A stretch of 29,128 nt of DNA, taken from the IMG/VR virus record IMGVR_UViG_3300000116_000136. One strand, written 5' to 3'. The stretch's first letter is position 1. Each line of letters opens with the position of its first letter. Positions 1 through 29,128 of this stretch are shown here, piece after piece. This stretch comes from a virus. Both the position numbers and the translations under genes were made by a program. A model generated the notes under the pieces. That model did no database searches. It saw only the letters and a list, made by a program, of their open reading frames with translations, and was not told the origin of the DNA.

Positions 1-401
1 GCTTTAATAGCTATACGCTCATTGTCAGCAGCTCTGTACATTTTTATTACGTCATTACCGCCTTTACCTAGTGGTGCATCGTTAGATAGCGTACCAGCTT
101 CGTCTGGGTCTAAGTGCATAATGATAGTAAAGGCATCTAAATTTAACTGTGTTTCTAAACCTAAAAATTGCCTTACACCATCGAAAGTTACTCTACCATT
201 TGTTGTACTCGTTGGCTGGTTTGCACTCGTAGGTTGTATCGCATCGTTACCGTTAGCAGACTGGTCAGCCCACGAAGTTACCGAATCGCCAGACTTTGTT
301 ACGCCTACGCCAGACCTTAGCCATACTTCTAAACCCTCAAAATCTAAAGGGCTAAACGCTTTTAGTCTATTGTTAAGTTTTAAAGAGTTGCCTAACTGCA
401 T
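1..401 (-). CDS. LamG-like protein, N-terminal part only (second copy of 27812..28212, cut by the window edge)
   Basis: Lies inside the terminal repeat. Same sequence as the 5' part of the intact gene 27508..28212, with ATG at 401. Confidence 0.6.
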   Translation of the reverse strand, partial: MQLGNSLKLNNRLKAFSPLDFEGLEVWLRSGVGVTKSGDSVTSWADQSANGNDAIQPTSANQPTSTTNGRVTFDGVRQFLGLETQLNLDAFTIIMHLDPDEAGTLSNDAPLGKGGNDVIKMYRAADNERIAIK

Positions 402-402
402 A

Positions 403-669
403 CTAGTTGTTATAACCTATTGCTAAACCGCTAGTTAAATCTATTGCAGTAAATGGTGCGAATATAACCGTACCAGCTGGTATAGTTTTTCCATCTAAAT
501 TACTGTCGTTAGTTGCACCAGTTATAGTACAATTTGTTATAACGCTATCGTTTACAAAATGTACCGCATAGAAGTCTTTAGAAGTCTGTGCAGCAGTTGT
601 AAATACCTCTACCGTTCCTTTTTTACCTAACTGCTCGTTAAGTAAGTCTACTGTGTTTTTTACTGCCAT
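403..669 (-). CDS. Hypothetical small beta-rich virion-module protein (88 aa)
   Basis: ATG start. A 4-nt gap follows the upstream gene's stop (674) and 1 nt separates its own stop from the downstream ATG (401). Non-repetitive composition. No family recognised. Confidence 0.7.
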   Translation of the reverse strand: MAVKNTVDLLNEQLGKKGTVEVFTTAAQTSKDFYAVHFVNDSVITNCTITGATNDSNLDGKTIPAGTVIFAPFTAIDLTSGLAIGYNN

Positions 670-673
670 TTTA

Positions 674-1105
674 TTATAGTTTTGGTAATTTGTTTACAAA
701 TTTTATAAAAGTATCTGCATCTTTTTGTAAATCGTCAGAAATTTTAATAGTGTTGTTATATAAAGAATAATCTAACAAATCGTTTGAATTTATATCTACA
801 CCTAATTCTTTAGCTAATTTACGTGCTTTATCTACTTTAGTTTCTACATCGCTTTCTGCTGCACGTAATTCTTTTGCATATTTTGACATATTTGCAATAT
901 CGCCTTTTAGTTCGTTTGTAGCTTTTTCTATTTCTCTTACTGGCACGTATGCGTTGTTTATAAAGTTATCAGCTTCTTTACGTAGCTTTACAAATTTGTC
1001 TAACGCTTTTTTTGCATCGTCAATTACTGCAAACTCTACCTTTTGTGATTTTAGCGTAATTCTATCTAATTCGCTTTTGACCTTATTTTCAAAATTTAAA
1101 TCCAT
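674..1105 (-). CDS. Coiled-coil protein, paralog family member P1 (143 aa)
   Basis: ATG joined to the upstream stop by a TAATG overlap. Has N-terminal KSQKVEFAVIDD and distal AKELGV motifs shared with ORFs 3797..4180, 24945..25295 and 25298..25648. Heptad-like, K/E-rich. Confidence 0.75.
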   Translation of the reverse strand: MDLNFENKVKSELDRITLKSQKVEFAVIDDAKKALDKFVKLRKEADNFINNAYVPVREIEKATNELKGDIANMSKYAKELRAAESDVETKVDKARKLAKELGVDINSNDLLDYSLYNNTIKISDDLQKDADTFIKFVNKLPKL

Positions 1106-1515
1106 TATAGTTTAATGTATGATGTGTTATTATTCGTTGTGTTTGTGTTGTCAGTTGGCGTGTATTGTGTGTAACTTACTTCTGTTACGTTATTATCTTT
1201 AACAAACGCCTTGCCTTTCTCTACTATGCTACTTGTTGCTAATCCAGTATCGTTAGTTAAACTATTGCTAGTTACCTCATATATCGTATAAGTCCAAAAA
1301 CCACCCTCTGTTAAAGTTATGTCTGTACCCTCTATTAATCTGATGTTAGTATAACGAGCGTAACCAGTAATAGCACCGTAACCGTATTTAGCTTTATTAG
1401 TCATATCGTTTACAAACTTACATAAATAATAAATAGTAGTGCCAGTAGCGTAAACTTTTTTCTCGTTTAGCGTAACTGGTAAATCGTTTGTAGTGCCTCT
1501 AACTATATGTAGCAT
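1105..1515 (-). CDS. Hypothetical virion-module protein (136 aa) with Thr/Asn-rich C-terminus
   Basis: ATG start. First ORF after the terminator at 1558..1585. No family recognised. Confidence 0.7.
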   Translation of the reverse strand: MLHIVRGTTNDLPVTLNEKKVYATGTTIYYLCKFVNDMTNKAKYGYGAITGYARYTNIRLIEGTDITLTEGGFWTYTIYEVTSNSLTNDTGLATSSIVEKGKAFVKDNNVTEVSYTQYTPTDNTNTTNNNTSYIKL

Positions 1516-1541
1516 ATTATAATATATAAATAACTAGGTTT
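1516..1541 (-). promoter_or_regulatory. Promoter-like motif AAACCT-N7-TATATA-T-TATAAT abutting the ATG of 1105..1515
   Basis: Minus strand reads AAACCT AGTTATT TATATA T TATAAT ATG. Nearly the same string precedes the ATG at 13554. Both copies lie just downstream of a hairpin. Confidence 0.35.
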
Positions 1542-1557
1542 TATTTAAGTTTAAAGC

Positions 1558-1585
1558 AAAAAAAAAGGGCAAAAGCCCTCTTTTT
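1558..1585 (-). terminator. Rho-independent terminator with bidirectional geometry
   Basis: Plus strand reads A9-GGGC-AAAA-GCCC-TC-T5. On the minus strand this gives stem GAGGGC/GCCCTT, a 4-nt loop and a U9 tract. Sits 18 nt after the stop of 1604..2155. Confidence 0.75.
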
Positions 1586-1603
1586 CTTAGTTTATGTTTA
1601 TTT

Positions 1604-2155
1604 TTATTCTGTTACCGTTACAGTAAAGTCTGAATTATCAAACGGTACAGTAGTATAAGCATTAACAAATAAGATAGGGTTACTTTCCATACCACTAAAT
1701 GTTAAGTCGTAACCATTCATATCGCCAAACGCTACGCCACTATTACCAGTTGCAGTAGTCATTTCCATACCGTTCTCGCTACCTAGACACCAGATTTGTC
1801 TTTTACCATTCGCATCTACTGCGTTAGTTTCTACAAAAATTAAAAGCCTATTTTGAGCAAGTAACTTAATTTCGTTTCTATCAGCTATTGTTAACTTGTG
1901 CAATTTAATGTTCACGCTAGGCTCGTAGAATACTGTACCGTTGTCTGCACTTGCAGTTACAGTTTCAGTCATACTACCAGTACCACGTACTAAATTATAC
2001 TTGTATAACGCTGCTGGGGATAAATCTAAATCAGTAATAGCACCGTTAGCAGTTGTTAATGTAGCATCAGCTAATTGACAAAAATAAACAGCACGAACAC
2101 CGCCTATAATATCTTTACAGTCTAAAGTTCTACCAGTTGTTAGTTCACACGCCAT
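1604..2155 (-). CDS. Putative major tail tube protein (183 aa)
   Basis: Lies directly downstream of the capsid gene and upstream of a strong terminator, consistent with high expression. The pattern C.D..GG...(V/I)Y ... D.NG ... LG..NG ... G..G....NGY.L.F.G.E resembles siphovirus tube proteins from memory. No search was run. Confidence 0.45.
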   Translation of the reverse strand: MACELTTGRTLDCKDIIGGVRAVYFCQLADATLTTANGAITDLDLSPAALYKYNLVRGTGSMTETVTASADNGTVFYEPSVNIKLHKLTIADRNEIKLLAQNRLLIFVETNAVDANGKRQIWCLGSENGMEMTTATGNSGVAFGDMNGYDLTFSGMESNPILFVNAYTTVPFDNSDFTVTVTE

Positions 2156-2222
2156 ATTATTTATGTTTTAAAAGTATTATGCAGAGGGCATTACACCCCC
2201 TACACTCATACTATGTTAATTA

Positions 2223-3134
2223 TTAGTCTAGTCTTACAATATCGCCACCTTGTGCGTGTTGTACACCAGCAGTATATTTAGCTACTACTCTCACGTTGTC
2301 AGAGCCATCTAATTGAGCCATATCTAACATTTTGATTTCTGCGTGGTCAGACAATAAGTCAGTACCAAAGAATAAGTTAGATTTTTGAGCTACTGCCATT
2401 TTGTTGTCTAGCATACCTTGACATACTGCAATTTTAACACCCTCAAATTCTGGTGTGTATTGCCCCATATGGTTGAAAGGAAACGCAGATAATGCAGAAA
2501 TAGCAGATACGTATAGTCTGTAAGATTTTGGGCTAACGTAAATGTATAAATCTTCTTTAGTGTAGACTGCACTAGGTACAGAAGCTAAAGCGTTTTGGAA
2601 GTTAGCAATAATGTTATCAGCAGTAAATGCAGTACCAGCACCACCCTCGTTGTCAGCTTCTTCAATAGCAGCATCGTTTTCGAATAAACCGTTACCAGCG
2701 TGCATAAATCCAGTAAAAGCACCAGAACCAGCAAGTCCAGCCCAGATGTTACTCTCTACGTGGTCTGCAATAGTACCAGATAGGTAAGACATAACAAATG
2801 CAGTAAAGTCGCCAGAGAAATCTCTGTTGTGTGCACCAGCACGCATTTGTGAAGCTTGCCAGTCAGCAAGTAAATCTTTTTTACATAAGTCTACATTAAT
2901 CTGAAATTCTTTTGGGTCTAAAATTCTTTCAGTTAGTGTTAATGTACCAGCGTCAGTAAAGTCGCAAGATGCATCTGCTACCAAAGAAGCACCAGCTACT
3001 TTAGTAATATTTCTTTTAGTTTTTACGTTTTCTAATACTGTTAGGTATTCTAAAGACGTAGCTGATTTTAATGCTGCTGCAATATATTGCCCAGCGTGTT
3101 CTCCAGCGTAGTTTGATGTAATATCAAATCCCAT
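2223..3134 (-). CDS. Major capsid protein (303 aa)
   Basis: Canonical protease - scaffold - capsid gene order. Size and composition are typical of HK97-fold capsid proteins. Assigned from context plus resemblance from memory. Confidence 0.7.
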   Translation of the reverse strand: MGFDITSNYAGEHAGQYIAAALKSATSLEYLTVLENVKTKRNITKVAGASLVADASCDFTDAGTLTLTERILDPKEFQINVDLCKKDLLADWQASQMRAGAHNRDFSGDFTAFVMSYLSGTIADHVESNIWAGLAGSGAFTGFMHAGNGLFENDAAIEEADNEGGAGTAFTADNIIANFQNALASVPSAVYTKEDLYIYVSPKSYRLYVSAISALSAFPFNHMGQYTPEFEGVKIAVCQGMLDNKMAVAQKSNLFFGTDLLSDHAEIKMLDMAQLDGSDNVRVVAKYTAGVQHAQGGDIVRLD

Positions 3135-3140
3135 AGTTAT

Positions 3141-3785
3141 TTATTTATTAAGGTTATATAGAAATCTATCTTGTGCAGATAATTTTTTGTACTCTGCACT
3201 AGACAATTCTACGTTATTTGTTTTGTTGTGGCTATTAAATTTATTAACTCTTAATGGCTCGCCACTTGGCTCATCAGATAAATCTTCTACTTGCTTAGAT
3301 AAGTTTACGTTTTCGTCTTGCAAGTCGTTAATGTTTTCGTCTTTTGCAAGGTTTTCGTTACGTACTTCGTCTAGTTCAGCTTTAATTCTGCTAATATCGT
3401 TTCTTACTTCTTCTAAAAGTTCTTTAACTACCGCACCTACTTCTTCTAATACAGTAGTTTCGTTTAGTTCTTCTTTAGAAGTTTCTACCTCTTCTACTTC
3501 TTCTTCTTCTGTTTCTTCTTCTTTAGCTTCGCCTACTTCTAAAACTACACCAGTTTCGTCTGTTGTAAATTCTGTACCATCTTCTAAAGCGTAAGTACCA
3601 GCTGGCATAGGTGTTTGCATACCATCTTCTGAAAGGATGTTTAATACAGTACCCTCTACTAGTTCGTCAGCTTCTGATACTATTATAGTGCCATCTGCTA
3701 ATTTATTTTCGTAAGCTAGTGTTACAGTTTCTTGTGCTTCGGTATCTAAACCTAGTGCTACTTTAATGCGTTCTTTAATATCCAT
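3141..3785 (-). CDS. Scaffolding protein candidate (214 aa)
   Basis: Very acidic central tract (EEETEEEEVEEVE) followed by a coiled-coil region. Immediately upstream of the capsid gene. Confidence 0.6.
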   Translation of the reverse strand: MDIKERIKVALGLDTEAQETVTLAYENKLADGTIIVSEADELVEGTVLNILSEDGMQTPMPAGTYALEDGTEFTTDETGVVLEVGEAKEEETEEEEVEEVETSKEELNETTVLEEVGAVVKELLEEVRNDISRIKAELDEVRNENLAKDENINDLQDENVNLSKQVEDLSDEPSGEPLRVNKFNSHNKTNNVELSSAEYKKLSAQDRFLYNLNK

Positions 3786-3796
3786 AGTTATTTTAT

Positions 3797-4180
3797 TTAT
3801 TTAGGCTCTTTATATAATTTAGGTAAATCTAAAACTAAACCATGTAACTTTCTTGACATATTATTAGCTTCTTTTAATCCTTTTATACTGTCAAAATCTC
3901 CACCTATATCTAATACAATTTGATTAATTTCGGCAACATCATTTTCTAGTTTCTTTCTAGTTTGCTCAATATCTTTTATAGCAGATTGAAAATCATTCCA
4001 TTCATTTTTATATTTAACAAATGCCTTATCTATTTTATCTTCTTGCTTTCTTAGTTTACCGTCTAATTTTTCTAAATCACTTAAAACTTTTGGTGCTTTT
4101 CTGGCTAGTTCTACTTTTTCTAACTCTACTTTTTCAGTAGTCTTAAACTTTGATAGTTCTGTATAAAAATTATTCTCCAT
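3797..4180 (-). CDS. Coiled-coil protein, paralog family member P2 (127 aa, most divergent)
   Basis: Has TEKVELEKVELA near the N-terminus, DIGGDF in place of the KELGV motif, and a C-terminal LPKL shared with P1. Confidence 0.7.
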   Translation of the reverse strand: MENNFYTELSKFKTTEKVELEKVELARKAPKVLSDLEKLDGKLRKQEDKIDKAFVKYKNEWNDFQSAIKDIEQTRKKLENDVAEINQIVLDIGGDFDSIKGLKEANNMSRKLHGLVLDLPKLYKEPK

Positions 4181-4210
4181 AGTGTAATATATAAAATATG
4201 TTTAAATGTT

Positions 4211-5077
4211 TTATTTTTTTAAAATTTTATTAGCTTCGTCCTCTTCTATAATCTCCATTAAAGACTTTACTATGTCGTGGTCGCTACAAGGCATATAAAA
4301 TATGTCGCCATCTATACTATGTTCGTGCGTACCCTCGCATCCTAAAGTTTTAGCGTATTCTAAGGCATCTTTTTCGTCTGTAAATAACGGTAAGCCATCT
4401 ACTTCGCCTACTGGCTCTGCGTATTTCTTTTTATCATCTTCGTCTACCTTTGCTAGTGTTTGCATTTTGTCGATAAAGTAGCCCTCTATACTTAATCCTT
4501 TTAGTTCGCCATCTTTAATTCTATTCCAAACATCGTCATTTAAAACTCTCATAGCTACGAACCACGTACCTTTTGGTAATTCATATCCATACAAGTTACT
4601 CTTATCGTTTTTGCTATCTTCTACTATCCAGCTTTCTACGGTGTGTACGCCAGTTACTTTTTCTTCGTGTTGTAACGTAGCGTTGTTAGTGTTTTGGTGC
4701 TTCATATAAGCCTCCGCAGCCTTACGTACAGTATCAGCAGTAAAGTACACGTAGTAATTACGGTCTTTGTTAGCATCGTATCGGTATATCTGTTTGTAAG
4801 GTATTAACGCTGGACTAATAAGTAGTCTTTGCTCTTCGTCTACTTTAGCTAGTGTTAAGTTATTCTCTTCTGCATTAAAGTAAACAAAGTCTGTCTCTAT
4901 TGCTGGACTTGTTACTAAACTAATTGCATCAATAGCTAAATCTTCGTTATCAGCATCTATAACTAATTCTACTATGTCGTAAGTCTGGTGTGCTTTTTCG
5001 CACTCTTCTAGCGTACTGTATTTACAGTCGCCACTACCATACTTAAATTTTCCGTCTTTACATTCTGTACAAGGCAT
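4211..5077 (-). CDS. XkdF-like prohead protease domain protein flanked by Cys/His-rich segments (288 aa)
   Basis: Core matches the XkdF (Peptidase_S78_2-like) pattern from memory: DAISLVTSPAIE..F, LISPALIP, YYVYFTADTV, ESWIVED, GTWF, GLSIEGYF. N-terminus has C-x2-C-x12-C-x8-C. C-terminus has GCEGTHEH-x9-MPCSDH. Confidence 0.6.
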   Translation of the reverse strand: MPCTECKDGKFKYGSGDCKYSTLEECEKAHQTYDIVELVIDADNEDLAIDAISLVTSPAIETDFVYFNAEENNLTLAKVDEEQRLLISPALIPYKQIYRYDANKDRNYYVYFTADTVRKAAEAYMKHQNTNNATLQHEEKVTGVHTVESWIVEDSKNDKSNLYGYELPKGTWFVAMRVLNDDVWNRIKDGELKGLSIEGYFIDKMQTLAKVDEDDKKKYAEPVGEVDGLPLFTDEKDALEYAKTLGCEGTHEHSIDGDIFYMPCSDHDIVKSLMEIIEEDEANKILKK

Positions 5078-5087
5078 ATATATAATT

Positions 5088-6794
5088 TTAAATTGTTGCT
5101 TTACGTCTTATTTTTGTTAATTTATCTTGTTCTCGGCTCATATCGTCAGCTACTACAAAGGCTTTAACTACGCCACCAGTTGTACCGCCTACACCCTCGC
5201 TACCAGCAAAAGCACGACCGCCACCAGCTTCGTTCATAGCACTAAGTAATGGTTTAAACATACTTGTACTACGTGCGTTAATTACGCTTTCGCCATTTGA
5301 TAGCCTAGCATTTACGCTATCGCTAGTACCAGTACCAGTACCGTTAATTAAACCACCTTGTGCGTATGATGGTGTAGGTGTGCTTGCTATTTTATTTATA
5401 TTAGCTATACCAGCTGCTACCGTAGTCGCTGCTAAAATCGGACCTAAAAGGGGACCAGCACCTACTGGTGGCGGTGCAAGTGCAGCAGCAGCACCCATAT
5501 ACGTATTAATTGTAGCTTGTAATATACCAGCCACTTTAGCTATTTCACTCTCTTCGCCAGCAGCAGACTTAATGTTGTCTAAACTATCGCTTATTATGTC
5601 AGCATCAGTTTGTGCTTGCCCTAGTTTGATGTTGGATATTGCATTTGCTTTTTGTTGCTCTAATGCTATTGTATCTTGCCCAGCTTTTTCAGCTAACCTA
5701 AATAACTCTGCGTAATGTTGCTCTACTTCTAATAGTTCACGCTCTCTATCGCTTACACCTTCTGCTGCTAATTCTTTTTTAACGTCTTGTAGTTCACGTT
5801 GTAACGATACTTCGTTTGTTAGTTGCTCACTTCTAAAACCAGTTATCTGTGCTTCGATAGCCATTAACTCATTTTGTGCTTCTGTAAGTGCTATAAGGTT
5901 TTCTTGGTTTTGCAGCTTATCAAATTCTACTTGTGCAGCCTTAACTTGTATCTGTTGTAAAGCTAACATCTGCGTAGCTTGTTCTTCTAAAACTCTGCCT
6001 AATTCTTCGTTAGCTTTTATACGGTCTGCAAATGTAGCGTTTTCGTCATCTCTTACTTGTCGTAGTAATTCAGCTTGTCTATCATATTTTTCAATTAAAC
6101 CTTGTATCTGCACCGCACTAAGTTCGGCTTGCTTGCCTAGTTCTACGTTTGCTGATGCACTTTTTACTGTTTCTTTAGTGTAATTTACTACTGCGGTTGT
6201 AACATTTGTAAATGTTTCTGCCACCTTATCTACTGTGCCATCTACGCCAGTAAATACGTCTACCATTTCTTTACCAGCTTCTTTAGCTAATGCACTCGCA
6301 GCTTGAAACTCGCCAGCAAATAGTAATTTAAACGCAGAACCTAATAAGCCAGTAACTTCTATTATGCTTAATATTCTTTCTTCTATATTTTTTACTAAGG
6401 CATCAGAAAATTTTTGAAAAGTTGCTATTGGGTTACCAAAAGTATCGTTGAAAAAAGATTGTACAGTACCAAAATTTTCTACTACAAAATTTACAAAATC
6501 GTTCGTAGCTATACTTAAAACTTCAAAAGCAGTATTGAAAAAATCTAAAGTTCTTTGGTTGTTGCCTACTACTTCTTGTAAAGCTGAAAACGCTTTAATG
6601 GCTAAACCTAAACCAGCAGCTTTTAATGCTAAACCTACACCTTTAATAGCAGCTAGAAAACCAGTCGTAGACTTTGCAGTCTGCGAAGATGCTACACCTA
6701 TACCTACTACTGCGGTTTTAACCTCTTCTAACTCTCTTTTAGCATCGCTAACATCAGTTACTAGCTTTAATATTACCTCTTCTTTTGTTGCCAT
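5088..6794 (-). CDS. Tape-measure-like protein, or internal/ejection protein (568 aa)
   Basis: N-terminal hydrophobic Gly/Ala segments, a long coiled-coil middle, a second hydrophobic Ala/Gly/Pro segment, then GGLINGTGTGTSDSVNARLSNGESVINA. That last motif is common near the C-terminus of tape-measure proteins. Confidence 0.5.
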   Translation of the reverse strand: MATKEEVILKLVTDVSDAKRELEEVKTAVVGIGVASSQTAKSTTGFLAAIKGVGLALKAAGLGLAIKAFSALQEVVGNNQRTLDFFNTAFEVLSIATNDFVNFVVENFGTVQSFFNDTFGNPIATFQKFSDALVKNIEERILSIIEVTGLLGSAFKLLFAGEFQAASALAKEAGKEMVDVFTGVDGTVDKVAETFTNVTTAVVNYTKETVKSASANVELGKQAELSAVQIQGLIEKYDRQAELLRQVRDDENATFADRIKANEELGRVLEEQATQMLALQQIQVKAAQVEFDKLQNQENLIALTEAQNELMAIEAQITGFRSEQLTNEVSLQRELQDVKKELAAEGVSDRERELLEVEQHYAELFRLAEKAGQDTIALEQQKANAISNIKLGQAQTDADIISDSLDNIKSAAGEESEIAKVAGILQATINTYMGAAAALAPPPVGAGPLLGPILAATTVAAGIANINKIASTPTPSYAQGGLINGTGTGTSDSVNARLSNGESVINARSTSMFKPLLSAMNEAGGGRAFAGSEGVGGTTGGVVKAFVVADDMSREQDKLTKIRRKATI

Positions 6795-6907
6795 TTGCCT
6801 ATTTTTTTGTGTTTGTATTTTGTAATTGATGGTAGCGTGTCTTTAAGTGCAGAAAAACCTAAACTTATTACATCGCCAGCTAACTTAAATTTTATTACTT
6901 TTTCCAT
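6773..6907 (-). CDS. Possible micro-ORF (44 aa, basic C-terminus), absent from the ORF track
   Basis: My translation: MEKVIKFKLAGDVISLGFSALKDTLPSITKYKHKKIGKWQQKKR. Its ATG overlaps the upstream stop as TAATG. It fills an otherwise empty 112-nt gap and overlaps the next gene by 22 nt. Confidence 0.35.
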   Translation of the reverse strand: MEKVIKFKLAGDVISLGFSALKDTLPSITKYKHKKIGKWQQKKR

Positions 6908-7701
6908 TATAGTTTTACTTTTACTTCTGTTACATTTAGTATTACATTCCAGTAAGCGGTGTCGCCAGAAGCACCCTCTACTTTAAGTTCTATATAATCG
7001 GATGCGGTGCTATTAATAGCTGCAAACTCTATGTCGTAATTTAAGTGGCTATCTCGTAACGCAGTACCCTTAACGTGTGAAACCTCTGTTAAAACACCAC
7101 CGCAAAACCTAAATGCTGCGTGTCCGTAATTAGACCACATTAAATTCTCTACTGGGTTTAAAGCGGTAGCAGTATATTCTATTAACATAGCACATTCGTA
7201 AAGACTACCAAAGGCAGCGTTTCTATCTAATGCTAACCGTTTTAAATTATACCCACCTAAAAATAATTCGGTAGCGGTTTCGTCTGTCGTTACGCCATCA
7301 TATTGATACGTACTGTACTTTGCACGTTCTGGCGTTTCGCTCATACTTATAGCAAACTCTTTTGCGTTGTGTGTATATGCGTTTTTACCTAACAGTACAC
7401 ACCCACCACCGTTACCACTTTTTGCAAGGTTGTGTGAACCTAAAATAATGTTATTACTGCTATACGCTCTGTTACCTCTACCTATTACAGTATTGTGTTT
7501 GCCTATAATAATATTGCTTTTGCCAAAGTTCTGGTTATCTTTATTAGTTTTATCTTTTGTATTTCTAAAACTGTAACAGTCTGTACCATTATGTTTATAG
7601 CCATAGCTTTCGCACTCTTGTTTTGTACCAGAACGCCCACCGCCTTTACCATCTTCGAATAATACTTTACTATCTTTATCTACGCTATGTATTTTTATCA
7701 T
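6907..7701 (-). CDS. Putative tail fibre / receptor-binding protein (264 aa)
   Basis: Degenerate short repeats (NIIIGKHNTVIGRGNRAYSSNNIILGSHNLA) recall YadA-head-like or fibre beta-helix repeats. Sits in the tail block with an ATGA overlap to the upstream gene. Confidence 0.4.
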   Translation of the reverse strand: MIKIHSVDKDSKVLFEDGKGGGRSGTKQECESYGYKHNGTDCYSFRNTKDKTNKDNQNFGKSNIIIGKHNTVIGRGNRAYSSNNIILGSHNLAKSGNGGGCVLLGKNAYTHNAKEFAISMSETPERAKYSTYQYDGVTTDETATELFLGGYNLKRLALDRNAAFGSLYECAMLIEYTATALNPVENLMWSNYGHAAFRFCGGVLTEVSHVKGTALRDSHLNYDIEFAAINSTASDYIELKVEGASGDTAYWNVILNVTEVKVKL

Positions 7702-9902
7702 ACCCTTAGTAATTCTAATTTTGCTAGTTTGCTCTGGTCTGTATTAAATTCTATTTTGTTAACTCTGTAATGCTGGTAGCCTATTTGTATCTTACCTCTA
7801 AAGCTAAAGTTAGCAATATCAGTTTCTGATAGTTTAGCATTAACCTTTAAAATTAAACCATTTGTTTCGTTATACCTATCTTTTATGTAATTAAACCAGT
7901 ATTTGTTAAATAGTGTGTTTGTAGTTTGTGTACCTAAACCAAATACTGCGTTAGGGTTTATTAATCCATATAACAAACTATTGCCACTACTTGCGTTACT
8001 TATGTTATTACTAAAAAAAGTAGCGTTTACTGTGTTTTCGCTTACGTCCTCCCAGCTAGTTACTGGTATCATAAAACCTATATCGTCTGCGTGGTCTAAT
8101 GGTGTAAAGCCAAACTCTAAAAGGGCATCAGAGCTACTAAAATCTCTTTTATATATTAATCGTGGTGCATTGTCAAATCCTTTATATTCTGTACCATCGC
8201 TTTCGGTTATTGTCTGTAAAACTAATTGCGTTTCTGATAATCTAGCTACGTATGGCGAAGCAAACACCTTGTTTTCTATTACTACTTCTGTGTCGCTATC
8301 TATGTCTAGCGTTATTCTATGGTCGCCAAAACCTATACCGTTAGATTGTTTATATAAGTTTTTATAGTAATCGTTGTCCTCTGCTACGTGTCTAAACTCT
8401 ATACGCTTAGGCATTTCTAAAGGCTCTATAACCATTTCGTTTATATCTACCTTATCAGTCCAGTCAGTTACAGTATCTACCGCAAACGTGTCGTAAGGCT
8501 CTATCTTTATAATCTTATTGCCTTTGTTTTCTAAAGTAAGATTAAAATTTTGAAAAACATCTGTTACTATATCAGCTAATTTAATATCGCCTATACTTTC
8601 ACATATTAAATTCTGTGTTGGCGTTACCTCTGTTTCTTCTATTGTTAAATTAAACGTAGAGTAGTATTCACTTTCTACTATCCATAAATTAGAGTATTGT
8701 GCTTGAATAACAAAGAAAATTATATCGCCAGCGTTTAAATCTAATTGCCCACTAAAAGTACGCTCGAAATATTTTACTGGAAACGTACCACCTACTGATG
8801 GGTTTAAAGGCGAAGATACATCGTAATAATATTCGTCAATTACTACACCGCCAGCATATTTTTGAGCTACTAAGGTAATATCTTGCATACCGTTCTGCGT
8901 TTTAAACGGTAGGGTAATGTCAAATTTAATTTGCGTTTCTGTTTCTGCATTTTGGTAATAACTAGCACCACCCAAAAACCAGTTATCGTTAATGTCGCTA
9001 GTTTCGTTACTCCACCTTAATGCTTCTTGTTGACCGCCTATATCAATAGGCGACATAGTAAAACCAGTATTATCATCGTCTGTATTGCGTATTGACGTAC
9101 TGCTATCAGAATCATTTATATAGGTTGTAGCTATTGCAGTAGAATTAATAATGTTACCAGTTATATCGTTAATGGTAGTTCCTATGCCAGTATCAAAGAA
9201 TATGTTTTTAAAGTCTACACTATTAAAAAAGTCGCTATTATAAGTAAAGCCAGCAAAAGCAAATATCTTATCTATAATATACTTTAACTTTATATTTAAC
9301 AAGTAATTTGTAGAACCAGTATAGAAACCACTAGCAAAAGCAAACTGCGTATCTTCTGGTGCGTTATCTTCGTCTATCATTTGCCCATCGTCTACTAATG
9401 GGTAAAATACATTGTCAGTAGTACCACCAGCAGACAAAACAGTTACACCAGTCCAGCTATTTTCTATATTAGCACTACTAGGCACGTGTGCAATATCTGT
9501 GTAGTCTAAGTTACATAATGTACTATCGCCTAACGTGTCTATAAGGTTTGTAACGTCATTAAATAAAACTACGTTGTATGTTGTCTCGGTGTCTTTATCT
9601 AATACGTTTAAAAGCCTTATAAAGCCCTCAAATATTAATACGTCCTCTTCAAATAATAAAGCCTTTACGTTTTTGTACACATTAAAATCTACTGTAACCC
9701 TATCAAGGTTATTGTAATGCTCGAAAAATTTGTTGTTATTTTTAGTTGCTGGTAAATTAAAATCTTTAGAGTAACTAGCATTTTTACTACTAATATCTCT
9801 AACATCGTCTACTTGTAGCGTTAAGTTTATATTTTCATTACCGTAAGTATCTAAAATATATTCTTTGCCAGATGTTTGTTCTATTGCTACTAGTTTTATC
9901 AT
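7698..9902 (-). CDS. Large virion structural protein, probably tail tip/baseplate (734 aa)
   Basis: Largest ORF, in the tail block, Asn/Thr/Asp-rich beta-type composition. No specific family recognised. Confidence 0.5.
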   Translation of the reverse strand: MIKLVAIEQTSGKEYILDTYGNENINLTLQVDDVRDISSKNASYSKDFNLPATKNNNKFFEHYNNLDRVTVDFNVYKNVKALLFEEDVLIFEGFIRLLNVLDKDTETTYNVVLFNDVTNLIDTLGDSTLCNLDYTDIAHVPSSANIENSWTGVTVLSAGGTTDNVFYPLVDDGQMIDEDNAPEDTQFAFASGFYTGSTNYLLNIKLKYIIDKIFAFAGFTYNSDFFNSVDFKNIFFDTGIGTTINDITGNIINSTAIATTYINDSDSSTSIRNTDDDNTGFTMSPIDIGGQQEALRWSNETSDINDNWFLGGASYYQNAETETQIKFDITLPFKTQNGMQDITLVAQKYAGGVVIDEYYYDVSSPLNPSVGGTFPVKYFERTFSGQLDLNAGDIIFFVIQAQYSNLWIVESEYYSTFNLTIEETEVTPTQNLICESIGDIKLADIVTDVFQNFNLTLENKGNKIIKIEPYDTFAVDTVTDWTDKVDINEMVIEPLEMPKRIEFRHVAEDNDYYKNLYKQSNGIGFGDHRITLDIDSDTEVVIENKVFASPYVARLSETQLVLQTITESDGTEYKGFDNAPRLIYKRDFSSSDALLEFGFTPLDHADDIGFMIPVTSWEDVSENTVNATFFSNNISNASSGNSLLYGLINPNAVFGLGTQTTNTLFNKYWFNYIKDRYNETNGLILKVNAKLSETDIANFSFRGKIQIGYQHYRVNKIEFNTDQSKLAKLELLRV

Positions 9903-9903
9903 T

Positions 9904-11313
9904 TTAATTTCTTTGTATTCTAGTTTCGTGTCCTTTTTCTAAAGTAATAAAATATTGCTTAACTTTATTATTTACAGTAGTTTGTTTTATGTATTCGCTT
10001 GCAGTTATTACTACTGGCTCAAAATTGCCATCAGCGTTTTGTATGTGTACGTCTGGACTAGTAAATAACTCTTCTAATAAATTAGCTTCGTCCTCTGTTA
10101 TAAAGTCTGTGTTAGCTTCTATTATTTCTCTAGCGTTTACGTTGTATGTCTTAGCACCACCCTCTTGTGTAGCGTAATTCCAGCCAGCACTTGCAGCGTA
10201 TGGTATTGCTGGTTTGTCAAAACCGTAACTTTGCTTGTAGTTGCTTCTAACTATATTAGTTGTACGTATAGATTTTTTATCAAAGTTGTAGTAATCCCAC
10301 GCACCCAAACGATTAACAAAAGCTAACCTTATATTTTCATACCCTTTACAGTCAGCATCAGTAATATCAAATCTATAAACGTGCGACATAGTTGCACTAG
10401 CTTCGTTTCTAACTTCTAAAGTATAGTATGCTACGTTAGCAAAGTCCGAAGAATGTGCGTTAATTATATTTTGTACTCCGCATCCTATATACAATATTCT
10501 ATGCGTGTAAAAATGACTAGTACCGTTAACACTTATACCACCGTTACTACTATCTGCATTAAAATCTATGGTTTCTAAAAGGCTATCGCTACTATTGTAC
10601 AGTTTAAATCTGTAACGTCTAGCATCAGATGTTACGTCTGCGTTGTCTAGTTTATATGTACCTTGAAAAACCGCCATAGTATGATAGTCGCCTAGTCTTA
10701 CTTTACGGTTTACTGTGTTCGGCAAAGAGCTTAATAGGTTCTTGCTACCGCCTACCATCATATAAGGCGTTAAATCCATTCTTTGACCTTGTACGTGTTG
10801 TTGTACACCATTCCAGAACCAGTAATAATTTTGTAAAACGCTTTGTGTTTCGTTTGTTGTTATTACAGTACCAGAAGCGTTAGTATAAGTTGCAGAAATT
10901 GTAAACCTAAAGCCTTTAATGTTATTGTTACATCCACTTAATTTATCTATCTTATGTATTGCGTGGTGGTCTGTTTTGGCTAAGACACCATTAAATGTAC
11001 TATTAGTTTGTAAGTTTTCATAACCAGCAAAAGGTGGTACAAAACATCCCGTATTGTCAGTCTTACAATAGTCTTGCACTACACTAGCTACATTAAATAT
11101 AGCATCGCCATCTAAATCTGTACGAGCTGGTGCAGTTAAAGTTACTAGCAAGTTATTTAAGTTGTCTTTTATTTTTAGTATGTATCTGGCGTTTGTAGCA
11201 CCGTTATTTATTTCTACACCTAAACCATCAGCACGTAAGTAAAAGTCTTGATATGCTGGGTTTAAATTTTGTCTGTGGTTAAATTGTGTACCCTCTTGTA
11301 TTGATATTGCCAT
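9904..11313 (-). CDS. Virion structural protein, probably a tail component (469 aa)
   Basis: Only 1 nt separates its stop from the downstream ATG (9902). Beta-rich composition. No family recognised. Confidence 0.45.
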   Translation of the reverse strand: MAISIQEGTQFNHRQNLNPAYQDFYLRADGLGVEINNGATNARYILKIKDNLNNLLVTLTAPARTDLDGDAIFNVASVVQDYCKTDNTGCFVPPFAGYENLQTNSTFNGVLAKTDHHAIHKIDKLSGCNNNIKGFRFTISATYTNASGTVITTNETQSVLQNYYWFWNGVQQHVQGQRMDLTPYMMVGGSKNLLSSLPNTVNRKVRLGDYHTMAVFQGTYKLDNADVTSDARRYRFKLYNSSDSLLETIDFNADSSNGGISVNGTSHFYTHRILYIGCGVQNIINAHSSDFANVAYYTLEVRNEASATMSHVYRFDITDADCKGYENIRLAFVNRLGAWDYYNFDKKSIRTTNIVRSNYKQSYGFDKPAIPYAASAGWNYATQEGGAKTYNVNAREIIEANTDFITEDEANLLEELFTSPDVHIQNADGNFEPVVITASEYIKQTTVNNKVKQYFITLEKGHETRIQRN

Positions 11314-11317
11314 TTGT

Positions 11318-11836
11318 TTAGTTTATTTCTTTGCTTACAAATTGTAAAAATTTCTGTGCATCGTTTGCGTATGCTTTTATAAATGCTTTTGGTAAATCTC
11401 TATATGCTATGTTAAACGCATCAGTAAAAAAGTTACTAGGTTTTACGCCATAAAGTTTTACGCTTCTTGCTATCATAAACACTAAGCTTTTGCGTTTTAT
11501 AAATCTACCTTTTTTATCCCTTGCACTTTTTAACCCTTTACGCACCACCCACTTATCTATTACTCCGCTAGGTGGTTGCTTGTTTGTGTACTTGTATGGG
11601 CTTCGTGGTGCTTTCGCATTACTTATACTACCTTGTACACCTTTATCTACTAAGTCTGCATATCCAGCCCCTACAAAGTCCATTTCTATTGCACCGCTTG
11701 GGTAAACGTGTACCACGTAACCCAGACTACTACCTAAGTCGCCAGACGCATTTTTTCCTTTAGCGTTTAAAATACCACGTGCAGACTGCACCACCTTTTT
11801 ACCAAAGGCATTTAATACTTTTTCGCTTTGTAGCAT
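11318..11836 (-). CDS. Possible HK97-gp10-like neck / tail-completion protein (172 aa)
   Basis: Segment SARGILNAKGKNASGDLGSSLGYVV...GYADLVDKGVQG resembles the gp10-family core (x-TG-x-L-x-S ... YA-x-x-VE-x-G). Weak, from memory. Confidence 0.35.
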   Translation of the reverse strand: MLQSEKVLNAFGKKVVQSARGILNAKGKNASGDLGSSLGYVVHVYPSGAIEMDFVGAGYADLVDKGVQGSISNAKAPRSPYKYTNKQPPSGVIDKWVVRKGLKSARDKKGRFIKRKSLVFMIARSVKLYGVKPSNFFTDAFNIAYRDLPKAFIKAYANDAQKFLQFVSKEIN

Positions 11837-12291
11837 TATACGCTAGCTATAAATATTTCTATGTCTACCGTTGCAGATGCGTGTGCGTTATGTACATAGA
11901 TAGTTTCTATTGCACCTACAGATGTTATAGCTGCCTTACTCGCTGCACCATTAACATTAACTGTAAATAGTTGTTGCGTTCCTAATGCTGGTATCTCTAC
12001 TGCACCAGAAGTAGCACTAGCTGCTAAAGTTAAAATTACTACGTTAGTATCGTCTAAGTTAGTTACTCTAATGTACTTTACATCTTCGGTGTCAAAACTA
12101 TCGTTAGTAGCGGTACTAGCTAAAGTAGCTAAACTATGCGTAGTGTTAGCAGTTAGCGTAATAGTTCTTTTAGATACTGTCTGTATATCTGCTACGGTCT
12201 TAGTTATTGTTTGGTTGTAAGTAGTACCGTTTAGCGTTATGCTCTCGGTTGTAGCTACTGTTAAATTTGATGTCGTTATAGTTGTTGCCAT
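11836..12291 (-). CDS. Hypothetical Thr/Ala-rich beta structural protein (151 aa)
   Basis: ATG start and TAATG junction with the downstream gene. Located in the structural block. Confidence 0.6.
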   Translation of the reverse strand: MATTITTSNLTVATTESITLNGTTYNQTITKTVADIQTVSKRTITLTANTTHSLATLASTATNDSFDTEDVKYIRVTNLDDTNVVILTLAASATSGAVEIPALGTQQLFTVNVNGAASKAAITSVGAIETIYVHNAHASATVDIEIFIASV

Positions 12292-12302
12292 TGTTTAATT
12301 AT

Positions 12303-12785
12303 TTATTGTAATTCGTTACACGCACTTGCGTTAAAATCTACGTTAATTGTTATGTTACCAGTCCATCCACTTACTTCGTTGTCAAATCGTTCTGTAAATG
12401 GTTCACACGCTATACTGTCTTGTATTCTAACTGCGTGTCTAAAATCGTCATCGTAATCAGTATTAAAGTCTGTGTTTTTAAGCTGGCTAATAACATCGCC
12501 TATAACTTGTAGCATATCGCTTAATACGTCCTCTTCGTTGCTCTCGTCTTTACTTACTAAGTCCATTACTATTACTTGAAAATTGTAAGTTAATACATTT
12601 TTCGTGTAGCTTGCGGTCTGTGTACCTACGTGCATTAATGGATAAGTAGTTTCTGTTAAGTCTATTTCGAAAATGTCGCCTATTGTCGTAGTCTGTATAA
12701 ATACATTATTATTACCTACGCTTTTAAACATATCGTATAACATATTTAGTGTTACGTTCTTTATCTGTTTACCTTTATATATCAT
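12303..12785 (-). CDS. Hypothetical structural (neck/tail) protein (160 aa)
   Basis: Its ATG forms an ATGA overlap with the stop of the -1 frame extension of the upstream gene. Confidence 0.6.
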   Translation of the reverse strand: MIYKGKQIKNVTLNMLYDMFKSVGNNNVFIQTTTIGDIFEIDLTETTYPLMHVGTQTASYTKNVLTYNFQVIVMDLVSKDESNEEDVLSDMLQVIGDVISQLKNTDFNTDYDDDFRHAVRIQDSIACEPFTERFDNEVSGWTGNITINVDFNASACNELQ

Positions 12786-13033
12786 TTCTTTTTCTGTATG
12801 TGTGCTAAATCTTTTTGGTATGCTATAAAATTAAAGCATTCGTTTACTGTTAAGTTTAGCACTCTGTCAAATTCTAAAATATTACCGTTAGCCAAATTAT
12901 AGATAATACTATACCAGCCATACCTTTCGCTAAACGCTTCCTCATCTGTCTTATAATCGACCGCCTCTTCGCTCTCGGTTGACTGTTTAAAGATTGTTGC
13001 GTAATGGCTATGTAGTCCATCCCTATACTCAAA
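12782..13033 (-). other. -1 frame extension (83 codons) continuing the upstream gene from the U9 run; would give a 257-aa fusion protein
   Basis: My translation: FEYRDGLHSHYATIFKQSTESEEAVDYKTDEEAFSERYGWYSIIYNLANGNILEFDRVLNLTVNECFNFIAYQKDLAHIQKKK. It ends in a TGA that overlaps the next ATG as ATGA. Confidence 0.6.
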
Positions 13034-13554
13034 AAAAAAGCGGATGCACCATTAACTGTATTAACACTTAGTCTAGTCTTAAATAGTTCAGCACGCTCTT
13101 TAGCAGTTCTAAAGTCGTACTCTTCTATCTCGTACTTATCGCCATCTGTTTCTGTAATCGGTCTGTACAGTATAGCCATTACACTAGCCATATCAGACCA
13201 TCCATTTGTTAGCTTGTTATCTAAATCTACAAACTCTTTTAATTTTAACTCGTGTAAATTAGGGTGTAAACCGTAATCTATATCGTCTATGGTTACAATT
13301 AAATTTAAGTCTTGGTTTATTGTTTTTTCTGTTAAACTATTTAACTCTTCTAATACCGCATCTATATCGGACTTCTTACACCCCTCTAATAATTCTAGTG
13401 GTGCTTTAGTAAAGGCGTTAATTGTTATAAGTTGCTTAGACAATTCGTCTGGTGCATTTTCGTATGCTACCATAAAATCCATATAACTACCTAGACTGAC
13501 CTCATTCCAGTCTTGCGGTATGTAATAATTGTTGTCGTTGATAACTAGTTTCAT
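12874..13554 (-). CDS. Zero-frame product (226 aa) of the first gene after terL; tail-assembly-chaperone-like N-terminus
   Basis: ATG at 13554. After the U9 run, the 0-frame tail (LSIGMDYIAITQQSLNSQPRAKRRSIIRQMRKRLAKGMAGIVLSIIWLTVIF) looks like out-of-frame sequence and leaves an 88-nt gap before the next gene. Confidence 0.55.
   Translation of the reverse strand: MKLVINDNNYYIPQDWNEVSLGSYMDFMVAYENAPDELSKQLITINAFTKAPLELLEGCKKSDIDAVLEELNSLTEKTINQDLNLIVTIDDIDYGLHPNLHELKLKEFVDLDNKLTNGWSDMASVMAILYRPITETDGDKYEIEEYDFRTAKERAELFKTRLSVNTVNGASAFFLSIGMDYIAITQQSLNSQPRAKRRSIIRQMRKRLAKGMAGIVLSIIWLTVIF
13031..13039 (-). promoter_or_regulatory. Slippery homopolymer (U9 on the mRNA) in register GC[U UUU UUU]UUG
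   Basis: Nine A on the plus strand. Codon phase was checked against the track protein (...NGASAFFLS...). Confidence 0.6.
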
Positions 13555-13581
13555 TATTATAGTATATAAAATTAAAGGTTT
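13555..13581 (-). promoter_or_regulatory. Promoter-like motif AAACCT-N7-TATATA-C-TATAAT-A-ATG
   Basis: Minus strand reads AAACCT TTAATTT TATATA C TATAAT A ATG. Near-copy of the motif at 1516..1541, and likewise downstream of a hairpin. Confidence 0.35.
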
Positions 13582-13611
13582 GAGTACATTTGTCTTGTGT
13601 ATTGTTTTTCT

Positions 13612-13642
13612 AAAGGGTGTGTAGCTACGGTTGCCACCCTTT
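13612..13642 (-). terminator. Stem-loop immediately after the terL stop; possible weak or bidirectional terminator
   Basis: AAAGGGTG / CACCCTTT 8-bp stem with a 15-nt loop. There is a T tract on the plus-strand side only; the minus-strand side has just UUU. Confidence 0.35.
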
Positions 13643-13643
13643 T

Positions 13644-14948
13644 TTATTGTACATAGTATTGCCCTTGCGGTTTTAACTCGTAATACATACGCATTGCTAA
13701 CGCATCGCTAAAGTCTGGCGAACGTCCAATAGCTAACTTTACTTCGTCCTTACTTATCAGTTGTAGCTTAGTATCTTTATCGAAATTCTTACGCCTTACT
13801 TGTTCTAGTTCTTGTATAATAAAATTCTTGTGCGTTATATTGTTACAGTTAATATACACCTCAGACTTGTTTAAAGCGTTGCTAAGAGCGTAATAGCATT
13901 GTGTCTTTAAGTTAGTATAGTTTTCGCCTCGTAATGCCTTAGAGTTGTTTACAAAACCTTTACACCTTAGTATGTCTTTTACACCACCACCTACGCCATC
14001 GTCATCGACTATAATATTACCCAGTTGTACGCTATGTAATCGTTGTAGCGTTCTTATTTCTTCTGCTGCCTCTACAACACTATTAGTGTCTAGCACCTTA
14101 AAGTATTCGGCTCGTAGACCATTCCAGTATATAATTACAGTTTTGTCTTTACCGTAGCGTGCTATATCAGCGGTTATGTAACCTTTGCCAGTCTTAGTGT
14201 CTTGTAATTCAAAAGAACCTAAAATAGCGTTGTAGTCTATTAGCTTATCTTCGCTATCGTCATACTCCCAGTTCCCCAGCAGTAGCCTTTGCTTACTTAC
14301 GTAGTCTAGTTTTTCTAGTTGTTGCTTATAGTGTTTAGATACGTGCTTATTGTCGCTTAGTAATGATTGTATAAATTTTCTGTATTCTGGTAGTGTGTTT
14401 TCTTTGCTCGGCTTATAGAAGCTGGTGTACACCCATTCCTTAGATGGGTTGCAAGTCATTAACATCTTAGGTATTAAATTATATTCGTCTAGCTTGTACC
14501 TAATTCTACTGCCTACTATTTGTTTAGCTTTTTCTGTTATCTGGTTACACTCGTCTACAAATACTGCGGTAAGTTCTAAACTACCTAGACTATCAAAGTT
14601 CCTATCGCTAGGGTATTGAAACAAATCTTTTAGTATTACTTCGCTACCATTGTAAAAGGTTATTACGTTAGTGCTGGCGTTATACTTGTAGTGTACGTTA
14701 GCTTTGATATTCCACGAAGCACACACCTCGAAAAAGGTAGCTAGGGTGGTTTTCTTTAAGGTGTCTAACTTACTACGACCTATTAAGCACCGTATGCCAT
14801 CGTAAGAAGTGCATAGTGTTATAATCCACGCACAACCTAAGTAAGACTTGCCACCACCAGCACCGCCACCGTATAGCAGTTCTGTCGTGGTATCGTCTGT
14901 TAGATACTTTAGGGCTTGCCCTTGTTTACTCGTTAGTGTCGCTATCAA
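13644..14948 (-). CDS. terL: Terminase large subunit
   Basis: Walker A GGGAGGGKS and Walker B AVFVDE. C-terminal nuclease-type acidic motifs ITADIARYGKD, IVDDDGVGGGV and SPDFSDALAM. The start codon at 14948 is TTG, and there is no in-frame ATG before Walker A. Confidence 0.9.
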   Translation of the reverse strand: MIATLTSKQGQALKYLTDDTTTELLYGGGAGGGKSYLGCAWIITLCTSYDGIRCLIGRSKLDTLKKTTLATFFEVCASWNIKANVHYKYNASTNVITFYNGSEVILKDLFQYPSDRNFDSLGSLELTAVFVDECNQITEKAKQIVGSRIRYKLDEYNLIPKMLMTCNPSKEWVYTSFYKPSKENTLPEYRKFIQSLLSDNKHVSKHYKQQLEKLDYVSKQRLLLGNWEYDDSEDKLIDYNAILGSFELQDTKTGKGYITADIARYGKDKTVIIYWNGLRAEYFKVLDTNSVVEAAEEIRTLQRLHSVQLGNIIVDDDGVGGGVKDILRCKGFVNNSKALRGENYTNLKTQCYYALSNALNKSEVYINCNNITHKNFIIQELEQVRRKNFDKDTKLQLISKDEVKLAIGRSPDFSDALAMRMYYELKPQGQYYVQ

Positions 14949-15321
14949 TTCTTAACTCTATGTTAATCGGTTTAATTTCGCCAGCTATGTCTAGTTCTGT
15001 TTTTTCTACGTACCCACGCCTCTTACCTTTTGTTTTTAAGTAAAATACTGTGGCTGGTGTATTGCCCTTTTTAATTTGCTTATGTAGATGGCTTTCTGCA
15101 AAGTCTATTGCCACATCGTCTATATCTTTAACTGCTAGTCTGTAATCTTCGTCTGTGTCCATCCATACATAGTGTGTAGTCCTATCTACGCCTACTATAT
15201 TTGCTGCGGTTGTTACCACTCCTAAAGTTTTTTCTAAAGCCTCTAGCATCGCTATTTTGTTCTTGGTTGTTTTATCTTGCATAGTGTCGAATTTGTCGAT
15301 TATTTTCCGCATAACGCACAT
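14926..15321 (-). CDS. terS: Terminase small subunit (HTH type)
   Basis: Immediately upstream of terL. Pattern LEALEKTLGVVTTAANIVGVDRTTHYVWMDTDEDYRLAV ... FYLKTKGKRRGY is typical of small terminases. The true start may be the internal ATG at 15282 (MQDKTT...), just after the ParB-like stop. Confidence 0.7.
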   Translation of the reverse strand: MCVMRKIIDKFDTMQDKTTKNKIAMLEALEKTLGVVTTAANIVGVDRTTHYVWMDTDEDYRLAVKDIDDVAIDFAESHLHKQIKKGNTPATVFYLKTKGKRRGYVEKTELDIAGEIKPINIELRIDSDTNE

Positions 15322-15740
15322 ACTATTTTATCTTTTTCTACTGGCTCAGCTTCGTCTGTATTAGCTATAACGTCATCTTCGTTTTGCCATACATTTAAAC
15401 CCCAGTCCTCTAACTCTACGCTATCCCACTCGTTAGCTAGTATGTCGTAATCCCAGTCGCCAAAGGATAAGTTATCTTTAATAATAAATTGTTGCTTTTG
15501 TTCGTCTGTTAAATCGCTTGCTTTAATTACCCATACTTCTTTATGCCCTAATTCAACCATCGCTCGGTATCTCATATTACCGCCTAGTATAATATAGTTT
15601 TCGTCTACTACTACTGGGCGAAGCTTTAGCATTTCTGGAAAATCTTGTATAGACTTCTTTAGCTTAACAAACTTAGCTTCGTTAACATTACGTGGGTTGT
15701 CTTTGTTTGGGTAAACTTGGTTAGTTGCTAATAGTTGCAT
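15300..15740 (-). CDS. ParB-like nuclease domain protein (146 aa)
   Basis: ParB N-terminal domain signatures: NPRNV, KLKKSI, RPVVV, ILGGNMRYRA. Confidence 0.75.
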   Translation of the reverse strand: MQLLATNQVYPNKDNPRNVNEAKFVKLKKSIQDFPEMLKLRPVVVDENYIILGGNMRYRAMVELGHKEVWVIKASDLTDEQKQQFIIKDNLSFGDWDYDILANEWDSVELEDWGLNVWQNEDDVIANTDEAEPVEKDKIVCALCGK

Positions 15741-15987
15741 TTGAGTATTTATTTAATAATTCTTTTTGTTCAGCTTCTTTAATATTGTTTTGTCTTTTTA
15801 TCTCAAAATTTAGGTGGTCTATCGTTTTCTGTAAGTCCTTTGTAATATCGTTGTCTGGCTTTTTACCAGCACGCATAAGATAAGCAAGAGCCACGCCTAT
15901 ATTATAGTTGTCGCCAGCAAAATCTTCTATAACTTCGTGTGCTTCGTAGCCATATACTTTACCCTTGTAGTAGTTTGGTGTTTTCAT
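15721..15987 (-). CDS. DUF3310-family protein (88 aa)
   Basis: Pattern YY.G...YEAHEVIEDF....YNIGVALAYLMRAGKK......DLQKTIDHL matches the DUF3310 consensus from memory. Confidence 0.6.
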   Translation of the reverse strand: MKTPNYYKGKVYGYEAHEVIEDFAGDNYNIGVALAYLMRAGKKPDNDITKDLQKTIDHLNFEIKRQNNIKEAEQKELLNKYSNATISN

Positions 15988-16184
15988 TATATCATATCTT
16001 TTTTAGAGCTTACTGTTCCTTGTGGTCTTTTTATTATAGAGCCAAAACCCTTATGCTCTTTTATGTATTCGCCATACGTTTCGCACTCTGTACAAAATGT
16101 TTCTGGCTTTACTACTTTACCATCTATTACTTTTATAGTAGTCTTGTGTACTTCAAACACCTTACACTTACATCTGTATTTCAT
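15987..16184 (-). CDS. Small Cys-containing protein (65 aa), possible zinc ribbon
   Basis: C-x-C near the N-terminus and C-x2-C (CTEC) mid-protein. TAATG junction with the downstream gene. Confidence 0.55.
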   Translation of the reverse strand: MKYRCKCKVFEVHKTTIKVIDGKVVKPETFCTECETYGEYIKEHKGFGSIIKRPQGTVSSKKDMI

Positions 16185-16398
16185 TTACTAGCTTTTTTAT
16201 ACCTTGATAACACGTGTTAATGCAGCTACTACAATTACTAGTAGTCTTGTATCTTGTTTTGTGTATCTCGTTGTATAGTGTTATAAGTTCGGCTTTTGCT
16301 TCTTTAGTCTTTGCTTGCCCAGTCTTACAAAATGCCCAGACATTTAAGATACGTTCTTTTTGTTCTTCTGTTATATTCATTACAGTACCTTTTTCCAT
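16168..16398 (-). CDS. Hypothetical early protein (76 aa, or 70 aa from the ATG at 16380)
   Basis: The internal ATG at 16380 forms a TAATG overlap with the upstream stop and is the more likely start (MNITEEQ...). C-terminus has C-x2-C-x3-C. Confidence 0.55.
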   Translation of the reverse strand: MEKGTVMNITEEQKERILNVWAFCKTGQAKTKEAKAELITLYNEIHKTRYKTTSNCSSCINTCYQGIKKLVNEIQM

Positions 16399-16634
16399 TT
16401 ACCTTTTGGGCATTCTTCTGTTTTCCACGCTGCTTTTGTTTCTATCGGACATCCGCATACGTTACATTCTACTTCTGGCGTTAGCTCTGGGCATCTGCTA
16501 CATATATAAGCTCTATCGTAATAAGTTGATGCGTCTACATTTTCAAAACCACCTAGTACACGTTTACTAAATGCTTTTAGATAGTTGTAGCTTTTAATCA
16601 TTAAGCTCGGTCGTGTCATTTTTTTGTCGTCCAT
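16380..16634 (-). CDS. Cys-rich small protein (84 aa), putative metal-binding
   Basis: Cysteine pattern C-x2-C-x9-C-x2-C-x-C ... ECPKGKW. No family assigned. Confidence 0.6.
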   Translation of the reverse strand: MDDKKMTRPSLMIKSYNYLKAFSKRVLGGFENVDASTYYDRAYICSRCPELTPEVECNVCGCPIETKAAWKTEECPKGKWKKVL

Positions 16635-16812
16635 AATCTCTATTTAGTTTTATTATTCCGTAAGACTGATAGTTAGGCATTACCATTACATCAATATCGT
16701 CAAATTGTAAGTTATCCAAATCTAATACGTATTCTAATTCGCCTACCTCATTATACACTTCTATATATGGTATGTCGTATTCTATTAATTCTGCTAATTC
16801 TTTATACACCAT
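16594..16812 (-). CDS. Highly acidic small protein (72 aa) overlapping the sigma-factor gene's 3' end
   Basis: By my count, 17 Asp/Glu against 5 Lys/Arg. Its ATG lies inside the last codons of 16802..17341 (11-nt overlap). Confidence 0.6.
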   Translation of the reverse strand: MVYKELAELIEYDIPYIEVYNEVGELEYVLDLDNLQFDDIDVMVMPNYQSYGIIKLNRDYGRQKNDTTELND

Positions 16813-17341
16813 TGTTTAATTCTTTTAGTCTTTTATCTATGTAAGACTTTACGCCTTTTATAGTTGTGTATATGCTCATACGACTTATACCAGTTATGTC
16901 GCTTAGGGTACTGTATGTGTAGTTACGACCATTGTTGTCGCCTAAAACGTACAGTTTAAACAGTTCCCGCTCGTACCAGTATAATTCTGTTAGTATTCTA
17001 TTTATATATACCTCGTTATTAATAATATATAAATGTGCTGGTGTTTGTTTTTTATCTGCGTACTTTAAGGCTTGTATAAATACTTCTGTATTGTAAGTTA
17101 TTAGCTCGTGGTCTTTTTTGTATGTATAATAATAACGACTTGTACTACTATAATAACTTAATTTGCACATACGATTAAAGTAACCGTAGATGTTACCATT
17201 TTCTAATATGTCTTTTAGTTTTTCTTCTGGTAAACTTAATAATTGTAAAAAGACTTCTTGCGTTAAATCGTCTAAGTCTTTGGATGGTATGAAGTTAGCA
17301 GCTATGGCTTTTAACTCTTTACATAATTTGTTACTTAACAT
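16802..17341 (-). CDS. ECF-like sigma-70 family factor (179 aa)
   Basis: Region-2-like DLDDLTQEVFLQLL ... YFNRMCKLSYY. Region-4-like LYWYERELFKLYVLG...YTYSTLSDITGISRMSIYTTIKGVKSYI (HTH). Confidence 0.55.
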   Translation of the reverse strand: MLSNKLCKELKAIAANFIPSKDLDDLTQEVFLQLLSLPEEKLKDILENGNIYGYFNRMCKLSYYSSTSRYYYTYKKDHELITYNTEVFIQALKYADKKQTPAHLYIINNEVYINRILTELYWYERELFKLYVLGDNNGRNYTYSTLSDITGISRMSIYTTIKGVKSYIDKRLKELNNGV

Positions 17342-17391
17342 ACGTGCATATTAGTAAAAAGTTTGACTATTGCAAGCGTGTTAATAAGTAT

Positions 17392-17871
17392 TTATACACA
17401 TATTTCTTTTAATAACATTTTGTAGTGTTGTATTAAAGATATTAAGTCTTGCTTATCGTACTTAATACTTTTGTGGCTTAGTTGTACTAATTCTTCTACT
17501 GCCTCTACTCCGTATTCAGCTTCTAGCTTTTTACCGTATTGCCATTTTTCGCCCTCACTCCAGATGTTACACTTTTGGCATTGTGGCTTACAGTTTGCTA
17601 TACTGCTATTGTGTAGCCATCTTGTGCTTGTATGCTTTCGACTTTGAAAATGTCCGTTTTGCATTTGTTTAACGTGCTTAGAAACACCGCAAGTATAACA
17701 CTCTACAAATCCGTTGTCGTCTGCGTAGTACCATCTTATGTACTGGCTAAACACTTTATCTAAATCTTTTTTTAACTGTGCGTGTGTTTTCATATCGTTT
17801 TCTTTAAGAACCGCTAAGAACTCAATAGTTTCAATTTCTTGTTCTGTAAATTTAATAACATTTGTTTCCAT
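17392..17871 (-). CDS. ninG: NinG/Rap-like recombination endonuclease (159 aa)
   Basis: Pattern FSQYIRWYYADDNGFVECYTCG...QNGHFQSR......N...QCQKCN...G matches the lambda NinG family layout from memory. Confidence 0.6.
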   Translation of the reverse strand: METNVIKFTEQEIETIEFLAVLKENDMKTHAQLKKDLDKVFSQYIRWYYADDNGFVECYTCGVSKHVKQMQNGHFQSRKHTSTRWLHNSSIANCKPQCQKCNIWSEGEKWQYGKKLEAEYGVEAVEELVQLSHKSIKYDKQDLISLIQHYKMLLKEICV

Positions 17872-17874
17872 AAT

Positions 17875-18009
17875 TTATTCCTTATTCTTTAGCTTGTCTA
17901 TATCGCTTTTGTATTTACTAAACCTTTTATCGTTTCTGTATTCATACCATAAAGTAAAGCTAGTAAAGATAATTGCTATTGCTATTAAAAATATATATAC
18001 CTCTCTCAT
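17875..18009 (-). CDS. Micro-ORF encoding a single-pass membrane peptide (44 aa), absent from the ORF track
   Basis: My translation: MREVYIFLIAIAIIFTSFTLWYEYRNDKRFSKYKSDIDKLKNKE. ATGA overlap with the upstream stop. Fills the 134-nt gap. Confidence 0.55.
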   Translation of the reverse strand: MREVYIFLIAIAIIFTSFTLWYEYRNDKRFSKYKSDIDKLKNKE

Positions 18010-18386
18010 TTTAGTCGTTTTGCTTGTTTAATTGTATTACCTATTAGCTTATCGTTATTAATGTCATTCCACTCTAAAGCCTTTTTGTAGGTTTGTTGCT
18101 GGTCGCCATTATACTTAAATTCTTTTAACCATTTATTCCAGTTACGTACATTAACAAAACCGCCATCTTCTGAATGTTTTATACCTTGCTCAAATATAAA
18201 AGATACTTTTTCCATATCGTAACCACCATAGTCTTTAATTAAATCGTTATATAATAACTGTGCCATTAATACTACTTGCTGCGTGTCTGGCTTTTGACCT
18301 AACATTAAATAGCACTTACTTAATAAATCAACGCAGTCTATTTTTAACTGTTTCTGGTCTGTGTTGTATCGTTCCCAAATCTTCAT
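18006..18386 (-). CDS. Hypothetical early protein (126 aa)
   Basis: ATG start, normal composition, in the replication block. Confidence 0.6.
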   Translation of the reverse strand: MKIWERYNTDQKQLKIDCVDLLSKCYLMLGQKPDTQQVVLMAQLLYNDLIKDYGGYDMEKVSFIFEQGIKHSEDGGFVNVRNWNKWLKEFKYNGDQQQTYKKALEWNDINNDKLIGNTIKQAKRLK

Positions 18387-18487
18387 ACTTTCTATCTTTT
18401 TTCTTTTTGTTTTTATCGTTTAACTTTTGCGTGTCGTACTTGTCGTTAGACTTCCAGCCAGTTACTAACTCGTACGCACAACGTGTT

Positions 18488-18739
18488 TCATACTTCATAT
18501 ACTTGCTCTTTTACAGTTTCTATAACCTCCATTAAGTTATCGTAAATTAATTCTAGCTCTTCGCTGCTATCAGTCCATTTCAGTATCTCGCTTTCGTACG
18601 CCCTTGCTACTCCTACTAGTCTGTTAAACTTTAGCTTTACTACTTTACTATGCTTGCCTTTTAAATTATATAGTTGTTCGTGAAAACATCTAAAGGTTGC
18701 TATTAAAAGGTTTAAATCTATTGTGTCTTGCTTTGTCAT
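18488..18739 (-). CDS. Hypothetical early protein (83 aa from ATG 18739; the track ORF starts at an upstream GTG)
   Basis: The track start at 18769 is GTG. The ATG at 18739 lies 2 nt after the upstream stop and gives MTKQDTIDL.... Its first 18 nt are identical to the start of 20991..21380. Confidence 0.6.
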   Translation of the reverse strand: MTKQDTIDLNLLIATFRCFHEQLYNLKGKHSKVVKLKFNRLVGVARAYESEILKWTDSSEELELIYDNLMEVIETVKEQVYEV

Positions 18740-18741
18740 AA

Positions 18742-19326
18742 TTAAATCATATTTCTGGCTTCTTGCCACGTGTCTAATATATTCTTTTTTTCTTTTGGTT
18801 TAAAGGTTTGCTCGTTTTTACTCCACGTCTTTAAACGTCTTGCTATATCAAATGTTTTTTGTAACTCATATCTTAGCTTCGTCTTGCTTCTGTTTGGTTC
18901 AGTCCAGTAGTCTGTAAAGGCTTCTAAGGTAACATCTGTGTACCTATCGGCAAAACTAGACACCTCGTTAAAAAACTTACTTGTAACCTCATCTAGGTTT
19001 CTTTGTTTTTTAACCTCTTCAAGCTGGTAAGACTTAAAATTTATAACAGTTATTAAAGTGTTTTTAGTATTGCTATCAATTTCTATATAGTCTTGTGCTT
19101 TCAGCTTTAACAAACGCTTGTAGACTGTGCTAGGCTTTATGTGTAACTCTTCGCTTGCAGACACTCTACCAGTAATAAACTGTCCTACGTCTACTTTGCG
19201 ACCGTACACTATGTTAGACTTTGTGTTAGCCTTTAGTATGCACCAGACAAAAACTTTTAATAGTTCAGCATCAGCGAATAAACCGTTATCAAGTATTTTT
19301 CTGTGTAATTTAATATAGCCACTCAT
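18742..19326 (-). CDS. Replication initiator / replisome-organiser-like winged-helix protein (194 aa)
   Basis: N-terminus YIKLHRKILDNGLF...LLKVFVWCILKAN...GQFITGRVSASEELHIKPSTVYKRLLKLKAQDYIEI is the common phage replication-protein N-terminal pattern. Confidence 0.55.
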   Translation of the reverse strand: MSGYIKLHRKILDNGLFADAELLKVFVWCILKANTKSNIVYGRKVDVGQFITGRVSASEELHIKPSTVYKRLLKLKAQDYIEIDSNTKNTLITVINFKSYQLEEVKKQRNLDEVTSKFFNEVSSFADRYTDVTLEAFTDYWTEPNRSKTKLRYELQKTFDIARRLKTWSKNEQTFKPKEKKNILDTWQEARNMI

Positions 19327-19330
19327 TAAT

Positions 19331-19684
19331 CTATAAATTTGGTTTGTTAGGTTTGTTTTTGTCTTTAATACTTTTGTACGAACCCTCTTTTTTTATTTTA
19401 TTAATCCAGTCTTTTTGTGCTACTCCTTGTCTAATTTTATATTTATCGCCTCGTAACTCTGGCATTAACTCTTGAAACCTTGCCCTATGTCTACGTATGC
19501 TAGTTGGGTTGCTTAATTTATTTTCTGCAAAAGCTTCTAGTAAGCCTCTAGCAGTTAATAAATCTACTTCTTTATCTAGTTTTTTTAGTTCAGCGTGCCA
19601 AATATTAGCAGTTAGCTTATTATCGCTATCTCTTAGAGATGGGTATTTTACTAGTAGTTCGTGGATAATTTCTTTTAATTTCAT
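19331..19684 (-). CDS. Hypothetical conserved phage protein (117 aa)
   Basis: The motifs YPSLRDSDNKL and SIRRHRARFQELMPELRG look familiar from phage genomes. Function unknown. Confidence 0.6.
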   Translation of the reverse strand: MKLKEIIHELLVKYPSLRDSDNKLTANIWHAELKKLDKEVDLLTARGLLEAFAENKLSNPTSIRRHRARFQELMPELRGDKYKIRQGVAQKDWINKIKKEGSYKSIKDKNKPNKPNL

Positions 19685-20094
19685 ATCGTTTTTTCTAATT
19701 GGTTTTTATAATGTTTTAAATTTGCTAAAGCTACATTTATTTCGTCTATCGCAGACATCTTTTTAAATTTTGTATTAAAGTTTCCTTTGCTTATGCTTTG
19801 GTACTTACTTAATACTAACATATATGCTTCGTTATACTTTGGATAATCTTTTTCGTAATCCGTATAATGTGCGTGTAGCTTTTTATAATGGTAGTAGTTA
19901 GTTCTATGCTTACAGAAATGTAAAGCTAACGTAGATGGCTTTATACCGCCTTGCATAAGTATATTACAAACTACTAAACGTGCTAATACTTGATTTTCTG
20001 TTTTACCTTGTACATTTATATTATCTACTGGTATTTCTAAAACATCAGAAGTAATGTTTTTTAGTAGTTCTATTTCACTTTTTAATCCTATCAT
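19681..20094 (-). CDS. Possible DnaA domain-IV-like HTH protein (137 aa)
   Basis: VQGKTENQVLARLVVCNILMQGGIKPSTLALHFCKHRTNYYHYKK resembles the DnaA C-terminal DNA-binding domain. Weak. Confidence 0.4.
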   Translation of the reverse strand: MIGLKSEIELLKNITSDVLEIPVDNINVQGKTENQVLARLVVCNILMQGGIKPSTLALHFCKHRTNYYHYKKLHAHYTDYEKDYPKYNEAYMLVLSKYQSISKGNFNTKFKKMSAIDEINVALANLKHYKNQLEKTI

Positions 20095-20291
20095 TTGTTG
20101 TGTGTTGTTTTATGGTTATCATCATCGTTTAAAACTTTATATATAGGTTCGTCAATATCTTTAATTTGTCTATATATCGCACGCACTTGTTTCATTACTT
20201 CGCTACGTGCAGACTTTGGTATATCTGTACCAGTAACAGAAGTAACTAAACTTTGTGCTTGTGCTAATAAATTACTTGTCTTATTTTTCAT
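20091..20291 (-). CDS. Hypothetical early protein (66 aa)
   Basis: ATGA overlaps at both ends. Confidence 0.55.
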   Translation of the reverse strand: MKNKTSNLLAQAQSLVTSVTGTDIPKSARSEVMKQVRAIYRQIKDIDEPIYKVLNDDDNHKTTHNK

Positions 20292-20634
20292 ATTTTCCTA
20301 AATTAAAATCGTCTTGTACACTATATCCTTGTTGTATTAAATCGCTATAAAACTTGCTGCTTTCGTATTCAGTTCCTACCATATAAAAGGTGTCGCCCTC
20401 TTGTTTAGCATCTGAATAGTATTTAAGTAGCTGCATATCTCGTAGCCTTGCTACTCTATTGTACTTTGGGTTTTTAACTACAAAAGCATATTTGTACTTA
20501 GTTTTATCGTTTTTATCTGGTACTGGTATCTTTTTTAGTGTTAGTGTAGCAAGTTCGCCATAATAGCCTACTGGTGCTTCTGTACCGTTATAAGGCGTAC
20601 CATCTTCGTATGTGTATTCGTTCCAGTTTGCCAT
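20281..20634 (-). CDS. Hypothetical early protein (117 aa)
   Basis: ATG start, normal composition, Tyr-rich. Confidence 0.6.
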   Translation of the reverse strand: MANWNEYTYEDGTPYNGTEAPVGYYGELATLTLKKIPVPDKNDKTKYKYAFVVKNPKYNRVARLRDMQLLKYYSDAKQEGDTFYMVGTEYESSKFYSDLIQQGYSVQDDFNLGKYEK

Positions 20635-20636
20635 AA

Positions 20637-20966
20637 TTAAAAGGGTAAATCTGCGTTAATATTACCCTCGTCTGTATCTTCTGTTAAATCTACTTTTTGT
20701 ATTTTCCACGCATCAGCACTAGTATAGTAATTACCTTTGTATTCTCTACTAGACAAGTTAAATAATATTTCGACATTATCCCCTTGCTCTAAACCATCTA
20801 ATAACGATAGCTTATCTTCTCCAAAAAAATTAAAGCACACCTCTGAATTGTACTTAGCACCGTTATCTATTACGATACCTTGTTTCATCCATTGTTTACC
20901 AGCTTTTGTCATTCCAGATTGTTTATCTAGCATTTTTACTACTCTACCTTTCATTTCTAAATTCAT
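20637..20966 (-). CDS. ssb: DUF3127-type OB-fold single-stranded DNA-binding protein with an SSB-like acidic tail
   Basis: KGRVVKMLDKQSGMTKAGKQWMKQGIVID...VCFNFFGEDK...GDNVEILFNLSSREYKGNYYTSADAWKI matches the Bacteroidota DUF3127 pattern from memory. The C-terminus ends DEGNINADLPF, like the bacterial SSB tip DDDIPF. Confidence 0.7.
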   Translation of the reverse strand: MNLEMKGRVVKMLDKQSGMTKAGKQWMKQGIVIDNGAKYNSEVCFNFFGEDKLSLLDGLEQGDNVEILFNLSSREYKGNYYTSADAWKIQKVDLTEDTDEGNINADLPF

Positions 20967-20990
20967 AATATAATTGTTAATGGTTAATGT

Positions 20991-21380
20991 TTACTTTTTA
21001 AAACTTTCACTTTCATCTTCGGCAAAGACATTTAGACTATATAGCCCAGCTAACTTTAAACACGCCCTAGACATAGCTCTTTTTTCTGCCATTTCCATTA
21101 CGTACCACGTGTTAGTCGAACCGCTTTTAAAGTCTTGACCTTTTAAAGCACTACCAAAGGTTTCGATAGTTGCACCAGTCTCAATAGTTGCGTGTGCTTT
21201 TACTACTGCAAAGTTACTTTCGCACTTAATTACCTCGTAAGATATAGATATGCCTAAAGAAGCACATAGCTTGTCTATACCGCTTCTGGTTATGATTGTG
21301 TAGTGTTGATGCTTAAATACATCTTCGGCTACTAAGCCATTATCTTTAAATAGCTTGTTTAATGTGTCTTGCTTTGTCAT
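20991..21380 (-). CDS. Hypothetical early protein (129 aa), possibly recombination-associated
   Basis: The conserved-looking YVMEMAEKRAMSRACLKLAGLY segment sits next to the SSB gene. I cannot name the family with confidence. Confidence 0.6.
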   Translation of the reverse strand: MTKQDTLNKLFKDNGLVAEDVFKHQHYTIITRSGIDKLCASLGISISYEVIKCESNFAVVKAHATIETGATIETFGSALKGQDFKSGSTNTWYVMEMAEKRAMSRACLKLAGLYSLNVFAEDESESFKK

Positions 21381-21496
21381 TAGTGATTTGTTAAAGTTAA
21401 TTGTATAAGTCCTATGTAGTCTGCTAGTATTACAGTTCCAGCTACAAACATAGCTAAAGCAAATGTAATAAAATCGTTTTTAGTTTTCTGGCTCAT
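21380..21496 (-). CDS. Micro-ORF encoding a membrane peptide (38 aa), absent from the ORF track
   Basis: My translation: MSQKTKNDFITFALAMFVAGTVILADYIGLIQLTLTNH. Its stop overlaps the next ATG as TAATG, and its ATG lies 1 nt after the upstream stop. Confidence 0.5.
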   Translation of the reverse strand: MSQKTKNDFITFALAMFVAGTVILADYIGLIQLTLTNH

Positions 21497-21497
21497 A

Positions 21498-21761
21498 TTA
21501 TAAGTTATTGATAGATTTGTGTAAGTCTTGTAATATCTCCATAGCTGACGTGTAAGCCACTCTTTTGCCCTCGCAATAGTTAGCCATCAATTTATTATTA
21601 TCGTTTAAATAAGATACCTCTGATTGTTCTAAATCGGCTAATAATTGTTTTAGCATAAGCTCTTTGCAAAGTATTTTATAATTTACATCGCCTAGCTTAA
21701 CTTTTTGCACTTGTAAGAAAGTATCGTTAAAAATGCTTTGGTATTCGTTAGTGTCTATCAT
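21498..21761 (-). CDS. Hypothetical early protein (87 aa)
   Basis: ATG start. First ORF after the hairpin at 21801..21826. Confidence 0.6.
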   Translation of the reverse strand: MIDTNEYQSIFNDTFLQVQKVKLGDVNYKILCKELMLKQLLADLEQSEVSYLNDNNKLMANYCEGKRVAYTSAMEILQDLHKSINNL

Positions 21762-21800
21762 TCTGTGTATAGTTTAAATTAATATTTGATTTATACCACC

Positions 21801-21826
21801 AAAACCCCATACCGTTAAGTATAGGG
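21801..21826 (-). terminator. Candidate intrinsic terminator/attenuator after the first early gene
   Basis: Minus strand reads CCCTATAC-TTAACG-GTATGGGG followed by TTTT. This is an 8-bp stem including one G-U pair. Sits 18 nt after the stop of 21845..22099. Confidence 0.4.
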
Positions 21827-21844
21827 TGTTGATGTTAGTTATTG

Positions 21845-22099
21845 TTAGATTATTTCTATATCAGTTACTTTTTTACCATTTGCTTTACAAGACTGTAATA
21901 ATAATATAGCATTTGGCATAACTAAACTTTCGTGTGTTCCAGACTTTCTAAGTAGATTACATAAGTAATCAATTTTTTGTTCAGTAGACATTTCTTCCTT
22001 TTCTTTAAATTCATCCATTATAGATGGTGTGTTTTCATCTTCGTACATTTCTTTTTGAATTTCTATCCATTCCGAAGATTGATATTTTAAGTCGCTCAT
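21845..22099 (-). CDS. First early gene: small protein with an acidic N-terminal half (84 aa)
   Basis: First ORF downstream of the control region. By my count, 14 Asp/Glu against 5 Lys/Arg in the first 45 residues. Confidence 0.6.
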   Translation of the reverse strand: MSDLKYQSSEWIEIQKEMYEDENTPSIMDEFKEKEEMSTEQKIDYLCNLLRKSGTHESLVMPNAILLLQSCKANGKKVTDIEII

Positions 22100-22133
22100 A
22101 TTTGTAGTGTGTATCGTTTAAATTAATAATACG

Positions 22134-22141
22134 CAAATATA
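22134..22141 (-). promoter_or_regulatory. Bacteroidota-type -7 promoter box (TATATTTG, fits TAnnTTTG)
   Basis: Exact fit to the TAnnTTTG consensus on the minus strand, ending 34 nt upstream of the first early ATG. No good TTTG -33 element at canonical spacing. Confidence 0.4.
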
Positions 22142-22153
22142 AACACATTTTAG

Positions 22154-22193
22154 TTTATAAAGCTACTCTTTTATAAAGTTTTTTTTTGTAAAG
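22154..22193. repeat. Three iteron-like direct repeats TTT(A/G)TAAAG at 15-16 nt spacing
   Basis: Copies at 22154..22162, 22170..22178 and 22185..22193, with a related AATAAAG at about 22222. Confidence 0.5.
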
Positions 22194-22230
22194 TTAAATT
22201 TACTAGATATAATAAATTTAAAATAAAGCT

Positions 22231-22289
22231 ATATATATATAACTATAACTATATATACTATAAACTATTAATATATATATATATATATA
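22231..22289. repeat. AT-dinucleotide tracts and AACTATA repeats (possible DNA-unwinding element)
   Basis: (AT)5 at 22231..22240, AACTATAACTATATATACTATAAACTA, then a 19-nt alternating AT run at 22271..22289. Confidence 0.7.
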
Positions 22290-22301
22290 CTTCTTGTTTG
22301 T

Positions 22302-22335
22302 GTTACTTGGTTGTTACGCTTTTTGCGTAAGTAAC
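22302..22335 (-). terminator. Bulged inverted repeat just after the last late gene; possible terminator without a U tract
   Basis: GTTACTT[ggttgt]TACGC-ttttt-GCGTAAGTAAC gives 5 bp plus 6-7 bp separated by a 6-nt bulge. Sits 4 nt downstream of the stop at 22339. Confidence 0.3.
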
Positions 22336-22338
22336 TGA

Positions 22339-22773
22339 TTACAAGTCCATTAAGATATTTATGGGTTGCGTGCCATTTTCTTTAACTACCATACACCCTA
22401 TCGCTGGCTTTTTTCCAGCCTTAGCGTAAGCCATAGCGTAGCTCTCGTGGTTTATGCCACAACCTACTTGACTACCATAGATACGGTAATTTTGCCCTAC
22501 GTAGTGTTCTGTGTAGCATTGTGTGTGTAAATGCCCTTGCACCGTATTCATCATATCGGCACGACATTTACTACGTGCAGTACCAGCTTCGCCATGAATA
22601 TACTGTACATCGTCTTTAACATAGCGTTCTACAAAATCCCATTGCGGTACTTCTAAGACATCTTTGTAACTTTTAATCCACTTACTAGGTATTGCAGAAG
22701 TTTGTGCCTTACGCATTATTAAACGGTCGTGGTTGCCTATTAAAACAGTAGCGACTGGGAACGCATTCGCCAT
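22339..22773 (-). CDS. Metallophosphoesterase, C-terminal segment (motifs III-V)
   Basis: LIGNHD (motif III), YIHGE, GHLH. The ATG sits immediately after an in-frame TAA. Confidence 0.75.
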   Translation of the reverse strand: MANAFPVATVLIGNHDRLIMRKAQTSAIPSKWIKSYKDVLEVPQWDFVERYVKDDVQYIHGEAGTARSKCRADMMNTVQGHLHTQCYTEHYVGQNYRIYGSQVGCGINHESYAMAYAKAGKKPAIGCMVVKENGTQPINILMDL

Positions 22774-23057
22774 TTAGATATTTTCTTTATAGCTAACTCT
22801 AATTCGTCAGCACCGCCCATACCATCCGCACTAGTTTCGTGGTAACTGCTATAATGGTTGTCTATAATATCGCCTATAAAAACTACCTCTGTACATTGGT
22901 GGGTGTCGTATTGCTCTTGGCAAAACTCTAAATAGCCATCTAAACAGAATGGCTCGTGTAAGTCGCCTATAACTAGTATGTTATTGGTTTTGTATTTTCG
23001 GTAGTTGTGTATTAATTGTTCTTCGTCTGGTTTTAATCTATAACGATTGTTTGCCAT
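22740..23057 (-). CDS. Metallophosphoesterase, N-terminal segment (motifs I-II)
   Basis: VIGDLHEP (motif I) and FIGDIIDNH (motif II). The last 10 residues (WRMRSQSLLF) are out of frame with the downstream ORF, which it overlaps by 34 nt. Confidence 0.75.
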   Translation of the reverse strand: MANNRYRLKPDEEQLIHNYRKYKTNNILVIGDLHEPFCLDGYLEFCQEQYDTHQCTEVVFIGDIIDNHYSSYHETSADGMGGADELELAIKKISKWRMRSQSLLF

Positions 23058-23448
23058 TCTGTCTAATTTTGGTTATTTTTTCCATACCACGACTTCCAAA
23101 GTACGCAGTAAAAGTTACAATTAGTAAACTCTGGTAAATTTCTTGGTAGCCATCTGCTAAAGCAAATTCGCCAATATTACCATCGAAGAAACTAATTACA
23201 ACAAATATAAATAAAAGAAAGATTAACGTGTATGGTCTTACGTTTCTTGCTAACAACGTACTGTTAGCATCCGCTTGCCATCTTGCAGTTACGTTATCTT
23301 CTATTACTTTGGTGTACTCGGTTTCTAGTTCTTTAAACTTAGCTTTTAATACTAGTTTTTCTTCTTGACTAGTTACTACCTCGTCAATTAATTCAGTAAC
23401 ACCGCCACTAAATAACTCTTTTATAATACCTCCTATTGGTAAAGCCAT
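23038..23448 (-). CDS. Putative holin (GTA-type 3TM holin-like, 136 aa)
   Basis: Soluble helical N-terminus, then RNVRPYTLIFLLFIFVVISFF and IYQSLLIVTFTAYFG hydrophobic helices and a basic C-terminus. Adjacent to the endolysin gene. Confidence 0.55.
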   Translation of the reverse strand: MALPIGGIIKELFSGGVTELIDEVVTSQEEKLVLKAKFKELETEYTKVIEDNVTARWQADANSTLLARNVRPYTLIFLLFIFVVISFFDGNIGEFALADGYQEIYQSLLIVTFTAYFGSRGMEKITKIRQNGKQSL

Positions 23449-23813
23449 ATCGCACTTGGTTTATCCATATCCATATCTACGTGTATAAACATTTTAGCTA
23501 TGCCTACACGTCTACCTAATCCTACTTTAAACAGAGCGTTTAGTATGTTACTACGTTCTACGCTTGTTGTCGCTAAAATATCTACTGCACACCCTTTTAA
23601 ATGGCTACTGCCTATACGACCACCCACTTTCATATTGTGTTGTTTACTTCTGTAACCGCTAGTTATTTTAAACGGTGTACCATCAGCTAAACTACGTGCT
23701 TCGTCTAGTTTGTGTAAAAAATCTAAATTCATTTTGCCACCATCAGAAATAGGTAAACCGCTACCTTTTTCGTCTGGACTGTCAAACTCTTCAAAATCAA
23801 AATACTTTAACAT
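23433..23813 (-). CDS. Endolysin, peptidase M15 (D-Ala-D-Ala carboxypeptidase-like) family
   Basis: ITSGYRSKQHN....GGRIGSSHLKGCAVDI .... FIHVDMD. The H..D...H zinc-ligand layout is characteristic of M15A/VanY-like phage peptidases. Confidence 0.8.
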   Translation of the reverse strand: MLKYFDFEEFDSPDEKGSGLPISDGGKMNLDFLHKLDEARSLADGTPFKITSGYRSKQHNMKVGGRIGSSHLKGCAVDILATTSVERSNILNALFKVGLGRRVGIAKMFIHVDMDMDKPSAIWLYQ

Positions 23814-24031
23814 TATTTATGTATGCAATTAGTGCGTGCTAATTCTTTTTCTAACTCTATTAGCCTATCTTCGCACTCGTTAATAATCTTTATCTTTTTT
23901 TCTAATCTTTGTTCTAGCACTATAATATCTTTGCCTAACTGTGAAATGTTAGCGAATACAGTACCAGCCATAAAAATTACGCCTATTACCCATATTATGT
24001 TACCTATGCTTATAGTAAAGTCTTTACCCAT
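23813..24031 (-). CDS. Type-II membrane protein with coiled coil (72 aa); spanin-like or holin-regulator candidate
   Basis: N-terminal TM segment IGNIIWVIGVIFMAGTVFA followed by the heptad region LEQRLEKKIKIINECEDRLIELEKEL. TAATG junction with the endolysin gene. Confidence 0.55.
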   Translation of the reverse strand: MGKDFTISIGNIIWVIGVIFMAGTVFANISQLGKDIIVLEQRLEKKIKIINECEDRLIELEKELARTNCIHK

Positions 24032-24157
24032 CTATCTACCTTGACCTTTGTACTTAGACTTGTAACCGTTTTGCCCTTTAGAAGCGTTCTTACTATGTGT
24101 ACTTGGTCGTTTTTTGTTAACCTTTTTGCGGTATGTACCGCCCACCATTTTAGCCAT
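24032..24157 (-). CDS. Micro-ORF encoding an extremely basic 41-aa peptide, absent from the ORF track
   Basis: My translation: MAKMVGGTYRKKVNKKRPSTHSKNASKGQNGYKSKYKGQGR. Its ATG overlaps the upstream stop as TAATG, and its TAG directly abuts the next ATG. Confidence 0.45.
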   Translation of the reverse strand: MAKMVGGTYRKKVNKKRPSTHSKNASKGQNGYKSKYKGQGR

Positions 24158-24321
24158 TACTTACGTTTATTACGATAGTATCTAAATCTATCTATTGTGT
24201 ATATAATAGAAACTACTAACAAAACTATTTGTAATGTTTGCTCTACTGCGGTAAAGCTAATTGCATACGATACGCTATTTAGACTTAGTACGTCTGCGTT
24301 TTCTTTTATCAGATTTTTCAT
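24157..24321 (-). CDS. Micro-ORF encoding a single-TM peptide (54 aa) with a basic C-terminus; holin/antiholin-like. Absent from the ORF track
   Basis: My translation, checked base by base: MKNLIKENADVLSLNSVSYAISFTAVEQTLQIVLLVVSIIYTIDRFRYYRNKRK. Confidence 0.5.
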   Translation of the reverse strand: MKNLIKENADVLSLNSVSYAISFTAVEQTLQIVLLVVSIIYTIDRFRYYRNKRK

Positions 24322-24371
24322 TCTGTTTATCTAAGTAAGTTTTTAACTTTTCTATGTTATCTTCTTTAGGT

Positions 24372-24932
24372 TTATACATCAAAACTACCGTCTAAAAAAT
24401 CTCGTATAGTTATTCTATTGTTTTGCTCGTAAGTATCTAAATTCATACCGCTAAAGTATGTGTCTTTTGTAGGGCTTAAATCTGCACCGCTATTAGTAGA
24501 ATACTCTGTAAACAAATCGTTATTGTTTCTTAGGTAATCTACCAAACGTGTAGCGTAGTATTCAGCAGTATTCTGTATAATGTTACGCATATACTTAATA
24601 TCTTCTAAACTTGCTGGTGTGCTAGTTTCTGATATTTTACGTACTATGTCTTTATTCATTATTTTGTACGACAAAAAGGGCATACACTCGAATAATGAGT
24701 AATGTATTAAAACTGGTTGTATATATGTATCTGTAAGCGTTTTGTAGTTGCCACTTAAAGAACCAGCAGTTATATCAGCTTGTATTTTATCGTACAAATC
24801 AGTACCTAGAAGCTGGTGTATATGTATGTCTTGTGCTACCTTAATGTATGGTAACAATAGTTCTACGTCTACATTACCGTTAATAGTAGTAGACTTCTTT
24901 ATAGTGTCCTCACTTACAAATAAAACTGCCAT
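24372..24932 (-). CDS. Possible head-tail connector/adaptor (gp6-like) protein (186 aa)
   Basis: N-terminal pattern LLLPYIKVAQDIHIHQLLGTDLYDKI resembles head-tail connector family N-termini. Located downstream of the portal gene. Confidence 0.4.
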   Translation of the reverse strand: MAVLFVSEDTIKKSTTINGNVDVELLLPYIKVAQDIHIHQLLGTDLYDKIQADITAGSLSGNYKTLTDTYIQPVLIHYSLFECMPFLSYKIMNKDIVRKISETSTPASLEDIKYMRNIIQNTAEYYATRLVDYLRNNNDLFTEYSTNSGADLSPTKDTYFSGMNLDTYEQNNRITIRDFLDGSFDV

Positions 24933-24944
24933 TTTATATATTTA

Positions 24945-25295
24945 TTATAATAATTTTAAAAATGCTTCCATACTATCTATATCTTTTTTTATAGATGGTC
25001 TATCAGATAATACTTCTTTAATATTTAAACCTAATTCTTTAGCTTGTTTTTCTATTTTTTCGTATGGTTTTACTAAAGACTTAAAATTATTTATATTTTT
25101 TTTAATATCATTTTCTAGTTGTGTTTTCAGTTTAAAAAATTTAGAAAATTCATCAGCTATATTTTCAGACTGTTTAACATAATTTTTATAACTACTTTTG
25201 AAATCGTCTACTAAACCTAATTCTACTTTATGCGTGTCTAGTTCTATACCGTTAAACAGTTTACCTAGTGCTATGTTTAAATCTTTATCGTTCAT
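24945..25295 (-). CDS. Coiled-coil protein, paralog family member P3 (116 aa)
   Basis: DTHKVELGLVDD and AKELGL motifs. In tandem with P4. Confidence 0.75.
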   Translation of the reverse strand: MNDKDLNIALGKLFNGIELDTHKVELGLVDDFKSSYKNYVKQSENIADEFSKFFKLKTQLENDIKKNINNFKSLVKPYEKIEKQAKELGLNIKEVLSDRPSIKKDIDSMEAFLKLL

Positions 25296-25297
25296 TG

Positions 25298-25648
25298 TTA
25301 TAAGCTTGAAATTATTTTATCAATATTTTGTTCAGCTTTTTCTGATAGCTTAACATTATTTTTAGCGTAATTTACTTTGTCTGCAAATAGTTTGTCCATA
25401 TTACCACCTACGCCTAATTCTTTTATTTTCTTTAATGCTTTTTCGGCATCTTTTAATGCTAACTTATATTCTTTAGCTGCACTTTTAGCTTCTTTTTGAG
25501 ACCTTATTAAACCATCTTGTATATTACCATACATTCTGTCTGCTTTATCTAAAGCACTATTAACATCGTCTATTAAGGCTAGTTCTACTTTTTCAGACTT
25601 TAGGTTTAGTCTGTTTTGTTCTTCGCTTAAATTCTTATAATAATCCAT
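25298..25648 (-). CDS. Coiled-coil protein, paralog family member P4 (116 aa)
   Basis: KSEKVELALIDD and IKELGV motifs. Immediately downstream of the portal gene. Confidence 0.75.
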   Translation of the reverse strand: MDYYKNLSEEQNRLNLKSEKVELALIDDVNSALDKADRMYGNIQDGLIRSQKEAKSAAKEYKLALKDAEKALKKIKELGVGGNMDKLFADKVNYAKNNVKLSEKAEQNIDKIISSL

Positions 25649-25652
25649 ATCT

Positions 25653-27497
25653 TTAATATCCTTTTTTATTTACAAATCCATTTTTAGGCATACGCTTCGG
25701 TGCTACTGGTACTTTTTGGTCGTTTACTTCTGGCTTAAAACCTTGACTACGTGCCTTAGTAGTAGTTATAGTTTTGTCTGCACTACTCGGTCTTGCACCA
25801 GCTTGTATATAAATACGTCTAAACCATTTATGATGACAATTACCACCGCCTTTAAAATGCCATATACTATAAGTATCAGCACCATTTAAGCCCCAGCCTT
25901 TATTTACTGGCATAGTACCCATACGTAAAATATCTTCTTTACGGTACACTTTTTTGGCTGCGGTCATTTTACTACAAAATTCTCTTTGTTCGCCACTACT
26001 ACGTGTTAAGCCTTTATCTTCTGTGTACACGTAACGCACTCTATATTTAGTTTTATGCGTTTGTGTGCTTTCGCCATCTTGCTTACTCTTAGCGTTTGGT
26101 ATTGCCCTACCAGTAGTAGCTAGTTCTAATTTTTCTAAATTGTATTCAAAGTCAAAATCTTCGTGTTCGCCCTCCGCATCCTCTTCGTCTATTAATTGCC
26201 AGTCGTCAAGGTTTTCATCTTCGCCAAACTCTGCAAGAAAACTATCTAATTCTGTTAGCTTGCTAAAGTTTTGCTCTTCGGCTACTGTTTCTTCTTGTTT
26301 TTCTAAAGGCTCAAATCCTAATTGCTCACGTATTTCGTCTTGCGTTAACACTTCTTTTAACGTATCAGCATCAAATATAGAATTTAGCGGCTGCACGTCT
26401 TTTATGCTAAACGAACAAGTTATACCATTTATGTTTAAAAGCTTCTTAAAAGTCTTTAAAATGGTATTCTGGAACGGTTTTACGACCGTATTCATATATA
26501 GCTCGTATGCTTGTGTAAGTTCGTTACGCCCACCTAATTGCCCTTCTGTCTTAACTCCTAATAACATAGGGCTTGTAACTCGGTGTCCTATCATTATATT
26601 CTGTATCGTCAGTTCGTTTAAAACTGTGTACTGTTTGTCAGCATCAGATACTTGTATAGGTAAAATTTCTGGCTTGCTCTGTGCATCGTCTGAAAATGTA
26701 AGTACAAATTTACCAGCGTTATTAGCACCAGTAAACTTTTTAGTAATTTGATTTTCTATCTGTACCCTCTCTTCACGACTGGGTACGCCATTCGCAAAGT
26801 TAATAAAGTAGCTACCAGAAAAACCGTTAGCTATATTGTTTAAATGATAGTCAGCAGTTAAATTATCTATCTGCACCCAGTTAGTAGAAGCTACGTAGTC
26901 TGGCGTGTGGTACAATTCCATAGCTGGACTGTATAGACCACTATAAAGTAATTGGCTACCCTCGCTTCTATCCATCATATTAAACGCAGTTATACGTTTT
27001 GGTGCGTATTCTTTTTTACGATATTGCGACCAGTCAGCAGAAACGTAATACGCTTCTACCTTGCCATCTTCGTTAGGTACACCTACACGTATCTGTTCTA
27101 CTGGTATGTGGTAAACCTCTGCTATCTTAGTCTTATCTTTAGACCATATTATATTTAAAGCGTAACCGCCTTGTAGTTTTAAATCAAAAGCTAGTTTAAC
27201 AAAAATTTCGTGTGCAGTTTCTTCGCTATTAACCGCACCTAGAAACTTCTTTAAAGCTACATACTGCGTTAAATCTTTACTATCTTCTACTATAAATTCT
27301 TCGCCAGCTATCATAGCAGACGTAGCATTAATAACAGAAGCGTGTGTAGCACTATTGTTATATAAATCTATAAGGTATTTAGGGTAGTTGTTTCTGTATT
27401 CGCCATCTCCGTAACCTATCCACTCTGCACCGCCTACCTCTATTGTTTTCGGTTGTACTTCGTTAGTTAAATTTATATTTATTAATCTATCTTTCAT
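25653..27497 (-). CDS. Portal protein fused to a C-terminal MuF-like (head morphogenesis) domain
   Basis: N-terminal ~400 aa show a portal pattern: YGDGEYRNNYPKYLIDLYNNSATHASVINATSAMIAGEEF, NGFSGSYFINF, FTGANNAGKF, IMIGHRVTSPMLLG. After an acidic linker, REFCSKM...VYRKEDI...PVNKGWG...YSIWHFKGGGNCHHKW resembles the Mu F / SPP1 gp7 C-terminal motif. The track start at 27527 is GTG; the ATG at 27497, 10 nt after the LamG stop, is preferred. Confidence 0.75.
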   Translation of the reverse strand: MKDRLININLTNEVQPKTIEVGGAEWIGYGDGEYRNNYPKYLIDLYNNSATHASVINATSAMIAGEEFIVEDSKDLTQYVALKKFLGAVNSEETAHEIFVKLAFDLKLQGGYALNIIWSKDKTKIAEVYHIPVEQIRVGVPNEDGKVEAYYVSADWSQYRKKEYAPKRITAFNMMDRSEGSQLLYSGLYSPAMELYHTPDYVASTNWVQIDNLTADYHLNNIANGFSGSYFINFANGVPSREERVQIENQITKKFTGANNAGKFVLTFSDDAQSKPEILPIQVSDADKQYTVLNELTIQNIMIGHRVTSPMLLGVKTEGQLGGRNELTQAYELYMNTVVKPFQNTILKTFKKLLNINGITCSFSIKDVQPLNSIFDADTLKEVLTQDEIREQLGFEPLEKQEETVAEEQNFSKLTELDSFLAEFGEDENLDDWQLIDEEDAEGEHEDFDFEYNLEKLELATTGRAIPNAKSKQDGESTQTHKTKYRVRYVYTEDKGLTRSSGEQREFCSKMTAAKKVYRKEDILRMGTMPVNKGWGLNGADTYSIWHFKGGGNCHHKWFRRIYIQAGARPSSADKTITTTKARSQGFKPEVNDQKVPVAPKRMPKNGFVNKKGY

Positions 27498-27507
27498 TTT
27501 TTTATTT

Positions 27508-28212
27508 TTAGACTGCTTGTACCGCACTTTCGCACCTAGTTAAATCAGTACCTACTAACTCACTTTTAAAAATGGCTACACTTAAAATGTCTCCACTATA
27601 CTGTGTGCTAGCTATTGCACCGCTACCTATTTGTGTTACGTCAAATACATCACTAATAGCAGACGTTACACTACCACTTTCTACACCGTTTAACCTTACC
27701 TTAAATACGTTGCTTGTAGTTCTTATGCAAGTTAATAAAAATGGTTGCGTAGGAAAAGATACATCTTCGCTATCTTGTTGCATCGGGTTAATTTCAGACT
27801 GTACGCCATTTGCTTTAATAGCTATACGCTCATTGTCAGCAGCTCTGTACATTTTTATTACGTCATTACCGCCTTTACCTAGTGGTGCATCGTTAGATAG
27901 CGTACCAGCTTCGTCTGGGTCTAAGTGCATAATGATAGTAAAGGCATCTAAATTTAACTGTGTTTCTAAACCTAAAAATTGCCTTACACCATCGAAAGTT
28001 ACTCTACCATTTGTTGTACTCGTTGGCTGGTTTGCACTCGTAGGTTGTATCGCATCGTTACCGTTAGCAGACTGGTCAGCCCACGAAGTTACCGAATCGC
28101 CAGACTTTGTTACGCCTACGCCAGACCTTAGCCATACTTCTAAACCCTCAAAATCTAAAGGGCTAAACGCTTTTAGTCTATTGTTAAGTTTTAAAGAGTT
28201 GCCTAACTGCAT
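27508..28212 (-). CDS. LamG / concanavalin-A-like jelly-roll domain protein (234 aa), probable virion or host-recognition component
   Basis: LEVWLRS......GDSVTSWADQSANGNDAIQPTSANQP.....NGRVTFDGVRQFL is the typical Laminin_G_3-type N-terminal signature. Confidence 0.65.
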   Translation of the reverse strand: MQLGNSLKLNNRLKAFSPLDFEGLEVWLRSGVGVTKSGDSVTSWADQSANGNDAIQPTSANQPTSTTNGRVTFDGVRQFLGLETQLNLDAFTIIMHLDPDEAGTLSNDAPLGKGGNDVIKMYRAADNERIAIKANGVQSEINPMQQDSEDVSFPTQPFLLTCIRTTSNVFKVRLNGVESGSVTSAISDVFDVTQIGSGAIASTQYSGDILSVAIFKSELVGTDLTRCESAVQAV

Positions 28213-28213
28213 A

Positions 28214-28480
28214 CTAGTTGTTATAACCTATTGCTAAACCGCTAGTTAAATCTATTGCAGTAAATGGTGCGAATATAACCGTACCAGCTGGTATAGTTTT
28301 TCCATCTAAATTACTGTCGTTAGTTGCACCAGTTATAGTACAATTTGTTATAACGCTATCGTTTACAAAATGTACCGCATAGAAGTCTTTAGAAGTCTGT
28401 GCAGCAGTTGTAAATACCTCTACCGTTCCTTTTTTACCTAACTGCTCGTTAAGTAAGTCTACTGTGTTTTTTACTGCCAT
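28214..28480 (-). CDS. Duplicate copy of 403..669 (88 aa)
   Basis: Identical protein in the ORF track. Confidence 0.7.
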   Translation of the reverse strand: MAVKNTVDLLNEQLGKKGTVEVFTTAAQTSKDFYAVHFVNDSVITNCTITGATNDSNLDGKTIPAGTVIFAPFTAIDLTSGLAIGYNN

Positions 28481-28484
28481 TTTA

Positions 28485-28916
28485 TTATAGTTTTGGTAAT
28501 TTGTTTACAAATTTTATAAAAGTATCTGCATCTTTTTGTAAATCGTCAGAAATTTTAATAGTGTTGTTATATAAAGAATAATCTAACAAATCGTTTGAAT
28601 TTATATCTACACCTAATTCTTTAGCTAATTTACGTGCTTTATCTACTTTAGTTTCTACATCGCTTTCTGCTGCACGTAATTCTTTTGCATATTTTGACAT
28701 ATTTGCAATATCGCCTTTTAGTTCGTTTGTAGCTTTTTCTATTTCTCTTACTGGCACGTATGCGTTGTTTATAAAGTTATCAGCTTCTTTACGTAGCTTT
28801 ACAAATTTGTCTAACGCTTTTTTTGCATCGTCAATTACTGCAAACTCTACCTTTTGTGATTTTAGCGTAATTCTATCTAATTCGCTTTTGACCTTATTTT
28901 CAAAATTTAAATCCAT
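28485..28916 (-). CDS. Duplicate copy of 674..1105 (coiled-coil paralog P1)
   Basis: Identical protein in the ORF track. Confidence 0.75.
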   Translation of the reverse strand: MDLNFENKVKSELDRITLKSQKVEFAVIDDAKKALDKFVKLRKEADNFINNAYVPVREIEKATNELKGDIANMSKYAKELRAAESDVETKVDKARKLAKELGVDINSNDLLDYSLYNNTIKISDDLQKDADTFIKFVNKLPKL

Positions 28917-29128
28917 TATAGTTTAATGTATGATGTGTTATTATTCGTTGTGTTTGTGTTGTCAGTTGGCGTGTATTGTGTGTAACTTACTTCTGTTACG
29001 TTATTATCTTTAACAAACGCCTTGCCTTTCTCTACTATGCTACTTGTTGCTAATCCAGTATCGTTAGTTAAACTATTGCTAGTTACCTCATATATCGTAT
29101 AAGTCCAAAAACCACCCTCTGTTAAAGT
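28916..29128 (-). CDS. 3' part of the duplicate copy of 1105..1515, truncated by the window end
   Basis: Sequence identical to 1105..1317. Confidence 0.6.
   Translation of the reverse strand, partial: TLTEGGFWTYTIYEVTSNSLTNDTGLATSSIVEKGKAFVKDNNVTEVSYTQYTPTDNTNTTNNNTSYIKL

What the first reader, a model, noticed from the sequence alone, without database searches (positions are those of the whole stretch)
12782..13554. U9 slippery run in the gene after terL: the -1 frame closes the only large gap and ends in an ATGA overlap
The coding strand has nine consecutive U (13031..13039) in the register GC[U UUU UUU]UUG, a perfect X XXY YYZ heptamer.

- **Zero frame:** it runs 52 more codons through an Arg/Lys-rich then hydrophobic tail that looks out of frame. 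It stops at 12874 and leaves 88 nt with no ORF, in an operon where genes otherwise abut or overlap.
- **-1 frame:** it stays open for 83 codons with protein-like sequence (…RYGWYSIIYNLANGNILEFDRVLNLTVNECFNFIAYQKD…). It terminates in a TGA that overlaps the ATG of the next gene as ATGA, the coupling used throughout this genome.

Three explanations fit: programmed -1 ribosomal frameshifting as in tail-assembly-chaperone G/GT pairs, transcriptional slippage on a 9-nt homopolymer, or a homopolymer undercall (true T10). If recoding is real it is unusual, because the gene is not next to the tape-measure-like gene and the zero frame does not stop soon after the slip site.
Basis: partly seen in the sequence, partly recalled or inferred. 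Interest (0 to 1): 0.75.

Follow-up and report, generated by a model that had tools for sequence, protein, structure and literature searches.

The report
Conserved T9 recoding site, phage gene
A run of exactly nine T's inside the gene after the terminase is a real, strictly conserved signal that lets a large family of aquatic phages make a short and a long version of one assembly protein; current annotations miss it, and it may work through RNA polymerase slippage rather than the ribosome.

Summary
The minus-strand gene 13554..12874 carries T9 at 13031..13039. The zero frame stops at TAG 12876..12874. The -1 frame stays open to TGA 12784..12782, which overlaps the next ATG.

It is not a homopolymer undercall.
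- Exactly nine T's occur in 78 of 79 IMG/VR relatives (30-68% aa identity) and in cultured Nonlabens phages P12024S/L, where the two parts are annotated as separate genes (gp38, gp39).
- The -1 frame encodes a conserved ~80-aa domain with codon periodicity and no start codon of its own.
- In 12 loci a -1-frame stop abuts the run, which pins the shift there.
- Distant relatives encode N+C as one ORF without any run.
- The fused protein models as one compact fold (pLDDT 88, pTM 0.83).

So this is programmed recoding that gives a short (~215-226 aa) and a long (257 aa) isoform.

The mechanism is unresolved. T9 matches the RNA-DNA hybrid length, is kept in two codon registers and has no downstream structure. 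I favour RNA-polymerase slippage adding one U (~0.5) over -1 ribosomal frameshifting as in P2 E/E' (~0.4).

The function is unknown: novel fold, no Pfam family, not next to the tape measure gene. It resembles a tail assembly chaperone only in its expression logic.

The parts
12874..13554 (-). Zero-frame ORF of gene X (226 aa; the short isoform). It comprises the N-domain (residues 1-174), a conserved ~17-residue continuation and a variable tail.
   Evidence: Matches PHROG 32199 (function unknown) over residues 48-195, E 2e-7. More than 100 homologues of ~215 aa stop in the same frame.
13031..13039 (-). T9 (U9) homopolymer: the recoding site. The zero-frame register is GCT TTT TTT TTG.
   Evidence: Exactly T9 in 78 of 79 related loci, and entropy is zero at all nine positions. 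A -1-frame stop directly abuts the run in 12 of 69 non-redundant loci. T10 variants read as one continuous ORF.
12782..13039 (-). -1-frame extension (FFFEYRDG...IQKKK plus TGA). This is the C-terminal domain of the 257-aa long isoform.
   Evidence: The domain is conserved in 63 non-redundant relatives. Codon-position diversity shows the -1 frame is the coding frame. It has no start codon of its own. It is modelled with pLDDT 87-96, packed onto the N-domain.
12877..13030 (-). Overlap zone read in both frames. Dual constraint is visible only in the first ~10-20 codons after the run; the rest of the zero frame is largely a by-product of the acidic -1-frame linker.
12782..12785 (-). ATGA overlap: the stop of the long isoform overlaps the start of the downstream 160-aa gene.
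   Evidence: An ATGA or TAATG overlap recurs in many of the related loci.
12303..12785 (-). Downstream 160-aa gene, positioned for termination-reinitiation coupling to the long isoform only.
   Evidence: The coupling itself is an inference from the ATGA overlap.
13644..14948 (-). Terminase large subunit, immediately upstream. It is separated from gene X by an 89-nt intergenic spacer.
   Evidence: PF04466, PF03237, PHROG 2.

Best explanation
Gene X is a morphogenesis-operon gene of unknown fold that lies directly after terL. It is expressed as two N-coterminal proteins from one start codon.

- Short isoform: decoding the genomic frame gives the N-domain plus a short conserved continuation (226 aa here, ~215 aa in close relatives).
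- Long isoform: a shift of one base at the T9 run joins the N-domain to a conserved ~80-aa C-terminal domain (257 aa). This is the ancestral, complete form of the protein.

I commit to the following route for the shift. The host RNA polymerase slips on the nine-base dA:rU hybrid and adds one extra U to a fraction of transcripts (U10). Ordinary translation of those transcripts then gives the long form.

Ribosomes on U10 transcripts terminate at the ATGA and can reinitiate on the next gene. Ribosomes on U9 transcripts stop 88 nt upstream.

What is shown:
- the site;
- its conservation;
- the coding status of both frames;
- the single-ORF ancestors;
- the compact fold of the fusion.

What is inferred:
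- that the shift is transcriptional rather than ribosomal;
- the downstream coupling;
- any role in tail assembly.

Confidence that recoding at the run is real is about 0.95. Confidence that RNA-polymerase slippage is the main route is about 0.5.
For: Recoding is real.
- The run is T9 in 78 of 79 IMG/VR loci at 30-68% aa identity, and in cultured phages P12024S and P12024L.
- The -1 peptide is a conserved domain: FF[FL]x[YF]R...K[WY]GWY..I..LA.GD...EC[LF].[FW]L.Y..D.
- Codon-position diversity in the -1 frame is 0.22-0.33 / 0.11-0.24 / 0.47-0.50, and this pattern appears even before the zero-frame stop.
- A -1-frame stop abuts the run in 12 of 69 loci.
- The C-domain has no start codon of its own.
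- Distant relatives (P0137, P0182, P0220) carry N+C in one ORF with no FF motif at the junction. For P0137 the DNA was read and shows no T run.
- The AlphaFold model of the fusion has pLDDT 88.3 and pTM 0.83.

Evidence favouring polymerase slippage.
- All nine T's are invariant in two different codon registers, NNT TTT TTT TTR and NTT TTT TTT TNN.
- This includes the wobble base of six different codons (AAT, ACT, AGT, GCT, GGT, TGT) and the first base of variable codons (TAY, TCN, TGC, TGG). A heptamer would need only seven T's.
- Nine is the length at which bacterial RNA polymerase slips efficiently. It equals the 9-10 bp RNA-DNA hybrid. It is the length used in Thermus dnaX (Atkins et al. 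2016, PMC5009743, sections 30 and 43). Atkins et al. also describe slippage in Shigella spa13 and mxiE (section 23).
- No downstream stimulatory structure is present: window z = 0.17, and the mean z over 61 loci is +0.22.
- Adding one T restores a single ORF (L014, L083, L084).
- In spa13/spa32 and mxiE, the slippage-dependent extension overlaps or affects the next gene. The ATGA overlap here is a parallel.
Against: - There are no transcript data, so the polymerase-versus-ribosome question is not tested.
- The run contains perfect in-phase heptamers: U_UUU_UUU in both registers, and U_UUU_UUG in the window's clade.
- P2 E/E+E' frameshifts ribosomally on TTTTTTG without any downstream structure (PMC3091744).
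- Part of the T conservation could come from protein constraints. Hydrophobic codons carry T at position 2, and both frames are read just after the run.
- To my knowledge, slippage by Bacteroidota RNA polymerase has not been characterised.
- A hairpin next to the run, which can stimulate slippage, is only weakly enriched (51% of loci versus 27% in shuffles; mean z -0.27). Much of that is explained by the local GC content.
Confidence: 0.5

Rival explanations
1. Programmed -1 ribosomal frameshifting. tRNA-Phe (and tRNA-Leu) slip back one base on U_UUU_UUU or U_UUU_UUG, as in the phage P2 E/E+E' and lambda G/GT tail assembly chaperone pairs. This would give a few per cent of the long isoform from uniform U9 mRNA.
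For: - In-phase X_XXY_YYZ heptamers are present in both registers.
- P2 uses TTTTTTG with no downstream hairpin.
- Phage frameshift sites often lack stimulators (Atkins 2016, section 6).
- The two-isoform logic in a late structural operon matches G/GT.
Against: - Only seven T's are needed, yet nine are invariant in two registers.
- No downstream structure is present.
- The zero-frame stop lies 26-61 codons after the site, whereas the mean is 26 nt in SEA-PHAGES chaperone genes (PMC10274946).
- Relatives make 100% long form from a single ORF. A few-per-cent route would be a drastic drop in the amount of long form.
- Polymerase slippage on T9 is expected in any case.
Confidence: 0.4
2. A DNA-level contingency switch. 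The homopolymer changes length during replication (T9 to T10 or T7), so individual phage genomes make either the short or the long form, and the population holds both.
For: T10 was found in three assemblies (L014, L083, L084) and T7 in one (L082).
Against: - 78 of 79 loci have T9.
- The T7 contig comes from an assembly whose contig name ends in '_pilon', most likely long-read (my inference), and the L083 T10 contig has 4.9x coverage. Both are error-prone settings.
- Cluster representatives probably favour the longest member, which would inflate the count of fused forms (my inference).
- A fixed T9 with both frames conserved implies that both forms are needed in each infection.
Confidence: 0.05
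3. Sequencing or assembly undercall in this window (the true sequence is T10, giving a plain 257-aa ORF), or a decaying pseudogene.
For: Homopolymers are error-prone. T10 would give a clean ORF ending in ATGA.
Against: - The same T9 appears in dozens of independent metagenomes and in two isolate genomes.
- More than 100 homologous proteins stop in the zero frame.
- The start of the zero-frame continuation is conserved.
- The gene is under purifying selection on both sides of the run.
Confidence: 0.02

Closest known systems
Tail assembly chaperone pairs made by -1 frameshifting (lambda G/GT; P2 E/E+E', slip site TTTTTTG)
   Same: - Two proteins share an N-terminus and are produced from one start by a -1 shift in a late morphogenesis operon of a long-tailed phage.
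- The slip site is T-rich, as in P2.
- No downstream stimulatory structure is present.
   Different: - The gene lies directly after terL. It is about 6 kb and six large ORFs (plus a 44-aa ORF) away from the tape measure gene.
- The zero frame continues for 26-61 codons.
- The run is nine T's, not a heptamer.
- There is no Pfam Phage_TAC hit beyond one faint E = 0.15 match in 1 of 27 members.
- hhalign against the P2 gpE family gives probability <1%.
- Foldseek finds no PDB match.
- Distant relatives encode the long form as a plain ORF.
Programmed transcriptional slippage on A/T runs in bacteria (Thermus thermophilus dnaX; Shigella flexneri spa13 and mxiE)
   Same: - A nine-base A/T run sits inside an ORF, as in Thermus dnaX.
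- One added nucleotide gives access to a C-terminal extension.
- In spa13/spa32 and mxiE the extension's end overlaps the next gene, or slippage affects the next gene's expression (PMC5009743, sections 23, 30, 43). This parallels the ATGA overlap here.
- The run length is conserved independently of codon register.
   Different: - The gene belongs to a phage morphogenesis operon, and the host is a member of the Flavobacteriia.
- Nothing has been measured at the RNA level.
- The site is also a perfect ribosomal slip site.
Nonlabens (Persicivirga) phage P12024S gp38 + gp39 and P12024L gp40 + gp41 (PHROG 32199 + PHROG 38404)
   Same: - These are direct homologues in a collinear genome: terL, then X, then the rest.
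- They carry the same T9 followed by the same -1-frame domain.
   Different: - They share only ~19-28% identity.
- They are annotated as two separate hypothetical proteins with no recoding noted.
- gp39 is annotated from an internal ATG that the window's gene lacks.

Membership tests
Tail assembly chaperone G/GT (lambda / P2 type) | [quoted passage not shown] | tested here: met
   A conserved slip site and a conserved -1 ORF are present. The products themselves have not been observed.
Tail assembly chaperone G/GT (lambda / P2 type) | The gene lies between the tail tube gene and the tape measure gene. | tested here: not met
   The gene directly follows terL. The TMP-like gene is at 5088..6794, with six large ORFs and a 44-aa ORF in between. 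The order is the same in P12024S.
Tail assembly chaperone G/GT (lambda / P2 type) | Sequence or fold similarity to known chaperone families (Pfam Phage_TAC_*, gpE). | tested here: not met
   - No Pfam hit. One member of 27 gives a faint PF10109 match at E = 0.15.
- hhalign against a P2 gpE alignment gives probability <1%; that profile is shallow, Neff 1.3.
- Foldseek against the PDB finds nothing.
- Only weak leads remain: a BFVD hit to one protein annotated as a TAC at E = 0.011, and one relative hitting PHROG 166 'tail protein' at E = 8e-6.
Tail assembly chaperone G/GT (lambda / P2 type) | The short form binds the tape measure protein; the extension binds the tail tube protein; both are absent from virions. 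| not testable with these tools
   This needs pull-downs and virion proteomics with phage P12024S.
Programmed transcriptional slippage site | A homopolymeric A or T run of about nine or more bases inside the ORF. | tested here: met
   T9 at 13031..13039. The threshold is taken from PMC5009743, section 43.
Programmed transcriptional slippage site | The run length is conserved among homologues, beyond what the codons require. | tested here: met
   Entropy is zero at all nine positions in 71 non-redundant sequences, across two registers and variable flanking codons.
Programmed transcriptional slippage site | A heterogeneous mRNA population (U10, U11 and so on) arising from a uniform DNA template. 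| not testable with these tools
   No transcriptome data are available here.
Canonical -1 programmed ribosomal frameshift signal | An X_XXY_YYZ heptamer in the zero-frame register. | tested here: met
   GC[U UUU UUU] UUG, and U_UUU_UUG one codon further on. In the other clade the register is NU[U UUU UUU].
Canonical -1 programmed ribosomal frameshift signal | A stimulatory hairpin or pseudoknot 5-9 nt downstream. This is common but not obligatory. | tested here: not met
   The window's z-score is 0.17. Over 61 loci the mean z is +0.22 downstream, against -0.16 for control windows.
PHROG 32199 / PHROG 38404 (function unknown) | A significant profile match. | tested here: met
   The zero-frame protein matches PHROG 32199 at E = 2e-7. 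Reconstructed fusions from relatives match 32199, and some also match 38404.

The most novel reading that the evidence does not exclude
The T9 run is a programmed transcriptional-slippage site, acting through RNA polymerase rather than the ribosome. It is conserved across a very large family of aquatic phages, probably phages of Bacteroidota (about 2000 protein clusters at 50% identity).

On this reading it sets the ratio of two isoforms of a morphogenesis protein with a new fold. Through the ATGA overlap it also gates translation of the next gene.

As far as I know this would be the first such case in a dsDNA phage structural operon. It might also define a new, non-canonically placed class of tail assembly chaperone.
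Probability: 0.4. Interest if true: 0.75.

Novelty: new variant of a known kind. Interest (0 to 1): 0.6.

Why it matters
**Annotation.** Gene callers split or truncate this gene in many phage genomes and metagenome contigs, including the reference genomes of Nonlabens phages P12024S and P12024L (gp38/gp39, gp40/gp41). The complete 230-270-aa protein is therefore missing from the PHROG families that cover it, 32199 and 38404.

**Mechanism.** The site is a clean natural test of ribosomal frameshifting against RNA-polymerase slippage. It is a nine-T run, kept in two codon registers, without stimulatory structure. A cultured phage-host pair is available for the experiment. A positive result would extend programmed transcriptional slippage to phage morphogenesis.

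**Biology.** The family is very large: 2003 clusters at E <= 1e-3. The two-isoform logic in a siphovirus suggests an unrecognised assembly chaperone that sits away from the tape measure gene.

Tried and rejected
- **Search with the -1 peptide alone.** It found no candidates because of the word-index limit. This says nothing about the biology.
- **tblastn of the fused protein against GenBank phages.** No hit. The Nonlabens homologue was reached only through the capsid gene and through a more distant query.
- **Function by homology.** Pfam, PDB sequence profiles and Foldseek against the PDB with both models all gave nothing.
- **Tail assembly chaperone membership.** Comparison with a P2 gpE alignment gave hhalign probability <1%. 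I therefore do not file the gene as a TAC.
- **Downstream stimulatory RNA structure.** No signal.
- **Intrinsic terminator at the run.** None found.
- **Upstream hairpin next to the run.** It looked enriched against control sites in the same gene (51% versus 14%). Most of the effect disappears against composition-matched shuffles (27%; mean z -0.27), so it is left as inconclusive.
- **Long zero-frame extension as evidence that the short form's tail is selected.** Synonymous randomisation of the -1 frame shows the openness is largely a by-product (mean P = 0.44 of staying open for at least 26 codons). The exception is one clade with 57-61 codons.
Full report
**1. The observation**

On the minus strand, an ORF starts at ATG 13554, 89 nt after the terminase large-subunit gene (13644..14948; Pfam Terminase_3/6N). 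It reads GCT TTT TTT TTG across a run of nine T's at 13031..13039.
- The zero frame continues for 52 codons to TAG 12876..12874 (226 aa). It leaves 88 nt before the next gene.
- The -1 frame is open from the run to TGA 12784..12782, which overlaps ATG 12785..12783 of the next gene as ATGA.
- Adding one T gives a 257-aa protein.
- The -1 frame has no ATG, GTG or TTG before 12895, which is downstream of its most conserved motif.

A T9/A9 run in one window of this composition is not unusual: 3 were found against 5.07 expected. The case therefore rests on comparative evidence.

**2. It is not a sequencing error**

A search with the fused protein returned 120 homologues. More than 100 of them are ~215-aa proteins that match only residues 1-174, so they also stop in the zero frame.

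Eighty related IMG/VR loci at 30-68% identity were fetched; more than 580 exist.
- Of the 79 loci that cover the site, 78 have exactly nine T's and one (L014) has ten.
- In 71 non-redundant sequences the nine positions have zero entropy, while flanking positions have 0.6-1.9 bits.
- The -1 frame is open for 76-97 codons after the run in every locus.

The capsid gene led to cultured siphoviruses Nonlabens (Persicivirga) phage P12024S and P12024L, genus Inhavirus. Their genomes are collinear with the window.
- In P12024S, gp38 (175 aa), directly after terL, carries the same T9.
- The -1 frame from that run contains the separately annotated gp39.
- P12024L has the same run.

The rare continuous ORFs have weak support.
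- P0001 has T7, on a contig whose name ends in '_pilon', most likely a long-read assembly (my inference).
- P0003 has T10 on a contig with 4.9x coverage.
- P0132 has T10.

**3. Both reading frames**

*The -1 frame.* The -1 peptides of 63 non-redundant loci align as a conserved domain: FF[FL]x[YF]R....[YF]...F, then an acidic linker, then K[WY]GWY..I..LA.GD.LK...V.....EC[LF].[FW]L.Y..D.

In the window's clade, nucleotide diversity by codon position is as follows.

| Region | Position 1 | Position 2 | Position 3 |
|---|---|---|---|
| Upstream, zero frame | 0.36 | 0.26 | 0.52 |
| -1 frame, codons 31 onward | 0.22-0.33 | 0.11-0.24 | 0.47-0.50 |
| -1 frame, first 10 codons after the run | 0.36 | 0.22 | 0.36 |
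| -1 frame, codons 21-30 (linker) | 0.45 | 0.43 | 0.47 |

- From codon 31 onward the -1 frame shows clear coding periodicity, even before the zero-frame stop at codons 41-43.
- In the first 10 codons the -1-frame wobble diversity is depressed, as expected if both frames are constrained.
- Codons 21-30, the linker, are unconstrained.

*The zero frame.* The continuation is conserved for about 17 residues ([IL]G..[YL]...T..S[L]; I177 and Y181 are invariant in A1). After that it varies in sequence and length.
- Its Arg/Lys-rich stretch is the acidic -1-frame linker read out of phase.
- Synonymous randomisation of the -1 frame shows that the long open zero frame is largely a by-product. The mean probability of staying open for at least 26 codons is 0.44. 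The exception is one clade with 57-61 codons, where p < 0.01.

*Position of the shift.* In 12 of 69 non-redundant loci a -1-frame stop (for example TAG TTT TTT TTT) directly abuts the run. The shift can therefore only occur within the run.

**4. The long form is the complete protein**

A profile of three fused sequences found 2003 clusters (50% identity) at E <= 1e-3 in 1.84 billion representatives. Among the top 150 representatives:
- 120 have the N-domain only, and 113 of these have FF or FFF at the junction;
- 28 have N and C in one ORF.

Representatives are probably the longest cluster members, so fused forms are likely over-counted. This is my inference.

Three fused proteins (P0137, P0182, P0220) have no FF at the junction. 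The DNA of P0137 reads ACC TTT GTT AAA TAT TTA GAT TAC AGA, with no run. The N+C protein therefore exists as an ordinary gene in distant relatives.

With those relatives in the alignment, AlphaFold2 models the window's 257-aa fusion at pLDDT 88.3 and pTM 0.83. The C-domain scores 87-96, and only the linker (residues 191-200) is disordered. With a shallow alignment the C-part had been poorly modelled.

**5. What the protein is**

There is no Pfam family. The PHROG matches are to families of unknown function: 32199 (equivalent to gp38) and 38404 (equivalent to gp39). PDB sequence searches found nothing, and Foldseek against the PDB found nothing with either model.

Foldseek against BFVD finds 44 uncharacterised proteins of uncultured Caudovirales. 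These include P12024S gp38 and several 258-267-aa proteins that align over their full length.

Leads towards the tail are weak.
- One BFVD protein annotated as a tail assembly chaperone matches at E = 0.011.
- One relative hits PHROG 166 'tail protein' at E = 8e-6.
- One of 27 members gives a faint Phage_TAC_7 match at E = 0.15.

A direct test against an alignment of the P2 gpE family was negative, with hhalign probability <1%; that profile is shallow.

The N-domain may be an internal duplication of a beta-hairpin plus helices unit. hhalign of residues 1-80 against 81-175 gives E = 2.7e-4 and probability 42%.

The tape-measure-like gene is 5088..6794. Its product is helical and Gly/Ala-rich and matches TMP PHROGs. 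It lies about 6 kb downstream, after fibre-like genes, so gene X is not in the canonical tube-chaperone-tape measure position. The same is true in P12024S.

I conclude that the gene resembles a G/GT chaperone in its expression logic, but it fails the tested membership criteria. Its function is unknown. My estimate that it acts in tail assembly is about 0.4, and that is an inference.

**6. Mechanism**

Two routes give the same long protein.

*(a) RNA-polymerase slippage adding one U.*
- Bacterial RNA polymerase slips efficiently on runs of nine A's or T's.
- The RNA-DNA hybrid is 9-10 bp long.
- Thermus dnaX uses a nine-base run productively, and Shigella spa13 and mxiE also use slippage productively. 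In the Shigella cases the extension overlaps or affects the next gene (Atkins et al. 2016, PMC5009743, sections 23, 30, 43).

*(b) -1 ribosomal frameshifting on U_UUU_UUU or U_UUU_UUG.*
- P2 E/E+E' does this on TTTTTTG without any downstream structure (PMC3091744).

Evidence that leans towards (a):
- All nine T's are invariant in two codon registers. This includes a wobble base shared by six different codons and the first base of several different codons. A heptamer needs only seven.
- No downstream structure is present.
- The zero-frame stop is far from the site, unlike chaperone genes, where the mean distance is 26 nt (PMC10274946).
- Relatives make only the long form, which suggests it is needed in more than trace amounts.

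Evidence that leans towards (b), or is neutral:
- The heptamers are perfect and in phase.
- Some of the T conservation can be explained by hydrophobic codons and dual coding.
- There are no RNA data.
- A hairpin adjacent to the run is only weakly enriched.
- No terminator-like hairpin precedes the run.

I put slippage at about 0.5, PRF at about 0.4, a DNA-level switch at about 0.05 and sequencing error at about 0.02. Both slippage and PRF may contribute.

The ATGA overlap, which recurs in many relatives as ATGA or TAATG, implies something further. Only ribosomes making the long form terminate at the start of the next gene, so recoding may also set that gene's expression. This is an inference.

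**7. Novelty and verdict**

Recoding that yields two N-coterminal proteins in a phage late operon is a known kind of system. This instance differs in several respects.
- The signal is a strictly conserved nine-base homopolymer.
- The gene is not in the canonical position.
- The two frames overlap over a long stretch.
- The protein family has an unknown fold.
- Continuous-ORF relatives exist.

I found no report of this site in the searched literature, and the reference genomes annotate the two parts separately. I rate it a new variant of a known kind, with interest 0.6. A cultured phage-host pair makes the polymerase-versus-ribosome question directly testable.

Noticed in passing
window 1..1317 and 27812..29128: The two ends of the window are identical over 1317 nt. 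The window is therefore one complete genome of 27,811 bp (circular or terminally redundant) plus an assembly overlap. The 143-aa and 88-aa ORFs at both ends are the same genes.
   Followed up: yes
window, whole; compare L081 (Nonlabens phage P12024S): The module order is unusual and is shared with P12024S: terS, terL, X, three small genes, fibre-like genes of 469/734/264 aa, the tape measure gene, protease/scaffold, major capsid, and only later the portal (25653..27527). The tape measure gene follows the fibre-like genes, and the portal follows the capsid gene.
   Followed up: partly
window 1558..1566 (minus strand) and 22179..22187 (plus strand): These are the only other nine-base T runs in the window, and both are intergenic. 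On the coding strand, A runs stop at 7-8 bases inside genes. This fits avoidance of slippage-prone runs within ORFs.
   Followed up: partly
window 6773..6907 (minus strand): A 44-aa ORF (MEKVIKFKLAGDVISLGF...) fills the gap before the tape measure gene and overlaps its start by 22 nt. It contains an A7 run. P12024S has a 46-aa ORF (gp48) in the same position, also overlapping the TMP start by 22 nt, with no obvious sequence similarity.
   Followed up: partly
window 13040..13071 and the equivalent 32 nt in related loci: The 32 nt just upstream of the run are GC-rich (0.45 versus 0.35 for the gene). In 51% of loci they fold into a small hairpin ending within 3 nt of the run, against 27% in shuffles (mean z -0.27). 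This could be a weak slippage stimulator or just the Gly/Ala codons.
   Followed up: partly
window 13075..13554 (protein residues 1-80 versus 81-175): The N-domain appears to be an internal duplication of a beta-hairpin plus helices unit (LVINDNNYYIP..VSLGSYMDF and IVTIDDIDYGLHP..LKLKEFVDL). hhalign gives E = 2.7e-4 and probability 42%.
   Followed up: partly
L081 23136..23830 (NC_018271) and L086 401..1095 (NC_018272): The reference annotations of Nonlabens phages P12024S (gp38, gp39) and P12024L (gp40, gp41) list the two halves of this recoded gene as separate hypothetical proteins. PHROGs 32199 and 38404 inherit the split.
   Followed up: yes
window 12874..12903: The window's short isoform is 10 residues longer than that of most close relatives (226 versus 216 aa; P0002, P0004 and P0005 also have the longer form). 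The usual stop after ...AGIV is missing, which adds a hydrophobic LSIIWLTVIF tail. This is probably neutral drift in an unconstrained tail.
   Followed up: partly

Follow-up and report, generated by a model that had tools for sequence, protein, structure and literature searches.

The stretch of DNA analysed here (the window, 29,128 nt, IMG/VR record IMGVR_UViG_3300000116_000136) encodes four predicted proteins, A to D, which belong to an undescribed and very diverse family of uncultured marine phages, encoded among the genes for head building. Gene comparisons show that each predicted gene is composed of a slot-specific N-terminal leader of about 20-26 aa followed by an exchangeable cassette running from KVE(L/F) to the stop codon. 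As shown by the same alignments, the cassette bodies are swapped between slots and phages by recombination, with a 5' breakpoint in the KVEL codons and a 3' breakpoint at the stop codon. The products are best explained, by analogy, as hyper-diverse, optional proteins loaded into the procapsid interior, akin to the T4 internal proteins, an explanation whose probability is placed slightly below even.

The four open reading frames described in the sequence-only reading are all present, on the minus strand and within virion modules, with the neighbours assigned to them there. A (116 aa, 25298..25648) comes immediately after the portal gene and opens slot S3, and B (116 aa, 24945..25295) follows in tandem as the second cassette gene, directly before the DUF6712 gene. 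The leader of A covers codons 1-23 (25580-25648), its motif SEKVELALIDD lies at 25565-25597, and its body (25301-25579) carries the LG turn KELGV at 25409-25423. For B, the leader corresponds to codons 1-26 (25218-25295), the motif THKVELGLVDD to 25203-25235, the body to 24948-25217, and the turn KELGL to 25026-25040. C (127 aa, 3797..4180) occupies slot S1, between the Peptidase_S78_2 protease and a scaffold-like acidic protein. Its slot leader (codons 1-20, 4121-4180) is directly followed by a second EKVEL (4106-4120) and then by a body of the 'ARKAP' type (3800-4105) with the turn DIGGD at 3896-3910. D (143 aa, 674..1105) stands in slot S2, between g136 (1105-1515) and g88 (403-669), 3' of the terminator-like hairpin that follows the capsid gene; it includes a leader of codons 1-25 (1031-1105), the motif SQKVEFAVIDD (1016-1048), and a body (677-1030) with the turn KELGV at 797-811. 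The N-terminal motif is found as previously described, i.e., KSEKVELALIDD in A, THKVELGLVDD in B, KSQKVEFAVIDD in D, and TEKVELEKVELA in C, as are the distal motif, with DIGGD as its counterpart in C, and the LPKL shared by C and D. A second copy of D (28485..28916, minus strand), identical to the first, comes from the terminal assembly overlap and is no additional gene. Indeed, positions 1-1317 and 27812-29128 of the window are an exact 1317-bp repeat, so the unique genome amounts to 27,811 bp.

The proposal that A to D are paralogs is borne out by shuffle, HMM, and profile-profile tests. In full-length Smith-Waterman comparisons against 1000 shuffles, z reached 11.4 for A/D, 7.7 for A/B, and 6.9 for A/C, the weaker pairs being B/D (5.2), C/D (3.7), and B/C (2.2). 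With leader and motif stripped, the bodies alone gave 6.9 (A/D), 4.6 (A/B), and 3.8 (A/C), and five other K/E-rich helical segments of the same genome, taken as control, gave at most 2.3. A family HMM, built with the window's own members included, picks exactly these four among the 48 window proteins (E 1e-22 to 5e-33, with 2.5e-28 for A), the next best value being 0.057, and a position matrix of the motif yields no further instance above the shuffle null in the window proteome. When C-type bodies are aligned by hhalign with all other bodies after removal of the leaders, the probability is 97.6% (E 2.8e-12 over 93 columns), and the LG turns fall opposite each other. The view that the shared motifs reflect chance or compositional likeness of K/E-rich helices, which could draw on the z values of 2-4 for B/C and C/D and on designed helical bundles being the sole matches of a PDB profile search, has next to no probability and is refuted by the strong shuffle values of the pairs formed by A against controls at or below 2.3, the clean HMM separation, the in-register alignment, and the presence of both motifs at the same positions in hundreds of homologs.

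In the predicted family fold, one long helix is followed by an x-L-G-x turn, after which a second helix folds back. AlphaFold2 models A (pLDDT 90.6) with helices at residues 7-78 and 83-115 separated by a turn, and D (pLDDT 85.9) with helices at residues 3-101 and 113-138 joined by a loop. The N-terminal motif, previously described as strand-like, is placed inside the continuous helix in both models with moderate confidence (pLDDT of about 75-88 there), which gives the strand no support. The motif had also been said to match no known family, and searches of Pfam, PHROGs, PDB sequences, Foldseek libraries (PDB, BFVD), and cultured phages were indeed negative. In Pfam, in a copy without PF28175, the best matches all fell below gathering thresholds, and in PHROGs the best match (1.6e-4) was to an unknown family and concerned C only. 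Three C-type relatives carry a precomputed PF28175.1 match, so that the C type may already be catalogued as a recent DUF entry. Foldseek against PDB and BFVD returned generic hairpins (best E 0.02-1.3); phi29 gp7 and other scaffolds were not among its matches, nor were known decoration or fibre proteins. The PDB profile search, made by sequence, returned designed bundles and no known scaffold. Overall, these library and fold searches gave compositional coiled-coil noise only.

At 50% identity, the family comprises 2071 clusters with E<=1e-3, a number that falls to 359 at E<=1e-10. Among the best 150, nearly all have a length of 100-165 aa, and the KVEL motif and the LG turn are found in 135 and 132, respectively, of the 140 newly encountered ones. 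With hundreds of such clusters, the family accounts for a share of the marine viral 'dark matter' ORFs. None of the members looked up bears a meaningful annotation. The family is present in ocean viromes, as one member has the name of a <0.22 um Tara scaffold and another that of a Pacific Ocean Virome (POV) contig. By tblastn, no family homolog was found in 50,697 records of cultured phages. The nearest cultured relative by portal (31% identical), Nonlabens phage P12024S, is devoid of a family member. This relationship is the sole pointer to the host and suggests Flavobacteriia; a portal search of GTDB genomes for a prophage or host found nothing.

The cassette genes are tightly packed among late head genes, at 2-12 nt from them, and intergenic gaps range over 2-30 nt. 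S3 is bordered upstream by the portal gene (25653..27527, minus strand, 624 aa, phrog_33693, E 6e-77) and downstream by that of the DUF6712 protein (24372..24932, minus strand, 186 aa, Pfam PF20459, E 6e-26), a putative connector in the sequence-only reading, for which a PDB sequence search found no relative. The upstream border of S1 is the prohead protease gene (4211..5077, minus strand, 288 aa), whose product is of the Peptidase_S78_2 / XkdF type (Pfam E 6e-21) and also matches a PHROG head maturation protease. Its downstream border is the gene of the scaffold-like protein (3141..3785, minus strand, 214 aa), made of an N-terminal beta-rich part, an acidic linker, and a helical C-terminal part. 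This protein matches the C-terminal half of phrog_24921, the N-terminal half of which matches the protease, and gp01 (349 aa) of the Nonlabens phage is a protease-scaffold fusion of the same kind. No terminator-like site was found at A/B, C, or D, so that the terminator of a moron, which has its own promoter and terminator, is absent; for promoters of the Bacteroidota type, the scan that was run is not valid.

A survey of 80 portal-related contigs showed that S1 (protease/scaffold), S2 (g136/g88), and S3 (portal/DUF6712) each hold 0-3 members, with a copy number per phage ranging from 0 to 5 (five in L005). Empty slots are frequent, S3 being vacant in 47 of 78 relatives, S2 in 29 of 39, and S1 in 10 of 19, and are closed to gaps of 1-5 bp in many of them. 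The paralogs cannot, therefore, be called retained, as they were in the sequence-only reading; their positions are insertion slots, vacant in many close relatives. Family members are dispensable and do not belong to the structural core. L043, L034/35, L066, and L076 have no member in any of the three slots, so that the family is not, as a scaffold should be, required and conserved in the whole lineage, and a homolog of the 214-aa scaffold-like protein is always present, including in relatives with all slots empty. The body type of C is also found in S1 of the distant relatives L085-L089, and that of D in S1 of L023 and S3 of L041. A C-type body as a substitute for a missing C-terminal domain of the protease was also considered and was rejected, no consistent correlation being found.

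The leader, overlooked in the earlier description of the motif, ends with (S/T)(E/H/Q)KVE(L/F). The bodies of 171 unique members form 56 clusters at 40% identity, and their leaders form 15 by single linkage at 60% identity, three of them large and most of them tiny; 16 body clusters are paired with two or more leader types. When one body occurs in different slots, DNA homology extends from 11-16 nt before the end of KVEL to 0-20 nt past the stop codon. The window and L005 share 97-98% identity in the flanks, and the blocks that were replaced extend from KVEL to the stop codon: homology breaks for A where the KVEL codons end (25580) and is interrupted for C between 4120 and 3802. A and C have an 18-nt sequence in common at the doubled EKVEL of C, the second copy of which looks like a duplication made at the junction. 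At the stop-codon breakpoint, neither a conserved sequence nor a structural element was identified. Leaders are more conserved than the flanking essential genes, both at third codon positions (0.81-0.83 vs 0.52-0.68 in the flanks) and in amino acid identity (0.88-0.94 where the flanks have 0.54-0.81). They are conserved as proteins too, being related across slots and across clades with differing DNA. Inside the body types, of which there are at least 56 at 40% identity, the median dN/dS is 0.17 (n=29), which indicates purifying selection. With such exact breakpoints, the family offers a tractable case of accessory shuffling in a conserved structural operon without disruption of the operon.

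In a sister clade, the cassette is found in frame at the C-terminus of the XkdF-type prohead protease. Such fusions are found in L085-87 (E 1e-13 to 1e-14). About 20 of 80 sister-clade loci (within L090-L134) also have them, with at least 15 body types involved. Residues 23-116 of B are 51% identical, ungapped, to residues 201-294 of the L093 protease (E 2e-27), the similar tail running from KVEL to the last residue of the protease. A free-standing member comes next after the cassette-bearing protease at 19 of 20 loci vs 11 of 58 others (raw counts, uncorrected for shared ancestry). The window's own protease has no cassette module and ends 30 nt before C.

A capsid location of the cassette proteins is suggested, indirectly, by their genomic neighbours and by the fusion to the protease in relatives. 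If they are loaded into the procapsid interior, the leader and the KVEL region would bring the body into the assembling core, alongside protease and scaffold, and the tail helix of the protease together with KVEL would do so in the fusions. The bodies would then be accessory core or internal proteins acting in a host- or infection-specific manner after delivery rather than essential builders, a role suggested by their diversity and dispensability, as with the T4 internal proteins. In T-even phages, replacement of the whole body of internal proteins yields polymorphism among close relatives (PMC3012670). T4 internal proteins (IPI, IPII, IPIII, Alt) likewise combine a short conserved N-terminal leader, the capsid targeting sequence, with diverse and dispensable bodies, and they show the same genetic link to the prohead core and protease. 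An N-terminal leader is thus common to both systems, which are analogous and not homologous. Indeed, the cassette family has no sequence or fold relationship to the T4 proteins, no significant PHROG or Pfam match to IPI/II/III, and no tblastn match in the 50,697 phage records. The leader is slot-dependent and 20-26 aa long here vs about 10 aa in T4, the protease is of the XkdF / S78_2 type vs gp21, and the cassette bodies are all helical hairpins with an LG turn, in contrast to the unrelated folds of the T4 internal proteins. T4 internal proteins are packaged, cut, and ejected, whereas the cassette proteins are known here from their genes. Several observations count against the internal-protein reading: the bodies, with a median pI of 8.7 and a net charge of about +2, are close to neutral, whereas the T4 proteins, embedded in DNA, are strongly basic; the fused cassette could be cleaved off before assembly; the fusion could represent the leading member of a tandem cassette array whose stop codon was lost; and the uniform helical hairpin with its invariant LG turn would suit a structural or coiled-coil role no less than a set of diverse effectors. 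If the proteins are packaged, uncultured marine phages of small genome (about 28 kb) and another protease type would provide a second, independent case of the 'internal protein' strategy of T4. The clean modular grammar of slot leader, KVEL junction, and swappable body could serve directly for loading foreign proteins into capsids.

The main rival, somewhat unlikely, is that family members are auxiliary scaffolds or assembly chaperones, whose coiled coils would co-assemble with the scaffold and the module-bearing protease, help to build the procapsid or set its size, and later undergo degradation or expulsion, with a diversity that reflects weak sequence constraint on coiled coils. The sequence-only reading had already suggested a scaffold accessory or an assembly chaperone like phi29 gp7. 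The general idea gains support from the module on the C-terminus of the prohead protease, nearly always accompanied by a free-standing member, whereas the gp7 match is absent. Like gp7, the family members are small (about 100 aa in gp7), all-helical, coiled-coil-prone proteins of the head module, but gp7 is essential and single-copy, whereas the cassette family is dispensable, multi-copy, and hypervariable. The adjacency of S1 to the scaffold gene, the C-type body kept in this slot across distant relatives, and the predicted long helix, whose unpaired N-terminal half would need a partner, are also consistent with an auxiliary scaffold. Protease-scaffold fusions or nested genes are found in lambda C/Nu3, P2 gpO, Mu I/Z, and herpesvirus UL26/UL26.5. 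As in these systems, a helical module occurs both on the C-terminus of the maturation protease and free-standing next door. However, the lambda C/Nu3-type modules are nested translation products, whereas fused and free cassettes are different body types from separate genes, and the cassette module is optional, hypervariable, missing from the window's protease, and accompanied by a distinct conserved scaffold gene. The presence of this scaffold gene in every relative examined argues against the auxiliary role, as do the many relatives that build heads without any family member and the swapping of at least 56 body types under purifying selection among phages with portals >75% identical, a turnover greater than expected from drift in a single assembly factor.

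A bolder version of the internal-protein reading, unlikely as a whole, is a combinatorial arsenal delivered by the capsid, i.e., one helical-hairpin chassis available in hundreds of types, of which each phage would load 0-5 through the conserved leader or the prohead protease fusion. Co-infecting phages would exchange them at the KVEL linker, and they would act at DNA entry, for example against the defences of the next host. This would amount to an integron-like cassette system inside a structural operon.

It is quite unlikely that the genes encode late non-virion accessory proteins (e.g., for anti-defence, superinfection exclusion, or host takeover), the leader and KVEL being mainly a coding recombination linker. 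Dispensable, patchy, and hyper-diverse genes at fixed intergenic points, precise breakpoints, and leader DNA conserved at synonymous positions, as a recombination substrate would be, are all in line with such a role. There is also a precedent in the PeSL of T4-type phages, short conserved linkers that direct the insertion, deletion, and replacement of accessory ORFs between core genes (PMC2839356). Cassette shuffling similarly takes place at fixed sites via short conserved sequences, but the linker lies within the coding sequence (leader and KVEL codons), has no promoter or stem-loop, and serves cassettes that all belong to one protein family. A non-virion role leaves unexplained the in-frame body types on the prohead protease and the confinement of all slots to the head operon, and a mere DNA linker does not account for the protein-level conservation of leaders.

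An external role in decoration or fibre attachment, also considered in the sequence-only reading, is very unlikely. The proteins would form di- or trimeric coiled-coil hairpins anchored by the N-terminal segment to the capsid or neck and exposing their variable bodies, in the manner of T4 fibritin or of the phi29 head fibres, themselves dispensable, which agrees with dispensable, variable helical hairpins having a conserved N-terminal 'anchor' and with two slots adjoining portal and neck genes. Such a role is made less likely by the module being part of the prohead protease in relatives, since a domain of this internal protein is not expected outside. Moreover, no fold match supports it and a length of 100-165 aa is very short for fibres.

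Under the preferred reading of loading into the procapsid interior, the prohead protease may cut at KVEL, a putative site standing exactly at the leader/body and protease/body junctions. In the proteome, VE[LF][AGSTN] is observed 7 times vs 1.7 expected, four of the 7 being the family itself. Close to its C-terminus, the scaffold has a KVEL(S/T) whose conservation is limited to the window's clade; the sister clade lacks it. Neither this clade-limited sequence nor the motif matrix, which finds no other site in the proteome, supports cleavage at KVEL, and the literature on the specificity of XkdF-type proteases provided nothing usable. Two further sequences, 'IVELVIDAD' at the protease N-terminus and 'IKVALGLD' at the scaffold N-terminus, were examined as instances of the family motif, and neither rose above the shuffle null in the matrix scan. 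The 'IVELVIDAD' strand is rather part of the protease fold, as the sister-clade protease starts right there.

The phage genome comprises 27,811 bp, with a G+C content of ~34% and all long ORFs on the minus strand. Its assembly is circularly overlapping, with an exact terminal repeat of 1317 bp (1-1317 = 27812-29128), so that D, g88, part of g234 and part of g136 are present twice in the window. All four small ORFs claimed by the sequence-only reading were found, namely A (25298-25648, 116 aa), B (24945-25295, 116 aa), C (3797-4180, 127 aa) and D (674-1105, 143 aa), and 28485-28916 is the overlap copy of D, not a fifth gene. In transcription order, a gene for a TMP-like protein of 568 aa precedes the prohead protease of Peptidase_S78_2/XkdF type (4211-5077), followed by C, a scaffold-like acidic protein (3141-3785) and the probable major capsid protein (2223-3134). 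Directly 3' of the latter gene stands a strong terminator-like hairpin (2205-2179; 12 pairs and a T-run), after which come g183, g136, D, g88, g234, the portal (25653-27527), A, B, a DUF6712 protein (24372-24932) and the lysis genes. The hairpin fits an attenuation of transcription past the most abundant structural gene, D being located downstream of it. Among cultured phages, Nonlabens (Persicivirga) phage P12024S/L comes closest, the portals being only 31% identical, and megablast of the window's first 25 kb against 50,697 phage records gave no match.

The proposed similarity of A-D goes beyond the composition of K/E-rich helices, and the sequence comparisons show that it is real. Against 1000 composition-preserving shuffles, full-length Smith-Waterman z scores reach 11.4 (A-D), 7.7 (A-B) and 6.9 (A-C), the weaker pairs giving 5.2 (B-D), 3.7 (C-D) and 2.2 (B-C). 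Bodies deprived of leader and motif still score 6.9 (A-D), 4.6 (A-B) and 3.8 (A-C), and five helical K/E-rich control segments from elsewhere in the genome remain at z <= 2.3. Of the 48 proteins in the window, exactly A-D are retrieved by a family HMM trained on slot genes from the window and from related contigs (E 5e-33 to 1e-22), the next-best protein reaching 0.057. C diverges more than any other member; the C body type, aligned with hhalign to all other body types after removal of leaders, matches over 93 columns (probability 97.6%, E 2.8e-12), with its DIGGDF placed onto the LG turn, the distal motif of the family. The two motifs first noticed in the sequence-only reading turn out to be near-invariant among 59 diverse members (L16, K20, V21, E22 and L78, G79 in A numbering), and a position-matrix scan of the proteome for the N-terminal motif gave no further instance above the shuffle null.

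As had been suspected, no known family was matched by A-D in the Pfam, PHROG, PDB and Foldseek searches, and the family belongs to none of those tested. Pfam, in a copy without PF28175.1, and PHROG yielded only sub-threshold coiled-coil noise, and a profile search of PDB sequences only designed helical bundles. The C-type relatives P0012, P0016 and P0017 carry a precomputed PF28175.1 match, and a recent DUF entry (PF28175) may already exist for the C-type body. AlphaFold2 confidently predicts a helical hairpin for A (pLDDT 90.6; helix 7-78, turn LGVGG, helix 83-115) and D (pLDDT 85.9; helix 3-101, loop, helix 113-138); the N-terminal motif, initially described as strand-like, is predicted with moderate confidence to be helical. 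Foldseek searches of PDB and BFVD found generic hairpins (e.g. ROP, colicin R-domains, AcrA, tape-measure segments; best E = 0.02). Since the long helix is left unpaired within the model over its N-terminal half, oligomerisation or binding to another protein is probable.

The family is very large and uncatalogued. Profile searching across 5.8 billion proteins yielded 301 matches, nearly all of 106-165 aa and from marine metagenomes or viromes, many on 27-31-kb contigs. Exhaustive HMMER on 1.84 billion cluster representatives retrieved 2071 clusters at E<=1e-3, of which 359 reach E<=1e-10; among 140 further sequences from the best 150 matches listed, the KVEL-type motif is kept in 135 and the LG turn in 132. 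Mapping of the conserved head genes on 80 contigs with portals 47-99% identical to that of the window revealed three insertion slots, each bordered by such genes: S1 (protease/scaffold; empty in 10 of 19, occupied in 9), S2 (g136/g88; empty in 29 of 39, occupied in 10) and S3 (portal/DUF6712; empty in 47 of 78, with one gene in 14, two in 16 and three in 1). Flanking genes lie 1-5 bp apart where a slot is empty. No member occurs in any slot of L043, L034/35, L066 and L076, and five are present in L005, a contig with a portal 99% identical to the window's. Thus, the family is dispensable and its copy number fluid, and paralogs taken at first for retained genes are optional, shuffled cassettes.

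The profile matches form a mosaic in which a few N-terminal leaders of ~20-26 aa are combined with many unrelated-looking bodies, one body standing behind different leaders. The leaders are slot-specific: MENKFYNELSKFKKAEKVEL in S1, MDLNFENKAKSELDRITLKAQKVEL in S2, MNYFKNLSEEQNRLNLKSEKVEL for the first gene of S3 and MNNKELNIALGKLFNGIELDTHKVEL for its last. The 171 unique members fall into 56 body clusters (40% identity) and 15 leader clusters, only three of them large, and 16 body clusters are joined to at least two leader types. The D body type is found in S2 in the window, S1 in L023 and S3 in L041, a "STYSD" body in S2 in L019 and S3 in L008, and L001 (P0003) carries the A body behind a B-type leader. 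P0076, a metagenomic protein of 197 aa, has one leader and two tandem bodies, each with an LG turn, so that cassettes can also fuse together.

Exchange takes place at defined breakpoints. Indeed, where the same body occupies different slots, DNA homology starts 11-16 nt upstream of the point where the KVEL codons end, and stops 0-20 nt past the stop codon. Over a ~12-kb head region, the window and L005 are 97-98% identical apart from blocks replaced from KVEL to the stop codon (4120-3802 in C, from 25580 in A). A and C have a junction 18-mer in common (GAAAAAGTAGAACTAGCC), and the tandem EKVEL of C may be a recombination scar. Third-codon-position conservation amounts to 0.81-0.83 in leaders versus 0.52-0.68 in flanking essential genes, which would fit a recombination substrate, a protein-level function, or both. 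The low dN/dS within body types (median 0.17, n=29) indicates that the bodies are functional proteins under purifying selection, their diversity corresponding to many old types being shuffled. Across phages with portals of only 69-82% identity (L015, L027, L043), the DUF6712 protein (window 24372-24932 and relatives) does not vary in its first ~50 residues; this unusually conserved S3 flank may be a trace of recombination sweeps at the cassette site.

When the C-type body was followed out to more remote relatives, cassettes turned up within the internal prohead protease too, as one of its domains. In L085-L087, the XkdF-type protease (298-303 aa) has the family module as C-terminal domain, in the order ...ADLLLSEIEKIVKGEKVELALVDD..., body, AKDLGI and final helix (family HMM, residues 197-299, E 1e-13 to 1e-14). 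A scan for this protease, which gave 80 further loci, distinguished C-termini with no module (199 aa, ending with the tail helix), with a family cassette (at least 15 body types, KVEL always at the start), with a "YP..NNAKR..LWGG" domain unrelated to the family (phrog_2859) or with a small Cys-rich domain. (R/E)VE(L/F)ES occurs at several protease/YP-domain junctions, so the same junction serves a non-family domain. The protease C-terminus is a domain-swapping hot spot across the lineage. From KVEL to its final residue, window B aligns without gaps to the C-terminal domain of the protease of L093 at 51% identity (E 2e-27). A free-standing family gene follows the fused-cassette protease at 19 of 20 loci and other protease types at 11 of 58, as raw counts ignoring phylogeny. 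In the window, the protease (288 aa) lacks a C-terminal module and, compared with L005, has lost the 297-nt YP domain. This domain (~100 aa; LESYTDYPQ...NNAKR...GCGGLMWDAWGG; phrog_2859) is found at 2136-2432 of L005 and in most relatives, and is missing at window 4211-4226. The window protease opens with a 4-Cys knuckle, MPCTECKDGKFKYGSGDCKYSTLEEC (residues 1-26, 5000-5077), also present at the N-terminus of P0053, a 160-aa family member from another metagenome, and absent from sister-clade proteases; it seems to represent a further mobile module at the N-terminus. The sister-clade phages L090-L134 contain a conserved Cys-rich ORF of 49-51 aa (...RRACLCKDKNTYSRKCCDGSLWAQGIGVISRTI) between S1 and the scaffold gene, just upstream of the latter (L090, ~3761-3910), without window counterpart.

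The prohead protease acts inside the procapsid and, as cassettes are interchangeable between fused and free forms, entry into the procapsid core is most likely for the free proteins as well. The common targeting element, and perhaps also a processing element, would then be the leader with KVEL. KVEL as a cleavage site is unsupported, the motif being unique to the family in the window proteome; KVEL(S/T) in the scaffold tail is limited to the window's clade. The main rival, an auxiliary scaffold role, is possible: it invokes the kind of protease-scaffold fusion seen in lambda C/Nu3, P2 gpO and herpesvirus UL26/UL26.5 and suits the uniform hairpin architecture, but the family's dispensability and the extreme turnover of body types argue against it. 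Non-virion accessory proteins, with KVEL solely a recombination linker, are unlikely, since they leave the protease fusions unexplained. External decoration proteins, a reading weakened by the same fusions, are more improbable still.

As putative capsid-interior proteins, the cassettes follow the logic of the T-even internal proteins, in which a conserved capsid targeting sequence precedes diverse dispensable bodies (PMC3012670), packaging being what we infer here. PeSL elements likewise use a conserved sequence as shuffling linker (PMC2839356), whereas that of the cassette family is coding. In behaviour, its nearest known counterparts are the T4 internal proteins, and in gene architecture the scaffold modules linked to proteases. 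The sequence-only reading was right in seeing an unrecognised, head-associated and possibly scaffold-like family, and missed its optional, shuffled nature.

Elsewhere in the window, a frameshift near 22767 divides the metallophosphatase gene (22339-23057, minus strand) into two overlapping ORFs of 105 and 144 aa. Its counterpart in the close relative L001 is a single intact gene of 239 aa, 99-100% identical on either side of the frameshift, and the split stems from an error in sequencing or assembly, or else marks a recent pseudogene.
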